Virus record (IMG/VR): IMGVR_UViG_3300024350_000006
DNA length: 64,000 bases
Direction: 5' to 3' (one strand)
Source: a virus
A program made the position numbers and the translations under genes. The first letter of the stretch is position 1. Each line of letters begins with the position of its first letter. The notes beneath the pieces were generated by a model that ran no database searches, was not told where the DNA came from, and saw only the letters and a list, made by a program, of their open reading frames with translations. This document shows, one piece after another, positions 1-64,000 of this stretch.

Positions 1-32
1 AACGTTAAATACACTATATTTTCAACTACCCT

Positions 33-1010
33 ATGTTAAAAAATCAAATATTAAAATATAGTAGGCAAACTACTATGGCTCCACTGGGAGCTTGGTTTGA
101 TCAAACTCTTGACAAACTTATCTATAAAAATACCTACGTCTACGAAGATACTTTAAAAGTGTTTCAGGAACGCCTTGTACAAGGGCTTCGTGATTACCGT
201 GACAAATATAAAATAGAAAATGTTGCATTGGGAATGAGTGGTGGTGTAGATAGTGCTCTTACTGCTGCATTATTTAAACAAGCAGGATGGAATGTATTGG
301 GCGTAACAATGCCTATACATCAAAATCCTGAAGAAACTGCCCGCGGTATTGAAACAATACAGGCATTAGGTATAGAACATAAACATATAGATCTAACTGA
401 AGATTTTGATAGGTTATATAATAGTTTCCTAGCCCGAGACTTTAGTCTAGGCAATAGTCCACTGCGCAGTGGTAATCTAAGAGTTCGTCTGCGTATGATG
501 ACAGTTTATAATGAAGCTTCACGCATTGGGGGACTAGTAGGCAGTACTGACAACTTTAGCGAACTAGCAGCAGGTTTTTGGACACTACACGGTGACGTTG
601 GTGATCTAGCACCCATACAAAGTTTAAACAAAAGTTGGGAAGTTCCTAAACTTGCTGAAATGGCCGGTGTGCCTGATTCCACAGTGTTTGCAAGACCCAC
701 CGACGGACTAGGCATTAGCAATGGTGATGAAGAACAGTTTGGCTTTAGCTATCTTGAATTTGATATTGTTTTATTGTCTCTAGTCACGGCAGTTGCAAGG
801 CATAATCTAAAAACTGCTGATCAGATTTTACTAATGTTAGAGGTAGATCCCTCTGATCAAGATACAGTAACTCGTGTTAAAAAAATTCTGGATAGAATTA
901 AATCAAGTACTTTTAAACGAGCTAACCCCTATAATCTTGCTCATCCTATTGATAGTTATAGGTATCAAGGACTAGCCAATCTTGACCAAGCTCTTAGATC
1001 TAATCTATGA
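33..1010 (+). CDS. nadE: NH3-dependent NAD+ synthetase-like ATP pyrophosphatase
   Basis: PP-loop LGMSGGVDS, GNLRVRLRM, GFWTLHGD, DLAPI, PTDGL..DEEQFG motifs; no glutaminase domain. Confidence 0.85.
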   Translation: MLKNQILKYSRQTTMAPLGAWFDQTLDKLIYKNTYVYEDTLKVFQERLVQGLRDYRDKYKIENVALGMSGGVDSALTAALFKQAGWNVLGVTMPIHQNPEETARGIETIQALGIEHKHIDLTEDFDRLYNSFLARDFSLGNSPLRSGNLRVRLRMMTVYNEASRIGGLVGSTDNFSELAAGFWTLHGDVGDLAPIQSLNKSWEVPKLAEMAGVPDSTVFARPTDGLGISNGDEEQFGFSYLEFDIVLLSLVTAVARHNLKTADQILLMLEVDPSDQDTVTRVKKILDRIKSSTFKRANPYNLAHPIDSYRYQGLANLDQALRSNL

Positions 1011-1819
1011 AAAAAATAGCCATACTTGGTGCCAATGGCACTCTGGGAAATTTACTCGGCGTTCTACTTAAAGATGTTGGCACTATATTACCAGTAACTA
1101 GAAAAGATCTCGACTTATTAAACTACACTGCTGTTTATGACTGGCTACAACGAGAACACCCAGATGTAATTATTAACTGTGCTTTCAGTGGCGGTAGTGT
1201 TAATACCACCGATGTTAATTTAAGTGATTTGCAGAGAAATATGCAGATGTTCCTTAATTTTTATCATCAGCCATCTAAATTTAGATATATTAACTTTGGT
1301 AGTGGGGCTGAATTCGATAGAGCTAGGGATATCAATAATGTCCAAGAACTGGAAATTACAGAACGTAATCCCATAGACACCTATGGGCTCGCTAAAAACT
1401 ATATTGCCCGCACTATTTGGAAAAGAGACAATTTTTATACATTAAGACTATTTGGTTGTTTTGGTTACAATGAGCCTAGTTCCAGATTATTTAAGAGACT
1501 TCTAAACACAGGCAAACTTAGCGTAATTGATCGTAAATTTGATTTTTTTAGTCATAGAGATATGGCCACTGTCGTTAAACACTACATAAATGCAGATCAA
1601 AAAGACTTAATCAAAGACATTAATTTAGTCTATAAAGAAAAATACAGTCTATACTATCAGGCATTATTGTTTGCTGACACACATTGCCCAACAGGGGAAG
1701 TTTTACTACAGGGATCTAGTGATCTAAATTATACTGGTAACAGTGACTTATTATATAGTCTTAATCTAGATTTACACGGTTTGAAACAGGGAATAGAGGA
1801 TTATAAACCCAATGAATAA
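1007..1819 (+). CDS. Extended SDR NAD(P)-dependent sugar epimerase/reductase
   Basis: GANGTLG Rossmann motif, YGLAK (YxxxK); ATGA overlap with nadE. Confidence 0.85.
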   Translation: MKKIAILGANGTLGNLLGVLLKDVGTILPVTRKDLDLLNYTAVYDWLQREHPDVIINCAFSGGSVNTTDVNLSDLQRNMQMFLNFYHQPSKFRYINFGSGAEFDRARDINNVQELEITERNPIDTYGLAKNYIARTIWKRDNFYTLRLFGCFGYNEPSSRLFKRLLNTGKLSVIDRKFDFFSHRDMATVVKHYINADQKDLIKDINLVYKEKYSLYYQALLFADTHCPTGEVLLQGSSDLNYTGNSDLLYSLNLDLHGLKQGIEDYKPNE

Positions 1820-2756
1820 TAAAAAAATAGTATACATAACTGGATGTCTAGGCTTTATAGGAAGCCACCTAACCAGGCAATGTCTTAACCTAGGGTGGTA
1901 CGTTTGTGGTGTAGATAAACTTACCTATGCAGCCAATCAACAATTTCTACCCGAATTTAAAAATTATCCTAATTTCAAATTTATAGAAAGCGACATTAAT
2001 GATCTTGATATGCTCTATGAATGTGATTATGTAATCAACACTGCGGCAGAAAGTCACGTGGATAACAGTATTGAAGATAGTGACAGTTTTGTACATTCCA
2101 ACATTAATGGTGTTCATAATCTACTAAAACTTATAGCCAAAAAGAAACAACGTCGTCCTATATTTTTACACTACAGCACAGACGAAGTTTATGGAGATAT
2201 TGTAGAAGGCAGTCATAGTGAAAAAGATTTACTCAAACCTAGTAATCCCTATAGCGCAACCAAGGCTGCTGCTGATCAACTAGTGCTAGCCTGGAGTAGA
2301 ACACACGGTATTAACTACATCATTGTTAGGCCTACCAATAATTATGGTATTGGACAATACGTGGAAAAACTTATACCCAAGAGTGTTAAATTTCTGGAAA
2401 TAGGTAGAAAGATAGACCTACATAATAACGGGACACCTATTAGGACCTGGTTACACGCTGCCGATACAGCTAGGGCCACCATACACATTATTAATTCTGG
2501 TGTAGTAAACGAAATCTATAACATAAGCGGCAATCTAGAATTACCAAACATAGAAGTGGTTAAAAAGATTCTTGGTCTTTTTGGTATAGAAGAAAACATA
2601 CAGGATTATATTGAGCCCAGTATGAGGCAGGGGCAGGATGTAAGGTACAGCATTGATGATAGTAAATTGAAGAATCTGGGCTGGCAACCTCAGGCAATAT
2701 TTGACACAGAGCTAGAAAAAATAGTAGAATACTATAGAAATAATTTTGTGTGGTAA
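1812..2756 (+). CDS. rmlB: NDP-glucose 4,6-dehydratase (RmlB/RfbB family)
   Basis: TGCLGFIG, DKLTYA, AAESHVD, STDEVYG, PYSATK, NNYG motifs. Confidence 0.92.
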   Translation: MNNKKIVYITGCLGFIGSHLTRQCLNLGWYVCGVDKLTYAANQQFLPEFKNYPNFKFIESDINDLDMLYECDYVINTAAESHVDNSIEDSDSFVHSNINGVHNLLKLIAKKKQRRPIFLHYSTDEVYGDIVEGSHSEKDLLKPSNPYSATKAAADQLVLAWSRTHGINYIIVRPTNNYGIGQYVEKLIPKSVKFLEIGRKIDLHNNGTPIRTWLHAADTARATIHIINSGVVNEIYNISGNLELPNIEVVKKILGLFGIEENIQDYIEPSMRQGQDVRYSIDDSKLKNLGWQPQAIFDTELEKIVEYYRNNFVW

Positions 2757-3502
2757 CAATGACAGTAAAAAACTATATAGTAAATTCAGTAAGGCCCATA
2801 CGTAACGGCTGGATGCTGGAAAAAAATCGTGATCTCTACCTAGCCTACCAAAAAATGTCACAATACAGTCGAGCTAGCTATGAGCATTATGTGGAAGAGC
2901 CTTTTGAATACATACAGCTTACAGAAGAAGTAGACGATAATGATACTTACACTCTAGCTGTCTGGGAGGATATTAAACGTATCTGGAATCAGGAGCCCTG
3001 TAATATATTCTTTGCAGGTGCTGATACAATTATGATAAGACCCACCTCACTGTTTGGGGATAGATTTAAAGAGTATAGGATGTTTAACTATACAGATCCT
3101 AAAAGCGAAGGTGAATTCCAGCATTATTTTAATGATGATATACAGTATTATCCTCATACAATGAGTCGGACAGTCTGGGACCTAGGCGAACAACTATGGT
3201 CACAGAGAGTGGGTCATCCTTATCAACACTGGGGATTTGATCAGGTTAGGCATAATTATATGTTCTGGAGTCAGGATATACCAATGGAGGATAGATTCCA
3301 TCCTGAGTTGGCTTACCAAGCTATGAACCTAAGGGCACTAACAGAACAGGCCATTGCCTGGCATAATTCCTGGAACGGTATTGATATTAATGCAGCACAC
3401 ATACTACACTTCCACGCTAGTCGTGGCAGTCAACAAGTAATAGATCTTATGAAATATTTTTGCGACTATTTAGAAATTCCCTATGACAACTCCAACACTT
3501 GA
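2750..3502 (+). CDS. Putative glycosyltransferase (GT-A-like)
   Basis: FAGADT in place of DxD, later DQ and ILHFH motifs typical of GT8/GT77-like enzymes; lies in the sugar operon. Confidence 0.5.
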   Translation: MVTMTVKNYIVNSVRPIRNGWMLEKNRDLYLAYQKMSQYSRASYEHYVEEPFEYIQLTEEVDDNDTYTLAVWEDIKRIWNQEPCNIFFAGADTIMIRPTSLFGDRFKEYRMFNYTDPKSEGEFQHYFNDDIQYYPHTMSRTVWDLGEQLWSQRVGHPYQHWGFDQVRHNYMFWSQDIPMEDRFHPELAYQAMNLRALTEQAIAWHNSWNGIDINAAHILHFHASRGSQQVIDLMKYFCDYLEIPYDNSNT

Positions 3503-4817
3503 TAAAATATTAGAATTAGTAGAACAACATTATAAAGAACGTCAGGAATCCCGTACCTGGACTGCGGGTCGAGATTTTGTAAACTATGCTGGCGCCTACT
3601 ACGATCAGGAGGAATATCTAGCAGGTGTCAAAAGCCTACTTAGTGGCTGGTTGGCAATGGGTAATGAAAGTTTAAAATTTGAACGACAGTTCCCCAAACA
3701 GTTTGGAAAAAAACTTGGTATAGTTACTAATTCAGGTAGCAGCAGTAACCTATTAATGATGGCAAGTCTTACCAGCAAACGTGGATACAATTTACCTAAA
3801 GGCACCAAGGTTCTTATGCCTATTGCAGGTTTTCCTACTACACTAAACCCTACATTGCAAATGGGTTTTACGCCAGTGTTTGTGGACATAGAGCTTGATA
3901 CTCTCAACCTAGATCTTGATCAGGTGGAGGCTGCACTTAAACAAAATCCTGATATTAGAGTCATTACCTTTGCGCACGTACTGGGAAATCCTCCCAATAT
4001 GGATAGAGTAATGGAAATAGTTAAAAAATATGATCTTATTCTATTAGAAGATTGCTGCGATGCTCTAGGAAGTACCTATAGAGAGAAACCACTGGGTAGT
4101 TATGGTCTTATGGCTAGTTGTAGTTTTTATCCTGCTCACCATATGACTATGGGCGAAGGTGGTTATGTAGCCACTGATGATCCCGAACAAGATATTATTT
4201 TAAGAAGTTTTAGAGAATGGGGTCGCGGCTGTTATTGTGTGGGACCTGAAGCTAATAAACTAAAATGTGGCACTTGTGGAACTAGATTTAAAAATTGGAT
4301 ACCCACTATGCCGGATGAAATTTTTGATCACAAATATGTATATGATGAGATTGGATACAATCTTAAGCCAATCGAACTACAGTGTGCAATGGGCATCAAA
4401 CAACTGGATAAGTTGCCGGAAATACACGCACTACGTAGACGAAACTACCAACTATTATTTTCCATATACGAGAAATATGAAGAATATTTTCATCTTCCTA
4501 GAGCTCAGGAACACAGCGACCCCAGCTGGTTTGCTTTTCCACTAACAGTAAGATCAAACGCTCCGTTTACTCGTGCGGATATAGTTGACTACCTGGAAGA
4601 AAAATTGATTCAGACTAGACCCTACTTCGCTGGTAACATTATGTTGCAACCAGCTTACAGTCATTTAATGGATCAAAATTTAGCAAAAAATAATTTCCCC
4701 AATGCAACACTAGCAATGACCAACACCTACTTCCACGGCACTAGCCCGGTAATCACTCCCGAGCAGATTGCCTATATTGGAGAAGTAGTAGACGGATTTA
4801 TGAGTCTGTTCAATTAA
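3483..4817 (+). CDS. rfbH: NDP-4-keto-6-deoxyglucose 3-dehydrase (E1/DdhC/RfbH; PMP and [2Fe-2S] dependent)
   Basis: NSGSSSN, EDCCDALG, SFYPAHHMTMGEGG (His replacing the PLP lysine), Cys cluster GCYC...CGTC, DHKYVY. Confidence 0.9.
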   Translation: MTTPTLDKILELVEQHYKERQESRTWTAGRDFVNYAGAYYDQEEYLAGVKSLLSGWLAMGNESLKFERQFPKQFGKKLGIVTNSGSSSNLLMMASLTSKRGYNLPKGTKVLMPIAGFPTTLNPTLQMGFTPVFVDIELDTLNLDLDQVEAALKQNPDIRVITFAHVLGNPPNMDRVMEIVKKYDLILLEDCCDALGSTYREKPLGSYGLMASCSFYPAHHMTMGEGGYVATDDPEQDIILRSFREWGRGCYCVGPEANKLKCGTCGTRFKNWIPTMPDEIFDHKYVYDEIGYNLKPIELQCAMGIKQLDKLPEIHALRRRNYQLLFSIYEKYEEYFHLPRAQEHSDPSWFAFPLTVRSNAPFTRADIVDYLEEKLIQTRPYFAGNIMLQPAYSHLMDQNLAKNNFPNATLAMTNTYFHGTSPVITPEQIAYIGEVVDGFMSLFN

Positions 4818-4832
4818 TTACAGAGGAACACT

Positions 4833-6593
4833 ATGAGAGGCGATCAATACGTAGCACAATTTTTAAAAGCAATTAATAGCAACAAGGTATTTTTAGTACA
4901 GGGCGGAGCTTGTGCCTTTATGCTAGATGCAGTGGGCGAAACACCTGGAATGAGTTATGTGGCCTTCCAGCACGAACAGGCAGCGGCTATGGCGGCTGAT
5001 GCACTCTGGCGAACCAGCGGCCAGCTGGGGGTGACATTCTGCACCAGCGGACCAGGCGCAAGTAATCTATTAACAGGCATCGCCTGCGGCTACTACGATA
5101 GCATACCCAGCCTACATATCTGTGGTCAGGTGAACGGTAAAGAGGTAGCACAGTATAAAGGTGCCAAAGTAAGACAGGCTGGATTCCAGCAGATGGACAT
5201 TGTAAGTATGGCCAAGCCTGTATGTAACTATGCCGTGGCAGTGACCAAGGCCAGTGAGCTACCACTTGCTCTTAAAACTGCTGTGGAACAGGCGTTTACT
5301 GGCAGAATGGGACCAGTGTTAGTGGACATTCCTATGGACATACAGACGGAAGACATAGGCACAGATGAAATATTGTTACCAGAAATTAAAGTTCCCAGTA
5401 TTGCAGATGATCAAACACAAATTATTGCTAATAGCGTAAATGAATTTTTCCAGTCAGGTCAAAGGCCCTTGGTTGTATTAGGAGCTGGTGTTGAACTAGC
5501 AGGCAGACAACAAGAGATGGTAGACTGGTTACAGAAAACTCGAACACCGTTCGTGGCCAGCTGGAGTGCTCTAAATATTTTTGATCATAGTATGCCTAAC
5601 TATCTAGGTCATTTTGGTGTCTACGGTAACCGTGGTGGTAACTATGTAATACAAAACGCAGATCGCATTCTGGTATTAGGCAGCAGACTGGATAATCGTC
5701 AGACTTCAGGCAACGTGGATAATTTTGCGCCCAGTGCTAAACTAATGGCCCTGGATATTGACGGCGAAGAATTAATAAAGTATCCTGATAGATTTACAGG
5801 TATACAAGTTAACCTTACACACCTTGATAAAATTTTACCTAATGTTGCTGCGCCAGAAGCTAGTTCAGACTGGCTGGAATATACTAATAGAATTAGAGAA
5901 AAATATCTAAACACCGATATTAGTCAGGAAAGTGAAAAATATAACAGTCTTAATCCCTACAGTGTAGTTAGAAAGATAACTAGTCTGCTTGATGATGATG
6001 CGCACATCTTTGCTGATGCTGGTGCCAACCACGTTTGGCTCTATCAGATGTGGAATCGTAAAGGTAGACAAAAATTATTTACTAGTAGCGGTCACTATGC
6101 AATGGGTTACAGTCTACCTGCTGCTATTGGTAGCCTAATAGGAAATCCTGAAGTTCAGGCAGTCAGTTTTAATGGTGATGGTGGTGTACAGATGAACATA
6201 CAGGAACTACAGACTGCAAGAGAATATGGTCTAGACATCAAAGTGGTGGTATTTAATAACCAGGGTCTGGGTATGATACGTCAATTCCAGAATAGTTATA
6301 TGGGTGGACGCCATCACGCCACCACACAGGGTCAGGGACCAGGTGTTCCTGATTTTGAAAAACTAGCTGCCGCCTACGGTATGAAATATACCAAGGTTGT
6401 GGACCTTAAGCAATTAGACAGTGACTTATTCCAGCAAGGTTCAAGATTAATAGAATGTGTGATTGACCAACGAGTGCTTATTGAACCCAAATTGGAAATG
6501 GGAAGACCAATTAATGATCAGTTCCCCTACGTCACTGACGAAGAATTTTTAGAAAACAACCAATTTGTGGAATACACCCACAGAAAAAAATAA
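4833..6593 (+). CDS. ThDP-dependent acetolactate-synthase-like enzyme (YerE-like by context)
   Basis: HEQAAAMAAD, TSGPGASN, GPVLVDIP, ThDP motif GDGG...NN, MIRQFQ. Confidence 0.88.
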   Translation: MRGDQYVAQFLKAINSNKVFLVQGGACAFMLDAVGETPGMSYVAFQHEQAAAMAADALWRTSGQLGVTFCTSGPGASNLLTGIACGYYDSIPSLHICGQVNGKEVAQYKGAKVRQAGFQQMDIVSMAKPVCNYAVAVTKASELPLALKTAVEQAFTGRMGPVLVDIPMDIQTEDIGTDEILLPEIKVPSIADDQTQIIANSVNEFFQSGQRPLVVLGAGVELAGRQQEMVDWLQKTRTPFVASWSALNIFDHSMPNYLGHFGVYGNRGGNYVIQNADRILVLGSRLDNRQTSGNVDNFAPSAKLMALDIDGEELIKYPDRFTGIQVNLTHLDKILPNVAAPEASSDWLEYTNRIREKYLNTDISQESEKYNSLNPYSVVRKITSLLDDDAHIFADAGANHVWLYQMWNRKGRQKLFTSSGHYAMGYSLPAAIGSLIGNPEVQAVSFNGDGGVQMNIQELQTAREYGLDIKVVVFNNQGLGMIRQFQNSYMGGRHHATTQGQGPGVPDFEKLAAAYGMKYTKVVDLKQLDSDLFQQGSRLIECVIDQRVLIEPKLEMGRPINDQFPYVTDEEFLENNQFVEYTHRKK

Positions 6594-6669
6594 ACTGAAG
6601 AAATTTCCACTTGCAGTATTGATACTTCTATGTTAATATAGGGGTATCAATCACTTATGGGATTTTTCT

Positions 6670-6828
6670 ATGTTTGAATCTATCGAAATTCGCAAAGCAG
6701 CCAACGGTTTTATTCTAGTAGTGCATACAGAAGATGAAGATCTTGAATACGTTTATGATAGCAGCCGCAAGGCAATGCGAGTAATTAAACAGTATATTGA
6801 AGCTGATACTACTAAAAATTCAGATTAA
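6670..6828 (+). CDS. Small hypothetical protein, 52 aa (MFESIEIRKAANGFILVV...)
   Basis: Manually translated ORF below the track cutoff; fills the intergenic gap after a plausible TTGCAG-17-TAATAT promoter. Confidence 0.65.
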   Translation: MFESIEIRKAANGFILVVHTEDEDLEYVYDSSRKAMRVIKQYIEADTTKNSD

Positions 6829-6879
6829 TAATTTATTAACGTTGCAAATTAAGCAACTTAGTTAATAAAATGTTAACAG

Positions 6880-6908
6880 TTGACTTTAACCCCGGGTTCC
6901 TGTATTAT
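6880..6908 (+). promoter_or_regulatory. Sigma70-type promoter TTGACT-N17-TATTAT
   Basis: Near-consensus boxes with a 17 nt spacer, upstream of AAGGAG SD and ATG 6945. Confidence 0.7.
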
Positions 6909-6944
6909 TACGAAATAAACTAATAACTACCAAGGAGCCTAACT

Positions 6945-7967
6945 ATGAAACCCATTGTGGAAATTATTGCTGGCAGCTATCGCGATCAAGACTGTACTGG
7001 TATGCAGTTTGAACTAAAACAGCCCTTTACCAACACAGGCAAAAACGCATTTATTGCTGTCAAAAATGATGGACAGATTCCCGGCGGTCCAAAAGTGATC
7101 CGCATTAATGTTAAAGGTCCTATGGACTATCAATTTACAAATGGTAATTTTGTTGTAGAAGACAACACCAAGCCCACACAGGCTGCACCAGCTGAGACAG
7201 ACCAAGAAGCAATAGCTCGTATTCGCGAACGTTTTGAAATCCTGCACGAAATGACCAAGGCTGCTACTAACGGCGACATTCGTGCTATGATTGTAAGTGG
7301 TCCTCCTGGTGTTGGTAAGAGCTTTGGTGTTGAGCAAGAAATTGAAAAAGCCCAACTTATAGATCAACTTGCTGGACGTCGCCTACGTGCAGAGGTAGTA
7401 AAAGGCAGTGCCAGCCCAATTGGTCTGTATCAAACTCTCTACAAGTATTCAGATTCGAACTGTGTTATCGTGTTTGATGATTGCGACAGTATCCTACTAG
7501 ACGACGTCGCACTTAACTTGCTTAAAGGTGCTCTGGATTCCGGTAAGAAGCGCAAGATCAGCTGGTTGAGCGAGAGCCGTGTACTCAAGGACGAGGGTAT
7601 CCCCTCAACCTTTGATTTTAAAGGCAGTGTTATCTTTATCACTAACCTTAAGTTTGACAAGATGAAATCGCAAAAACTGCGTGATCACTTGGATGCACTG
7701 CAATCACGTTGCCACTATCTGGATCTTACCCTGGATACTCAGCGTGACAAAATCCTGCGTATTAAGCAGATTGCAGGTGACGGTGTATTGTTTGATGGTT
7801 ATGATTTCAGCAAAGATGAACAGGAAGAAATCATTGAGTATATGGATGAAACCAAGGACAATCTGCGCGAACTAAGTCTGCGTATGGCTCTCAAGATTGC
7901 TGACCTCCGCAAGAGCTTCCCTAATAAATGGAAGGCAATGGCTAATACTACCTGTGTCAAGGTATAA
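6945..7967 (+). CDS. AAA+ ATPase with extra N-terminal domain
   Basis: Walker A GPPGVGKS, Walker B VIVFDDCD, sensor ITN, arginine finger ALQSRC. Confidence 0.85.
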   Translation: MKPIVEIIAGSYRDQDCTGMQFELKQPFTNTGKNAFIAVKNDGQIPGGPKVIRINVKGPMDYQFTNGNFVVEDNTKPTQAAPAETDQEAIARIRERFEILHEMTKAATNGDIRAMIVSGPPGVGKSFGVEQEIEKAQLIDQLAGRRLRAEVVKGSASPIGLYQTLYKYSDSNCVIVFDDCDSILLDDVALNLLKGALDSGKKRKISWLSESRVLKDEGIPSTFDFKGSVIFITNLKFDKMKSQKLRDHLDALQSRCHYLDLTLDTQRDKILRIKQIAGDGVLFDGYDFSKDEQEEIIEYMDETKDNLRELSLRMALKIADLRKSFPNKWKAMANTTCVKV

Positions 7968-7968
7968 T

Positions 7969-8166
7969 ATGGCAACAGATTCTCTTTTGTTAACAAAAGA
8001 ACAAATAAAAAAGATGGCCCAGCTTGTGGAACGATTTCCTGAGATAGATGATTATACTCTGGAAATAGATAACAGCTCGGGTATTGGGCCAAGCTACACA
8101 ATTAAGTTTTCTTTATATCTGGACGATGATTTTAGGGTAGATATTACAGATGTCACAACCTGGTAA
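7969..8166 (+). CDS. Hypothetical protein (start at MATDS)
   Basis: ATG 1 nt after the ATPase stop; SSGIG motif. Confidence 0.6.
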   Translation: MATDSLLLTKEQIKKMAQLVERFPEIDDYTLEIDNSSGIGPSYTIKFSLYLDDDFRVDITDVTTW

Positions 8167-8341
8167 AATATCGAGAGACAGATTGGATCAAATCCTAATG
8201 TCTATGCTAGGCAGCAAGGATCTAGTAGAACGTTGGTGGACCACGCCCAATAGGGCTTTTGAAATGCAACCGCCTGAACTAGCTGATCCTGCATTAGTAA
8301 AAGATTATATCATCTGGCACGCCTACTGTGCGGGTGGTTAG
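8150..8341 (+). CDS. Xre/MbcA/ParS antitoxin C-terminal-like small protein
   Basis: ERWWTTPNRAFEMQPP resembles the W..PN.A....P signature of the DUF2384-type toxin-binding domain. Confidence 0.55.
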   Translation: MSQPGKISRDRLDQILMSMLGSKDLVERWWTTPNRAFEMQPPELADPALVKDYIIWHAYCAGG

Positions 8342-8345
8342 GTTT

Positions 8346-8397
8346 CAGACCTAAAGGTCTGGGTCTGCTGATTTTCAGTTAGCTCCTGCGGCGGACC
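8346..8397 (+). ncRNA. Structured 3' element: two hairpins, the second with an 18 nt loop containing anti-SD AGUUAGCUCCU
   Basis: CAGACC/GGTCTG stem (8346-8361); 9 bp stem 8362-8370/8389-8397; loop complementary to 6933-6950. Confidence 0.5.
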
Positions 8398-8401
8398 TTA
8401 C

Positions 8402-8433
8402 AAACCCTGTCTAAATTAGACAGGGTTTTTTTT
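8402..8433 (+). terminator. Intrinsic terminator
   Basis: AAACCCTGTCTA-AAT-TAGACAGGGTTT followed by a T-run. Confidence 0.9.
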
Positions 8434-8460
8434 GACTTGTAAATCTAGATGTTGTATAAT
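8432..8460 (+). promoter_or_regulatory. Sigma70-type promoter TTGACT-N17-TATAAT (leaderless transcript predicted)
   Basis: Consensus -10 ends 5 nt before ATG 8466; no SD. Confidence 0.8.
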
Positions 8461-8465
8461 GAATT

Positions 8466-9548
8466 ATGAAAAATACATTTCCCTACGTTGAGCATTATAT
8501 CGAATTTTTGGGCGGGTATCGTGATGCCAGCGGCGCACTCTACGGTCTGTTCAATCAACAGCAACCTCCCATAAATCTGGCCCGGTACGACGTTAATATT
8601 GTTGAGAGCCTAGCTTGTCAGACTTCGGAAACAAAACTAGGTTACACTGACCGTCAGGCTGATCTAGCTAGGAAACTGGTCAGCAAGTACAAAAAACAAT
8701 TAAGTAACCTACCTACTCCTATAATTGCCCCAGGACTGGAAGAAACTCTAGATTACAGAATGCCCATACGTCAGATTGATCGTAGACGTAGAGTTTTCAT
8801 AGAACAAGATAAATTTATTTTAAAGTTTCCCTTTGACAGCGAACTAATCAACGCTCTTAAGAAACAACTCAAAGAAGGTCAAGGCACAGGTAAATGGAAC
8901 GACGAGGAAAAGACCTGGGCCCTTGGTATGACTGAAAGTACTCTTAACTGGATCTTGGCTGTCAAAGACATATATAACTTTGAGACTAGTGATGACATAG
9001 ATAAACTAGCACAGGCTATGCTAGAACGCGAACGCACACCCTACAAACTAGAACTTAGACTAGTAAATGATAAACTAGTGATTACTAATGCTGCCACTAG
9101 TCTAATAGAATATATAAACGAAAACCTAGGAGGGCTAGACTTGAATAATCTAGTTAGGTTGGTGGATTATAGCAGTGTGCTAGGCTACTCTGTGGATACT
9201 AGCCTAGTAGAAAGATTAAATATTGACAAGGAGTTTATACCCTGGTTAGTCAATAAAACAATCAAGCTTGATAAAGACCTAGAAGAAGCACAGGCACTTG
9301 ACAAAGTTATAGAATATGCTAGACTGACTAATAGATTGCCAGTGTATCTTTACCAAGGACAGACCAAGATTAAAAAGAACACAGATGGTAAAGACTTGGT
9401 CTACCTGGACAGAGATAGCGAAGCCACTATAGAGCCTAGATTGCTAGTTACTACCACTACCTTTATGATAGGCCACAAACGTGCTCGTTGGTTACAGAGC
9501 GCAGAAAAGATTGCCATAATAAACAATGCAAGCCACACTACAGATTAA
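8466..9548 (+). CDS. Hypothetical protein
   Basis: 360 aa ORF; KFPFD...GKWNDEEKTW segment resembles HARP-like motifs seen next to helicases. Confidence 0.75.
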   Translation: MKNTFPYVEHYIEFLGGYRDASGALYGLFNQQQPPINLARYDVNIVESLACQTSETKLGYTDRQADLARKLVSKYKKQLSNLPTPIIAPGLEETLDYRMPIRQIDRRRRVFIEQDKFILKFPFDSELINALKKQLKEGQGTGKWNDEEKTWALGMTESTLNWILAVKDIYNFETSDDIDKLAQAMLERERTPYKLELRLVNDKLVITNAATSLIEYINENLGGLDLNNLVRLVDYSSVLGYSVDTSLVERLNIDKEFIPWLVNKTIKLDKDLEEAQALDKVIEYARLTNRLPVYLYQGQTKIKKNTDGKDLVYLDRDSEATIEPRLLVTTTTFMIGHKRARWLQSAEKIAIINNASHTTD

Positions 9549-11037
9549 CGACGAAGTAAATGTAAAAATACAGGGACTAGATCTTAAACATAGAAAATAT
9601 CTTTCGGACAAGTACAAGTTCGAAATTCCCGGTGCCAGGTATCTCCCTGTGGTACGTCTAGGACGCTGGGATGGCAAGGTAAGTTATTTTCAGTTAGGTG
9701 GCACTACCTACATTAACTTACTGCCCGAGATACTGCCCTATCTAGATGATCAGGGCTATGATATTGAAATCAATGACACTAGAGAATACAATACTAAGTT
9801 CAACTTTCCCAGATTTGATAGTGATACCTTTGCCAACAAAACCTGGCCTCAGGGTCATCCACAGGCCGGACAGCCCATAACCTTCCGCGACTATCAAGTA
9901 GAAATAATCAATAACTTTTTAGAAAATCCACAGAGTGTTCAGGAGATAGCTACAGGTGCTGGCAAGACCTTGATCACTGCTGCTCTCAGTAAGACGGTGG
10001 AATCGCAAGGGCGCAGCATTGTCATTGTGCCCAATAAAAGTCTAGTAGCACAGACCGAGGCAGATTACATTAATCTAGGTCTTGATGTAGGAGTCTATTA
10101 CGGAGAAAGAAAAGAACTAGCACACAGGCACGTTATCTGTACCTGGCAGAGTATCAATGTTCTAATTAAAAATAGTCAGGGTAGAAATGCTGAAGACGAA
10201 CCAGCGAGCCTTAGGTTACTTAAAGATCCCAAAGACTATCTAATAGATGATCTAGCACAAGATGTTGTTTTAGTTATGGTTGATGAAGTACATCAAGCTA
10301 AAGCAGAAGTCCTCAAACAACTTCTTTCTGGTGTTTTTAGTCGTGTGCCTCTACGCTGGGGACTGACTGGTACTATACCCAAAGAAGATTTCGCTCGTGT
10401 AAGTATTCTATGTACACTGGGGCCAGTGGTGGGTCGTCTTAGTGCAAGTGAGCTACAGGAAGCAGGGCATCTAGCTGACTGCCACGTGAATATATTACAA
10501 TTACAGGATTACGCAGAGTATTCGGATTATAAATCCGAACTAAATTATCTTACTACTGATACAGCTCGTATTAAATTTTTGTCTGAATTAATCAATAACA
10601 TAAAAGACACTGGCAATAGTCTTGTATTAGTGGACAGAATAGAATCCGGCCGGGGAATAGTGGAAGCACTAAATATGCTGACCCCTGATTCAGCAGTGTT
10701 TGTTTCAGGATCCACTAAATCTAAAACTCGACAAGCTGAATATGATGAAATTGCGACTGCTACTAACAAGATTATTGTGGCGACTTATGGTGTGGCCGCT
10801 GTGGGTATTAATATCCCTCGTATTTTTAATCTGGTTCTTCTGGAACCCGGAAAGAGCTTTGTACGTGTTATACAGAGTATTGGGCGAGGCATTAGACGAG
10901 CTGAGGACAAAGACTTCGTCCAAATCTGGGACTTGACCAGCAGTTGTAGATTTGCCAAACGCCATCTAACACAACGTAAAAAGTTTTACACTGAAGCTAA
11001 CTACCCCTATACCTTTGAAAGAGTGGAATGGAAATAG
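9526..11037 (+). CDS. uvsW: SF2 DNA helicase, UvsW-like
   Basis: RLGRWDGK, Q motif RDYQ, ATGAGKT, DEVH, GLTGT, QSIGRGIR. Confidence 0.88.
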   Translation: MQATLQINDEVNVKIQGLDLKHRKYLSDKYKFEIPGARYLPVVRLGRWDGKVSYFQLGGTTYINLLPEILPYLDDQGYDIEINDTREYNTKFNFPRFDSDTFANKTWPQGHPQAGQPITFRDYQVEIINNFLENPQSVQEIATGAGKTLITAALSKTVESQGRSIVIVPNKSLVAQTEADYINLGLDVGVYYGERKELAHRHVICTWQSINVLIKNSQGRNAEDEPASLRLLKDPKDYLIDDLAQDVVLVMVDEVHQAKAEVLKQLLSGVFSRVPLRWGLTGTIPKEDFARVSILCTLGPVVGRLSASELQEAGHLADCHVNILQLQDYAEYSDYKSELNYLTTDTARIKFLSELINNIKDTGNSLVLVDRIESGRGIVEALNMLTPDSAVFVSGSTKSKTRQAEYDEIATATNKIIVATYGVAAVGINIPRIFNLVLLEPGKSFVRVIQSIGRGIRRAEDKDFVQIWDLTSSCRFAKRHLTQRKKFYTEANYPYTFERVEWK

Positions 11038-11071
11038 CTCTTTTAAATTTAAGCAATACACGGAGAATAAT

Positions 11072-11578
11072 TTGAGAATATTACAACTAGACACTAATGC
11101 AGCCTACAGCCTTAATGAAATACCTGAAGAAATTGATGATGTAAGATTCTGTGTTCTAGATAATTCTGATCCTCGTAATCCCGATTATTATTATATTCCG
11201 CTAATTTTTCTAGAAAGTTTTAATGCACCAGCTCTGGTGCTTCGTATAGGCGAGAATGAAATAAAAATGCCAGTTGACTGGCAGATATTAATTGGCGAAC
11301 CTGATCTGGGAGATCTAGAAGTTGTGCCTCTAACTAGTATAAACGATCGAGGATTTAGCGTGTTCACCTTCAATCCCATCAAGAGTTTTAGGCCGGAATT
11401 TAAACCAGTAGAAGTAATGGATATCTATCAGGATGTAAAATGGTATTTTCCTAAACTTAAACCTGGACAGATGTTGGCAGTGCCCTTGGAAACTGGTGTG
11501 GAAAGTCCACTCTGTGCTTTCTTTGTCAAGGATATAAGTAGGCAGAGTGAGATCGTTAATTATAGTAAGGTATGGTGA
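11072..11578 (+). CDS. Conserved-looking hypothetical protein (probable TTG start)
   Basis: GGAG SD then in-frame TTG at 11072. Confidence 0.7.
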   Translation: MRILQLDTNAAYSLNEIPEEIDDVRFCVLDNSDPRNPDYYYIPLIFLESFNAPALVLRIGENEIKMPVDWQILIGEPDLGDLEVVPLTSINDRGFSVFTFNPIKSFRPEFKPVEVMDIYQDVKWYFPKLKPGQMLAVPLETGVESPLCAFFVKDISRQSEIVNYSKVW

Positions 11579-11579
11579 T

Positions 11580-11735
11580 ATGAGTAAACTAAGCGAACAG
11601 GAATGGCTAGAACGTGTACGTAAAGCTTCTGAACAATATACTTTATCTTTAACTGACGAGGAAGCAAAATATAATTCAGCTAGAGATTTTGTTAGATGGT
11701 TATACGAGCAATGGGGCTATGAATACCGTGGGTAG
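11580..11735 (+). CDS. Small hypothetical protein
   Basis: ATG 1 nt after the previous stop. Confidence 0.55.
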   Translation: MSKLSEQEWLERVRKASEQYTLSLTDEEAKYNSARDFVRWLYEQWGYEYRG

Positions 11736-11979
11736 TCTTAAACCGGGTGTCACTTACATTTATGAACGAGTGGGTGGGAGAACCTATGCTCGTGAGATGG
11801 GTTCCAAGGAGCGTGTACTAATAGGTGAAGAATACGCACTAAAAATTAATCGCCGAAGAATGGAACTTACTGACGAATGGATGCCTATATTAGAACAAGC
11901 AGACACCAATCCTGCTTTACAAGAAGCATTGGATCGTGTTAAAGTAATATATGAACTTACAAGGCAACACAACACCTGA
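11689..11979 (+). CDS. Hypothetical protein (true start probably 11719 or 11728)
   Basis: ORF track; YIYER..G.TYARE segment. Confidence 0.65.
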   Translation: MLDGYTSNGAMNTVGSLKPGVTYIYERVGGRTYAREMGSKERVLIGEEYALKINRRRMELTDEWMPILEQADTNPALQEALDRVKVIYELTRQHNT

Positions 11980-12226
11980 TAGTCTGGTCACTGACTTTTG
12001 GGATTATCGTCTAGAACGTGACAAATTTTGGACTAGGCTACGTATTTTTCGAGAGGATGCAGTCAAACAAGATCCTGATCTAGAAAATTTAACCAAACTG
12101 CAAGTCTTGTTAGAACAAAATTATGGTGTCAGGATACATTTAAATGATGCAGGATATATTCTACCTAGTTATGACATCGTGGACGAAGCAAGCTTTACTA
12201 TGTTTCTATTAAAATATGACCGATAA
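11951..12226 (+). CDS. Hypothetical protein with C-terminal F-x-L-K-Y motif
   Basis: ORF track, overlapping neighbours. Confidence 0.65.
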   Translation: MNLQGNTTPDSLVTDFWDYRLERDKFWTRLRIFREDAVKQDPDLENLTKLQVLLEQNYGVRIHLNDAGYILPSYDIVDEASFTMFLLKYDR

Positions 12227-12686
12227 ATTAAGTATACAAAATGAAATGCGTCAGTTCGATTCCAAGAACAGAGATTTCTGGGACGAACTCACAGATGAGG
12301 AGCGGAAAAAGTTTAGCCCTTTTCTAATGATACGCTGGGGTGCTGGAGTAGAAGGCGGCGCAGATATGCAGGAATGGTATATACGTGCTGTCAATGAAAG
12401 ACTTAATCATAACTTCTTTGAGTTAAGTAAACATCCTAAATTACAATGGCTACTAGCAACCACAGTTAGCCCGGGACTGGGCTCACAACGGCACTACTGG
12501 CAGTCCACAAAAAAACGTGAAGGCACCACCAACAGTAAACTAGTAAAATTCTTGGCTAATCTTCGTCCTGATTTAAAACAAGATGATGTTGAATTGTTGG
12601 CGTCGCTCAATGACATTAAAACTGTAAAAGAATGGGCTAGAAATGCAGGCTACTCAGAACAGGACATTAAACGCGAACTTGGCTGA
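12216..12686 (+). CDS. Putative clamp-loader small subunit (T4 gp62-like)
   Basis: KKFSPFLMIRW, N...HPKLQW and basic patch resemble gp62; replication neighbourhood. Confidence 0.5.
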   Translation: MTDKLSIQNEMRQFDSKNRDFWDELTDEERKKFSPFLMIRWGAGVEGGADMQEWYIRAVNERLNHNFFELSKHPKLQWLLATTVSPGLGSQRHYWQSTKKREGTTNSKLVKFLANLRPDLKQDDVELLASLNDIKTVKEWARNAGYSEQDIKRELG

Positions 12687-13377
12687 TTTTAAATGTAAGT
12701 ATTGTGATAAAGTATTTCGCCGCGAAAGCTCTTTAGCGGCACATCTGTGTGAGAAAAAACGTCGCTGGCAGCAACAAAATGAACAGGGAGTACAAATTGG
12801 ATATAATGCCTACTTACAATTTTATGAAACGACTCAGGGATCAGCTCGTCTTAAAACCTATCAGGACTTTGTGGACAGTCCTTTCTATCTGGCTTTTGTA
12901 CGTTACGGCAGATATCTGGTTGGCGTTCGTGCTGTTAATGCTAATAGCTTTACAACTTGGTTATTAAAAAATAATAAAAAACTAGATCATTGGTGTAAAG
13001 ATAGTTTTTATGAAGAATGGTTGCGGGAATATTTAAGAAAAGAAAACCCCAGAGATGCTCTGGAGCGAGCTATCAAGGAGATGCAGGATTATGCAGAAAA
13101 ACTTAGACTGGATGGAACGGACTCTCTTGGCGATTATAGTAATTATTTCCGTCACGCTAACACTAATCGTGTCTGCTACCATATTACTACCGGTCGTATT
13201 AGCCCTTGGGTTCTTTACAATTGTGATAGTGGTCTGGGCTTTCTTGACACTCTTAGCCCAGAGCAAGTACTTTTGGTTATGCCTTATATTGACCCTGATT
13301 ACTGGAATCGTCGTTTCAAGGAATACCTGGCTGACACTGAGTGGGCTAGGTTAATATTGACTCAAGCTGGCCTATGA
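12679..13377 (+). CDS. C2H2-type zinc-finger-containing protein
   Basis: FKCKYCDKVF...LAAHLC; GRISPW; probable TTG start. Confidence 0.7.
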   Translation: MADFKCKYCDKVFRRESSLAAHLCEKKRRWQQQNEQGVQIGYNAYLQFYETTQGSARLKTYQDFVDSPFYLAFVRYGRYLVGVRAVNANSFTTWLLKNNKKLDHWCKDSFYEEWLREYLRKENPRDALERAIKEMQDYAEKLRLDGTDSLGDYSNYFRHANTNRVCYHITTGRISPWVLYNCDSGLGFLDTLSPEQVLLVMPYIDPDYWNRRFKEYLADTEWARLILTQAGL

Positions 13378-13607
13378 TATTATTTGTACTAGATTTAACT
13401 AGGGAATCTAGTACTAGACAGGAACTAGGTTGGCGTGCCACCCTAGGTATAGAAATTAGTCGTTGGTGCCGTGATCTAGGATTAGAACGCGACGTTGACT
13501 ATGACTGGGCCTTGATGTCTGCTAAAAATGAATTGCATTTTAGGTTCTGGGGTGAAGATCCAGCCTTCGCCACTATGTTTGCACTACGCTGGGCGGAATA
13601 TCTCTAA
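13374..13607 (+). CDS. Hypothetical protein, C-terminal FALRW motif
   Basis: ORF track, ATGA overlap. Confidence 0.65.
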   Translation: MILFVLDLTRESSTRQELGWRATLGIEISRWCRDLGLERDVDYDWALMSAKNELHFRFWGEDPAFATMFALRWAEYL

Positions 13608-13877
13608 ATGTTTTATACTACAGATGTTATAACAAACTTTGTGAAAAATCCTAAAAGACTTTATAAAATTGACTGGGTAAGAGACCTAGAGTTGTGTCTA
13701 CATAATCCCTACGACAGCACTGACCTAGCCTATTATTATTATCATACGGAACAGGAACTAGATGAAATTAATTCCTGGGTTGAAGAAAATAACCTAGGCC
13801 AACGAACGTTTATTAATCGATGGCGTCTACGAGACGACCTAGCACTTGCAGTGTTTATACTTAAATGGATCAAATGA
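13608..13877 (+). CDS. Hypothetical protein, C-terminal FILKW motif
   Basis: ORF track, abuts the previous gene. Confidence 0.65.
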   Translation: MFYTTDVITNFVKNPKRLYKIDWVRDLELCLHNPYDSTDLAYYYYHTEQELDEINSWVEENNLGQRTFINRWRLRDDLALAVFILKWIK

Positions 13878-14443
13878 AATTTACATCTGATATTGATATT
13901 GATTTTGCAGATAGGTCCAAGATACTAGAGCTTATTAAACACACACCTGCAAAACTCGAGGATGGGCAACGTCACGCCAGTGGTGTCTATGTTACTGAAA
14001 TCCCTGTTGATCCCTATACAGGGTTGGCCAGTCTTGATTACAAAACGGCAGAAGAACTAGGATATCTTAAATTAGATTTTTTGAATGTCAGTGTTTATAA
14101 TCTTGTTCGAGACCCTGAGCATCTAAAACAGTTAATGGCACAAGAACCTGCCTGGCATCGCCTCTATGAACAAGATTTTTGCGCAAAACTAATACATCTA
14201 GGTAATCATTACAAAACACTTATAGAAATGCCCGAAGCAGTAAACAGTATACCCAGACTGGCAATGTTTTTGAGTGTGATAAGGCCAGCTAAACGTCATT
14301 TAATTGGCAAGCCCTGGGCTGAAGTAGCACAGACTATCTGGAATCGCCCCGAGGACGGTGGTTATTATTTTAAGAAAAGCCACGCCGTTGCCTATGCACA
14401 TCTAGTGGCAGTTCATATGAATCTACTAGACTCTACGAACTAG
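13874..14443 (+). CDS. Miniature DnaE-like (family C polymerase) catalytic-core protein
   Basis: SDIDIDF, RHASGVY, GYLKLDFL, IRP, YYFKKSHAVAYA in DnaE order within 189 aa. Confidence 0.8.
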   Translation: MKFTSDIDIDFADRSKILELIKHTPAKLEDGQRHASGVYVTEIPVDPYTGLASLDYKTAEELGYLKLDFLNVSVYNLVRDPEHLKQLMAQEPAWHRLYEQDFCAKLIHLGNHYKTLIEMPEAVNSIPRLAMFLSVIRPAKRHLIGKPWAEVAQTIWNRPEDGGYYFKKSHAVAYAHLVAVHMNLLDSTN

Positions 14444-14818
14444 TATTATACTTCTACGTTTACTTTTCCTAAGGATTGTTTCTTTTAGGCTAATAGCGGG
14501 GCCGTATTTGAGAGCTACGTCCTTGCTGTTGAATGTTTTTAATGTGTATCTAAACTGGTACCAGTCAGATTTTAAAAATATGTTTATGGGCACAAGTCTA
14601 TTACTTTCCCACCACCAGGTCTCTCCCATCTCTAGAAAAGCCATTTTTTCCTGATCAGTTTTTAAAGCGCCAAAATCGTAGATGCTAGTAATAACATCGT
14701 CCAGATTCTGGACTATGCCAATGTACTCGTTGCCCCCGTAAGTTAAAAAGCTTAAAAAAGGATGATCTTTTAATATATTTTGGTGATCTGGTAGTGTCAT
14801 CGTATTAAAAATGCTCAT
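14426..14818 (-). CDS. Hypothetical protein (only convincing minus-strand gene; may start at 14800)
   Basis: Fills the gap; YIGIVQN and WWWESNR motifs; CTAAATA upstream on the minus strand. Confidence 0.75.
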   Translation of the reverse strand: MSIFNTMTLPDHQNILKDHPFLSFLTYGGNEYIGIVQNLDDVITSIYDFGALKTDQEKMAFLEMGETWWWESNRLVPINIFLKSDWYQFRYTLKTFNSKDVALKYGPAISLKETILRKSKRRSIILVRRV

Positions 14819-14819
14819 T

Positions 14820-14878
14820 TATTTAGTGTTCTGGTAGTGTGCTGACGCCAAATGTCCAAATAACTAAATATATAAATA
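14820..14878. promoter_or_regulatory. Divergent T4-like late promoters
   Basis: CTAAATA on the minus strand at 14820-14826; CTAAATA 14864-14870 and TATAAATA 14871-14878 on plus. Confidence 0.65.
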
Positions 14879-14882
14879 CAAG

Positions 14883-15323
14883 ATGCAACAAATAACCAGT
14901 TACATCTATAATAATAGAATCACGGTGGTCTACGACACCGATCTTTCTACAACTGTAAGGAACAGACAAGTGTACACTAGAACAGTGGATATATACCCCG
15001 AGGTGGATAATCCCATACAGATACGTTTTTTGAATCAGGATCAGAAACCCACAGTTTTATCCAACGTCACTGTTCGTCTAGATGTAATTGATGATTATGT
15101 GGGCGCAAACAGTAATGTAGTTCTAAGTCGCACTGCCACTGCTATAAACGCAGCAGCGGGGTTATGGACATTAACTATAACTAGTGCCAATGTAGCAGGG
15201 CTAGACAGAAGTACCTACAATTATATGATTAAAATTGATAACGGTTCAGCTAATACCGCAGCCTACACTGATGATAATTTTGGCGCCTACGGACAGATAA
15301 GAGTCCATAACAATACAAAATAA
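14883..15323 (+). CDS. Putative virion protein (beta-sandwich)
   Basis: Follows a late promoter; beta-rich T/N/V composition. Confidence 0.6.
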   Translation: MQQITSYIYNNRITVVYDTDLSTTVRNRQVYTRTVDIYPEVDNPIQIRFLNQDQKPTVLSNVTVRLDVIDDYVGANSNVVLSRTATAINAAAGLWTLTITSANVAGLDRSTYNYMIKIDNGSANTAAYTDDNFGAYGQIRVHNNTK

Positions 15324-15325
15324 TT

Positions 15326-15550
15326 ATGGCTGCTAACGGGATCAGTACTTTATCTAGCAAGGAAGATAGACAAGTTGCAAAACTTGACCTAGCTCAGATC
15401 GACCGCCAGGCTGGAGGGAATGTACTTGCTCCTGCTTATAGAGCTAGAAACAATTATGATATAACACAGTTACCCACTCAGTACAGTGGTAATACGGTTG
15501 TAAATAACCCCAACACTGGAGGTTTAATTAATGGAAGACCCTGGGTATGA
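15326..15550 (+). CDS. Hypothetical virion-associated protein
   Basis: ORF track; late cluster. Confidence 0.65.
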   Translation: MAANGISTLSSKEDRQVAKLDLAQIDRQAGGNVLAPAYRARNNYDITQLPTQYSGNTVVNNPNTGGLINGRPWV

Positions 15551-17172
15551 GTGATAGTAATAAATTAGCAAACGTTGATTATAGATTAAAAAATCTTACT
15601 AATGCTCTTTATCTAACTAATGACGATGACGTTGCGCTTCGCACTGGTATAGAGGGCAACATAGTGATTAGCGGTAATGTAAATGTTCCGGGAAATGTTA
15701 ACGTAGACTCCGCACATATAACAGAAGTGGGAACTAGTGGTATACTTACTACACCATATCTTCCTGTAGGCGGTAACGTAGCTATAACCAATAATGTAAC
15801 AGTGGTAGATGGTGGCGGGAGTATCACTGTGGATGGTAATGTAACTGCCACAGTCTCAGGCAATGTTAATATTGGAACTTTACCTGAAGTAGAAATTAAA
15901 AACGATACAGGCAACCCTATAGCTATTAGTAAAAACACTACCACTAATAGTGAATCTAACCCCATCTGGGTTAAAGGTACTAGTGACACAAGTTTCTTTA
16001 GTCCTGTACAGAGTGATGCCTTTGGTAGACTGCGTATTAGCAATCCTTTTACATTGTTTGATGGGGCAATGCGCTACAATGATAATGAGTTTAAATGGAA
16101 TCAGAAAGATACTGCGGGAGGTACGAGTTCTTTCCTAGCTAACGAAAGTAGTGTACTTATGTCAGTGTCCTCCAATGGCGATGAAAGTATAAGACAAAGT
16201 AAACAAGTATTTGCCTACCAACCTGGTAAAAGCTTACTAACCCTTGTAACTTTTGCAGCTACCACACCCACAGTGGGATTAAGACAGCGTGTGGGATATT
16301 TTGGAGCACAAAATGGCGTCTATCTAGAACTTGATGGCACCACGGTCAATATGGTTATAAGAAAGTTTACCTCAGGTACCGTAGACGATACATCAGAAAA
16401 GATAGCTAGATCCAGCTGGAATGGAGACAAACTAGATGGCACTGGGCCCAGCGGAATAACTTTAAACTTCAGTAAATCCCAAATATGGTGGTGTGATGTA
16501 GAATGGCTAGGTGTGGGGTCAGTAAGAACAGGATTTGTTGTAAATGGTCAGTTTATAATCTGTCACACTTTCCATCACGCTAATGTACTAGATAAAGTTT
16601 ATATGACCACTGCCTGTTTACCCGTGCGATATGAAATAACAAGTACAGGTGCAGCAGGTAATCTAAGAGCTATTTGTAGTACAGTTATATCAGAAGGTGG
16701 ATATAGTAATAGAAGCCTTCCAAGAGCAAAAAGTACAGCACTTACCGGACGTAATTTATCAGATACAGAGTTTAGGCCTTTGATTTGTATTAGGTTAAAA
16801 AGTGGTAATATAGATTCAATTGTGACCCCTAGTAAATTTGATCTTTATGGGTTACAGCAGGCAGCCTTTATATATAGAGTTATTTTAAATCCCACACTCA
16901 CAGGGGCATCCTGGGTAAGTGCTGATACCAATAGTCGTGTTGAATATGACATTAGTAGCAATGCTCTTTCAGGTGGCACTGTAATTAACGAGGGCATTTT
17001 TGTAGGATCAAATAAAGGTGGTGCAGCCTCTGTAAGTTCTAACGAAATAGATTTTTCACAACAACTAGGTAGAACTATTGATGGGGTCAGTGATATCTAT
17101 TGTATTGCTGCTATTGCAACCACAAATAACGATGACGCAGTGGCTAGTCTGAGCTGGCAGGAACATATTTAA
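15547..17172 (+). CDS. Putative virion structural protein
   Basis: G/N/V-rich fibre-like N-terminus, DAFGRLR, YQPGKS, EWLGVG beta-rich domain. Confidence 0.65.
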   Translation: MSDSNKLANVDYRLKNLTNALYLTNDDDVALRTGIEGNIVISGNVNVPGNVNVDSAHITEVGTSGILTTPYLPVGGNVAITNNVTVVDGGGSITVDGNVTATVSGNVNIGTLPEVEIKNDTGNPIAISKNTTTNSESNPIWVKGTSDTSFFSPVQSDAFGRLRISNPFTLFDGAMRYNDNEFKWNQKDTAGGTSSFLANESSVLMSVSSNGDESIRQSKQVFAYQPGKSLLTLVTFAATTPTVGLRQRVGYFGAQNGVYLELDGTTVNMVIRKFTSGTVDDTSEKIARSSWNGDKLDGTGPSGITLNFSKSQIWWCDVEWLGVGSVRTGFVVNGQFIICHTFHHANVLDKVYMTTACLPVRYEITSTGAAGNLRAICSTVISEGGYSNRSLPRAKSTALTGRNLSDTEFRPLICIRLKSGNIDSIVTPSKFDLYGLQQAAFIYRVILNPTLTGASWVSADTNSRVEYDISSNALSGGTVINEGIFVGSNKGGAASVSSNEIDFSQQLGRTIDGVSDIYCIAAIATTNNDDAVASLSWQEHI

Positions 17173-17194
17173 CCATATTCCTTACTCTAAAGTC

Positions 17195-17223
17195 TTGCTA
17201 AATCAACCTAACTAGTGTAGAAT
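17195..17223 (+). promoter_or_regulatory. Sigma70-type promoter TTGCTA-N17-TAGAAT
   Basis: 17 nt spacer; ATG 7 nt downstream with no SD. Confidence 0.55.
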
Positions 17224-17230
17224 ATACACT

Positions 17231-18298
17231 ATGTATTCTGCCATTCAGGACTATGTCCTACAACATCTTCCTTTTAGAAAAAAAACCAGCCAGAGTGGCT
17301 GGATAAGCTTTGATGCTCCTTGCTGTGTGTATCGTGGAGAAAGTGCAGATACACGCAGTCGCGGTGGTATAAAAACCACTCCGGAAGGTGGCGTCAGTTA
17401 TCATTGTTTTAACTGTTCTTACACAGCCAGCTACCAGCCTGGCAGATCTCTTAGTTATAAATTTAGAAGATTACTTAAATGGTTGGGCACAGATGATCTA
17501 GAAATACAACGTCTTGCAATAGAAGCAACTAGATATCGTAGCTTAATTGATCCCAGCGCACTCGCAGTGCAAGAAGAAAATACTGCCATAACTTTTGAGT
17601 CAAGAGAACTTCCCGAGCAGTCCAGGGACATTGTAGAACTAGCCACACATTATACTCTCGCAGACTATAAACATATACCCGAAGAGTACCACAGTGTGGT
17701 AAAGTATATAATGGATGACCGCAAGATAGATACAAGTAAATATAACTTCCGGTGGACTCCTGAAGTAGCTTATAATCTACATAAACGTGTGATTATTCCT
17801 TTTTACTATCAGGGAAATATAGTGGGCTACACAGCTCGCGCTGTAATAGATGATGTAAAGCCCAAGTATAGAAGTAGCCATCCAGCAGATTTTGTTTTTA
17901 ACCTGGATAGACAGACAGCGGATAAAAAATTTGTCATAGTCTGTGAAGGACCTTTTGATGCTATGAGTATAGATGGTGTGGCAATATTGACCAATGAAGT
18001 AAGTAAACAGCAGGCTGAACTTATAGAAAATCTAGAAAGAGAAATCATCGTAGTTCCTGATTTTGATGTCAAGCCTCATCCCAAGTCCGGCAAAAAAATC
18101 TGGGCTGGACAACGATTAGTGGACCAAGCCCTTGAACTAGGTTGGTCAGTAAGTTTCCCAGTCTGGCGGGAAACCTGCAAGGATATAAATGAAGCGGTTG
18201 TAAAATATGGTCAGCTATTTGTACTCAAGTCCATACTGGATGCTTGTGAAACAAGTAGAATTAAAATAGAATTACTAAAACGTGGAGTAGTGCATTAA
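17231..18298 (+). CDS. dnaG: DNA primase (zinc finger + TOPRIM)
   Basis: PCC...YHCFNC zinc-binding region, IIPF...GYTAR, VCEGPFDAMS, VPDFD, KDINE. Confidence 0.88.
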   Translation: MYSAIQDYVLQHLPFRKKTSQSGWISFDAPCCVYRGESADTRSRGGIKTTPEGGVSYHCFNCSYTASYQPGRSLSYKFRRLLKWLGTDDLEIQRLAIEATRYRSLIDPSALAVQEENTAITFESRELPEQSRDIVELATHYTLADYKHIPEEYHSVVKYIMDDRKIDTSKYNFRWTPEVAYNLHKRVIIPFYYQGNIVGYTARAVIDDVKPKYRSSHPADFVFNLDRQTADKKFVIVCEGPFDAMSIDGVAILTNEVSKQQAELIENLEREIIVVPDFDVKPHPKSGKKIWAGQRLVDQALELGWSVSFPVWRETCKDINEAVVKYGQLFVLKSILDACETSRIKIELLKRGVVH

Positions 18299-19713
18299 TG
18301 GCAAAAGATTATAATACAGAAACACAGAAGTTATTTTTAGAAATAATGATCACTGATCCTGAAATGTATGTCAGGATTCAGAATATCTACAATAATGAAA
18401 ACTTTGATCGAGCTCTTAAGGATGCGGCTAAATTTATCAGCCAGCATAGTAACGATTATAAAAGTTTACCTAGTAGAGAACAAGTACAGGCAGTGACCGG
18501 CGTTGAGCTAAGAGTCATTGACAATCTTGATGATGGTACTAGAGAATGGTTCCTAAAGGAGTTTGAAGGCTTTAGTCGTCGACGTGAACTGGAACGTGCT
18601 ATCTTGAAATCTGCAGATATGATAGAAAAGGGCGAGTATGATCCCGTGGAAAACATTATCAAAAATGCAGTGCAGATTGGACTTACCCGAGATATGGGCA
18701 CAGACTACTTTGCCAATCCCAGTGAACGTATTAATAGATACTTTAACAGTGGCGGACAGGTCAGCACAGGATGGCCACAACTAGATAAAGTACTCTATGG
18801 TGGATTTAGTCGAGGAGAGCTTAACATATTTGCCGGTGGGTCAGGATCAGGTAAATCACTGGTTATGATGAACATAGCTCTAAGCTGGCTACAGATGGGA
18901 CTGAGTGGTGTCTATATCAGTCTAGAACTTAGTGAAGAGCTTTGTGGCTTGAGAACAGATGCTATGTTAACTGGTACAAGTACCAAGGACATACGTCGAG
19001 ACGTAGAAAACACAGAACTTAAAATTAGGCTGGTGAGTAAAAAGTCTGGTAAGTATCGCATCAAGGCACTGCCCGCACAAAGCAACATCAACGATATAAG
19101 AAGTTTCCTCAAGGAATATCAGATACAGACTGGCAACGCAGTGGACTTTGTGATGATCGACTATTTAGATTTGTTGATGCCAGTAAGTGCTAAGGTCAGT
19201 CCCAATGACTTGTTTATTAAAGACAAGTATGTATCTGAAGAATTGCGCAACCTAGCCAAGGAACTTAATGTACTAATGGTCACAGCAAGTCAGCTAAACC
19301 GTAGTGCTGTGGAAGAAGTAGAATTTGACCACAGTCATATTTCGGGTGGTATCAGTAAAATTAACACAGCAGATAATGTATTTGGTATTTTTACTAGTCG
19401 TCAGATGCGCGAGCGAGGCCGTTACCAGATACAGTGTATGAAGAGTCGTAGTAGTACAGGGGTGGGTATGAAGATAGATCTTGATTATAATATTGAAACA
19501 ATGCGTATCACTGATCCCGGGGAAGACGCTGGACCAGGTACATTGAAACCACAGGTTGGCAGTATTATGGATCAGATCAAGGCCAAGACCAACGTGGAAT
19601 CTCGAGATAGTTCCAGTGCAGACGACGATAGTGGTAGCAAGGATCTTGGAGAAGCACAGAGTACCAAGCTTAAACAAATGCTGGCCAGTCTTAAAACTTC
19701 CAAAACCCTATAA
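18298..19713 (+). CDS. Replicative SF4 helicase (DnaB/T4 gp41-like)
   Basis: GGSGSGKS, ISLELSE, IDYLDL, TASQLNR, KSR. Confidence 0.92.
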   Translation: MAKDYNTETQKLFLEIMITDPEMYVRIQNIYNNENFDRALKDAAKFISQHSNDYKSLPSREQVQAVTGVELRVIDNLDDGTREWFLKEFEGFSRRRELERAILKSADMIEKGEYDPVENIIKNAVQIGLTRDMGTDYFANPSERINRYFNSGGQVSTGWPQLDKVLYGGFSRGELNIFAGGSGSGKSLVMMNIALSWLQMGLSGVYISLELSEELCGLRTDAMLTGTSTKDIRRDVENTELKIRLVSKKSGKYRIKALPAQSNINDIRSFLKEYQIQTGNAVDFVMIDYLDLLMPVSAKVSPNDLFIKDKYVSEELRNLAKELNVLMVTASQLNRSAVEEVEFDHSHISGGISKINTADNVFGIFTSRQMRERGRYQIQCMKSRSSTGVGMKIDLDYNIETMRITDPGEDAGPGTLKPQVGSIMDQIKAKTNVESRDSSSADDDSGSKDLGEAQSTKLKQMLASLKTSKTL

Positions 19714-19743
19714 AACATAAATATTACTAATCCGGAGCTGATC

Positions 19744-20034
19744 TTGCAAAAACGCACACGTAGTATACTAGAGGAACTAGATAGCATTCGTCGAGAGCGA
19801 GATAGGGAAAGTCTAGTAGAAAGCCGCGCCAATCACGTAATACAGGGCGCAATTAATCTTATAGGTTTTATAAGAGAGAACTACGATGCTGAACAAGCGG
19901 ATGAGTTAGAGCGTAGACTTTTAAACAGTATTAGATCCCAGGATCTAAGTAAGTTCAGCCGTGGTGTTAAACGAATACAAAATGAAAATAAAAGAAATAA
20001 TCCTAGAGAAGACCACAGCAACACCACTGGGTAG
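19744..20034 (+). CDS. Hypothetical late protein
   Basis: ATAAATA at 19717, GGAG SD, TTG start. Confidence 0.7.
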   Translation: MQKRTRSILEELDSIRRERDRESLVESRANHVIQGAINLIGFIRENYDAEQADELERRLLNSIRSQDLSKFSRGVKRIQNENKRNNPREDHSNTTG

Positions 20035-20701
20035 TTTAAAAAATCAACCCGGATTCGCTCAGGGTTTTATATCTGGTCTAGTGCCTGGCGCAGATCAGGC
20101 CTTTCAGACCTCCCGTAGGAACAGAATAGCTACAGCGTCGCCCTACACTGACGCTCCCACCACCACCTCTGCTAATGCTAGTAGTAGTACAAGCAACATA
20201 AGTCCTGAATATCAAAAAGCACAACAGCAGGCGCAGCAGTTGGCACAACGTGCAGCAGCCTATAAGCCAGCTAAACTAGGTCAGGTAAATCCTCGCCAGG
20301 ATCAAGATAATACCTATGATGTTAGTTTTGCTGATGGTACAAGAGGTATTGTACGAGTGGGTTACAAAGACGAGCAGGGACGAGATGTTCCAAGTAGAAT
20401 AAGCACAATAGATCCTAACACTAAAAAACCCTATAGTTATAGTTACGATAATACAACTAGAGAGTGGCGCTATGTGGGTGGTGGACCACTTACTGATCCT
20501 GAAGAAATTAATAATTTAAACTCTATAATTCAAACTGTTGGTCAGCAGGCACAACAGATAAACACTCAGGCAGCAGCACAACAAAAACGTGCTGCTAACC
20601 TTCAAAGAGCTAGACAAAATAGAAAACAAAAAATAGCTGGTAAACAAGGCACATCTACCACAGCAGCACCAGCAACTGCTCCAGAACAAGGAACACCATA
20701 A
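19982..20701 (+). CDS. Putative head-internal protein (MKIKEIILE N-terminus)
   Basis: ATG 19982; Q/A/T low-complexity segments. Confidence 0.65.
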   Translation: MKIKEIILEKTTATPLGSLKNQPGFAQGFISGLVPGADQAFQTSRRNRIATASPYTDAPTTTSANASSSTSNISPEYQKAQQQAQQLAQRAAAYKPAKLGQVNPRQDQDNTYDVSFADGTRGIVRVGYKDEQGRDVPSRISTIDPNTKKPYSYSYDNTTREWRYVGGGPLTDPEEINNLNSIIQTVGQQAQQINTQAAAQQKRAANLQRARQNRKQKIAGKQGTSTTAAPATAPEQGTP

Positions 20702-20703
20702 CA

Positions 20704-22071
20704 ATGCGACTTTTTGAAATTAAAAATACACAACCTACTTGGAGACGCCTCAACGAGTCTGACGAGAAAGCAACACACTTAGAACATCTTGAAGATGAAA
20801 TTTTTAACAAGGGTTATGTGGGTGCTCTAGAAGCTTTCAACTACATAGAAGGTCTAAAACAGATGTTGACCAAGGAAGGCACAGGAGAAAATACTCGTGT
20901 TACTGTTAAGTGGGACGGTAGTCCAGCCATACACTGTGGTATAGATCCAGAAGACAATACATTTTTTATAGGTACAAAAAGTGTTTTTAGTAAGGCTGCT
21001 AAACTTTGTAAAAGCAACAAAGATATAGATAACTGGTATGGGGATGTTCCTGAACTTGCAGCTACACTCAAAGCTTGTTTGCAGTATCTTCCCAAGCTAG
21101 GTATCAAGGATGTTATTAAAGGCGATCTATTGTTTGTGCGTGGTACTAATAGAGATCTAGTAGAACAAGAAATTAATGGAAGACGTTATCTAACCTTTAC
21201 ACCTAACACTATTACCTATGCAGTGGATATGGAAAATCAGGCCGCCCTGGCAAAACAGATGCAGGCAGCTAAACTGGGTATTGTGTTCCATACAGTCTAC
21301 CAGTGGACTCCACCTACTCCAGAAGATCAACAGGAAAGACAGGAGCAAGGGAAAGAACCCCTAAGTGATACTCCCAATCTACCTGATATGAAGGCGCATT
21401 TTAGATTTAATCCAAGCAGCCTAGAACACATACGTGATGTCTGGTGGGACGATGCCTATTACGAAGATATGACAGGTATTGCCACACTAACACCGCAGGA
21501 AGCTCGCCGTGTGGAATCACAGCTTAATCGTGTTGCTGTAATTTTTAGCAAGGTTGACCCTGCAGTATTTGATAGATTCCTTGGTGCAGGAAATAATAAA
21601 ACCAGCGATTTTGTTACCTATATTAAACCTTTTATCAACACCAAGGTACAGCAGGGCGAAACACAGGTGGGAAGTGCTATAGAGTTCTTAAAGGAATTCC
21701 AGGACTATGTAGAACAAAAAATGCAAGCAGAAATAGCCAAACTTAAAGGCGGGCCTGAAAGTCAAGCAGCACAGGATAGACTGGAACGTGTGGAAGCTAT
21801 CAAAAAGTTTATAGCAGATAATAGTAACACATTATTAAGCATACTAGCACTGTATAAAAAAGCAGTGGAGTTGAAGTTGTTTTTTGTAAAGAAACTACAG
21901 ATGATAGAAAGCACTGTGGGGACATTTATCAAAACGGAAAGCGGCTATAAAGTAACCAAGCCCGAGGGATTTGTGGCTGTAGGCGGCGATGGCCAGGTAG
22001 TTAAACTTATTGATCGTCTGGAATTTAGCAGAGAGAATTTCCAGAAAAGTCGCAATAGAAATCCTGCCTAA
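20704..22071 (+). CDS. Ligase-like covalent nucleotidyltransferase-fold protein
   Basis: HLEHLED, motif I KWDG, KGDL, motif IV EGFV, motif V VKL. Confidence 0.6.
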   Translation: MRLFEIKNTQPTWRRLNESDEKATHLEHLEDEIFNKGYVGALEAFNYIEGLKQMLTKEGTGENTRVTVKWDGSPAIHCGIDPEDNTFFIGTKSVFSKAAKLCKSNKDIDNWYGDVPELAATLKACLQYLPKLGIKDVIKGDLLFVRGTNRDLVEQEINGRRYLTFTPNTITYAVDMENQAALAKQMQAAKLGIVFHTVYQWTPPTPEDQQERQEQGKEPLSDTPNLPDMKAHFRFNPSSLEHIRDVWWDDAYYEDMTGIATLTPQEARRVESQLNRVAVIFSKVDPAVFDRFLGAGNNKTSDFVTYIKPFINTKVQQGETQVGSAIEFLKEFQDYVEQKMQAEIAKLKGGPESQAAQDRLERVEAIKKFIADNSNTLLSILALYKKAVELKLFFVKKLQMIESTVGTFIKTESGYKVTKPEGFVAVGGDGQVVKLIDRLEFSRENFQKSRNRNPA

Positions 22072-22095
22072 TTCCAAGATAATTAATACATTTGG

Positions 22096-22122
22096 TATAA
22101 ATAATGATATGCGCAGTGCGCA
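22096..22122 (+). promoter_or_regulatory. Late promoter TATAAATA with 5' hairpin TGCGC-AGT-GCGCA
   Basis: Exact T4 late consensus, GC hairpin near the predicted TSS, AAGGA SD. Confidence 0.7.
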
Positions 22123-22144
22123 GAATTTTTAAAGGAACAAGAAA

Positions 22145-22528
22145 ATGCCAGTATTTACAAGAACCAATGGTGGTGCTAGTCCAGTAACTAACACAGCTAA
22201 TGCAGCCATTAGCAATCAAGACTCACAAGCAGTTATTATCTCTACCGGTATCGGTAAGCCAGTTCAGGCTTTTGGTGTTAATGCTAATGCAAGTATTGCT
22301 ACAGCATTTGGCGCAGGCGAAGCAATTGAAGTTGCACTAAGAGCTATCTCTAGTCGCGCTACTATCCTAGCCTATCAGGTAGACAGCCCTCTACTAAGTG
22401 TATTAGTAGAAGAAAGTGATTGGACAACCAGCACTCTACAGTCCAACATTAATGCAGCACTAACAGGTGCAAGTATTAATATTTCTACTACTGTAACCAA
22501 CGTAGGTATGAAACTACAACTTTCCTAA
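22145..22528 (+). CDS. Abundant late structural protein (possible capsid decoration)
   Basis: Monocistronic unit with its own late promoter and terminator; A/S/T-rich. Confidence 0.55.
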   Translation: MPVFTRTNGGASPVTNTANAAISNQDSQAVIISTGIGKPVQAFGVNANASIATAFGAGEAIEVALRAISSRATILAYQVDSPLLSVLVEESDWTTSTLQSNINAALTGASINISTTVTNVGMKLQLS

Positions 22529-22553
22529 TATCTAGGTAAGTATAAAAGAAGTC

Positions 22554-22584
22554 AAATAAGGCAACCTAGGTTGCCTTATTTTTT
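22554..22584 (+). terminator. Intrinsic terminator
   Basis: AAATAAGGCAAC-CTAG-GTTGCCTTATTT plus T-run. Confidence 0.9.
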
Positions 22585-22633
22585 ACTAAAATTTTGCAGT
22601 TACTAAATACAGGGTCAGTAAAATATTAATAAA

Positions 22634-22894
22634 ATGAGCTCTACAGACATAGAAAAAGAAAACCTAGAAGCGCACGTTGAACTCTGCGCTGAACGTTATA
22701 AGCAACTGGAAAGCAGAATTGCGGGAATAGACAAACGTTTGGAAAACGTAGAAGAACATCTGGTGGCTATACGTGATACTATTTCACACAAATCCAGTAA
22801 TACTGATAAACAGTTCATAACGATTGGCACAAGTGTACTGGGCATCTTACTAACAGCAGTAATAGGACTTTTAGTACATCTAGCCACCAAATGA
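22634..22894 (+). CDS. Coiled-coil protein with C-terminal TM helix
   Basis: HVELCAERY, heptads, hydrophobic tail; CTAAATA at 22603. Confidence 0.7.
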   Translation: MSSTDIEKENLEAHVELCAERYKQLESRIAGIDKRLENVEEHLVAIRDTISHKSSNTDKQFITIGTSVLGILLTAVIGLLVHLATK

Positions 22895-23136
22895 AAATAA
22901 CTGAAATCCTTAAAGCCAATACAAAATTGCACGTAGCTCTCAACAACGAAGAAGCAGAGCTACTCAAGGAACTTAGAACCAAGGAATCAATTTTAAAGTC
23001 AGATCTGTCGGAGAGACAACAGTTGATAGCCAATCAACTTGTAAATAAAGATCTACTATTGAGAATCAATGACAACAACCAAATCATTTACAAACAACCA
23101 ACTAGGGCAGATCATAATAGATCTAGCACTAGATAA
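22891..23136 (+). CDS. Hypothetical protein (MKITEIL N-terminus)
   Basis: ATGA overlap. Confidence 0.65.
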   Translation: MKITEILKANTKLHVALNNEEAELLKELRTKESILKSDLSERQQLIANQLVNKDLLLRINDNNQIIYKQPTRADHNRSSTR

Positions 23137-23593
23137 AATAAAAAACTGGACCAAGCAAGAGTATAGACGTATAAGATCACGGTCCCGTGTACCACTTTGC
23201 ATAGAAATAAACAAAAATACCTGGACTATAGGCAATTTTGTAATAAGACATCAAGGCACTCATATCTACCGTGTGGATACAACAGGGGTTAAAGTGCATA
23301 TTTTTTACAGTAGGGCCGCTGCAATTTTCTACTGTGCTCTGACTACACTAAATCAGTTTAGACTAGCTGATAAGATACTTTATGCAGATCAGGAAACTGC
23401 TAGACGCTACGAAGATACAGAATTTTATAGAGAAAAGCTAAACAATAGAACAACAAATCTAGATGATTTTAAAAAGCTGCTTTATACTACTAGATATCAC
23501 GAATCCAAGCTTTCACTAGCTAATGCTAAACGAGAACTGGAAGAAAGTTTGGAAAGTGCTAAATACATTAAAATCTGGGAAGACCTATTATGA
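23069..23593 (+). CDS. Hypothetical protein
   Basis: ORF track. Confidence 0.65.
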   Translation: MTTTKSFTNNQLGQIIIDLALDKIKNWTKQEYRRIRSRSRVPLCIEINKNTWTIGNFVIRHQGTHIYRVDTTGVKVHIFYSRAAAIFYCALTTLNQFRLADKILYADQETARRYEDTEFYREKLNNRTTNLDDFKKLLYTTRYHESKLSLANAKRELEESLESAKYIKIWEDLL

Positions 23594-24261
23594 ACTTAAA
23601 AGAACTAACACCACAAAAAACCAAGAAATTAAACCGCGTGATGGAAAGCCGTTTCGGGTTTAAAATTGACTACGATAAACTAGACTACGCCAAGGCCCAG
23701 CGTCTCAAGCTAGCCCTGGACGAGGGCCTAGACCGCATACGTCGCAGTGCTGCTATACACAGCGCCGAACGTGATCCTCAGTATATGGAAATGCTTATGG
23801 TTCGTGAAGGACTTACAGAGTGGATCAAACAACAGGATGTGCTACTAGAAGGTGAACTAGAAAGTGCAGAAGCAGTATTAGCAGCCAAGGATATGGTTGA
23901 TAGTATTCAGGATATGATCACAGATGCTAGCAAGATGTTAAATGAGCAATTACCTCCCTTACTAGATACTATTAAGGATCAAATCGGTACAGCTCAGGCT
24001 GACGGCTTTAAGAACAAGGCACAGGAAGCATTAAACAATTTACTTACAGTTTTAAACTCTACAAGAGAGTCATTAGACAGTGGCGCTAGACAATTAGCTG
24101 GTGAGGAAGCTCCTATGAATGAACCACTGGGACCAAGTCCTGAGTCCAGCCCGGAGCCTGAAGTAAGTGACCTAGATCAAGAAGAAGAACCACAAGATGA
24201 TTTCGCAGCCAGCGCAGCAGCAGTGGGCGGTAACGAGCCTCTAGGTCGTGAGCGTAGATAA
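23590..24261 (+). CDS. Putative scaffold/head-internal helical protein
   Basis: MNLKEL start, LLEGE, acidic P/E-rich tail ending LGRERR. Confidence 0.6.
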   Translation: MNLKELTPQKTKKLNRVMESRFGFKIDYDKLDYAKAQRLKLALDEGLDRIRRSAAIHSAERDPQYMEMLMVREGLTEWIKQQDVLLEGELESAEAVLAAKDMVDSIQDMITDASKMLNEQLPPLLDTIKDQIGTAQADGFKNKAQEALNNLLTVLNSTRESLDSGARQLAGEEAPMNEPLGPSPESSPEPEVSDLDQEEEPQDDFAASAAAVGGNEPLGRERR

Positions 24262-24749
24262 TGCGTCTTAAAGAGTTTGTCAGCGAGCAGGCGCCCTTGG
24301 CGCCTCCTGCACCCCCTCTTGATATGCAACCAATGGGTTTGGAACAGCCGGGTCAGGCCTCTCCAACGAGTCCAATGAGCAAAGCAGAACTCAAACATAA
24401 ACAACTTCACAAACAAGAGCTCGCTAAAAAAGATATGCCTGCTGTGGCAGCTCTAGCACAGATTCAGCAAAGAATTATAAAAAATAAAATGGAACCCAGA
24501 ATGGACATTGATGCCGTTCTGGATCAACTGGGCAATGCCCTACGCACTGATAGTTTTACTGCTGATGCGTTAAGGGATCTAAATGACAGAAATCCCGCTG
24601 TAAAAAATGTAGTCAAAAATATTGAACCAGACACGGTTACATTCAAAACCAATGATACTGACAATCTATCTAGTGCTAATATGCCAGATAATTCTCAGCA
24701 AACTGTCAGTGCAATGGCCAACAAAGCAGTAAAACGTAGACAAAAATAA
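24261..24749 (+). CDS. Putative head-internal protein (MRLKEFVSE N-terminus)
   Basis: TAATG coupling; N-terminus resembles the T4 capsid-targeting sequence. Confidence 0.6.
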   Translation: MRLKEFVSEQAPLAPPAPPLDMQPMGLEQPGQASPTSPMSKAELKHKQLHKQELAKKDMPAVAALAQIQQRIIKNKMEPRMDIDAVLDQLGNALRTDSFTADALRDLNDRNPAVKNVVKNIEPDTVTFKTNDTDNLSSANMPDNSQQTVSAMANKAVKRRQK

Positions 24750-24848
24750 AAACACTCTTTTTACTTTACAATAGGCCCAAAATAGTATAGACTAGGCCAA
24801 AGTTTCAGCGACTCATTTTTACATTAAATATAGATATAGGAGACAAGA

Positions 24849-25235
24849 ATGGCATATTCGGATCAGGTAGTAGATCATTACGAAAATCCAAGAAATGTAG
24901 GTAAATTAGATAAAAATGACCCAGCAGTGGGAACTGGTCTAGTAGGCGCACCTGCCTGTGGAGATGTTTTACAATTGCAAATTAAGGTAGAAGATGACAT
25001 TATTACAGATGCCAAATTTAAGACTTATGGTTGCGGTTCAGCGATCGCATCTTCGTCGCTTGTCACTACGTGGCTTAAAGGAAAGAGTATTAACGAGGCG
25101 GCAGCGATTAAGAATACCGATATTGCGGAAGAACTCGCGTTACCTCCAGTCAAAATCCACTGTTCCATATTGGCGGAAGATGCAATTAAAGCGGCCCTAG
25201 CAGACTATAAAAGTAAACATTTAGCAGATCAATGA
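24849..25235 (+). CDS. iscU: Fe-S cluster scaffold IscU
   Basis: DHYENPRNVG, GAPACGD, GCGSAIASSS, LPPVKIHCS. Confidence 0.97.
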   Translation: MAYSDQVVDHYENPRNVGKLDKNDPAVGTGLVGAPACGDVLQLQIKVEDDIITDAKFKTYGCGSAIASSSLVTTWLKGKSINEAAAIKNTDIAEELALPPVKIHCSILAEDAIKAALADYKSKHLADQ

Positions 25236-26959
25236 TAAAAGTTTTATTTTATCATAAAGTAGCAGTATTTGCAGCTTCTTTTGATTTTGATTATTTCAGA
25301 GACGGTATACAGACTGTTTATCCATCTCTAGCCAGTGTATATCTTAAAACGCACTTGGAACTTAACAATCCAGATTTAGCTAATAAGGTAGAATGGTTAT
25401 TGCCTATACAGTTTGAAAAAAACAATCAAGAACTAATAGACATAATAAACAAAGAAAAACCTGATCTATTTTGCACAGGCCATTATATTTGGAATCACGA
25501 TAGTATTATGGAACAATTAGAGGCTATTAAGCCTCATATTCCTTCACAAACTAAAATAGTTGTGGGGGGACCGCATATAGATGTTGCACAAAATCCAGAT
25601 TTTTTTACAAAATATCCTTTTGTTGACTATGCTATCTATGCTTCCGGCGAAAATGCTTTTGCTGACTTAGTTAATAGTATTGTAAACGATAAAAAATTAA
25701 TAGCATTTAATGTTTCTAATCTTGCGTGGTTTGATAAGGAAAAAAATAAACAGATAGTCGCAGAATGGAAATATGTTCCACAGAATAAAACAAGTCCCTA
25801 TTTGTATAATCGAGATTATTTTTCTAGAATAATAAAAGATATTTTCCAACAGGGTTACGAAGTAAGTATGCCCTACGAACTCACACGAGGCTGCCCCTAC
25901 GCTTGTACTTTTTGTGACTGGAACTCAGGGTTTACTAACAAAACTACTAGACGCAAAGGCAGCTATCAGGATGAAATAGATTTATTCCAGGAACTAGGAA
26001 TCAAAAATATATTATTATCAGATGCCAACGTGGGACAATACGAGGAAGATATAGATCTAGTAAAATATATTCTTGAAAAAAATACCAAGGAAAATGCAGG
26101 TTTCAAAGTAGACGGCAATTTTGCTAAACTTAAAAAAGACAATGTGTTAAAGATGTTTCATATTATTGCTAGAATTAACACAAACAATTTTACTGAATCT
26201 ACTGGACTTGGTTTTATGTTAGCAGTTCAGGATATCAATAAAGAGGTGCTTAAAAACATCGATAGACCTGATGTAGGCTGGGACGATCATTTAAAGATGG
26301 CCTACGAACTGCGAGAGTCATATCCCCAAATACAAACCAAGGTACAAGTAATTCAAGGCCTACCGGGACAAACTAAAGAAAGCTGGAGAGCTACACTTGC
26401 AGAAATAGCTAGACATAATATTGTACTTCAGCCCTTTTTACATTCTTTGTTACCTAGCAGTCCAGCCTATATGAATCCTGAATATGCTGCTAAATGGAAA
26501 CCTACCTATAGCGATAGTATAAGATACAGTGCAGACCATAAGTACTTCCGTGGCACATTTATGTCCTCTTGTGTATCTTTTTCTGAATCAGATATGGTAG
26601 AAATGTCGGTTATTACACAATTTTATGTTACACTTACTACCTTCAAGTTTTTATATCAATATTTAAATTTTGATTTTGAAAAAATTGTTACAGCTTTTAC
26701 TAAAACCAAATATTATCACGGGTTAAGAGAAAACCTATATACTAATTGGAAAGAAAAAGACAGTTATTACTACACTGTAGATTTAGATTTAAATAATAAA
26801 ATATATTCGGCTTGTGAATATGGTTATGCTGCCAGTCACTGGGCGTTTGCAGATAGCATTACTAAACTAGTTTTGGAAAATGTTGACAAAACACAAAGAA
26901 CAAACTTTTTTAAAAACGGTAGAAAAAGTAGAATTATTAAAATTCCGGAGTATGCATAA
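25232..26959 (+). CDS. Cobalamin-binding radical SAM protein
   Basis: RGCPYACTFCDW (CxxxCxxC), N-terminal YIWN...VGGPH, DAN, GLPGQT. Confidence 0.88.
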   Translation: MIKVLFYHKVAVFAASFDFDYFRDGIQTVYPSLASVYLKTHLELNNPDLANKVEWLLPIQFEKNNQELIDIINKEKPDLFCTGHYIWNHDSIMEQLEAIKPHIPSQTKIVVGGPHIDVAQNPDFFTKYPFVDYAIYASGENAFADLVNSIVNDKKLIAFNVSNLAWFDKEKNKQIVAEWKYVPQNKTSPYLYNRDYFSRIIKDIFQQGYEVSMPYELTRGCPYACTFCDWNSGFTNKTTRRKGSYQDEIDLFQELGIKNILLSDANVGQYEEDIDLVKYILEKNTKENAGFKVDGNFAKLKKDNVLKMFHIIARINTNNFTESTGLGFMLAVQDINKEVLKNIDRPDVGWDDHLKMAYELRESYPQIQTKVQVIQGLPGQTKESWRATLAEIARHNIVLQPFLHSLLPSSPAYMNPEYAAKWKPTYSDSIRYSADHKYFRGTFMSSCVSFSESDMVEMSVITQFYVTLTTFKFLYQYLNFDFEKIVTAFTKTKYYHGLRENLYTNWKEKDSYYYTVDLDLNNKIYSACEYGYAASHWAFADSITKLVLENVDKTQRTNFFKNGRKSRIIKIPEYA

Positions 26960-27285
26960 TGGTTACACTTACAGATACAGCAGCAAAAAAAGTAAAACAG
27001 CAAATAGAAAAACGTGGTCGCGGTCAGGGAATTATGATTGGTGTAAGGACCACGGGCTGTTCCGGACTAGCCTATAAACTTGAATATGTTGATAATGTTC
27101 CTGATTCAAATGAATGGACAACCTACGATTCTAATGGTGTAAAAGTCTGGATTAGCGGCAAAGATTTGCCTTACATCAATGGACTTACAATGGATTACCG
27201 ACGCCAAGGCCTTAATGAAGGTTTTGAGTTTGTTAATCCCAACGAACGTGATCGCTGCGGTTGCGGAGAAAGTTTCAGAGTTTAA
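26959..27285 (+). CDS. iscA: A-type Fe-S carrier IscA
   Basis: TTGCSGLAY, NPN...CGCGESF. Confidence 0.96.
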   Translation: MVTLTDTAAKKVKQQIEKRGRGQGIMIGVRTTGCSGLAYKLEYVDNVPDSNEWTTYDSNGVKVWISGKDLPYINGLTMDYRRQGLNEGFEFVNPNERDRCGCGESFRV

Positions 27286-27996
27286 ATGATTACTCAACGA
27301 TACGACTATAAAACTCTTACTAGACGATTTGAGGACGGCAAGCGACACTATTGCTTGCCTGACGGCAAGGCTGTCCCCAGTGTCACTACTATTCTCGCTG
27401 CTACTACACCAGCAGAAAAAAAGCAAGTCCTGGCTGACTGGAAAGCGCGAGTAGGTGAGAAACAAGCACAGGCTATTACCACCGAAGCAGCCAGCCGTGG
27501 CACTCGTATGCACACCTATCTAGAACGTTATATACGTGATGACGATCTCGGAGAATTACCTACTAATCCCTTTGCCCAGCCCAGCTGGTTTATGGCTGCT
27601 GAAGTAATTCTTCAAGGACTAGGTAATGTTACTGAATACTGGGGTAGCGAAGTGCCAGTGTATTACAGTGGACTCTATGCCGGCACCACAGACTGTATTG
27701 GACTGTGGAAAGGTAAGCCTGCTATTATGGACTTTAAACAAACTAATAAACCCAAGAAGCGAGAATGGATAGATGATTATTTTATTCAGCTAGTCGCCTA
27801 CGCAGAGGCACACAATAATACTCACGGCACTGATATAAAGTCTGGGGTTATATTGATGTGTGCTCGCCCTGAGCAATTACCTGATGGCAGTTATGCTACT
27901 CCACAGTATCAGGAGTTTGAACTGACCCCGGCTGATTATGCTTACTGGCAAGATCAGTGGCTACGTAGAGTAGAACTTTACTACCTAACTGCCTAA
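27286..27996 (+). CDS. PD-(D/E)XK exonuclease
   Basis: PSVTTIL, RGTRMH, AGTTD, DFKQ, QLVAY. Confidence 0.85.
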   Translation: MITQRYDYKTLTRRFEDGKRHYCLPDGKAVPSVTTILAATTPAEKKQVLADWKARVGEKQAQAITTEAASRGTRMHTYLERYIRDDDLGELPTNPFAQPSWFMAAEVILQGLGNVTEYWGSEVPVYYSGLYAGTTDCIGLWKGKPAIMDFKQTNKPKKREWIDDYFIQLVAYAEAHNNTHGTDIKSGVILMCARPEQLPDGSYATPQYQEFELTPADYAYWQDQWLRRVELYYLTA

Positions 27997-28024
27997 CTGC
28001 TAAATACGAAATAGGAGCAGGTAT

Positions 28025-28729
28025 ATGGCAATTGTACAAATTTCTCAAATAAAACATCGTAGAGGCACAGGAAGCCCACCACAACTAGCCAGTGCTGAGC
28101 TAGGTTTCAGTGTAGATACACAAAGATTATATATAGGTAATGGCACCCTTGCAGAAGGTGCTCCAGTAATTGGAGTTACAGAAATTGTCACAGAGGCAAG
28201 TTTTGCCACTTTCATTGCAGAAAGTCTTTCTGGTGTTTATGAAGTTATAAAATTAACTATTCCTCCAAATAAGTACAAAAATCTTCCTTCTAGCAACACT
28301 GATCCTGCTACTCTAGAAACTATACCTTTCGTTTTATATCCTTTGACTGAAGCTGAGCCCACTACCTACATAAGATATCAATTAAGAACAACAGGTGGTT
28401 ACAGCAGGTCAGGAGTGGCTACCATAAGTTATAAAGAAAATGCTAGATCAGGTACAAATGATGCTAATCTAGATGATTATGATAGTAGTATCAATGATGA
28501 CTACATTTCCAATGGTGAACCGTCTCCATCAAGTAGCCTTTTGAACTTTAATGTTGATGTTAGAACGTTTGATGATGGTATAGAATATGCTACTATTAGA
28601 TTTGAAAATAGAAGCAGTGAAGATGTTGAATTGTACTATTATATGAATAGTATGTTTTACACGCCAGATAATTTACTTAAAACACCTGGTAATGAATCTG
28701 GCACAGGCTACGAAGCTCAATCTTTATAA
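28025..28729 (+). CDS. Putative virion/baseplate-associated protein
   Basis: N-terminal QLASAELG...DTQRLYIGNG fibre-attachment-type motif; CTAAATA at 28000. Confidence 0.6.
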   Translation: MAIVQISQIKHRRGTGSPPQLASAELGFSVDTQRLYIGNGTLAEGAPVIGVTEIVTEASFATFIAESLSGVYEVIKLTIPPNKYKNLPSSNTDPATLETIPFVLYPLTEAEPTTYIRYQLRTTGGYSRSGVATISYKENARSGTNDANLDDYDSSINDDYISNGEPSPSSSLLNFNVDVRTFDDGIEYATIRFENRSSEDVELYYYMNSMFYTPDNLLKTPGNESGTGYEAQSL

Positions 28730-28751
28730 TTATTAAAAAACTCCTTACTCG

Positions 28752-29204
28752 ATGTGGAATTTGAAGCCCGACGAGAGACTTCGCTTTTGGCAAAGTTTCA
28801 GATCTAGAATATCAAGTTTAGACAAGGAACAGGCCATCAAGGAAATCTCTCACCTTTGGAGTTATTGTCCTTTTGTTAAGTACTACCTTACCACAGATAA
28901 TGTCAAAAATTGGCCTGATCCCTGGGAATTAATTTATGATAATGAGTACTGTAATCTTGCAATAGCTCTAGGAATAGTGTATACTTATTACCTAAGCGAC
29001 CACGGCCAGAACAGTATGATAGATATCAGAATTTTTAAAAATAGATCTAGCGGAGAGCAATTTAACACCGTGTTCATTGATGATGGAAAATATGTGCTTA
29101 ATTTAGTTCACGACACTGTAGTAAATAAAAAACACATCGAATCAGACCTACAGCTTGTCAGAACTATCGACTCTGCCGAGCTAGAGCTTAAACATATAAT
29201 ATAA
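28752..29204 (+). CDS. Hypothetical protein
   Basis: ORF track; WPDPWELI motif. Confidence 0.7.
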   Translation: MWNLKPDERLRFWQSFRSRISSLDKEQAIKEISHLWSYCPFVKYYLTTDNVKNWPDPWELIYDNEYCNLAIALGIVYTYYLSDHGQNSMIDIRIFKNRSSGEQFNTVFIDDGKYVLNLVHDTVVNKKHIESDLQLVRTIDSAELELKHII

Positions 29205-29223
29205 TAAAAACTGGACTCAAATT

Positions 29224-31542
29224 ATGCAAATTCAAGTAACAAAAAGAGATGGAACTAAAGAACCCCTAATGTTAGAAAAATGGCAGACACAGATTGCCAA
29301 GGTCTGTAGTGGCACTGCTGATGTCAGCCAATCAATGATCGAAATTACAGCACAGCCTCATTTTTACGACGGCATCACTACACGTGAGATAGATGAAATT
29401 ACTCTACGTGCCATAGTAAATCTTATTGATGTAGAAAATAATCCTGACCTAGGTCACGTAAACTATCAATACGTGGCGGGTAAACAGCGCCTTAGTATGT
29501 TGCGCAAGGATGTCTATGGCCAATATACTGTGCCCAGGCTATACGAAATTATAAAAAAGAATGTAGCAGTGGGACTTTATACTCCTGAACTTCTTGAGTG
29601 GTACACTGAAGAAGAATGGAACAAGATGGACGAGTTTATCGACCATAACAAAGACGAGCAATACAGTTATGCTGCCATTGAACAGCTAATAGAAAAATAT
29701 CTGGTGCGTAATCGCAGCACCAAGGAAATTTACGAAACGCCACAGGTTAGATATATGGTGGCAGCCGCCACGGTCTTTCATAAAGAAGAACCGCAGACTG
29801 CTCGTATGCGTTACATTAAGGAATATTATAATGCTGCTAGTGATGGTCTTTTTACTCTTGCTACTCCTGTCCTTGCTGGTCTTGGCACTCCGACTAAACA
29901 ATTTTCTAGTTGCGTTCTTATTAGGTCTGATGATGATTTGGACAGTATATTCGCTAGCGGCGAGATGATGGCCAAGTATGCCAGCAAACGTGCAGGCATC
30001 GGCTTGGAGATAGGACGTCTACGTCCACTAGGTAGTCCCATACGTGGTGGCGAAATTATGCATACAGGAATGATTCCATTCCTTAAAAAGTGGTTCGGTG
30101 ATCTACGTAGTTGCTCACAGGGAGGTATTCGTAATGCTAGTGCTACTGTTTTCTATCCTATTTGGCATCATCAGTTTGATGATCTTATTGTGCTTAAAAA
30201 TAATCAGGGTACAGATGAGACAAGGGTCCGTCATATGGACTATGGAGTGGTTCTCAGTGCGTTCTTCTGGCGCAGATTTAAAAACAGAGAAAACATTACC
30301 TTCTTTGACCCCAACGAAGTTCCCGATCTCTACGAAGCCTTCTACCGGAATACACCACTGTTTGAAGAACTATATGTAAAATATGAACAAAGAAAAGATC
30401 TACGTAAAAAAGTAATGAGTGCGGAGGAAGTTTTCCGTGGTGGTATTTTAAAAGAGCGCACTGACACAGGACGTATCTATCTAGTGTTCATTGACAACGT
30501 AATGAACCAAGGACCTTTTGATCCTGAATATCATACAATTTATCAGAGTAACCTTTGCTGTGAAATTCTATTGCCAACCAAACCCTTTAAACGTCTGGAT
30601 GACGTAGAGGGAAGAATTGCACTTTGTACTCTTGGTAGTATTAACTGGGGAGCCTTCCGTCATCCCGAGGATATGCGTCGTGCTTGCCGTATTCTACAAC
30701 GCAGCCTGTGTAATATATTAGATTACCAAGACTTTTTAAGCATACAAAGTAAACTAAGCAATGACGAAATACAACCACTGGGAATCGGGGTAACTAATCT
30801 TGGTTTTTGGCACGCCAAACGTGGACACAAGTATGGCGAGAAAGATGCTCTAGCTGAAGTCAAGAGTTGGATGGAGCATCAGGCTTACTATCTAACAGAA
30901 GCTACAGTGGAACTGGCCAAGGAACGAGGTAAGTGTCTAGACAGTGACCGCACAAGATATGGGCAAGGAAATTTTCCCTGGGAATTTCGTGCAGCTGGAG
31001 TCAACGAGTTAGCTGACTTTACGCCTGAACTAGATTGGGAACCTTTACGCGAGGAGATGAAACAGTATGGTGTACGAAATGCTACTCTTATGGCTATCGC
31101 TCCAGTTGAGTCTAGTAGTGTTGTTATTAATAGTACAAATGGCATTGAAATGCCTATGAGTTTAATCAGCACGAAAGAGTCCAAGGCAGGTAGTTTTACA
31201 CAGGTTGTTCCTGATTATCATAAGTTAAAATCAAAATATCAACTTATGTGGGAACAGCAAGATTGTGTGGGTTATCTTAAAACTGCGGCAGTACTTCAGG
31301 CTTATGTGGATCAAAGTATTAGCACTAATACTTTTTATAATCCTGCAAATTACCCGGATAGAAAAGTACCTACTACGTTAATTGCAAAAAATCTAATGTT
31401 AGCACATCACTGGGGTATCAAGACTTTCTACTACAGTTTGATTAACAAACAGGGAAGCAAAGTGGAAGAAACTCCACAACCTAGTTCCTTAGAAAATGTT
31501 AATTTTGATGAACTAGAAGATTGCGAAGCCTGTAAACTTTAA
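29224..31542 (+). CDS. nrdA: Class Ia ribonucleotide reductase alpha subunit
   Basis: ATP cone VTKRDG, FSSCVLI, SNLCCEI, ALCTL, TFYY, C-terminal CEAC. Confidence 0.97.
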   Translation: MQIQVTKRDGTKEPLMLEKWQTQIAKVCSGTADVSQSMIEITAQPHFYDGITTREIDEITLRAIVNLIDVENNPDLGHVNYQYVAGKQRLSMLRKDVYGQYTVPRLYEIIKKNVAVGLYTPELLEWYTEEEWNKMDEFIDHNKDEQYSYAAIEQLIEKYLVRNRSTKEIYETPQVRYMVAAATVFHKEEPQTARMRYIKEYYNAASDGLFTLATPVLAGLGTPTKQFSSCVLIRSDDDLDSIFASGEMMAKYASKRAGIGLEIGRLRPLGSPIRGGEIMHTGMIPFLKKWFGDLRSCSQGGIRNASATVFYPIWHHQFDDLIVLKNNQGTDETRVRHMDYGVVLSAFFWRRFKNRENITFFDPNEVPDLYEAFYRNTPLFEELYVKYEQRKDLRKKVMSAEEVFRGGILKERTDTGRIYLVFIDNVMNQGPFDPEYHTIYQSNLCCEILLPTKPFKRLDDVEGRIALCTLGSINWGAFRHPEDMRRACRILQRSLCNILDYQDFLSIQSKLSNDEIQPLGIGVTNLGFWHAKRGHKYGEKDALAEVKSWMEHQAYYLTEATVELAKERGKCLDSDRTRYGQGNFPWEFRAAGVNELADFTPELDWEPLREEMKQYGVRNATLMAIAPVESSSVVINSTNGIEMPMSLISTKESKAGSFTQVVPDYHKLKSKYQLMWEQQDCVGYLKTAAVLQAYVDQSISTNTFYNPANYPDRKVPTTLIAKNLMLAHHWGIKTFYYSLINKQGSKVEETPQPSSLENVNFDELEDCEACKL

Positions 31543-31543
31543 T

Positions 31544-32239
31544 ATGCCAACGTCAATCGGTTTTTTTGGTGACAGTTTTTGCTATAGTCACAGTCCCAAT
31601 AGTTACCTGGGTATGATAGTGGATAGGCTGGGTTTAAATCTTGTACATACAGGAAAAGCTGGATCTTCTATAGAAGATGCCATATTAATGCAGTTTAACA
31701 AATTTGCCAAGGTCAACAAGATTCCTGATATTTGCGTGTTTGTCTGGACAGACTCGCATAGACTTTATAATTACAAAGTAAGAAATCTTACATTGGGTTC
31801 ACTTGATAAAAATGATGATCCTGAAATAACACAGGCAGCAAAAACATATTATAGATGTTTATTTGATGATGAAGCTCATATACTAAGACATAATGCAACA
31901 GTTTATTATTTTAATCAGGTTTTGTTAAATAGATATCCTGACAAAAAAATAATAAATCTCTGGAGTTTTGGGGAAGTAAATGAAGCAAAAGATACAGAAA
32001 AAGAAACATTTCGCATCGATAATGTTAGTTATCCCTTTAGGTTTACCCGGGGTGTTGAAATAAGACCTGCTCTAGCAACATTGTCCTTCAATGAAAGTGA
32101 TGTGCCACAGGATATGAGCAAGGACTTTAGACCCAATCACCTGGGAGAACTTAAAACAAATATTATAATCGCAAACGCACTATATGACGCTATAACAGAA
32201 TATCAAGATGGAAAACTAATAGAAATTAAGGAGCAATAG
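31544..32239 (+). CDS. SGNH/GDSL-hydrolase-like protein
   Basis: FFGDSF block I, AGSS, distal PNH. Confidence 0.55.
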   Translation: MPTSIGFFGDSFCYSHSPNSYLGMIVDRLGLNLVHTGKAGSSIEDAILMQFNKFAKVNKIPDICVFVWTDSHRLYNYKVRNLTLGSLDKNDDPEITQAAKTYYRCLFDDEAHILRHNATVYYFNQVLLNRYPDKKIINLWSFGEVNEAKDTEKETFRIDNVSYPFRFTRGVEIRPALATLSFNESDVPQDMSKDFRPNHLGELKTNIIIANALYDAITEYQDGKLIEIKEQ

Positions 32240-33340
32240 ATGAGTAAACAACAATACAATTTAAAATCTAAAACAGATTACCTAACAAGAAAAATGTTTC
32301 TTGACCCCGAGGGACCAGTTACTATACAACGTTTCGAAGAAGTAAAGTATAAAAAAATAGCAGACTTTGAAACTACTGCACGTGGTTTTTTCTGGGTACC
32401 AGAGGAAATAAGTTTAACCAAGGATGCGAATGATTTTAAGGAAGCTTCTGATGCAGTTAAACATATCTTTACCAGCAACCTGTTGCGACAAACAGCACTG
32501 GACAGTCTGCAAGGTCGTGGCCCCAGCCAAATCTTTACTCCGGTCGTAAGCCTGCCAGAACTAGAAGCACTGGTCTACAACTGGACGTTCTTTGAGACTA
32601 ACATCCACAGTCGCAGCTACAGTCATATTATTCGCAACATCTACAATGTGCCAAAAGAAGTGTTTAACACTATTCACGACACTGCAGAAATAGTTGATAT
32701 GGCCAGCAGCATAGGAAAATATTATGACAAGCTACATCAAATGAACTGTGCTAAAGAAGCAGGCTTTGCTGTAGACGAATTTGATCATATACGTGCAATT
32801 TGGCTAGCCCTAAATGCTAGTTATGGCCTAGAAGCTTTTCGCTTTATGGTGTCATTTGCTACAAGTCTTGCAATGGTAGAGAACAAGATTTTTATTGGCA
32901 ACGGTAACATTATCAGTTTAATCCTACAGGACGAACTACTACACAAAGGTTGGACGGCTTGGTTAATCAACCAAGTAGTCAAAGAAGATCCACGTTTTGC
33001 AAGAGCCAAGGCAGAGTGCGAAGCAGAAGTCTATCAAATGTATCTGGAAGTAATACAGGAAGAAAAGGCCTGGGCCGACTACTTATTCAAGAAAGGTCCA
33101 GTAATTGGTTTGAACGCCAATATTCTCAAAGACTTTGTAGATTATACAGCTTTAATTTCTCTCAAGGAGATAGGCATTAAATATACTGAGTCCGCTCCTA
33201 AAAACACACCTATACCCTGGTTTAACAAGCACGTGAGCACTGATAAAAAACAAACTGCACTGCAAGAATCAGAATCAACAAACTATGTTATTGGTGTTAT
33301 GAGTGACAAATTAGAATACGAAGAACTACCAGATATTTAA
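32240..33340 (+). CDS. nrdB: Class Ia ribonucleotide reductase beta subunit
   Basis: FFWVPEE, LDSLQGR, ETNIHSRSY, LEAFRF, DELLH, QE..STNY. Confidence 0.95.
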   Translation: MSKQQYNLKSKTDYLTRKMFLDPEGPVTIQRFEEVKYKKIADFETTARGFFWVPEEISLTKDANDFKEASDAVKHIFTSNLLRQTALDSLQGRGPSQIFTPVVSLPELEALVYNWTFFETNIHSRSYSHIIRNIYNVPKEVFNTIHDTAEIVDMASSIGKYYDKLHQMNCAKEAGFAVDEFDHIRAIWLALNASYGLEAFRFMVSFATSLAMVENKIFIGNGNIISLILQDELLHKGWTAWLINQVVKEDPRFARAKAECEAEVYQMYLEVIQEEKAWADYLFKKGPVIGLNANILKDFVDYTALISLKEIGIKYTESAPKNTPIPWFNKHVSTDKKQTALQESESTNYVIGVMSDKLEYEELPDI

Positions 33341-33350
33341 AAGGAAAGAT

Positions 33351-33605
33351 ATGTTAACAGTATACAGCAAGGCAGCCTGCCCTTTTTGCGATCAGGCTAA
33401 ACATCTACTTAAAAAATACGGAATAGCTTTTGAAGAAGTGCGTGTGGATCTAGATCCCGCTGCTAGGCAATTTATTATGGAGGCTGGGCATAGAACTGTG
33501 CCACAAATCTATAAAGATGGCAAGTTATTTGTGGAAGGTGGCTATCAGGGCCTATCGAAATTAAATGAAGATCAAATCTGGGAGCGAGTAAATGCTGTTA
33601 TCTAA
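33351..33605 (+). CDS. Glutaredoxin
   Basis: CPFC, TVPQI, GGY. Confidence 0.93.
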   Translation: MLTVYSKAACPFCDQAKHLLKKYGIAFEEVRVDLDPAARQFIMEAGHRTVPQIYKDGKLFVEGGYQGLSKLNEDQIWERVNAVI

Positions 33606-33903
33606 AGGGTATAGTGCTGGAGATATTGTAAGTTTTAAGTTAGTTAATGGTGACGAAATAGTAGCCAAGATTACAGAAGTAACTGGCGCTGGCTGGAAAA
33701 TTAGTCGTCCCTGTACTGTAATTCCCAGCGCACAGGGTATGGCTCTGATGCAAAGCCTGTTTTCTACAGAACTAAATACTGACATAGAACTACGAGCAGA
33801 TCACGTAATGATGCACTCGGAATCAGCAAAACAAGTTCAAGATTATTATTTAACTACCACTACTGGTATACAGACTGTGAGCAAGGGTAGTATAGTAGCC
33901 TAG
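33592..33903 (+). CDS. Sm-like small beta-barrel protein
   Basis: FKLVNGDEIVAK Sm1-like motif. Confidence 0.5.
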   Translation: MLLSKGYSAGDIVSFKLVNGDEIVAKITEVTGAGWKISRPCTVIPSAQGMALMQSLFSTELNTDIELRADHVMMHSESAKQVQDYYLTTTTGIQTVSKGSIVA

Positions 33904-33911
33904 GAAACTCA

Positions 33912-34208
33912 ATGCCAGGAATAGCAAGACAAGGTGATATTGTGGGACCTGGGGGCATTTTAACTGCCCCCCTTAGCCCTGATACAAATATAAATGGTAG
34001 GCCTGCGGTACTGCATCGTGTGGTCTATAGCCCACACGCCTGTTGTGGTAATCCTGGTTGTGGTATACATTGCAATGGCACGGTGCCAGGTGCAAAAAGT
34101 GATGCGGCTAGGGTATACGTAAACGGAGTACCTTTTGTTTTATTAACAGATGTTGCAGATTGTGGTCACACTGTGGTTACAGCTAGCGATAATGTTATAA
34201 TAGGTTAA
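33912..34208 (+). CDS. PAAR-like spike tip protein
   Basis: ARQGD, INGRPA, H/C metal ligands, VYVNG, CGH. Confidence 0.8.
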   Translation: MPGIARQGDIVGPGGILTAPLSPDTNINGRPAVLHRVVYSPHACCGNPGCGIHCNGTVPGAKSDAARVYVNGVPFVLLTDVADCGHTVVTASDNVIIG

Positions 34209-34210
34209 TT

Positions 34211-34618
34211 ATGGCGCTAGATATTAAACCCAATATTGAGACTGGCGGCCTAGACCCAATGACACTGAGTGTGTCCACAGAACTTTTAAAAAATGATCCT
34301 GCGCCTTTTGGCGTCAATCCGGATTTTTTAAAATCTCTTCAAACTTACATAGATAGCAAAAAACTAAGTCCCTTGTTGGTCTATAATATAACAGGGGAAG
34401 CTAAATTACCAGATTTAAACACAGAAATATCCGGTTACGAATATACTGTAAAAGACGAAACAGTTTATGTTATACGCCGAGCAGCAGATTGTGGAGATGA
34501 TGAATTTAGAAATGAAGAACTTGCCCTGGGTACAAGAAATGATCTCTATCCCAATAGTTTTTTATTTTACGGTAATCTTATCCCGTCAGGTACTACAGCA
34601 CAGGGAGGCGGTGGTTAA
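34211..34618 (+). CDS. Hypothetical (baseplate region)
   Basis: ORF track. Confidence 0.6.
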   Translation: MALDIKPNIETGGLDPMTLSVSTELLKNDPAPFGVNPDFLKSLQTYIDSKKLSPLLVYNITGEAKLPDLNTEISGYEYTVKDETVYVIRRAADCGDDEFRNEELALGTRNDLYPNSFLFYGNLIPSGTTAQGGGG

Positions 34619-37119
34619 TGGCTTGGGAAATTGATTTTTCGCAGGGCACCTATGACAATGGTGCCTGGACCAGTGACGAGAGTGTGGAAAATGTGCCTAG
34701 AAGAATCAAAACTGATGATGGCACAGTGGCTATACTAGCCTATATAACGGAGGCCGAGTTAGACTTACTCATAGCTAATGGCACAACTGTAGAGAATTTT
34801 GGCAAACAAATTACTGAATGGGAAGTTGAGTACTACGGTCCACCGTCAGAAGTTTATCCTGACAGTGATATGGCAGTACAATACGCTCCCCTATATTTTA
34901 TAACAGAACAAGATGAGCCTGTCAGTAAACTAGTCTTTATAACCTACGACCAGGTTAGAATTCTTAAAGAATCAGATCTACACGATGCAGATCTTAAAAA
35001 CACGGTGCATCAGGGGATAGATCAGATACCTGCATTTCACAGATCTAGACCAAGACTTAAAGAAGCTCCAGTGCCCATCACACCAGCCTGGGTTCCTTCT
35101 GATCAATATATCAAACGCACCACTGGCACTGGCATCTATGCCGGTAGTCTAAGTGCTCTTGGTAACCTAGTGGCAATGAGTTTAAATGATTTGGCACCTA
35201 TCTACAAAGTCACTGAATCTCCTATTAAAAACGAGCGTGGTAGTTATGGACTAGGTAGTTTATTTCCAACCAAGGCCCCCATCTACAAGGTAGGACAAGT
35301 ATTAAGCCAGAAACAACTTGATGCTCTTCCTGCATCAATGGCACCCAAGGTTAAACAAGTCCCCTATAATACAGGATTTTTTAGAGAGTACTGGTTCAAC
35401 CAGAGACAGACTACTTTTGGAAATGATAGTGCTATACCTGCGCTAACTGGTGTTATACCTCGTGGCCTTAAAGATTATAACAATGAAGTTATACTGGGAT
35501 TTACAGGTAATGTGTTTTACTATATGGATCTACAGATACAAAGGTTGCTTGGTGAAGGTAAATTTAATCTTGATAGATTTATAAGTGTGTTTAGGCAGGC
35601 GCATTCCTGGGCAGAAACTAGTAACAAATATCTAGCAAGTTTAAAGAACTGTGAAAAGCCACTGAGAGATTTTAAAGCAGATACTCTAGAAGAATATTCA
35701 ACACAAAAATGGAGTAAGTATAAACAAGGTAAAGCTCTAACTCAGGCATTTAGAAATCTAGGAAAACTAGGATCTTTAATTGCTGATGGCGAAATCTACA
35801 ACGGTGTGTGGAAAGGTTTTGGTACAGCAGGCTGGGTAATGAAGGGCATAGTGGAAAATCAACTAGCTGATCAAAAAACAAATGACGGTGTCAGTATATC
35901 CGATAGTCTAATTGCACAGAATATAAATGCAACTAATCTATACGATACTGATAACGAACAAAAAATTAAAAACATACTTCAAAATGTTACTAATACTAGC
36001 ACATTAAAATTAATTCAGGAAGTACTGGAAACCAATGTTGCTAATATGTCTAGTCTATTAGATTATACCAGTCTAGAAAAAGTAAGCGGTAAAATCAATG
36101 ACAGTGAATTTAAAACACTGGAACAAGTGGGGCAGGATATTTTCGAAAATAACAATACCTTGGTAATTGAGTCAGGTCCTGCTCTAGCTGATCTTATACA
36201 GGGAATCAATTTAAGTCCTGATGCCGCCGGACTGGAAAATATACGAGGGGCCAACGGAGAGGCACTTGATCCCGATATAGCAAAACAACTTAGAAAATTC
36301 CTTCCTATGAGTCCCGATGGTGGGCCAGTTAGTATTTTGCAAATCATAGGTATGGGTTCAGGCTACCTCAAAGACACACTGGATGAAATAAACGCACTAA
36401 TAGATCAATTATACAAAGGCAAGTACGGCATAAGCATAAGAGATACACTTACAGAAATTTCTAGATTAAAAGCGGAATTTCCCCTTACCGCTGCCGAGGC
36501 ACAGGCAGCTAAGTCCTGGATTCCCACACCTCTTGAAACTTCTATAACGGAAGAATTTGACAGCGTGGAAGAACAAGAATTAGAACTTAACATTGCTACA
36601 GCAGGTACTGTGATAATAAATGTAGATAGTCAAAATCTTGATGTTAATCAACCTTTAAAACTTAAAAGTCAGATTAAAAAGAAAAAAACTAAAAAAATAG
36701 TAACAAGAAAAGCAGGTCCAAATTATTGGCAATCGAGGCTGAATTCCAAGATACAGGAGTATTATGATTTACTGGGAACAGCAGCCGCTGACACGGACAA
36801 AAACACTGCCGACATCGTTAAAAAACTTAACGAAAAATGGAATTATCTCTGTCAAAGTGTCTACTATGAAATAGCAAATTATCAACGAGGTAATTTCAGT
36901 ACTGCCACTGAAGGAAGTAATGCAACAACCAACAGACTAAATTTTGCAGCCGGTTTGGCCAATTACGGTGCCGACTCAGGAAACATTGGTACAGGAACTC
37001 TTTTGTCCAATTTAACACAAAATAATAATGTTGGTAATCAAATAAAAACCATTTTGGGTATGGGTAAAAATGATTCTAACCTTGGCCAGGTTGGTATTAC
37101 TCGAACATCTAAACCATAA
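34618..37119 (+). CDS. Large hypothetical, probable virion/baseplate protein
   Basis: 833 aa ORF downstream of PAAR. Confidence 0.65.
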   Translation: MAWEIDFSQGTYDNGAWTSDESVENVPRRIKTDDGTVAILAYITEAELDLLIANGTTVENFGKQITEWEVEYYGPPSEVYPDSDMAVQYAPLYFITEQDEPVSKLVFITYDQVRILKESDLHDADLKNTVHQGIDQIPAFHRSRPRLKEAPVPITPAWVPSDQYIKRTTGTGIYAGSLSALGNLVAMSLNDLAPIYKVTESPIKNERGSYGLGSLFPTKAPIYKVGQVLSQKQLDALPASMAPKVKQVPYNTGFFREYWFNQRQTTFGNDSAIPALTGVIPRGLKDYNNEVILGFTGNVFYYMDLQIQRLLGEGKFNLDRFISVFRQAHSWAETSNKYLASLKNCEKPLRDFKADTLEEYSTQKWSKYKQGKALTQAFRNLGKLGSLIADGEIYNGVWKGFGTAGWVMKGIVENQLADQKTNDGVSISDSLIAQNINATNLYDTDNEQKIKNILQNVTNTSTLKLIQEVLETNVANMSSLLDYTSLEKVSGKINDSEFKTLEQVGQDIFENNNTLVIESGPALADLIQGINLSPDAAGLENIRGANGEALDPDIAKQLRKFLPMSPDGGPVSILQIIGMGSGYLKDTLDEINALIDQLYKGKYGISIRDTLTEISRLKAEFPLTAAEAQAAKSWIPTPLETSITEEFDSVEEQELELNIATAGTVIINVDSQNLDVNQPLKLKSQIKKKKTKKIVTRKAGPNYWQSRLNSKIQEYYDLLGTAAADTDKNTADIVKKLNEKWNYLCQSVYYEIANYQRGNFSTATEGSNATTNRLNFAAGLANYGADSGNIGTGTLLSNLTQNNNVGNQIKTILGMGKNDSNLGQVGITRTSKP

Positions 37120-37252
37120 TTTTTTGCCTTAAAAGTGTACTATTACGGCATTTTTATGCTATAATAACTATAGTTAACTAGTTATCTACGTAGATTTCTA
37201 CCTTTGAATTGTTTTACATATATATGAACCATAAAGAAAGGAGTACTTACTT

Positions 37253-37837
37253 ATGGAGAAAAAAGAAATATTGCAACTAACCAAACGTTGTAATTTTATG
37301 ATTAGGATTGCGCAGGTTTTATTTTTAGGTTTTGGTCTTGCTATGGTGGGATCAGCACTAACTGAAGTGACTAAAAATAAGTTCGCCAAATTAGAATCCG
37401 AAAATAATCAAATGGTCGTGAGTCGTGCTGATATGGCCACTCGCACAAGACAACTTACCTGCCTGGCCAAAAATATCTACTGGGAAGCAGGTAGTGAAAG
37501 TTTTGAAGGTAAAGTTGCTGTGGCACAGGTCACACTGAACCGTGTACGCAGTACAAAATTTGGAAATGACGTCTGTGAAGTTGTCTACCAGAGAAATACC
37601 ATTATGGACAAAATTGTCTGCCAATTTAGCTGGGTTTGCCAGCCGGGTATGACCATCAAACCAATTCATCCCGAACGCTATGCTGAAAGTATGAATGTGG
37701 CCAAAAAGGTCCTGCTCGAAAACTTTAGACTTGACAGCGTCCGTGAAGCACTGTATTATCACGCAGATTACGTGAACCCAGGCTGGGGCAAAAAACCCGT
37801 GGCCAAAATTGGGCGTCACATATTCTACAAGGGATAA
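37253..37837 (+). CDS. Cell wall hydrolase, SleB/Hydrolase_2 family, with N-terminal TM
   Basis: CLAKNIYWEA, AVAQVTLNRV, CQFSW, YYHADYV, IGRHIFY. Confidence 0.9.
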   Translation: MEKKEILQLTKRCNFMIRIAQVLFLGFGLAMVGSALTEVTKNKFAKLESENNQMVVSRADMATRTRQLTCLAKNIYWEAGSESFEGKVAVAQVTLNRVRSTKFGNDVCEVVYQRNTIMDKIVCQFSWVCQPGMTIKPIHPERYAESMNVAKKVLLENFRLDSVREALYYHADYVNPGWGKKPVAKIGRHIFYKG

Positions 37838-37838
37838 T

Positions 37839-38156
37839 ATGTTTTTGGAAACTATCAAATTGTATTTTGAACCAGTTAGAGAGTATTTTTTAGGTCGCAT
37901 TAAAAAAGTGACTGCAGATGCTCTCGCCTGGTTGGCTAGTATTACCTTGCATTGTTCTACAATACCCACATTGTTGGCTATTCTATCAGGACTAACTGAT
38001 AAACCTATGCCAACAGATATAATACTATTTGTCTATGCTGCTCTAGTTCTTTTATTTGGTACTGCAATAATAACACGTAATCTACTTAATATGATTACCA
38101 TAGCACTGGGTTTTGTGGTGCAGAGTGTGTTAATGAGCTTGATCCTATTTAAATAA
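37839..38156 (+). CDS. Small 3-TM membrane protein
   Basis: Three hydrophobic segments; adjacent to the hydrolase (holin-like position). Confidence 0.65.
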   Translation: MFLETIKLYFEPVREYFLGRIKKVTADALAWLASITLHCSTIPTLLAILSGLTDKPMPTDIILFVYAALVLLFGTAIITRNLLNMITIALGFVVQSVLMSLILFK

Positions 38157-38159
38157 AAT

Positions 38160-38813
38160 ATGAATTTTTTCACACTTACTGCTAGGCTGTTTGGTTTATA
38201 CCAAGGATTACAGGGCAAAAGTCTTAGTCCTAGCACTGTTGTGCGCAAACTAAATCAAGCTATTCCCTTTGTGGAATGTAGTATAGGAATACAAAAAACT
38301 AATAATCTAGGGGGCTTCAAGATAGAAGGAAGTTACAGTCCTGATTTAGATAGACAGAATCTAAAAAGTATCAAAATAGATATCTTGATGAATGCTCGTA
38401 GAAAAAAACTGCATTTTAACAAATCTGACGTGACTGAAGAAAGATGGTTCGATCTCGTGGCTGATCTAGTTAGCATTTTAGGACACGAGTATGTTCATCT
38501 AAATCAGCATCGTAGACGTGGCTGGCGCCGTTGCAAAGATTACATTTGTTATAATAATGACGAAATGTCTATAGTCAAACGTTATCTTGGTAAGCCAGAT
38601 GAAGTTGATGCCTACGCTTTTACACTTGCTACAGAACGGGCAGTGGACATACCAGAATATGCCACTAAGCTGGAGGACACAACTACCTATGAACTTTATA
38701 AGACTGTGTTTGGTGAGCAAGACAAAACCACACAGAGACTAGTAAGACTATCCAATAAATACTTTAAACGTCTGGAGAAACAATATAATGAGACCATCCG
38801 AACATACCTTTGA
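38160..38813 (+). CDS. HEXXH metallopeptidase-like protein
   Basis: LGHEYVH plus downstream EVDAYA. Confidence 0.6.
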   Translation: MNFFTLTARLFGLYQGLQGKSLSPSTVVRKLNQAIPFVECSIGIQKTNNLGGFKIEGSYSPDLDRQNLKSIKIDILMNARRKKLHFNKSDVTEERWFDLVADLVSILGHEYVHLNQHRRRGWRRCKDYICYNNDEMSIVKRYLGKPDEVDAYAFTLATERAVDIPEYATKLEDTTTYELYKTVFGEQDKTTQRLVRLSNKYFKRLEKQYNETIRTYL

Positions 38814-39000
38814 GCTAGAAGATGATGTTCTTGACGACGTAACCGAAGAAGACTATGTGTTTATAGTGGGGCCAGACGGCAACCTTAAAAGTATAGTGCT
38901 TCCTCAAAATTATAGTCATAACTCTATGACAGACTCCATCAAAACACTTATTAAAAGTTTTGGTGTGACGGACTTACATACTCAACAAACTCTACATTAA
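38788..39000 (+). CDS. Small acidic hypothetical protein
   Basis: ORF track. Confidence 0.6.
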   Translation: MRPSEHTFELEDDVLDDVTEEDYVFIVGPDGNLKSIVLPQNYSHNSMTDSIKTLIKSFGVTDLHTQQTLH

Positions 39001-39018
39001 TTTCTATAAGGAGCTCCT

Positions 39019-39264
39019 ATGTTAAAAACCTGGACACTGCGCCGGCCCACTGTGGTCTTTGACGCTAACAACGAAGCACATCGCCAAGCATTTTATGAAT
39101 TTACTAAACGTGGTAGCAGCTGGGGTGATTGCAAATTCAATTTTATTCTAGAAGAACCCTACAACGATCTTATAACAAATATACACCATAAAATTGTTGC
39201 CTGGTATATGCAAAAAGAGTTTGAGACAAAAACTTCCAGCCGTACTGTAAAAGTTAAACAATAA
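39019..39264 (+). CDS. Hypothetical protein
   Basis: AAGGAG SD. Confidence 0.7.
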   Translation: MLKTWTLRRPTVVFDANNEAHRQAFYEFTKRGSSWGDCKFNFILEEPYNDLITNIHHKIVAWYMQKEFETKTSSRTVKVKQ

Positions 39265-39280
39265 GCAACAAAAACTTTGG

Positions 39281-39309
39281 TTGACATTAACCAGCTTGTC
39301 TAGTATTAT
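39281..39309 (+). promoter_or_regulatory. Sigma70-type promoter TTGACA-N17-TATTAT
   Basis: Consensus -35, 17 nt spacer. Confidence 0.8.
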
Positions 39310-39336
39310 TGCTGAACATTAACTAGTGAGGTACTT

Positions 39337-39633
39337 ATGTCACAGCTAACTATCCAGGATGTTAATTCAGCAATTATGTTTGGCTCGTTTACAAATGAGC
39401 AACTAGAAAGTATTGCCTCTGCTGTAAAATTTCGTCGCGGTGAAATCGCTAAGTCAGTCAAACGCAATGTTACTAAAGGTGCAACTGTTAAGTTTTACAA
39501 TAACCGCCTTGGTCGTGAAATGATTTGTACTGTAGAAAAAGTTGCAATAAAGTTTATCACTGTACGCGAGCAGTCAGCTAAAATGGGCGGTTTGTGGCGT
39601 GTTCCTGCAAGTATGCTATCTGTTGTTGAGTAA
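39337..39633 (+). CDS. Hypothetical early protein, SH3-like C-terminus
   Basis: GAGG SD; WRVPASML. Confidence 0.75.
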   Translation: MSQLTIQDVNSAIMFGSFTNEQLESIASAVKFRRGEIAKSVKRNVTKGATVKFYNNRLGREMICTVEKVAIKFITVREQSAKMGGLWRVPASMLSVVE

Positions 39634-39639
39634 GCAACT

Positions 39640-39756
39640 ATGTTAGCAAAATTGCAAAATTATTTAAAAAACAATTGGATCCTAGCACTTGAAGTTGCTA
39701 TAATTGCAATTGGTGCTCCCTATTACTTCTACGTACTTTTTATAACTTTTTTCTAA
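39640..39756 (+). CDS. 38 aa single-TM microprotein (MLAKLQNYLKNNWILALEV...)
   Basis: Manual translation. Confidence 0.45.
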   Translation: MLAKLQNYLKNNWILALEVAIIAIGAPYYFYVLFITFF

Positions 39757-39762
39757 TTCTGG

Positions 39763-39791
39763 TTGACAATAACAGACCAAATTGCTATAAT
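39763..39791 (+). promoter_or_regulatory. Perfect sigma70 promoter TTGACA-N17-TATAAT with extended -10 TG
   Basis: Exact consensus. Confidence 0.9.
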
Positions 39792-39822
39792 AGCGGTACC
39801 GTAACTAAACAAGGAGCAGAAA

Positions 39823-40227
39823 ATGTCCAAGACTTTTACTATTGCAGGAATTGCAACAAAAGACGGCGTTACCCGCTTGCACGTGAGCAACGGTGATCCT
39901 ACCCAACGTGCTCGTATCCTAGCTCGCCAGGGCTGGACAGATATCACTTTTGTGTCTTTGCCTAAACAAATGGAGCGTCAGGCGGCAGTAGACTATCTAG
40001 CTACTCGTGGTATGGCTGTAGCAGAAAAACCTGCTCGTGCTAGCAAGGCAGCAAAGCCTGCTACTACTAAGTCAGCTAAAAAAACAGATGTTGTTAAAGT
40101 TACTAAGTCTAAAAAACGTGTGGGTGATGCACCACGTGCAGGACAGAGTGTAGAAGAATTTGTCAAGCTCTGGTTCGCAGATCGCGAAGATCGTGCCCGT
40201 GCTAAGTTTCCAGAAATCTTTAACTAA
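39823..40227 (+). CDS. Basic K/A-rich early protein
   Basis: AAGGAG SD; histone-like KAAKPATTKSAKK linker. Confidence 0.75.
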   Translation: MSKTFTIAGIATKDGVTRLHVSNGDPTQRARILARQGWTDITFVSLPKQMERQAAVDYLATRGMAVAEKPARASKAAKPATTKSAKKTDVVKVTKSKKRVGDAPRAGQSVEEFVKLWFADREDRARAKFPEIFN

Positions 40228-40238
40228 GCGAGGACTAG

Positions 40239-40388
40239 ATGGATATTCAACTTGAATGCCGTAGTGTTCTAGGTGGTTGGCAGACCTATATCCGTGGTAC
40301 TGAGGTAGCCCTGGGTCCGGTGTTTAACGATACCCCGGCACTCTGGGCCTGGCAAAGTAAAAATATTTTTAATCTTTTAAAATCATAA
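40239..40388 (+). CDS. 49 aa microprotein (MDIQLECRSVLGGW...)
   Basis: GAGGA SD; manual translation. Confidence 0.6.
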   Translation: MDIQLECRSVLGGWQTYIRGTEVALGPVFNDTPALWAWQSKNIFNLLKS

Positions 40389-40519
40389 TGGTTAAGATAG
40401 TATACAATAAGCTTCTAGGTGGATGGTATGTTGTTCGTGGAGCACATCAGACACCCCTAAGTACTCGATTTAAATCACGGGCCGCTGCCCAAAACTGGCT
40501 AAGGAGTCGCTGTGGATAA
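40388..40519 (+). CDS. 43 aa microprotein (MVKIVYNKLLGGW...)
   Basis: TAATG coupling; manual translation. Confidence 0.6.
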   Translation: MVKIVYNKLLGGWYVVRGAHQTPLSTRFKSRAAAQNWLRSRCG

Positions 40520-40664
40520 TTTTTTAGTAGAAATAGAATATGATCCTGTGTATAATAGTTACTTGGCTTGCTACTCAAATGGACAGGTAATTCAGCTGGG
40601 AGCTACTACCTATCACGATGCAGTGCTAGAGGCAGACACAATTGAACCCTATGAATATGAGTAA
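40512..40664 (+). CDS. 50 aa acidic microprotein (GTG start)
   Basis: AAGGAG at 40501; manual translation. Confidence 0.55.
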   Translation: MDNFLVEIEYDPVYNSYLACYSNGQVIQLGATTYHDAVLEADTIEPYEYE

Positions 40665-40836
40665 TTTTTCCTGGCCCCGCGCAATTGCAGTCTACTATAT
40701 AATCTGTGGTTGTTTTGGTGTAGTCTATATGCTCAAGGCACTGCACAAAGAACCCGCTGAACCTAGATGCTCTTTCTCAGAGTTATCTCGTCCGGAAATT
40801 CCTCGTTGCGAAATATATAGGACACGTAAAATATGA
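40657..40836 (+). CDS. Small TM protein
   Basis: ORF track; hydrophobic N-terminus. Confidence 0.5.
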   Translation: MSNFSWPRAIAVYYIICGCFGVVYMLKALHKEPAEPRCSFSELSRPEIPRCEIYRTRKI

Positions 40837-41051
40837 ACGCAAAGGTAGCTGCAACCAAGCCCAAAGCTTCACTGTCACGTAAACGCCAGATTGAACAGAA
40901 AAAGGCTGAAGCTGAGGAACCAGAACTTACAAAATTTACTTGTACTAGCTGTCAGAAGACCTACTTCGACACTGGACTTTATTTTTACGGCGTAAAATCC
41001 ACTCGCTGTCTCTGGTGTACTAAATTTCCTCCCTTTAAAAAACATAGCTAG
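40833..41051 (+). CDS. Small zinc-ribbon protein
   Basis: CTSC...CLWC. Confidence 0.65.
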   Translation: MNAKVAATKPKASLSRKRQIEQKKAEAEEPELTKFTCTSCQKTYFDTGLYFYGVKSTRCLWCTKFPPFKKHS

Positions 41052-41140
41052 ATCTAAATAAACCCTAGCCATTGCACGATGCCCGCCCCGAGCGGGCATC
41101 GCCACATTTCAGCTAAATACTACATTAGCGAGATCCAACA

Positions 41141-44100
41141 ATGGCAAAACAAACAATAAACCTTGGCTCAGGGCCAGACAGCTACACTGGCGATAGTTTA
41201 AACGTAGCCTTCACTAAAATAAACGAAAACTTTACCGAGCTCTATGCTGGTAATTCCGTGGGTAACATAAGATCCAGCGGCAACATTATTGCCAACACCA
41301 GCCTCAGAACCGACGGGTTCATACGTGGTGACAGCCTGGAAATTATTTCCAATGCCTCAGTACTGGGTACTATTTCAGCCAATAACTTTACCTACGCCAA
41401 TGGTGTGGCACTGGGTAATTTCAGTAATGTCACTATTAATACTTCGGGAAATATCTCAGGTAACACAATTTCAGCTAATTCATTCTCGGGCTCAGGTACC
41501 TTCACTGATGTCGTAGTCACTGGCAACCTATCAGTCAACGGCACTACTACCTATATTGATGTCACTAGAACTAATATCTCGGACCCCATCGTGGAAATTG
41601 GTGGGAACACGGCTGGTGGCGCACTGACCAGTAACGACACCAAGGATCGAGGGTTCATATTACACTACTATAATGGTGCTGCCCGTGATGCCTTCCTGGG
41701 CTGGGACGTTAGTAGTAGCGAATTTAGAATCGCAAGTAACGCCATTGTGGTCAACAATGAAGTACTGTTATACAATACCTACGCCAACGTGCGAGCTGGA
41801 TACTTTATAGGTAACGGAAGTCAGCTTACAGGAATAACAAGCTATGCTAATTCTAATGTTGTGGCCTACGCAGCGGCTGGCTGGTCTGGTAATATCATAC
41901 CAAATGCTAATAGTACCTACACACTAGGTAACTCAACAAATCAGTGGAAAAGCTTATATGTAAGCAATAATACAATTTTTATTGATAATATCCCTATTAG
42001 TGTTTCTAATGGATCACTCAGCGTAAACAATCAACCAGTGGCAAGTACGGGTTGGTTCTCTTTTGATCAGGCCGTGATCAAGGGCAGTAGCGACTACCAG
42101 TATACTTTTAACTACGACGGTTATTTTAGTAGTTCTCAGAATACAGAAAGTCCCAACTACTTTTTTGTACCCTATAACACCGTTAATTCTCAGATTGAAG
42201 CTGGGTGGTTAGTACAAGGTTCTCTATGCGACACCACAGTGGCAAACACAGTGTATCCCGTGGGTGGTTATCCTGGTGTTATAAAAGTAAATCTAACTAC
42301 TCCAGCTTCGGGAACTGTTGGATTTTACCCAGTTACAGTTACAAGTCCGCAGCACCAACAGGTTAGATTGGAACCTGAGCCTGGTAGTGGTACACAATTT
42401 ATTTTTGACAACTCTGGTAACTTAACCTTGCCTGGTGGAGCCATTGTTGGTGGTTCTAGTTATGATATTAATCTAGTTGCTAGTGATGATGGCGTAGCCA
42501 CCGCTGGTACCATAAACATAAAGACTAATAACCCCGCTATTGGAGAATCTTTTTCTTGGCAGTTTAATTCACTGGGTGAAATAGAACTTCCGCAGGGTGG
42601 TTTGATTAAAGAAGGTGGTGGTCCATTTGGTAGTAGTATTACACTAGAACCAGCAAACATTACTGACGGTGATCAGGTGCTAGTTGTATATCCCACCTTT
42701 GCGGAAGGTAATCATTTACATCTTACCACAGGCAATCTCTACAACACTGAAATGTATCTGGGTAGCGACGACTATTATGTAAAGTTGACTAATAGCGGAA
42801 CTATTGTAGTTAATGCTAACGACAACACTAGCTCTCAGGCTACGTGGGAATTTATGCCTCTTGGCGATTTAAGACTTCCCCAAGGAGGCGTAATTGGCGA
42901 GACGGCGAATCCCGGAAGTTTTCCAGGTTCGGCCATTGGCCTACAACCAGATGGGTTCATAAATCTTAATCAAAAGCTTCTAGTATATCCCACTGGCGGC
43001 ACAGACTACAATCACCTGCATTTAACTTCTGGTGATCTGTATGATACTGAACTTTACTTGGGTAATGATAATCTCTATGTTAAATTAGCCAACACAGGCA
43101 ATGTGGAAATTCGTGCCGATGATAATTCAGGTAATAGTGCCCAGTGGACTTTGAGCAAAGACGGGAACATCACATTACCAACCAATATCTCTCGAATAAA
43201 CTATGCAAATGGTACAAGTATTCTAGAAGGGGTTAGCAGTAACTATGGTAATACCGAGGTCGCTGCTTATCTACCAACATATACAGGTAACTTGGCTGCC
43301 TCCCGGGCACAGGTGACCAACAGCCTAGATTTTATGTATGGTGGTTTTCCTCACTTTGGATGGCAGTTAGCTAACTCAGAAACTCTACAACTTCGAGTTA
43401 ACTTAGCATCGGGAGATCTTAATACTAATGTAGTCACTGTTGATAGGCAGAGTGGTAATGTAACTTTTGCTCAAAGTATTATAACAACCGACGGTATTTA
43501 CTGGAGCAATGGCAATGCCTACAGCACAGGTACCAGTTACACTGACAGTAATGTTACTTCATTATTGAGCTCCCTGGGCTCTAATGTAATTTCCACCACG
43601 GGTAACATTTCAGGTAACTTTGTTGCACCTGCTTCCACAGCCAACACACAAATACTGTTTAATAATTCCGGCAGAATAGGTGGTGTGCCACAGTTCACCT
43701 TTGATATAAATGGCAATACATTAACTCTGGCAGGTAGCTCAACACTTAAAGTGGCGGATATTCAAACACCTTCAGGTGCACTGAGACTGATACCTAGCTC
43801 GGGCATTACTTACAGCTACGGTAATTTCCATCCATTATTTGCCAATACTTACAGTCTAGGACAATCCTCAGGCCGCTGGCAGAGCTTCTTTGCAAACACC
43901 GCCAATGTTGTCACATTGGAAACAGAGGGCAATATCAGTACAGGTAACCTTATTACTGCTAATACAGGAAACGTAATTCTGGGTGGCGCAAATAGTTATC
44001 TGAAACAAAACAGTAGTAACGCACGTATTAATTTATCAGGTAGTATCACACTAACTCCTGACACTAATGCAGATGCTACCAATGGTGTTATAATTGGCGG

Positions 44101-46294
44101 CAATGGGTATCTGTTATCCTCTAGCGGCAGCAGAAATGCAGTCTTAAACTACGGTGGCGGTTCAGGCACAATGGGAATTTACACACTCAATGTCTATGGT
44201 AACACTGCCACTGCTATCCACAACGGCGGAGCCAACGGCGTGGGGAATATTGGTGGTAATACTTCCAATAGATTTAATACCTTGTTTGCTCTAGCTGCTG
44301 ATTTGACTGGTAATTTAACTGCTGGTAATATCCTAACAAATAATTTTTACTATGCTAATGGAACACCATTTGTTCCCGGCAGCACCTATACCGACAGCAA
44401 TGTAACATCGTTATTGGCTGCACTGGGCTCTAACTCCATCAGTACCACGGGCAACATCACGGCAGGTAATATCAGTGGCAATATTTCCATTACTGGAAAC
44501 GTAACTGGTACCAGCACTAACGTAACCTTGGTTGCAGGTAGTTACAGTTGGACATTTAACAATGCTGGTAATCTTGTACTACCTGGTAATACATTTAGCA
44601 TTAACTATGCCAACGGCGCAGCGGTGAGCCTAGGCAGTGGTGGTGCTGGTAATTATGGTGATAGCAATGTAGTATCTCTGTTAGGCGCCTACGGTTCTAA
44701 TACTATGACCACCACAGGAAACATCACAGGTGGTAATTTAATTGCTTACAGTACCATTTTTGGCAATCCGGATATTATATTAGGTAATACTGCCAATACT
44801 TCAGCTACCAAGACACGCATTGTATCCGATGCCGCATTTAGCTATATCCAAACAGGTAACGGAACTGCTGGTACTACGGGTAACATTGTATTTGCCCCAT
44901 ATGCATCTGCTACACAAAAAGTTGTAGTAGATACTTCTAGCGGCAACATCAGCACCATAGGCAACACTGCGTTTACCACAAATAATGGCTCCCTAGTGTT
45001 TAACACCGGCGCTTATATCAGTGGTAATGGTGCACCAATCTCCAGAGAAGGCAGTATTGTTTTATCACCCTACACAGGTGCAGGATCCACATTCCCTGGA
45101 GTTGTGATCGGCGGTGCTGGTAGATTGATGGCCCCAAATGGTAGTGTACATCAAATATTCAATCCTAGTGATGTTACAACGCAGGTAGCTAGCAAAATAA
45201 CAGTTGGCACATCTGCTACATCAACCACAACTGGTGCATTACAAGTCACAGGTGGTGTGGGCGTAAGTGGTAACATCTATGCAGGCGGCACTGCCACCAC
45301 AGGTGTTGGTGCATTGGTGGCTGGTGTTACAAACACATTGTTAGCTAATACCTCGGCTGGATTTACTGCCAATGTAAACAGCTATGCACAAGTCACGTTC
45401 CAAAATAAAAATACCGGTGCTGATGCCACGGCTGATTTTATTCTTACAGCAGATAACGGTTCCGATTCAGTAAACTACGGTGACTTTGGTATAATTAACT
45501 CGGGTTACGATAATGCTACACCCACCAACAGTCTGGGTAACATTGTCTATGCCGCCGACACCTACTTGTATGCACAGGGCAATGTTTCCAATTCAAGTCA
45601 GAGTGGTGGTAACCTTGTAATTGGTACCACCACTCCAGATAAAACAGTCAAGATATTTGCGGGTGGTGCTAATGTAAGTTCTCTAGTGGCCAATATCTCC
45701 AACGTGGGCGTTAGCATCACTGGCTCACTGACCACCACGGGAAATATCACCACAGCGAACATAACTGGTACTTCAGCCAATGTAACTATTACAGCCAACA
45801 ACTTTGTAAGTACTTTTGACACCACGGGCCTAGTCACACTGCCTGGTAACCTCACAGTGAACGGTAGTGGTGGTATCAAGATGCCCAACCTACCAGCGTT
45901 CCGTGTTTATGGTACTGTTAGTACTCAAATTACCGCGAACACTACAGTTAATTCAACACACGGTACCACAGTGGATTACAACCAAGGCAGTTATTACAAT
46001 AACACCACGGGCATATTCACTGCCCCCATAGCAGGTTTATATCATTGTTATGCCACATTGCGTGTTGGTACCAATAATGGTTTGAACCAGGCTAGCATAC
46101 AGAAAAATTCCAGCAGTTCTGGCGCTAATGTTGTAGCATTCTGGGAAACAGATACCAATACTGGAGTAGCCACACACTTCTCAATGACTGGTTACGCTAA
46201 ATGCGCAGTGGGTGATACCTTGAGATTGCAAGTAATATCAGGTAATATTAATTTAGACAGCAATGATAACTGGGGCGTCACCTATATAGGTTAA
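41141..46294 (+). CDS. Long tail fibre/adhesin with C-terminal C1q-like domain
   Basis: gp9/gp10-like N-terminus GDSL..AF.KINENFTELY, GNI-rich repeats, C-terminal PAFRVY...GIFTAPIAGLY. Confidence 0.85.
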   Translation: MAKQTINLGSGPDSYTGDSLNVAFTKINENFTELYAGNSVGNIRSSGNIIANTSLRTDGFIRGDSLEIISNASVLGTISANNFTYANGVALGNFSNVTINTSGNISGNTISANSFSGSGTFTDVVVTGNLSVNGTTTYIDVTRTNISDPIVEIGGNTAGGALTSNDTKDRGFILHYYNGAARDAFLGWDVSSSEFRIASNAIVVNNEVLLYNTYANVRAGYFIGNGSQLTGITSYANSNVVAYAAAGWSGNIIPNANSTYTLGNSTNQWKSLYVSNNTIFIDNIPISVSNGSLSVNNQPVASTGWFSFDQAVIKGSSDYQYTFNYDGYFSSSQNTESPNYFFVPYNTVNSQIEAGWLVQGSLCDTTVANTVYPVGGYPGVIKVNLTTPASGTVGFYPVTVTSPQHQQVRLEPEPGSGTQFIFDNSGNLTLPGGAIVGGSSYDINLVASDDGVATAGTINIKTNNPAIGESFSWQFNSLGEIELPQGGLIKEGGGPFGSSITLEPANITDGDQVLVVYPTFAEGNHLHLTTGNLYNTEMYLGSDDYYVKLTNSGTIVVNANDNTSSQATWEFMPLGDLRLPQGGVIGETANPGSFPGSAIGLQPDGFINLNQKLLVYPTGGTDYNHLHLTSGDLYDTELYLGNDNLYVKLANTGNVEIRADDNSGNSAQWTLSKDGNITLPTNISRINYANGTSILEGVSSNYGNTEVAAYLPTYTGNLAASRAQVTNSLDFMYGGFPHFGWQLANSETLQLRVNLASGDLNTNVVTVDRQSGNVTFAQSIITTDGIYWSNGNAYSTGTSYTDSNVTSLLSSLGSNVISTTGNISGNFVAPASTANTQILFNNSGRIGGVPQFTFDINGNTLTLAGSSTLKVADIQTPSGALRLIPSSGITYSYGNFHPLFANTYSLGQSSGRWQSFFANTANVVTLETEGNISTGNLITANTGNVILGGANSYLKQNSSNARINLSGSITLTPDTNADATNGVIIGGNGYLLSSSGSRNAVLNYGGGSGTMGIYTLNVYGNTATAIHNGGANGVGNIGGNTSNRFNTLFALAADLTGNLTAGNILTNNFYYANGTPFVPGSTYTDSNVTSLLAALGSNSISTTGNITAGNISGNISITGNVTGTSTNVTLVAGSYSWTFNNAGNLVLPGNTFSINYANGAAVSLGSGGAGNYGDSNVVSLLGAYGSNTMTTTGNITGGNLIAYSTIFGNPDIILGNTANTSATKTRIVSDAAFSYIQTGNGTAGTTGNIVFAPYASATQKVVVDTSSGNISTIGNTAFTTNNGSLVFNTGAYISGNGAPISREGSIVLSPYTGAGSTFPGVVIGGAGRLMAPNGSVHQIFNPSDVTTQVASKITVGTSATSTTTGALQVTGGVGVSGNIYAGGTATTGVGALVAGVTNTLLANTSAGFTANVNSYAQVTFQNKNTGADATADFILTADNGSDSVNYGDFGIINSGYDNATPTNSLGNIVYAADTYLYAQGNVSNSSQSGGNLVIGTTTPDKTVKIFAGGANVSSLVANISNVGVSITGSLTTTGNITTANITGTSANVTITANNFVSTFDTTGLVTLPGNLTVNGSGGIKMPNLPAFRVYGTVSTQITANTTVNSTHGTTVDYNQGSYYNNTTGIFTAPIAGLYHCYATLRVGTNNGLNQASIQKNSSSSGANVVAFWETDTNTGVATHFSMTGYAKCAVGDTLRLQVISGNINLDSNDNWGVTYIG
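42557..43144 (+). repeat. Tandem ~96-100 aa domain duplication within the fibre
   Basis: W.F..LG...LPQGG...VYPT...NHLHLT.G.LY.TE.YLG.D..YVKL occurs twice. Confidence 0.85.
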
Positions 46295-46297
46295 ACA

Positions 46298-46831
46298 ATG
46301 ACAATAAGAAAACTACATTCAAATAATATAACTGAAAATAGAGCAGATATCGCAACACAATATACCGAACTGTTTTTTGACGATGTGGCTAATTCTATAT
46401 TATTGCCTGATCCCACGGGATTATTAGAGACAAAGATAGGTGCTACTAGTTCAGGAACTGGGCTTAAAGGCTTTGCATCGGGTTATGTAGACGCAGGCAC
46501 GTTTATTACCCTAGACAATCTTAAGTTTAGTGTAACAACTGGCGGCAATAGAGGCCTGTGTTGTGCTACAGTAACAGGTTCAGTGAATCTTATGATCTCT
46601 GGAACATTTGGCTACATTAACGGCGTCGGTGGTGGTTCAACTAACGGAGGAACAGCGTACACTTATACCACAACTCCAAGCGGATCGTGGTTTGGTTGGA
46701 GTTTTCCCAATGCAGGTGATGGTGCTGTATATCTAGTTAATGATACTACAAACCAGCGTTTCTATAGAGTCACTATGATGATTGGTCCTAGCTATACAAA
46801 GAACTTTATCAGTATAGAACGATTAGGTTAA
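46298..46831 (+). CDS. Tail-fibre-associated protein
   Basis: G/T-rich beta domain in the fibre block. Confidence 0.65.
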   Translation: MTIRKLHSNNITENRADIATQYTELFFDDVANSILLPDPTGLLETKIGATSSGTGLKGFASGYVDAGTFITLDNLKFSVTTGGNRGLCCATVTGSVNLMISGTFGYINGVGGGSTNGGTAYTYTTTPSGSWFGWSFPNAGDGAVYLVNDTTNQRFYRVTMMIGPSYTKNFISIERLG

Positions 46832-46849
46832 AATAAATCAGGTTAAACA

Positions 46850-47635
46850 ATGGATATTAGAGGAGTTAATTTATCAGGTGTTGCCATACGAGACACCACT
46901 GTCAAGGGCACACTGGCTAACCCTGGTGTGTCTGCGCAGGACATCTACAATTCCGGACAGACTAGTTCAGGTTGGTACTATATAAAAACCAGCACTATGG
47001 GTAGTGCACGTCAGGTCTACTGTAATATGACTGACGAGAGTGGCGGCTGGATGCTGATAGCCTACACTCCTGGATTCACTGGCACTGGTGTGGCAGGCGT
47101 AACTGCTGGCCTGGGTTATCCTAACACCTGGGAGAATGGCGAAGGTACTTTAAACAAACTTCGTGCCAGCACAATGGATCTCTGGTACCATAATAGCACG
47201 GCACAGTGTTCACAGGTATTAAAGATGGCCAGTACTACGGCGAGTCAAACTCCACTGCTGGCTAGTATGAGTATAGCCAATAAAGTTATATACACCAATG
47301 CCAGTAATTTATCATTAAGTGCGGTGAGTAATTATCCAGCATTTGTAAATAATACCCCAATGACAGGTACCTGGTATCCAGTCAAAGGGCATACACAAAT
47401 GAACACTAGCCTGAGTGTAAATGCACCAGGTGATTGGATATATCAGGCTAACTCCTGGTGGACAGTTTGTGGACCTAGTACAGAATTGCAAGCTCAGGGT
47501 CGTTCGGGTAATGCACAGGGTACTGGTTCCTGGACTAGCCCATCAGCAAACAATCTCTACGGTATGTCTGATGTAACCGCTGTCACAAACAGTCTTCGTT
47601 CTGACATTAATAGCTACGCAGTCTACATAAAATAA
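46850..47635 (+). CDS. Fibrinogen-like-domain adhesin
   Basis: SGWYYIK...VYCNMTDESGGWMLI. Confidence 0.75.
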   Translation: MDIRGVNLSGVAIRDTTVKGTLANPGVSAQDIYNSGQTSSGWYYIKTSTMGSARQVYCNMTDESGGWMLIAYTPGFTGTGVAGVTAGLGYPNTWENGEGTLNKLRASTMDLWYHNSTAQCSQVLKMASTTASQTPLLASMSIANKVIYTNASNLSLSAVSNYPAFVNNTPMTGTWYPVKGHTQMNTSLSVNAPGDWIYQANSWWTVCGPSTELQAQGRSGNAQGTGSWTSPSANNLYGMSDVTAVTNSLRSDINSYAVYIK

Positions 47636-47644
47636 TTCAGATAT

Positions 47645-48331
47645 ATGATAATTCAAGGTGTATCATTAACAGGAACAAGAGTTGTTGATGCTTCTATTAT
47701 AACATCTAATCTTGCGATTTGGCTGGACGCTGACAATTCAACCAGCTATCCCGGAACAGGTACCAGCGTCTTTGATTTATCTGGTAACGGATATACACAT
47801 ACACTAAGTTCATCAGGAATCTATACCACACTCAGTGGTGTCAAATGTTTTGATTGTTCTAGCACGGGGGAGGTATCCGCCGCTGTGACTGGACCAATAC
47901 TACCCACCACGGGTTTTACCTACATTTGTTGGGGTAGATTGCTAAACAGTACATCGGGCTGGCGAACATTATGGAGGACCACACCAGATGACCATCCATT
48001 ATTAATAGAACTAGGGAGTAATCGCCTGGGTATGTACGACAATAACGGTGGTTTGTTTCAGTATTCTGGTTACACTGCCACTGGATTAGCAAATATTTGG
48101 GTGCAATATGCTGTGACGGGAACTAATACAGCACAAACATTTTACATTAATGGACAGCAGGTGGGAACCACTGCCTACGGTACTGGTGGAAATCGTCATA
48201 ATGAATGGGGTAGCACTGGTGGCGGACAACCGTTTGGGTATGTTGCTAATATGTTTTTATATTCTAAGATTCTCACACAAGAACAAATACAGCAAAACTA
48301 TTATGGTTTAAAAGGAAGGTTTGGTGTATAA
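47645..48331 (+). CDS. LamG/concanavalin-like lectin protein
   Basis: LDA..SYPG.G...DLSGNG, YINGQQV, YSKILTQEQIQQNY. Confidence 0.8.
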   Translation: MIIQGVSLTGTRVVDASIITSNLAIWLDADNSTSYPGTGTSVFDLSGNGYTHTLSSSGIYTTLSGVKCFDCSSTGEVSAAVTGPILPTTGFTYICWGRLLNSTSGWRTLWRTTPDDHPLLIELGSNRLGMYDNNGGLFQYSGYTATGLANIWVQYAVTGTNTAQTFYINGQQVGTTAYGTGGNRHNEWGSTGGGQPFGYVANMFLYSKILTQEQIQQNYYGLKGRFGV

Positions 48332-48336
48332 CTAAT

Positions 48337-49089
48337 ATGATTATTCAAGGAGTAACACTTAACGGAGTAACAGTAACTGACACTAGGTATGTGACTGCAA
48401 ACTTGCAGTATTACCTGGATGCAGGTAAAACCACAAGCTACAGTGGTAGTGGCACTTCTATCAACAACATTGCTAACACTGCTATATCTACCAGTACCTT
48501 GGCCAATGGCCCTGTGTTCACTTCAGCAGGTAGTAATAGTTATTTTACTTTTGATGGTAGCAATGACACACTTTATACACCCAGTATGATAAGCCTATTT
48601 AACAGCCCAGTTAATAATAATCTCACCCTGGAGGCCTGGGTTTACACTAGCTCTGATAACGGTGTAGTCGTAACCGAACAAGGCGCTAGTCCCATTAATA
48701 GTGGTTGGCACGACAGCCAGATAGAGATAGTGTCAGGTAATCTAAGAGTTTCAGTATGGACTCCCAGTGGCATAAGTCCCCTTACCATTGGCGCGGTCAC
48801 ACGAAATCAATGGCAGCAATATGTTTTAACCTACGATTCCGCCACGTCTACTCTACGTGGTTATATAAATGGGTCAACAACCGCAAGCCTGACTGGAGTT
48901 TCAAGAGACAGTCCACAGGAAGGGTTTGCCTCAGAGTTGTACTACGCTTTGATGTGTGCAGACGGAACCAGTCTTGGTGATGGCAGCTCATTGGCAGGTC
49001 GTTGGAGTATATTCCGTGTATATAATCGAGCACTCTCCGCGGCTGAAGTTCTGCAGAACTACAATGCTGAGGTTGGTAGATATAGTTAG
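48337..49089 (+). CDS. LamG/concanavalin-like lectin protein
   Basis: FDGSND, TLEAWV, YING, RVYNRALSAAEVLQNY. Confidence 0.85.
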   Translation: MIIQGVTLNGVTVTDTRYVTANLQYYLDAGKTTSYSGSGTSINNIANTAISTSTLANGPVFTSAGSNSYFTFDGSNDTLYTPSMISLFNSPVNNNLTLEAWVYTSSDNGVVVTEQGASPINSGWHDSQIEIVSGNLRVSVWTPSGISPLTIGAVTRNQWQQYVLTYDSATSTLRGYINGSTTASLTGVSRDSPQEGFASELYYALMCADGTSLGDGSSLAGRWSIFRVYNRALSAAEVLQNYNAEVGRYS

Positions 49090-49165
49090 TTTTGAGTTAT
49101 AGCAGTACAGCTATATTACCACATATCAGTACCAAATAAATACTAGATAACTAACAAGAGATATA

Positions 49166-51994
49166 ATGGCATTAACTCGCCCCACATTTGATCAGACACT
49201 GAGCACTAAAATTGAGATCACCGATCCCGTGGTGATGATCAATAAAGGTGGAAACACGGCCCGAGATCTGGGATTTTTAATTGATCGTAGCTATCTAGCT
49301 CAATCCAATGTCGCCATAATTTTTAAACACAGTGATCAAACACTGCACTTTGTAACTACCGACGGAGGTGGGGACACTAACGGTAGTTTTACTATTAATA
49401 CTAAAGTGGACATCAGCACGGGAAATATTAGTGCAGGTAACCTTAACCTAACAGGAAATATAACCACAGGATCGGGCACCACTCAGTTTACAGGTAATCT
49501 TATTCCCAGTGCCAACATTACCTATGATCTAGGTTCAGCTACCAATCGCTGGCGCGATATCTTTTTAAGTGGCAACACTATTAATCTAGGTGGCGCTAGT
49601 ATTAAAACAGATGCTAGCAGTGGAGCTATTGCCCTTATACCTCCTAGCACTGCGTCTAATCCTAATCCCACAGGTGTAGTAATTAGTCCAGTAGGTAGTA
49701 TTACAACGGTGGCCACCACGGGCGGAGAAATATCAGGAAATAATCTAGCTAATGCTGCAAATACAGCAGCCACCAACCAGACAACAACGCTATCTAATTT
49801 AATCGTTGATGGTAATTTAACTTTTAACAAATACATTGTAGGAAATTTAATACCTAATGTCAATGTTAGTTATAGTCTAGGTAATAGCACTAATAGATTT
49901 AAAGACCTTTGGGTAGCTAATAGTTCAATATATCTAGGTAATATTGTTTTGAGTGCAACTGATACTGCTCTTAAAATTAATAATGTAGAAGTTCAAAGTT
50001 TATACACACTTAGTAGCATAAACGCTGCAAACATAAGCGGACAGGTGGCAAATGCACTAGTAGCTGGTACAGTTTACACCAATGCACAGCCTAATATTAC
50101 TTCTTTGGGAACACTGGCAAGTCTATCAGTTACTGGTAATATTAGTGCAGGTAACATTAGTGCTACTGGTATAAGTGGTACACTATCTACTGCAAGTCAG
50201 ACAAATATAACCGCAGTTGGCACACTGGACAGTTTATCAGTTACTGGTAATATTAGTGCAGGTAACATTAGTGCAACTGGCATTTCAGGAACATTATCAA
50301 CAGCAGCACAAACTAATATAACAAGTGTGGGTACACTCGGTAGTCTTGCTGTAACAGGAAATATTAGTGCAGGTAATATTAGTGCAACTGGTATTTCAGG
50401 TACACTATCTACTGCAAGTCAAACTAATATAACCGCAGTTGGCACACTGGACAGTTTAATAGTTACCGGAAATATAACAAGTAGCACAGGCAATTTTATT
50501 GGTAACGGCGCACTGCTTACTGGACTACCAGCTAGCTATGCAAATACCAATGTCGCAAGCTACCTTCCAACGTACACAGGAAATATATCCGCTGGTAATA
50601 TTAGCGTAACCACAAACGTCAGTGTCACTGGAAATATTAGTGCTAGTTATCTACTAGGTAACGGAAGCCAGTTAACTGGTTTATCATCATCATATTCTAA
50701 CACCAATGTAGCTAGTTATCTACCTACATACTCAGGAAATCTAGGTGGTACATTGACCACGGCATCACAGCCCTATATCACTGGGCTGGGTACACTCGGT
50801 AGTCTTGCTGTAACAGGAAATATTAGTGCAGGTAATATTAGTGCAACTGGTATTTCAGGTACTTTATCAACAGCAGCACAAACTAATATAACAAGTGTGG
50901 GTACACTAGGTAGTCTATCAGTTACTGGTAATATTAGTGCAGCTAATCTTACAACTACTGCCAATGTATTTGCAAGTACTTTATATACTACTGACGGTAT
51001 ACGATGGTCTGGCAATGGTAATTTGTTCTCCTCGGGGACTAGTTTAACATTTACGTCATCTACAGCGCCACCGGCGAGTGGCAACGTCAAAGGTGATAAA
51101 TGGTATAATACCAGTGATGATACACTATACGAATACATAAACGATGGAACCACTAGTTACTGGGTGGATATACAGTCTGGACTAATAAATGGAAACGCCA
51201 GCGGCACTATTGGCCCAACCACTGTTGATGGCAATCTAACAGTACTAGGAAACCTTATTAGCGTTAATACTGTGGGTGATATAGTCTCTGTTACAGGTAA
51301 CGTTACACTAACTTCGACAGCTTTTGGTAAAATACACGTATGCACTGGAACTACAGCAGATTATACTATAATATTACCTGCTGCCTCAGGCAACACAGGT
51401 AAAATTATTACTTTTCAGATGAGTAACGCTCTAACTAAATTAGTGACACTAGACGGAAACGCCAGTGAAACTATTGACGGATCGTTAACAAGAATTATGT
51501 GGGCTAATGAAGCAGCTACATTATATTGTAATGGCACTAGCTGGACTAAGATTGCCGGGAAGTCTGTTCCTATGAATGTTTTATTATATAAAACCGGAGG
51601 AAACCAATCAGTGGGCAGTGGTGTAGCTACAAAATTAACTCTAGAAACTTTAGGAGCTAATACTGCACCAGCTGCAATGTATGATACTTCTTTATCTAGG
51701 ATAAAAATTGTAAGACCGGGGCTATATAACATAACACATTCAGGTAGAATTACAAACATAAGCACAAGTACTAATTCTGAAACACTAGGGTATAAAAATG
51801 GATCAGAATATGCAATTACAAGTAGATATATGACAACAGGGGATTGGGGATCTTGTCAATTTTCTATGTTAGTCTCTGCGGTAGTAAATGACTATTTCGA
51901 AACATACGTAAGACAATACTCCGGTGGTAATCAAAATTTTCTAAGTGGGGACTTTATGAACTCTATCTATGCTTACGAGACATCTGTATGGTAA
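49166..51994 (+). CDS. Tail fibre with tandem repeats and C1q-like C-terminus
   Basis: YDLGS...RWRDI motifs, 37 aa repeats, GDKWY..D, KIVRPGLYNI. Confidence 0.85.
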   Translation: MALTRPTFDQTLSTKIEITDPVVMINKGGNTARDLGFLIDRSYLAQSNVAIIFKHSDQTLHFVTTDGGGDTNGSFTINTKVDISTGNISAGNLNLTGNITTGSGTTQFTGNLIPSANITYDLGSATNRWRDIFLSGNTINLGGASIKTDASSGAIALIPPSTASNPNPTGVVISPVGSITTVATTGGEISGNNLANAANTAATNQTTTLSNLIVDGNLTFNKYIVGNLIPNVNVSYSLGNSTNRFKDLWVANSSIYLGNIVLSATDTALKINNVEVQSLYTLSSINAANISGQVANALVAGTVYTNAQPNITSLGTLASLSVTGNISAGNISATGISGTLSTASQTNITAVGTLDSLSVTGNISAGNISATGISGTLSTAAQTNITSVGTLGSLAVTGNISAGNISATGISGTLSTASQTNITAVGTLDSLIVTGNITSSTGNFIGNGALLTGLPASYANTNVASYLPTYTGNISAGNISVTTNVSVTGNISASYLLGNGSQLTGLSSSYSNTNVASYLPTYSGNLGGTLTTASQPYITGLGTLGSLAVTGNISAGNISATGISGTLSTAAQTNITSVGTLGSLSVTGNISAANLTTTANVFASTLYTTDGIRWSGNGNLFSSGTSLTFTSSTAPPASGNVKGDKWYNTSDDTLYEYINDGTTSYWVDIQSGLINGNASGTIGPTTVDGNLTVLGNLISVNTVGDIVSVTGNVTLTSTAFGKIHVCTGTTADYTIILPAASGNTGKIITFQMSNALTKLVTLDGNASETIDGSLTRIMWANEAATLYCNGTSWTKIAGKSVPMNVLLYKTGGNQSVGSGVATKLTLETLGANTAPAAMYDTSLSRIKIVRPGLYNITHSGRITNISTSTNSETLGYKNGSEYAITSRYMTTGDWGSCQFSMLVSAVVNDYFETYVRQYSGGNQNFLSGDFMNSIYAYETSVW
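50120..50940 (+). repeat. 111 bp (37 aa) coding repeats
   Basis: Units start at 50120, 50231, 50342, 50453 (partial), 50801 and 50912 (partial). Confidence 0.9.
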
Positions 51995-52022
51995 ACTACA
52001 CTAAAATATTTTAGGATAAAAA

Positions 52023-52451
52023 ATGGCATTTCCAACAGCACCAACTAATGGGCAAACTGCTACAGTTAATGGTATACTCTATGCCTATAATTCTACCACT
52101 AATTCCTGGAAGAGGCAGCTCTTATCTAATCTATCGGTAACTGGAATTTCGGGCACTAGTATAACAGTAACTGGCAATGCCACAGTGGCTAATTTAAATT
52201 TAACAGGAAATCTAGTTGACACTGGCGCACTATCAATAATTACAGGGGCCAGTGGCAACGTAACGCTAGCACCTAATGGTACCAGCGTGTTGGTTACTAC
52301 AACTACTGGTGCTAACGTAACAGGTACATTTAACGCAACTGGTAATATTACGGGAAACGTCTTTTTAGGTAATGGAAGTCAGTTAACAGGTATTGCAACA
52401 GGGGCTAGCAATGCTAGAGCTGTTGGTTTTAGTTTAGTCTTTGGAGGATAA
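52023..52451 (+). CDS. Short fibre-like virion protein
   Basis: MAFPTAPTNGQ...W N-terminus, GNGSQLTG motif shared with both long fibres. Confidence 0.75.
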   Translation: MAFPTAPTNGQTATVNGILYAYNSTTNSWKRQLLSNLSVTGISGTSITVTGNATVANLNLTGNLVDTGALSIITGASGNVTLAPNGTSVLVTTTTGANVTGTFNATGNITGNVFLGNGSQLTGIATGASNARAVGFSLVFGG

Positions 52452-52454
52452 AAA

Positions 52455-52826
52455 ATGGCAGCACCAAATTTAATCGGCGCAGCAACTATAAATGGAAAAA
52501 CAACCGGTGCTAATCTTAGTACAACCGCAGCAACTTCAATATTGAGTAATGCTGCTAACTCAGGTAAGTGTTTAAAAATAAACACATTAAACGCAGCAAA
52601 CTTTACTGCTACAGCAGCTAACATATCTATCAATTTTAATACAGCAGCAGCACTAGCTGGTACTAATTTACCAATTGCTAACACACTTACAGTGCCAGCT
52701 TATAGTACTTTGTCCATCATTGATAAAAGTACCCAATATTACTTGGAGGAAAATCAAAGCATAGGGGCAACAGCAGGTACATCTAATGCTATCACAATAA
52801 CAATAAGCTATGAGGATATAAGCTAA
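52455..52826 (+). CDS. Virion protein in the fibre block
   Basis: GGAGG SD; YLEE...ISYEDIS. Confidence 0.7.
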   Translation: MAAPNLIGAATINGKTTGANLSTTAATSILSNAANSGKCLKINTLNAANFTATAANISINFNTAAALAGTNLPIANTLTVPAYSTLSIIDKSTQYYLEENQSIGATAGTSNAITITISYEDIS

Positions 52827-53773
52827 TGGGGAAAAGGTATCGCGGCGGATTGATGTCAGCAACAGTAGTTGCGCCTTCATCTACCTCGGCGCCATATAAA
52901 TGGAATCTAGCCGAGGCTGCTCAGCAAAAAACTTCTGGCGCTTGGCCTGGTGGTAGTATCACTGTAGAGTGGTTGATAGTGGCTGGTGGTGGCGGTGGCG
53001 GGGTTTTTATTGGCGGTGGCGGTGGCGCAGGTGGTATGCGAACTGGTACTGATACCTTGGTAACTGGTACAGCCTACACAGTCACAGTGGGTGCAGGGGC
53101 TGGGTCACAGGGCACAGGTAGTAACTCAGTGTTTGGTGCATATACTGCCAATGGTGGTGGTAACGGTGGTAGAGCAGATGCTGCACCAGGTGCTGGTGCG
53201 GGTGGTTCAGGCGGTGGTGGTGCAGGACCCAACAACACAGGTGGCGCGGCTGGTAATACACCTGCAACATCTCCTAGCCAGGGTGCCAGTGGTGGTAGTG
53301 GTGGTGGATCAGGTGGCGGCGGTCGAGCTGCTGGTGGTGGTGGAGGTGGTGGCGGAGCATCTGGAACCACAGGATCAAATTGGGTAAATGGCACAACTGG
53401 TGGTACTGGTGGCGCCGGCACATTATCTTCTATTACGGGCGTAAGTACAAGATACGCAGGTGGTGGTAGTGGTGGCGCTGACGGTGGTGGCGGTACTGTG
53501 ACTGGTGGTTCCGGTGGCGGCGGTGATGGTAAAGGCAGTGCGGCTGGTGGAAATGGAACTGCTAACCTAGGTGGCGGTGGTGGTGGTGCTGGCGCTCCAG
53601 CATCAAGTGGGGGAAGTGGGGGATCTGGTGTGGTAATCATAGCCTATCCTTCTTCAGGACCCAATCTATCCACGATCGGTGCTGGACTAACTTGGACACT
53701 GGACAACGGTGTTACTAGATCAGGCTACAAAGTTTATAGATTTACAGCAGGAACAGGCACAATTACTTGGTGA
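52826..53773 (+). CDS. Glycine-rich tail protein
   Basis: LIVAGGGGGG, GGSGVVIIAYP, YRFT. Confidence 0.85.
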   Translation: MGKRYRGGLMSATVVAPSSTSAPYKWNLAEAAQQKTSGAWPGGSITVEWLIVAGGGGGGVFIGGGGGAGGMRTGTDTLVTGTAYTVTVGAGAGSQGTGSNSVFGAYTANGGGNGGRADAAPGAGAGGSGGGGAGPNNTGGAAGNTPATSPSQGASGGSGGGSGGGGRAAGGGGGGGGASGTTGSNWVNGTTGGTGGAGTLSSITGVSTRYAGGGSGGADGGGGTVTGGSGGGGDGKGSAAGGNGTANLGGGGGGAGAPASSGGSGGSGVVIIAYPSSGPNLSTIGAGLTWTLDNGVTRSGYKVYRFTAGTGTITW

Positions 53774-53779
53774 TAATCA

Positions 53780-54151
53780 ATGGCACATTACGCATTTCTA
53801 GATGAAAATTATGTTGTAACAGAAGTTATAACAGGAAAAGACGAAGATGAAGGTCTTTATGACTGGGAAAAGTTTTATGCAAGTGAACGTGGTCAGATGT
53901 GTAAACGTACCAGTTATAATACCTGGGGCGGGCAGCACAAAGAAGGAGGCACTCCTTTTCGTAAAAATTATGCAATTATAGGCGGTATCTATGACCCAGA
54001 TCGTGATGCATTTATACCTCCACGTGATTTTCCAAGCTGGATTTTAAATGAAACAACCTGCCTCTGGGAAGCACCAGTTCCTTATCCCAATGATGGCCAG
54101 ACTTATTTTTGGAACGAGCAAGATCAGATCTGGTCTATTAGGTTAGGTTAA
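53780..54151 (+). CDS. Fibre-associated small protein, paralogue 1
   Basis: MAHYA...RKNYA..G..YD..RDAFIPP. Confidence 0.8.
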   Translation: MAHYAFLDENYVVTEVITGKDEDEGLYDWEKFYASERGQMCKRTSYNTWGGQHKEGGTPFRKNYAIIGGIYDPDRDAFIPPRDFPSWILNETTCLWEAPVPYPNDGQTYFWNEQDQIWSIRLG

Positions 54152-54174
54152 CATATTAATAATAGGAAAATACA

Positions 54175-54540
54175 ATGGCACATTTTGCTAAAATTGGTAT
54201 TGACAACATTGTGCTAGAAGTGCTGGTTGTCAATAATATAGATACAATGACTCCGCAGGGAGAAGAACGAGAAGAAATTGGTGTAGAGTTTTTACGAAAA
54301 TTAACTGGACACGAATCCTGGAAGCAAACTTCTTATAATGGAAATTTTAGAAAAAACTATGCTGGAGTTGGTTACACTTATGACTCGGCCCGCAATGCAT
54401 TTATTCCACCAAAAAATTTCCCAAGCTGGGTGTTAAATGAAGATACGTGTCGTTGGGAAGCACCAGTACCTTATCCTAATGATGGATCGCCCTATTACTG
54501 GAACGAGCAAGATCAGATCTGGTCACCTAGACTGGATTAA
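54175..54540 (+). CDS. Fibre-associated small protein, paralogue 2
   Basis: MAHFA...RKNYAG.GY.YD..RNAFIPP. Confidence 0.8.
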   Translation: MAHFAKIGIDNIVLEVLVVNNIDTMTPQGEEREEIGVEFLRKLTGHESWKQTSYNGNFRKNYAGVGYTYDSARNAFIPPKNFPSWVLNEDTCRWEAPVPYPNDGSPYYWNEQDQIWSPRLD

Positions 54541-54556
54541 CCGTTTGTCTTGACAG

Positions 54557-54602
54557 AAACTGGCTGAATAGCATACTATATGCTTATTCTACCAGTTTTT
54601 TT
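54557..54602 (+). terminator. Long imperfect hairpin terminator
   Basis: AAACTGG..GAATAGCATA / TATGCTTATTC..CCAGTTT followed by a T-run. Confidence 0.65.
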
Positions 54603-54619
54603 ACCTATAAATAATTTCT

Positions 54620-56392
54620 ATGATATTTGCTGTTTTTACTTTAATAACGGCTTTAACCATTTCAGCCGTGGCTGCCTACTATAGTATAGTAGGCCTTACT
54701 GCTATTTTCTCTGCGGCAGTAATACCTATCATCATTATGGGTGCCAGTCTAGAAGTTGGTAAGGTTGTGGCAGCGGTCTGGTTAAAGTTAAACTGGCAAC
54801 GTGCCAAATTGACCTATAAACTCTATCTGGTACCAGCTGTGGCTTTTTTGATGCTGTTAACCAGTATGGGTATTTTTGGTTTCCTAAGTAAAGCACACAG
54901 CGACCAAAGTTTAGTATCTGGTGATGCTATCAGCAAGGTCGCCATCTACGATGAAAAAATTAACACCGAAAAGGAAAATATCAATCAGGCCAAAAAAGCA
55001 CTGGAGCAGATGAACGCTCAAGTAGATCAGATGTTAAGTAGAACTGACAGTGAGCGTGGTACTGAACGTGCAGTTGCAGTAAGAAAACAACAGGCCAAGG
55101 AACGTGCAGAACTACAGACCAACATTAATCGTAGCCAGAAAGAAATACAACGATTACAAGCAGAAAGGGCTCCCCTGGCTGCTGAATCTCGAAAAGTCGA
55201 GGCTGAAGTTGGGCCCATCAAATACATTGCTGCTCTACTCTATGGGGATAATCCTGACCAGAATATTCTGGAACGAGCAGTGCGCTGGGTAATTATAATT
55301 ATTGTTCTAGTCTTTGATCCCTTGGCTCTAGTATTGATACTGGCAGCACAACAGAGCTTTAACTGGGCTAGAGAAGACAAGGCACGGCAGCAGGAAGAAG
55401 CTTTGAAAAAGTCCAATGAGGACGAAAAAACCGAACTGGGAGATAAATCGCAAGAGGAATCTCATACGGCGAAGGCAGGGGATGGAAACCTGACACCTCA
55501 AGAAGACACTGTTGCCAGTGAACAAGAATTTTTTGATCGTAGTAAACTAGTAGCTAGGGCTCTAGATCTAGAAGATGAACAACAAAGAGCAGAACAAGCT
55601 AATCAGGCCTTGAGTGAAATACCAGCCGAGGAAGTTCTAGTTGATCTAGCCCCAGAACCGTCATCCACTGCTTATCCGGCCGATGATGGTGTTCTTAGCG
55701 CAGCACAACTGGAACAGATCAAGCAGTCCGTGGATACAAATGAAGAAATGGCCAGTGATAAACTGGAACTTTCTAACTTAAACACTGTTTTGGAGAAACA
55801 ACAAGAACAGGAAAAAGAAGTTATTACGCCCAGTCTTACTCAGCAAGTAGAAATGGAATTCGAGCAGGATCAAGCCAAGGAGGAAGAAAAGTCTGTTGAA
55901 GTGGCACAAGTTATAGAGGACAAGCCACCACCTCCCCAGCCTGACACCAGTCCGGCAGAATCAGTTAAAATTAAAAAAATGGAAGGCGGTTACTGGGACG
56001 TAAACAGCAAGATAATGAGCACCGAGGTACTCAGTGTAACCAATCCTGAATTATATAAAAAGTATGTGCTTGAGGCAGACAATGTAGACGCTGAGGACAT
56101 AACTAGTGGTTTTGGTACTAGTTTTCCACATCAACCACGTCGTGGAGATATGTTTCTAAGAGTGGACTACCAACCAAACAAATTATTTAAATTTAATGGC
56201 GTTAAATGGATAGAAATAAATAAAGACAGTACCAACGTTTACGCCTATGACGAACAGTATCTAAATTTCCTAATTGAAAAATTACGTTCGGGGGAATATG
56301 ATCTAGATCAGCTTTCGGAAACAGAACGTGAACTTGTAGAAAATAAACTCAATAATATTGTACATCAAGAAAGTAAAAATGACAACACCTAA
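54620..56392 (+). CDS. Multi-TM coiled-coil protein with acidic linker
   Basis: Three N-terminal TMs, coiled coil, TM VFDPLA, GDMFLRVD C-domain; TATAAATA at 54606. Confidence 0.8.
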   Translation: MIFAVFTLITALTISAVAAYYSIVGLTAIFSAAVIPIIIMGASLEVGKVVAAVWLKLNWQRAKLTYKLYLVPAVAFLMLLTSMGIFGFLSKAHSDQSLVSGDAISKVAIYDEKINTEKENINQAKKALEQMNAQVDQMLSRTDSERGTERAVAVRKQQAKERAELQTNINRSQKEIQRLQAERAPLAAESRKVEAEVGPIKYIAALLYGDNPDQNILERAVRWVIIIIVLVFDPLALVLILAAQQSFNWAREDKARQQEEALKKSNEDEKTELGDKSQEESHTAKAGDGNLTPQEDTVASEQEFFDRSKLVARALDLEDEQQRAEQANQALSEIPAEEVLVDLAPEPSSTAYPADDGVLSAAQLEQIKQSVDTNEEMASDKLELSNLNTVLEKQQEQEKEVITPSLTQQVEMEFEQDQAKEEEKSVEVAQVIEDKPPPPQPDTSPAESVKIKKMEGGYWDVNSKIMSTEVLSVTNPELYKKYVLEADNVDAEDITSGFGTSFPHQPRRGDMFLRVDYQPNKLFKFNGVKWIEINKDSTNVYAYDEQYLNFLIEKLRSGEYDLDQLSETERELVENKLNNIVHQESKNDNT

Positions 56393-57101
56393 AATATCTA
56401 TCTTATTACCCACACGCAAAAGAACGCAGGCACTAGTTCGTAGTCTTAATAGTCTACTTGCAAGTGCAGATGACACCAGTAGAATAGAAGTATTGATAGC
56501 ATATGATGAGGATGATGAAGAAAGTAAAAGTTTTTTTGCTAACATCTGGCCTGGCTATCTAGATCAATGCAAGGCAACCTCCAGAATTTTTGAAACCGAA
56601 AGATTTGGTTATACTAGGTTAAACCGATACGTAAACTTGTTAGCAGAAAATGCTAGCGGCGAGTGGTTATTTTTCTGGAACGACGATGCACTTATGGAAA
56701 CTGATGGCTGGGACACAGAGGTTATCAAACACACTGGATATCCTGGTCTACTAAGAATGCCCTGTAGTACAATGAATCATCCCTTTGCTTTATTTCCCGT
56801 GGTTAACCGTCGCTGGCTAGACCTCTTTGGAGAGTTAAGTCCAGTGAGTCACAGTGATTGGTGGATTTATAATGTCACAGCACCATTGGGCCTAGTTAAA
56901 AATATACCCGTAACTGTCTACCACGATCGTGCAGATGTTACTGGTAATAATGCAGATGAAACCTATGCCGAACGTAGTTATAGTGCCGACGGCCAAAACC
57001 CCACAGATCCCTACGATTATTCGCATCCAGAACGTAGACAGGATTTAGTAAAATGGATAGAAAAGTTGCGTGAGCACTGTAATGAATTAGTGGATGTCTA
57101 G
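56379..57101 (+). CDS. Glycosyltransferase family 2
   Basis: ISILLPTR, YDEDD, GEWLFFWNDD. Confidence 0.85.
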   Translation: MTTPKISILLPTRKRTQALVRSLNSLLASADDTSRIEVLIAYDEDDEESKSFFANIWPGYLDQCKATSRIFETERFGYTRLNRYVNLLAENASGEWLFFWNDDALMETDGWDTEVIKHTGYPGLLRMPCSTMNHPFALFPVVNRRWLDLFGELSPVSHSDWWIYNVTAPLGLVKNIPVTVYHDRADVTGNNADETYAERSYSADGQNPTDPYDYSHPERRQDLVKWIEKLREHCNELVDV

Positions 57102-57336
57102 GAACTTTATGGAAAAAATGATATCAGGACTTAACGTATTTGTTAAAAACGACAACGTGGAACAGGCGCTTAGACGTCTTAAAAAGAAAGTTGCTAATTC
57201 TGGTAAGTTACAGGAAATTAAAGATCGAGAACAGTACGAAAAACCCACCACCCGCCGCAAGCGGAAAAAAGCAGCAGCTAAAAATCGTTGGCAGAAAAAA
57301 CTTGCCAGCGAGCGCCTACCACGTCAGCTCTATTAA
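57094..57336 (+). CDS. rpsU: Ribosomal protein bS21
   Basis: V.NDNVEQALRRLKKK...GKLQE...YEKPTTRRKRKKAAA. Confidence 0.92.
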   Translation: MSRNFMEKMISGLNVFVKNDNVEQALRRLKKKVANSGKLQEIKDREQYEKPTTRRKRKKAAAKNRWQKKLASERLPRQLY

Positions 57337-57380
57337 GCAGTTCACCAAAAATATTGTATTTTCACCCTAGATAGTTTATA

Positions 57381-57449
57381 ATAAATACAGTTGTAGATGC
57401 CCGGTTGGGGTCTACAACAATCTTGCTTATTTTTAAGGAGAAAACAATG
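57381..57449 (+). promoter_or_regulatory. Late promoter plus ROSE-like RNA thermometer 5'UTR
   Basis: ATAAATA; hairpin GTTGTAGA/TCTACAAC; second hairpin TCTTGCTTA pairing with TAAGGAGA with a bulged G. Confidence 0.75.
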
Positions 57450-57890
57450 AAGCAATATTCTATTCAAACTCTTGACCTTCCTAGTTTTGTACGCAACAGC
57501 GTGGGCTTTGATCGCCTATTTGAAGATCTTGGTCGCACCTTTGCCAACAGTCGTAGCGGAGAAAACTATCCTCCCTACAACATTAGTAAACTAGACGACA
57601 CCCATTGGGTGATCGAGGTTGCAGTGGCTGGTTTCGCCGAAGATGAGATTGACGTCGAACTTAAAGAGTCAACACTCACTATCCGCGGCACTCGTGAAAC
57701 CAATGACAAAGACATTGAGTACATTCACAAGGGTATCAGCTCACGCAGTTTTGAGCGCACCTACACTCTAGGTGCTCACGTAGAAGTTCGTGGTGCTACT
57801 GTAAAAAATGGTATTCTTAGCGTGGCTCTTGAACAGGTAATTCCTGAAGAAGAGCGTGCCAAGAAGATCCCCATTACTTTTACTAAGTAA
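57447..57890 (+). CDS. Small heat-shock protein (Hsp20/IbpA-like)
   Basis: VGFDRLF, YPPYNI, AVAGF, YIHKGIS.RSF, NGIL; start reassigned to follow AAGGAG. Confidence 0.95.
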   Translation: MKQYSIQTLDLPSFVRNSVGFDRLFEDLGRTFANSRSGENYPPYNISKLDDTHWVIEVAVAGFAEDEIDVELKESTLTIRGTRETNDKDIEYIHKGISSRSFERTYTLGAHVEVRGATVKNGILSVALEQVIPEEERAKKIPITFTK

Positions 57891-57943
57891 ACACGCACAG
57901 GGGCCTGTCCCCTGTGTGTCCATATACCTATCAAGATAACATT

Positions 57944-58249
57944 ATGTCAGATACAGAAACAGTAGTAAAGATCAAGACTCGCGAAGATATCAAGGAACCA
58001 CTTAGATATCACGTTATCTATCTTAATGATGAAGTAACCACACAGGAATTTGTAGTTGAAAGTCTTGTGGCAGTGTTTAATTATGATAGAATTACTGCTG
58101 AGGAACTTACAATGAAGATTCATCACGAAGGTAGTTCCATAGTGGCCACACTTCCTTATGAAATGGCCGAACAAAAAGGTGTGGAAGTAACTCTACTGGC
58201 TCGTAACAACGGCTATCCCCTTGTAGTTAAACTAGAACCCGAGGCCTAG
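57944..58249 (+). CDS. clpS: N-degron adaptor ClpS
   Basis: YHVIYLNDEVTTQEFVV, IHHEG, EMAEQK, GYPL. Confidence 0.92.
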   Translation: MSDTETVVKIKTREDIKEPLRYHVIYLNDEVTTQEFVVESLVAVFNYDRITAEELTMKIHHEGSSIVATLPYEMAEQKGVEVTLLARNNGYPLVVKLEPEA

Positions 58250-58786
58250 ATGACTCAGGCAGTTATGCTGGACATTGAAACTCTGGGTATACGTCCCGAG
58301 AGTGTGATACTCACACTTGGCGCGGTAAAGTTTGATCCCTACATTCCTGGAAAAATATATGATGGACTCTATCTACGTGTAGATGTAGACGAACAAATAG
58401 CACAGGGTAGATTGGTAGATCCCGAAACTGTAGACTGGTGGGGTAAACAAAGTGAACCAATTCGAGAAGAAGCTCTAGGAGATAAGGACCGAGTTAGTGT
58501 TACTGATTTAATGAAACAATTAAACAAATTTCTCGTAGCAGTTGATGAAATATGGTGTCAAGGTCCTAGTTTTGATATTGTTATTCTAGAAAATATCTAT
58601 AGGCAATATGAGACTCCACATAACTGGAAGTATTTTCAGATACGAGATAGTAGAACCTTATTTCAGGTACACGGAGATCCACGAGATAGAAATTCTGCAG
58701 GACTTCACAATGCGCTAGAAGATTGTATAAGTCAGGCACAGGGTGTACAAAAAATTTATAAAGATCTAGGCATACAAAAGAGATGA
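58250..58786 (+). CDS. DEDDh 3'-5' exonuclease
   Basis: MLDIETLG, SFD, RDSRT, HNALED. Confidence 0.88.
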   Translation: MTQAVMLDIETLGIRPESVILTLGAVKFDPYIPGKIYDGLYLRVDVDEQIAQGRLVDPETVDWWGKQSEPIREEALGDKDRVSVTDLMKQLNKFLVAVDEIWCQGPSFDIVILENIYRQYETPHNWKYFQIRDSRTLFQVHGDPRDRNSAGLHNALEDCISQAQGVQKIYKDLGIQKR

Positions 58787-59274
58787 GAAAAATCAAGATT
58801 GTAAAATCCAAGGATGCGTTAGTATCAACTAGGAAATACTATCTTGCCTACGGTCTAAATACCAACTTACAAAGTATGCTAGCAAGATGTCCCGACGCCA
58901 AGTTATTGGGCAATGTTTTAATTAAAGGCTATAAATTAGTTTTTAAAACGCATTGCGATATCGTCGCAGAAAAAAATAGTGATCTAAATTGTGTACTCTG
59001 GAGCATTACTCAACAATGCGAAAAAAACCTTGATTTATTAGAAGGGTATCCAGAATACTATGTCAAAAAAAATCTGAACGTAAGTTTTCAGGGTAAAACA
59101 GTACAAGCGTTAATTTATTGTATGCGCGAAAAAAACAGTGAAATTTTGCCCAGTCAAAATTATCTTGATCTTGTGGTCGCGGGTTATCGTGAAAACAAAC
59201 TAGATCTTGATCAAATAAAGCGAGCCCTGCTTAGTGCCCACAAACAAGAAACAAATAATAGTTATAAAGTATAG
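58783..59274 (+). CDS. Gamma-glutamylcyclotransferase-fold protein
   Basis: YYLAYGLN, LDLLEGYP.YY. Confidence 0.8.
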   Translation: MRKIKIVKSKDALVSTRKYYLAYGLNTNLQSMLARCPDAKLLGNVLIKGYKLVFKTHCDIVAEKNSDLNCVLWSITQQCEKNLDLLEGYPEYYVKKNLNVSFQGKTVQALIYCMREKNSEILPSQNYLDLVVAGYRENKLDLDQIKRALLSAHKQETNNSYKV

Positions 59275-59357
59275 TATTATGCCATATAATATATTTTAAT
59301 GATTCCTTACAAGGTTGTAAATATTGTTAATTACCAAGATAAGGTAATACTAACAAT

Positions 59358-60239
59358 ATGAGATTTACAAAAAAACTAAAAATTTATTTGGCCTTTGCGG
59401 GCCTATTTTTTTCAGCTGCACTTCCAGCACAAACCTACGATTCTAGTACTCTAGTAGATACTAATAGTACAAGTACCAGCACCAGCACGGTGAACAGCAC
59501 TAGTACCAGTACAGCTACAAACAATACAAACGTCAACAGTACTAGTACTAACACTAATACAAATATAAACAGTGGTGATCAGACTATAAGAAATGTCTAT
59601 AGTGGAACTCAGACTATAAACAACAACACAAATTATAGTGGAAGTCAGACATTAAACAATAATATGAATTATAGTGGTGAACAAACCATCAACAATGTGC
59701 AGAGTGGTGGCACTACTAATACTAATAACAACAGTAACAGTTATAGCGGTGATCAAACCATACGTAATGTACAGAGTGGTGGCACTACAAATAAGAATAT
59801 TAACGACGTTACACAGAAAGTTATACAACCTCCACCCACAGCCATTGCACCAGCAATGATGTCGGGAGGTAACAATGATTTGTGTACCACAGGAACTTCA
59901 GGTGCAGTGCAAACACAAATATTAGGTGTGAGTACTGGTGGAACAGTTCGTGATATGAACTGCGAACGTTTAAAATTAGCCAGTAGATTATACGATATGG
60001 GAATGAAGGTAGCCGCAGTTGCCACACTGTGTCAAGACCGTCGTGTGTTTGATGCTATGTGGAACGCTGGCACTCCTTGCCCCTATGAGGGCAAGATTGG
60101 AGATGCTGCACGTGAGCTATGGGAACAAAATCCTACCAAAATCCCAAGAGTAGAGGAACTCGCAAAAGATGATACAGTTAAGAAAATGGGCATCGGCGCT
60201 TTGCTTGGCGCTGTTATCTATAAGTTATTCGCCTTCTAA
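59358..60239 (+). CDS. Secreted/membrane protein with N/T/S-rich repeats and Cys-rich domain
   Basis: Signal peptide, SGxQTI/LNN repeats, C...CERLK...LCQD...GTPCP, C-terminal TM. Confidence 0.8.
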   Translation: MRFTKKLKIYLAFAGLFFSAALPAQTYDSSTLVDTNSTSTSTSTVNSTSTSTATNNTNVNSTSTNTNTNINSGDQTIRNVYSGTQTINNNTNYSGSQTLNNNMNYSGEQTINNVQSGGTTNTNNNSNSYSGDQTIRNVQSGGTTNKNINDVTQKVIQPPPTAIAPAMMSGGNNDLCTTGTSGAVQTQILGVSTGGTVRDMNCERLKLASRLYDMGMKVAAVATLCQDRRVFDAMWNAGTPCPYEGKIGDAARELWEQNPTKIPRVEELAKDDTVKKMGIGALLGAVIYKLFAF

Positions 60240-61641
60240 CGCCCAGACTTCAGTAACTGACAATCTAGTAGGTAATACTGGAAACTCTTGGAGCGGCTGT
60301 TATTCTAATAGTGCAGGATCCTTCTGGGGAGGTATATTTGGCGGTCCTTGTCCAGGAGTTAGGGACGATGGCTATATGGTGTTTAGTTACGGACAATACA
60401 CTCTTAGTCAAAGCATAGCCATTAATCAAGCACTAGCTAACGCTGGGTCTGGATTACAGGTCAGCGGTTATAACTATTCCTGGAGTGTTAAAAATTCTAA
60501 TATAAACGGATGGCAGCCAGGTAGTTATGATCCAATTGCCTATATAGACGTTAACCTTTACAGTAACACAGGCTCTTTATTGGTAAATGATAGATACAAT
60601 TATGGTTATCATATTCCAAGTTGGACCACATTCTCTGGTACAAGAAATTATACAACACCATATGCTACCTCGGGTCTTGGCAATATTCAGTTGTCAGTAA
60701 CAGCTAAAGATTCAGGATTTTGGGCAGGATATTACGGTCCTGAATTTATGAATTTTAATCTTAGTTTAAATTATAGTTTAGATCCCTGTGTAAACAATCC
60801 TTTGTATAGTACAACTTGTACGGGCTACGCTGCTGCCTATCTAGCTAGTTTATCTAAAACAAGTACTACCAGTGTTTCTCCCACAGCTACATCAACTGGT
60901 ATTGTGCCTGATGCAACCAAAACAGATCCCACAGTTACCAATGTTGGGGGAGTAGAACTGAGCACCTCGGGAAAAGTAAGTGCGCCTGATAATATACCTC
61001 AGGTTGTCAAAGACAGTCAAGCGCCATCTCAGAATTCTGCCGTGAAGAAAGATAACTCAGCAGCGGTGGCAGCAGGGCTAAATGCCATTAAGAAAAATGC
61101 AGAAAGAGATCAGGCTATAGTAAATCAAACACTAAGCGCAGTAGAGGCTAACAATAATAGTGTACAATCGTCAGCGATAAACAATTCTTTAAGTACAGCA
61201 AGAGAAAGCAGTGAAAAAACTGGGGTAGGGACATTTAATGGTTTAAACGTAGCTATGAGAACTACAAATAATACTATTAATAGTGCAGTTAATGAAATAC
61301 AAAATAATAACCTTACTAACAGTCTTATTAATAACCTACTACAACCAAGTACAAGTTTAAGAATTGATCAAACACCCCAAGAGCAGAGAGCATCCACAGT
61401 TAATCGCAACGCTCCTAATAACGAATTAGCAGGTGGAGTTAGTTTAGACAGTATGGCACGTACACCACAGGGATTTGAGGCCTATATGGCAGGCCTAGTA
61501 GATCGTCCTTTTTATGCACCTAGAGAAATCTATCGAGGACAACGAACAGTAGACAACGCAAGAGCCGAGCGTTTTTTAAATGGTGCTAGTGATGCTCTGC
61601 ACCAACGTATGGTAGAACAACAATATAACTTAGGAAACTAA
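60169..61641 (+). CDS. Secreted protein with lectin-like N-domain
   Basis: Signal peptide ending SNA-Q, GFWAGYYGP, DPC..NPL....C.GY. Confidence 0.75.
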   Translation: MIQLRKWASALCLALLSISYSPSNAQTSVTDNLVGNTGNSWSGCYSNSAGSFWGGIFGGPCPGVRDDGYMVFSYGQYTLSQSIAINQALANAGSGLQVSGYNYSWSVKNSNINGWQPGSYDPIAYIDVNLYSNTGSLLVNDRYNYGYHIPSWTTFSGTRNYTTPYATSGLGNIQLSVTAKDSGFWAGYYGPEFMNFNLSLNYSLDPCVNNPLYSTTCTGYAAAYLASLSKTSTTSVSPTATSTGIVPDATKTDPTVTNVGGVELSTSGKVSAPDNIPQVVKDSQAPSQNSAVKKDNSAAVAAGLNAIKKNAERDQAIVNQTLSAVEANNNSVQSSAINNSLSTARESSEKTGVGTFNGLNVAMRTTNNTINSAVNEIQNNNLTNSLINNLLQPSTSLRIDQTPQEQRASTVNRNAPNNELAGGVSLDSMARTPQGFEAYMAGLVDRPFYAPREIYRGQRTVDNARAERFLNGASDALHQRMVEQQYNLGN

Positions 61642-61642
61642 A

Positions 61643-62515
61643 ATGGCAGAAGAAAATGAAAATAAAAATGAAGAAGAACTAGAAGACGATGAGTCTCAAG
61701 AAGATGAATCTGAAGAGCAAGAGGAAGAAGAAGAGTCAGATGATGACTCTAATCTTGATGAATTAGTTGCAGGTGCTGCCGCCGCTGGTCTTGCTGGTGC
61801 AGCAGCTAGTAGAGGCTCTGCTAAGTCCAAGAGTAAAAAGTCTGCTAAAGGTAAACCTGTCGTAAAAGGCAAAGCCAAACCAGCAAAGCCTGTGATGCCC
61901 GAAGGTACAGTAGACATCAATGCTAAAGTAGAAGATCTACAAAAGCTTACAGACAAAAATACTGTATGGACTGTAGCTGGTTATAGTTTCACTCCAGCAA
62001 AGTTGATGATACTGGGTACTATTTTAAGTACAGCTCTTGGTGGTCTTTATGGCGCATTTGAAGTCTATAAAGACTATATGGATATGAAAGAGAAGATCGC
62101 AAAGTATGTGGCTCCTGACTTATCTGAAATCTATAAGAAAATGGAAGTGTTAGAGGCTACTACAAATAAGAGTGTAGAATATACACAGGACATCAAAAAC
62201 GATCTTAAGAACGATATACGTCGTTTGGAAAGTGTTGTAGAGAGTGTAGAGCGTGACAGTAAAATAGCGCAGAGAGAAACTGATAAATCAGTTCAGGACG
62301 CACGTAGAGATGTACGTGAAACTAAGCAAGAAGTAGATCGTATTACTAGACAGTTAGAAAAGGACACTACACAGCAGAATAAGGAATTACAGCGACAAGT
62401 TGACGGGGCAGTAAGACAACTACAAAAGGAAAATGAACAAGAAATCAAGCAATTACGCCGGGAACTTGATGATAAAATCAAAAAAGCATTAGATAATCCT
62501 TTATCAGGAAAATAA
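61643..62515 (+). CDS. Single-TM coiled-coil protein with acidic/basic N-terminus
   Basis: E/D tract, K-rich tract, TM LGGLYGAFE, heptads, ALDNPL. Confidence 0.8.
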   Translation: MAEENENKNEEELEDDESQEDESEEQEEEEESDDDSNLDELVAGAAAAGLAGAAASRGSAKSKSKKSAKGKPVVKGKAKPAKPVMPEGTVDINAKVEDLQKLTDKNTVWTVAGYSFTPAKLMILGTILSTALGGLYGAFEVYKDYMDMKEKIAKYVAPDLSEIYKKMEVLEATTNKSVEYTQDIKNDLKNDIRRLESVVESVERDSKIAQRETDKSVQDARRDVRETKQEVDRITRQLEKDTTQQNKELQRQVDGAVRQLQKENEQEIKQLRRELDDKIKKALDNPLSGK

Positions 62516-62522
62516 ATACCAT

Positions 62523-62864
62523 ATGAAAACCACTCTAGCTGCCATCTTACTGGCCACTATAGCCTCGGCAGCTAGTGCCGAACCACATTCCCGACAAGTC
62601 CGTATGATGTGCGGTAGCCTTGAGGAAGTGGAAATGACAGTGGAAAAGTATGGGGAAAAATTGATAATTGCCACGCAAGCCCCCAACGAAGAAAGTCATA
62701 ACCTATTGTATGTTAACTTTGAAACACAGACATCCAGCTGGTTTATACACGATCTAGGAACTAATGAATACTGTATGGCGGGAGTAGGAAAAGCAATACA
62801 TATTCCCGAGGACAGTCCTATAAAACAAGGCACAGGAATTGGAACAAGAATTAATTACAAATAA
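62523..62864 (+). CDS. Secreted hypothetical protein
   Basis: Signal peptide ASA-EP; two Cys. Confidence 0.75.
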   Translation: MKTTLAAILLATIASAASAEPHSRQVRMMCGSLEEVEMTVEKYGEKLIIATQAPNEESHNLLYVNFETQTSSWFIHDLGTNEYCMAGVGKAIHIPEDSPIKQGTGIGTRINYK

Positions 62865-62889
62865 AAACCTGGATTTTCCAGGTTTTTTT
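62863..62889 (+). terminator. Intrinsic (bidirectional-type) terminator
   Basis: AAAAACCTGGA-TTT-TCCAGGTTTTT. Confidence 0.88.
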
Positions 62890-62906
62890 ATGACAAGGAG
62901 CAAGCT

Positions 62907-62987
62907 ATGAGCTGGTTCGGACACAGACCCCAAAGAAATCCACCCCCACCCCCACAACCCAGTAAATCCCCTAATCGTATCGAATAA
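62907..62987 (+). CDS. 26 aa proline-rich peptide MSWFGHRPQRNPPPPPQPSKSPNRIE
   Basis: AAGGAG SD 6 nt upstream; manual translation. Confidence 0.5.
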   Translation: MSWFGHRPQRNPPPPPQPSKSPNRIE

Positions 62988-63048
62988 ATACCCAGTATTC
63001 AACTATATTTGATTCTCAAAATAATAACAATAAAGGAATCAACTAAGC

Positions 63049-63828
63049 GTGGATCCACTAACGCTGTTCGCGCTGGCCAATGGGGCCGTTAAACTTGTAA
63101 AGGAAGGCTGTAAACTCTACAAGGATATAAAAGGAGCTGCTGGGGACATAAAAGACGTCCTCCAGGATCTTGACGACCAATTCCATCAGAAATACAAAGA
63201 TCGTACACCAACTGTAGCAGAAAAAAACCAGTATATAGCTGAAAAAAATCGTATCATTGACTTAAACAAACAAAGCGGTGATACTACCAACATATACACA
63301 CAAATTGGAGAACAGCTGGGCGTATATTTTGATAACCTGCATAAGTGTAATGCAGTATTTCAGGAAGAAGAACGTCGCAGCAAGACCGAAGTTTACCACG
63401 GAGAAGACAGTGTAGGAAAACGTGCCCTACAACGTGTTCTACTTAAAAAGCAACTAGATGCAATGGGCGCTGAACTACGAGAAATTATGGTATATCAAAG
63501 TCCTCCAGAACTAGGAGCTCTGTGGACTGAAGTAGAAGCAATGATGAAGGTAGTAGGCAAAGAACAGGCTGGTGCTATCGCTCTAGAAATGCAGAGAGAG
63601 GCGGCTGCTAGAAAACGAAAACAAAAAAGAATTAAACAGATTAAAGAACGCATAGCCTGTTGGTCTGTAAGTTTAATTGCAGTTTTGTATGCTTTATGGT
63701 TACTCTGGGCCATTGTGCAGATAAGAATAGAAGTAAAACCAGAACTGGGCCGTTGTCTACTACCCAAGGGAACTTTGTTTTATGAAAGCTATAACAACTT
63801 AAAATGGGTCGAGTGTGAAATCAAATAA
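63049..63828 (+). CDS. Helical protein with C-terminal TM
   Basis: GTG start, MDPLTL N-terminus. Confidence 0.75.
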   Translation: MDPLTLFALANGAVKLVKEGCKLYKDIKGAAGDIKDVLQDLDDQFHQKYKDRTPTVAEKNQYIAEKNRIIDLNKQSGDTTNIYTQIGEQLGVYFDNLHKCNAVFQEEERRSKTEVYHGEDSVGKRALQRVLLKKQLDAMGAELREIMVYQSPPELGALWTEVEAMMKVVGKEQAGAIALEMQREAAARKRKQKRIKQIKERIACWSVSLIAVLYALWLLWAIVQIRIEVKPELGRCLLPKGTLFYESYNNLKWVECEIK

Positions 63829-63852
63829 CTATATGAATACCAGGAAACAAAT

Positions 63853-64000
63853 ATGACTATTTTTATGCGCTCGCTTTTTTTAATTTTTACTTTCCTTGCA
63901 ATTCATTTTGGGGATATTTTTGGTATCTTGCTAGCAGTGTCAGGTTTTATAGTGATGGAAAAGTTTTGTGAAGATCTCGAGAAATTCAATGGCAAAGATT
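63853..64000 (+). CDS. Partial membrane protein (runs off the window)
   Basis: AGGA SD; MTIFMRSLFLIF... open to the end. Confidence 0.5.
   Translation, partial: MTIFMRSLFLIFTFLAIHFGDIFGILLAVSGFIVMEKFCEDLEKFNGKD

Follow-up and report, generated by a model that had tools for sequence, protein, structure and literature searches.

In an uncultured, T4-like freshwater phage, the loop of the last hairpin of an operon that begins with an AAA+ ATPase gene is antisense to the translation initiation region of that first gene; this loop is conserved, it prefers the ATPase start over other starts, and it changes together with that start among relatives. Since the loop matches the ribosome site of the first gene and co-evolves with it, the message most likely lowers its own translation, and we consider it probable that pairing of the loop with the first-cistron initiation region represses translation of this cistron, in cis or in trans. 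Throughout, the window is the whole 64,000-nt stretch of phage DNA that was analysed, and all features given below lie on its + strand.

The operon starts from a predicted sigma70-type promoter at 6880–6908 (TTGACT-17-TATTAT, 10/12 matches in a scan), which is the strongest one upstream of the operon, and relatives have a TATAAT-like −10 in the equivalent position. After a predicted 5′ UTR of ∼30 nt comes the ATPase gene (6945–7967, 340 aa), a homologue of T4 NrdC.10 (35% identity, E = 3e-44) that matches Pfam AAA and AAA_16 as well as phrog_1250 (1.9e-85) and also gives a weak DnaC-like match. The target of the loop is the initiation region of this first cistron (6932–6951), composed of the SD AAGGAG (6932–6937), the spacer CCTAACT, the AUG (6945–6947) and the four following nucleotides. 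Two small ORFs without family follow, one of 65 aa (7969–8166), which is variable cargo, and one of 63 aa (8150–8341), which is the last gene of the operon with its stop codon at 8339–8341; both are kept in close relatives only. In agreement with the original prediction of one sigma70 promoter and one terminator, the window scan predicted for this unit one strong promoter and a single strong terminator (8402–8428), and no internal promoter was predicted upstream of the 3′ module. One strong promoter and one strong terminator are likewise predicted for the unit of the relative L018, where five ORFs lie between the ATPase and the module and neither a strong promoter nor a strong terminator is predicted among them. 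The window contains no tRNA or tmRNA genes.

Downstream of the last gene, three hairpins form the 3′ end of the unit. Hairpin 1 (8346–8361) has the stem CAGACC/GGTCTG, which is invariant in the close clade. Hairpin 2 (8362–8397), supported by folding and covariation, consists of a 9-bp stem, in which GGTCTGCTG (8362–8370) pairs with CGGCGGACC (8389–8397) with two G·U pairs included, and of an 18-nt anti-initiation-region loop (8371–8388), ATTTTCAGTTAGCTCCTG, just as had been described for the interval between the last gene (stop 8341) and the terminator. A U-rich spacer leads to the intrinsic terminator (8402–8433, folding and scan), with a 12-bp stem (8402–8428) and a T8 run (8426–8433); the gap from hairpin 2 to the terminator is 5–10 nt, and the 3′ end set by the terminator would also be the end of any released small RNA. 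This 105-nt 3′ region folds at −42.2 kcal/mol, with z = −5.5 versus shuffles. Rfam gave no match at the gathering threshold in the window, and the best sub-threshold matches of a relaxed search (24.8 and 21.6 bits) were far under the cut-offs and driven by the terminator. The other strong terminators of the window (22556 and 62866) have no seed hairpin before them.

With RNAduplex, the loop pairs with AAGGAGCCUAACUAUGAAAC (6932–6951) through 15 bp (6 + 5 + 4) interrupted by bulges of 1 nt and 2 nt at −15.7 kcal/mol, which bears out the roughly 15 bp with two small bulges over SD and AUG proposed at the outset. The duplex spans the SD, the spacer and the AUG of the ATPase gene, and its net pairing energy is −9.6 kcal/mol once the opening costs are subtracted; in the close clade the net energies, accessibility costs included, range from −8.7 to −13.1 kcal/mol. 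The bulged base, C6939, is C, T or G among relatives (G in the MAY-first operons). When the 96 ORF starts of the window are ranked as partners of the loop, the ATPase start comes first (the runner-up reaches −14.5), and no other window site matches the reverse complement of the loop at three mismatches or fewer. Other AGGAGC-type RBSs had also been suggested as targets; pairing with them was computed at −11.5 to −11.9, ∼4 kcal/mol weaker than with the ATPase start. On the other hand, 275 of the 63,981 window 18-mers (0.43%) pair with the ATPase start region at least equally well, and thus the window alone is not compelling.

Close relatives were reached via protein search only; no match came from cultured phages at the DNA level or from IMG/VR with the exact loop. 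The loop is invariant in all five distinct close relatives (ATPase identities of 88–96%): at this level of identity the 22 nt GATTTTCAGTTAGCTCCTGCGG stay the same, and the flanking non-coding sequence is strongly divergent, with changes in the hairpin 2 stem, the loop of hairpin 1, the terminator and the spacer of the neighbouring promoter. The hairpin 2 stem is 100% paired in six distinct close sequences, with compensatory changes at 3/9 pairs and G·U changes at 2/9, and the G·U pairs of the stem are possible on the + (transcribed) strand only. The changes of the start region in the close clade (C/T at the bulge, and T to A in L163) occur without compensation in the loop.

Distant relatives (∼66–74% identity) have the same hairpin–terminator module, in which the loop tracks the start region of its own phage. 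The module was found there by a covariance model, R1, built from the close clade alone, and its matches were used instead of our own structure-based hairpin and terminator finders, which missed or mis-assigned many elements. In alignments fitted to the model, paired cells amount to 94.6% over 44 distinct matches, and an equivalent of the first hairpin is present in many distant relatives, with helix 1 91.5% paired. Matched loop/start pairs include AGGAGCCAACC/GGTTGGCTCCT and GGGCTAGAAA/TTTCTAGCCC, the latter with a difference in the SD itself, and further AGGAGCCAAT/ATTGGCTCCT, AAGGAGCTAGT/ACTAGCTCCTT, AGGAGCTAGA/TCTAGCTCCT and GGAGCTAAAA/TTTTAGCTCC. In 63% of 113 non-identical loci, a downstream stretch of 9 nt or more (9–11 nt) is exactly complementary to positions −14 to −1, compared with 0.9% for reversed, 2.7% for same-sense and 3.8% for shuffled controls. 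Whole-locus exact-complement matrices across classes were noisy, because T-runs are matched by A-rich leaders and the SD is common to the classes, and were replaced by a loop-only permutation test. Its 24 non-redundant pairs had been detected irrespective of their complementarity. In this test the mean duplex energy with the own start was −16.1 kcal/mol, versus −13.3 ± 0.5 kcal/mol after permutation (z = −5.5, 0/50,000). The loop–start pairing is therefore supported by covariation across these genomes, and loop invariance, covariation and permutation together show selection for complementarity.

Within the locus, the loop pairs best with the ATPase start in 20/23 cases, and the three exceptions favour an extra first gene. 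Such an additional gene, with its own promoter, lies upstream of the ATPase in L020, L095, L036 and L038, where the loop pairs better with the start of the extra gene, AAGGAGC[G]TAACAAA, leaving a one-base bulge as in the window. Both expectations of the original prediction, that the loop would covary with the start in homologous operons and that it would single out the ATPase RBS, are thus borne out by the relatives and by the ranking of starts. The match is looser in a subgroup (L049, L103, L106 and L073) that keeps the loop GTTAGCTCC or GATAGCTCC with an ATPase-start match of 8–9 nt only, and in L081 and L100 the loop belongs to the ‘wrong’ class. Each of the 70 non-identical anti-start-region sites is located apically in a hairpin; in 64/70 contexts a T-run follows 15–75 nt after the site, and the terminator is conserved in as many contexts. 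The distance from the ATPase stop to these sites varies from 18 to 2564 nt, and, irrespective of the genes inserted, they always close the unit. Whole relatives of 300–355 kb have a single copy of the module per genome, and an R1 scan of four whole related phage records found terminator–promoter junctions only and no further loop-bearing modules. A second, upstream anti-start segment is not general (7/67 versus 8/67 in the control), and a hairpin upstream of the ATPase in L039 (2703–2734) was set aside as a chance occurrence, since it is coding sequence and has no matching RBS. Outside this group, the hairpin downstream of T4 nrdC.10 has a loop of 15 nt that contains no anti-SD sequence, and no such element was found in Citrobacter phage Ci1 or Vibrio phage VP-1.

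In the mechanism we propose, hairpin 1, hairpin 2 and the terminator would work as one module, in which the apical loop of hairpin 2 would serve as an antisense ‘seed’ for the SD, the spacer and the start codon. Upon transcription of the 3′ end, the loop would pair with the initiation region and compete with 30S binding, and hence translation of the first gene would be turned down; the loop–start duplex may possibly also be cleaved. We infer repression rather than activation, and either a cis fold-back ‘timer’ or the action of a 3′-derived sRNA would serve as its mode. The cis option would be a 5′–3′ fold-back inside one full-length mRNA, similar to icaR, and the trans option a stable 3′ fragment (seed hairpin, U-rich spacer and terminator) acting on other mRNA copies, giving a negative feedback similar to that of OppZ and CarZ. 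A more specific form of the cis option, which we put forward tentatively and regard as rather doubtful, is a ‘transcript-completion sensor’, in which ribosomes would load the first cistron only during transcription of the operon and the emerging last hairpin would then close the 5′ initiation region of the same molecule. If this were true, the amount of protein per mRNA would depend on the length of the operon and not on how long the mRNA persists, and the rule that the last hairpin reads the first RBS would survive the insertion of cargo or the arrival of a new first gene. It would then have no precedent among viruses, and it would also be the first device of its kind that covariation supports family-wide.

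Several known systems share parts of this design. In hok/Sok, the 3′ fbi element pairs with the 5′ tac element and the full-length mRNA is translationally inert; hok is a type I toxin–antitoxin locus that encodes a small membrane toxin and also has a leader ORF and an antisense RNA. The comparison with hok made earlier holds for the fold-back idea, in which a 3′ end reaches 5′ translational signals, and fails for membership in the type, because the gene regulated here would be a 340-aa AAA+ ATPase and the locus has no small membrane toxin, leader ORF or antisense RNA. Window scans found neither a strong minus-strand promoter nor a minus-strand RNA at the start region. The sib element of lambda controls int because read-through transcripts are cleaved by RNase III and decay from the 3′ end; it does not pair with the RBS. 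By analogy, control of a phage gene would also here come from downstream, from a structured 3′ end of the RNA, but by the pairing with the RBS that we propose. In icaR of Staphylococcus aureus, there is a short C-rich 3′-UTR motif that pairs with the SD region of its own mRNA, blocks the initiation complex and makes an RNase III substrate (Ruiz de los Mozos et al. 2013, PMC3868564). As in icaR, a 3′-UTR motif is complementary to the SD region of its own predicted transcript. However, icaR is one bacterial gene whose long 3′ UTR contains a motif of 7 nt, UCCCCUG, whereas the element here belongs to a phage operon, sits in the loop of a terminator-adjacent hairpin, reaches the spacer and the AUG, and shows covariation in multiple lineages. 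OppZ and CarZ of Vibrio cholerae are sRNAs from operon 3′ ends that share the terminator of the operon and inhibit a cistron of their own transcript in a negative feedback (Hoyos et al. 2020, PMC7398697). Two of these traits recur here, namely a seed that can pair with the start of a cistron in the same operon, at its initiation region, and an RNA that would end at the Rho-independent terminator of the operon. Both Vibrio sRNAs require Hfq and are set free by RNase E, and OppZ hits an internal cistron and triggers Rho termination; unlike OppZ, the target here is the first cistron. In the literature we found no phage precedent, lytic phages included, for control of this kind by a transcript's own 3′ end.

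The same pairing could also act in the opposite direction or at another level. It may be real but protective or activating, with the 3′ loop shielding the GGAG and the start from 5′-end-dependent decay or from an endonuclease, for example a RegB-like enzyme of the kind that cuts GGAG in T4 early mRNAs, and stabilising the message; this reading rests on the same covariation evidence as repression, and the phage is T4-like. A stabilising contact between 5′ and 3′ UTRs is documented for B. subtilis hbs (PMC5737220). However, the duplex covers both SD and AUG, and such pairing blocks initiation in the documented cases of icaR (PMC3868564) and in OppZ/CarZ (PMC7398697), and we regard protection as unlikely. 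That the loop is the seed of a trans-acting sRNA aimed mainly at AGGAGC-type RBSs in other mRNAs, of the phage or of the host, with the ATPase match as secondary, appears improbable to us: across many classes the loop tracks the spacer of its own first cistron, the ATPase start ranks first within most loci and among the window's ORF starts, and the window holds no second site within three mismatches of the loop's reverse complement. The small-RNA-like architecture (seed hairpin, U-rich spacer and terminator) would suit such an RNA, as would the L049 subgroup, whose loop fits the ATPase start less well than that of a distant gene (13/14 in the L049 genome), and the target search in the source genome covered 64 kb.

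Selection at the level of DNA, either as short inverted repeats on both sides of an early-gene cassette that moves or recombines in a PeSL-like shuffling or as two inverted sites for a DNA-binding protein, is very unlikely in our judgement, even though the cargo between ATPase and element varies and the terminator fused to an early promoter resembles the borders of PeSL cassettes in T4-type phages (PMC2839356). In every case the repeat occupies a hairpin loop above a stem that shows covariation with strand-specific G·U pairs, it covers SD and spacer, and it is inverted, never direct (63% versus 2.7%); recombination between inverted repeats would invert the segment rather than excise it, and the other terminator–promoter junctions of the same genomes have no repeat. 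A count of mismatches flanking the duplex, meant to separate RNA-level from DNA-level selection, did not favour G·U above A·C (28 versus 62), which is uninformative and if anything unfavourable. As for a generic C/U-rich terminator-proximal hairpin that fits the RBS by chance or composition, any CUCC loop pairs with GGAG and the statistics of the window alone are weak, yet the loop is invariant, the match reaches into spacers that differ between clades, and the permutation and all control tests reject chance, which leaves this explanation barely credible. Repression of the first cistron by the 3′ loop is the reading we prefer.

Self-regulation from the 3′ end is represented in bacteria by a few dissected single cases (icaR, OppZ and CarZ) with little phylogenetic depth. 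Here, the design recurs in hundreds of environmental T4-like phage contigs, in the order promoter, short leader, first-cistron RBS, variable cargo, anti-RBS hairpin and terminator, with compensatory changes at many independent start/loop pairs, and gives a ready covariation data set for a long-range 5′–3′ interaction in mRNA. It hints that the dosage of the NrdC.10-type ATPase, a conserved and uncharacterised protein, may be critical for such phages, it may provide a compact, portable autoregulatory part for synthetic operons, and a heterologous host offers a clear and cheap experimental test.

The next promoter (8432–8468, 11/12 matches) is the boundary of the operon unit. Its −35 TTGACT overlaps the T-run of the terminator, and the T-run continues into TTGAC/T in 54/70 contexts of relatives. 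This part resembles the PeSLs of T4-type phages, which border early-gene cassettes containing variable small ORFs and combine a stem-loop terminator with a strong sigma70-like early promoter fused to it (Arbiol et al. 2010, PMC2839356). The likeness extends to the terminator–promoter part only and not to hairpin 2, as PeSLs are described as recombination and terminator–promoter motifs without a loop antisense to an upstream RBS (PMC2839356); the anti-start hairpin is an extra element 5′ of the terminator. Similar terminator–promoter junctions are found elsewhere in related genomes. The −10 of the next promoter, TATAAT (8455–8460), lies 5 nt upstream of an ATG at 8466, hence the next gene is probably leaderless, and the geometry of this promoter is the same in close relatives.

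On the + strand, which carries every long ORF of the window and a phage-like gene content, the operon begins with a consensus-like sigma70 promoter predicted by scanning (TTGACT-17-TATTAT, 6880-6908) and a predicted leader of ~30 nt, followed by an AAA+ ATPase gene (340 aa, 6945-7967) and two small ORFs without any family match (7969-8166 and 8150-8341). 3′ of the last stop codon lie hairpin 1 (8346-8361), hairpin 2 with a 9-bp stem that includes two G·U pairs (8362-8370 with 8389-8397) and an 18-nt loop, ATTTTCAGTTAGCTCCTG (8371-8388), and an intrinsic terminator with a 12-bp stem and T8 (8402-8433), the T-run of which shares bases with the -35 of the promoter that follows. The promoter and terminator assigned to this unit in the original prediction were both recovered, as predicted elements. 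Folding of the operon 3′ region was much stronger than that of shuffled sequence (z = -5.5); this region matched no Rfam family, and a tRNA search of it found none. The ATPase is a member of phrog_1250 and is homologous to T4 NrdC.10 (35% identity), with homologues in ~1,300 cultured phage records.

The proposed complementarity between the loop and the ATPase SD and AUG was reproduced, as 15 bp (6+5+4) with AAGGAGCCUAACUAUGAAAC and bulges of 1 and 2 nt, at -15.7 kcal/mol, or net -9.6 kcal/mol once opening of both sites is paid. The ATPase start ranked first among the window's 96 ORF starts as partner of the loop, whereas the other AGGAGC-type RBSs that had been suggested as additional targets reached just -11.5 to -11.9 kcal/mol. 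Because 275 of the ~64,000 18-mers in the window match the loop in pairing strength to the ATPase start region, the meaning of this match cannot be shown from the window alone.

No similar DNA was found in cultured phages, and a protein search returned ATPases 88-100% identical to that of the window, with the same operon on their contigs. In five distinct relatives (88-96% ATPase identity, the close clade), 22 nt including the loop, GATTTTCAGTTAGCTCCTGCGG, were unchanged, whereas the hairpin-1 loop, the terminator and the spacer of the next promoter diverged strongly. The hairpin-2 stem varied in a compensatory manner (GGTCTGCTG/CGGCGGACC, GGATTACCG/CGGTAATCC and GGTTTGCCG/CGGCAAACC) and was 100% paired in this clade, with both sides changed in 3/9 pairs and a change to G·U in 2; its G·U pairs are possible on the transcribed strand only. 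The start region of the clade reads AGGAGC[C/T]TAAC[T/A]ATG, in which the C/T position is the predicted bulged base, and net pairing energies were -8.7 to -13.1 kcal/mol.

Hundreds of ATPase relatives at 66-74% identity were found in IMG/VR and metagenomes, nearly all having a promoter of their own and a short leader; the two small ORFs are not conserved among them. The covariance model R1, built from close-clade modules only, recovers the hairpin-terminator module at the loci of such distant relatives, where the loops are unlike that of the window, each fitting that phage's own SD and spacer (start region/loop: AGGAGCCAACC/GGTTGGCTCCT, AGGAGCCAAT/ATTGGCTCCT, AAGGAGCTAGT/ACTAGCTCCTT, AGGAGCTAGA/TCTAGCTCCT, GGAGCTAAAA/TTTTAGCTCC, CGGAGCAA/TTGCTCCG and, with the SD itself different, GGGCTAGAAA/TTTCTAGCCC). 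Among 113 non-identical loci, 63% had, within 3 kb downstream, a stretch of 9 nt or longer exactly complementary to positions -14..-1, compared with 0.9% for the reversed start region, 2.7% for a same-sense repeat and 3.8% for shuffled controls; for at least 10 nt the values were 46% versus <1%.

In all 70 non-identical contexts the antisense stretch lay apically within a hairpin; a T-run followed 15-75 nt after it in 64 of these and ran into a TTGAC/T -35 in 54. Stems differ wholly between clades yet are paired in 94.6% of cells, in an alignment fitted to the model. The distance from ATPase stop to module ranged from 18 nt, in a monocistronic unit, up to 2564 nt; in locus L018, five packed ORFs without a strong promoter or terminator lie in between, and yet 10 nt of the loop match the ATPase RBS. 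Whole relatives of 300-355 kb carry the loop-bearing module once per genome, and their other R1 matches proved to be plain terminator-promoter junctions.

The ATPase start was the best partner among the ORF starts of the locus in 20/23 non-redundant loci, usually by 5-9 kcal/mol, and was not in L020, L036 and L038. These three and L095 have an extra first gene with its own promoter, encoding a 116-142-aa 'MAY...' protein, and the ATPase there lacks a promoter; their loop TTTTTGTTAGCTCCTT pairs with the MAY gene start region AAGGAGC[G]TAACAAA, in a geometry equal to that at the window's ATPase start, including the one-base bulge. Since the loop pairs with the MAY gene where that gene comes first, the last hairpin, to judge from these sequences, may read the first RBS of the unit, a rule that reflects few independent events because the four loci are related to each other. 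The conserved MAY protein of this subgroup begins MAY(I/M)S... (L020, 2534-2908), and its gene also occurs at L178 1514-1897. Its start region resembles the ATPase start of the window (AGGAGC-N-TAAC), which suggests promoter and RBS swapping via cassette recombination. There are also real counter-examples. L081 and L100 have CCAACC-type loops (1253-1339 and 1249-1339, respectively) but start regions of another class (GGGCTAGAAACC; AAGGAGTTGGCA), which recombination, chimeric assembly or decay of the element may explain. The loops of L049, L103, L106 and L073 fit their own ATPase start over just 8-9 nt.

Because the repeat is strictly inverted, occupies the loop of a strand-specific RNA hairpin at the transcript end, covers translation signals and changes together with them, these comparisons point to selection for RNA-RNA pairing of the 3′ hairpin loop with the initiation region of the first cistron. 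A chance match, for which the many equally good 18-mers of the window might speak, is less likely: in 24 representatives with unique start-region class and unique loop, detected by R1 and so not picked for complementarity, the mean own-start duplex was -16.1 kcal/mol versus -13.3 ± 0.5 for permuted partners (z = -5.5; 0/50,000 permutations), as covariation of loop and ATPase RBS would predict. Less likely too is a DNA-level repeat tied to the shuffling of PeSLs, the stem-loops at cassette borders of T4-type phages (PMC2839356); a comparison of G·U with A·C, meant to exclude this reading, gave no discrimination. A mainly trans regulon is likewise the less likely reading, and here the 355-kb genome of L049 leaves room for trans action: a MAY gene copy at a distance of ~270 kb, first in another operon, fits the loop better (13/14).

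As to the outcome of the selected pairing, initiation repression is most likely, because the duplex covers SD and AUG, and a protective role less likely. Repression of initiation has been shown for icaR (PMC3868564) and likewise for OppZ/CarZ (PMC7398697). It would take place either within one mRNA molecule or via a released 3′ fragment, and in its layout of seed hairpin, U-rich spacer and terminator the module resembles a small RNA. On sequence grounds, the element would belong with known 3′-end to RBS pairing regulation as a variant of its own, for which comparative support is unusually strong here. An anti-SD loop was absent from T4; our literature search found neither the element nor a comparable phage device described, and on nrdC.10 one genomic survey only.

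The ATPase start has a further complementary stretch, GGUGGUUAGGUUUCA (8331-8347, -20.5 kcal/mol, G·U at four pairs), which overlaps the stop codon of the operon's final ORF. Start-region base 6939 is C with a TAG stop in the window, L165, L170 and L172, and T with TAA in L163 and L173 (two subclades); this co-occurrence is only suggestive of a second pairing site, which was not general in distant relatives. In Pseudomonas phage PA5oct (L187, 3490-3530), whose record carries RNA-seq-based ncRNA annotations, a small hairpin, AAGTAGCA-AGG-TGCTACTT, lies 20 nt past the stop of the homologue; the 3′ arm has 8 nt of complementarity to the spacer of this very gene (AGGAGTAGCAT), and the same spacer recurs in the 5′ arm. 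The hairpin could be either a remote analogue or a chance occurrence.

Immediately upstream of the operon, a sugar or LPS-type biosynthesis block (33-6593), kept in close relatives and including a DegT/DnrJ/EryC1 aminotransferase and a 586-aa three-domain TPP enzyme, represents an auxiliary metabolic module carried by a T4-like phage. Two genes downstream, a 503-aa UvsW-type helicase (ResIII/DEAD/Helicase_C plus UvsW_N, 9526-11037) fits a T4-like set of replication and recombination genes. The gene 3′ of the terminator (360 aa, no family match) has its ATG 5 nt after the -10 box (TATAAT-GAATT-ATG, 8455-8468), and since all close relatives retain this -10, the 5-nt spacing and the ATG, its mRNA is probably leaderless and without an SD.
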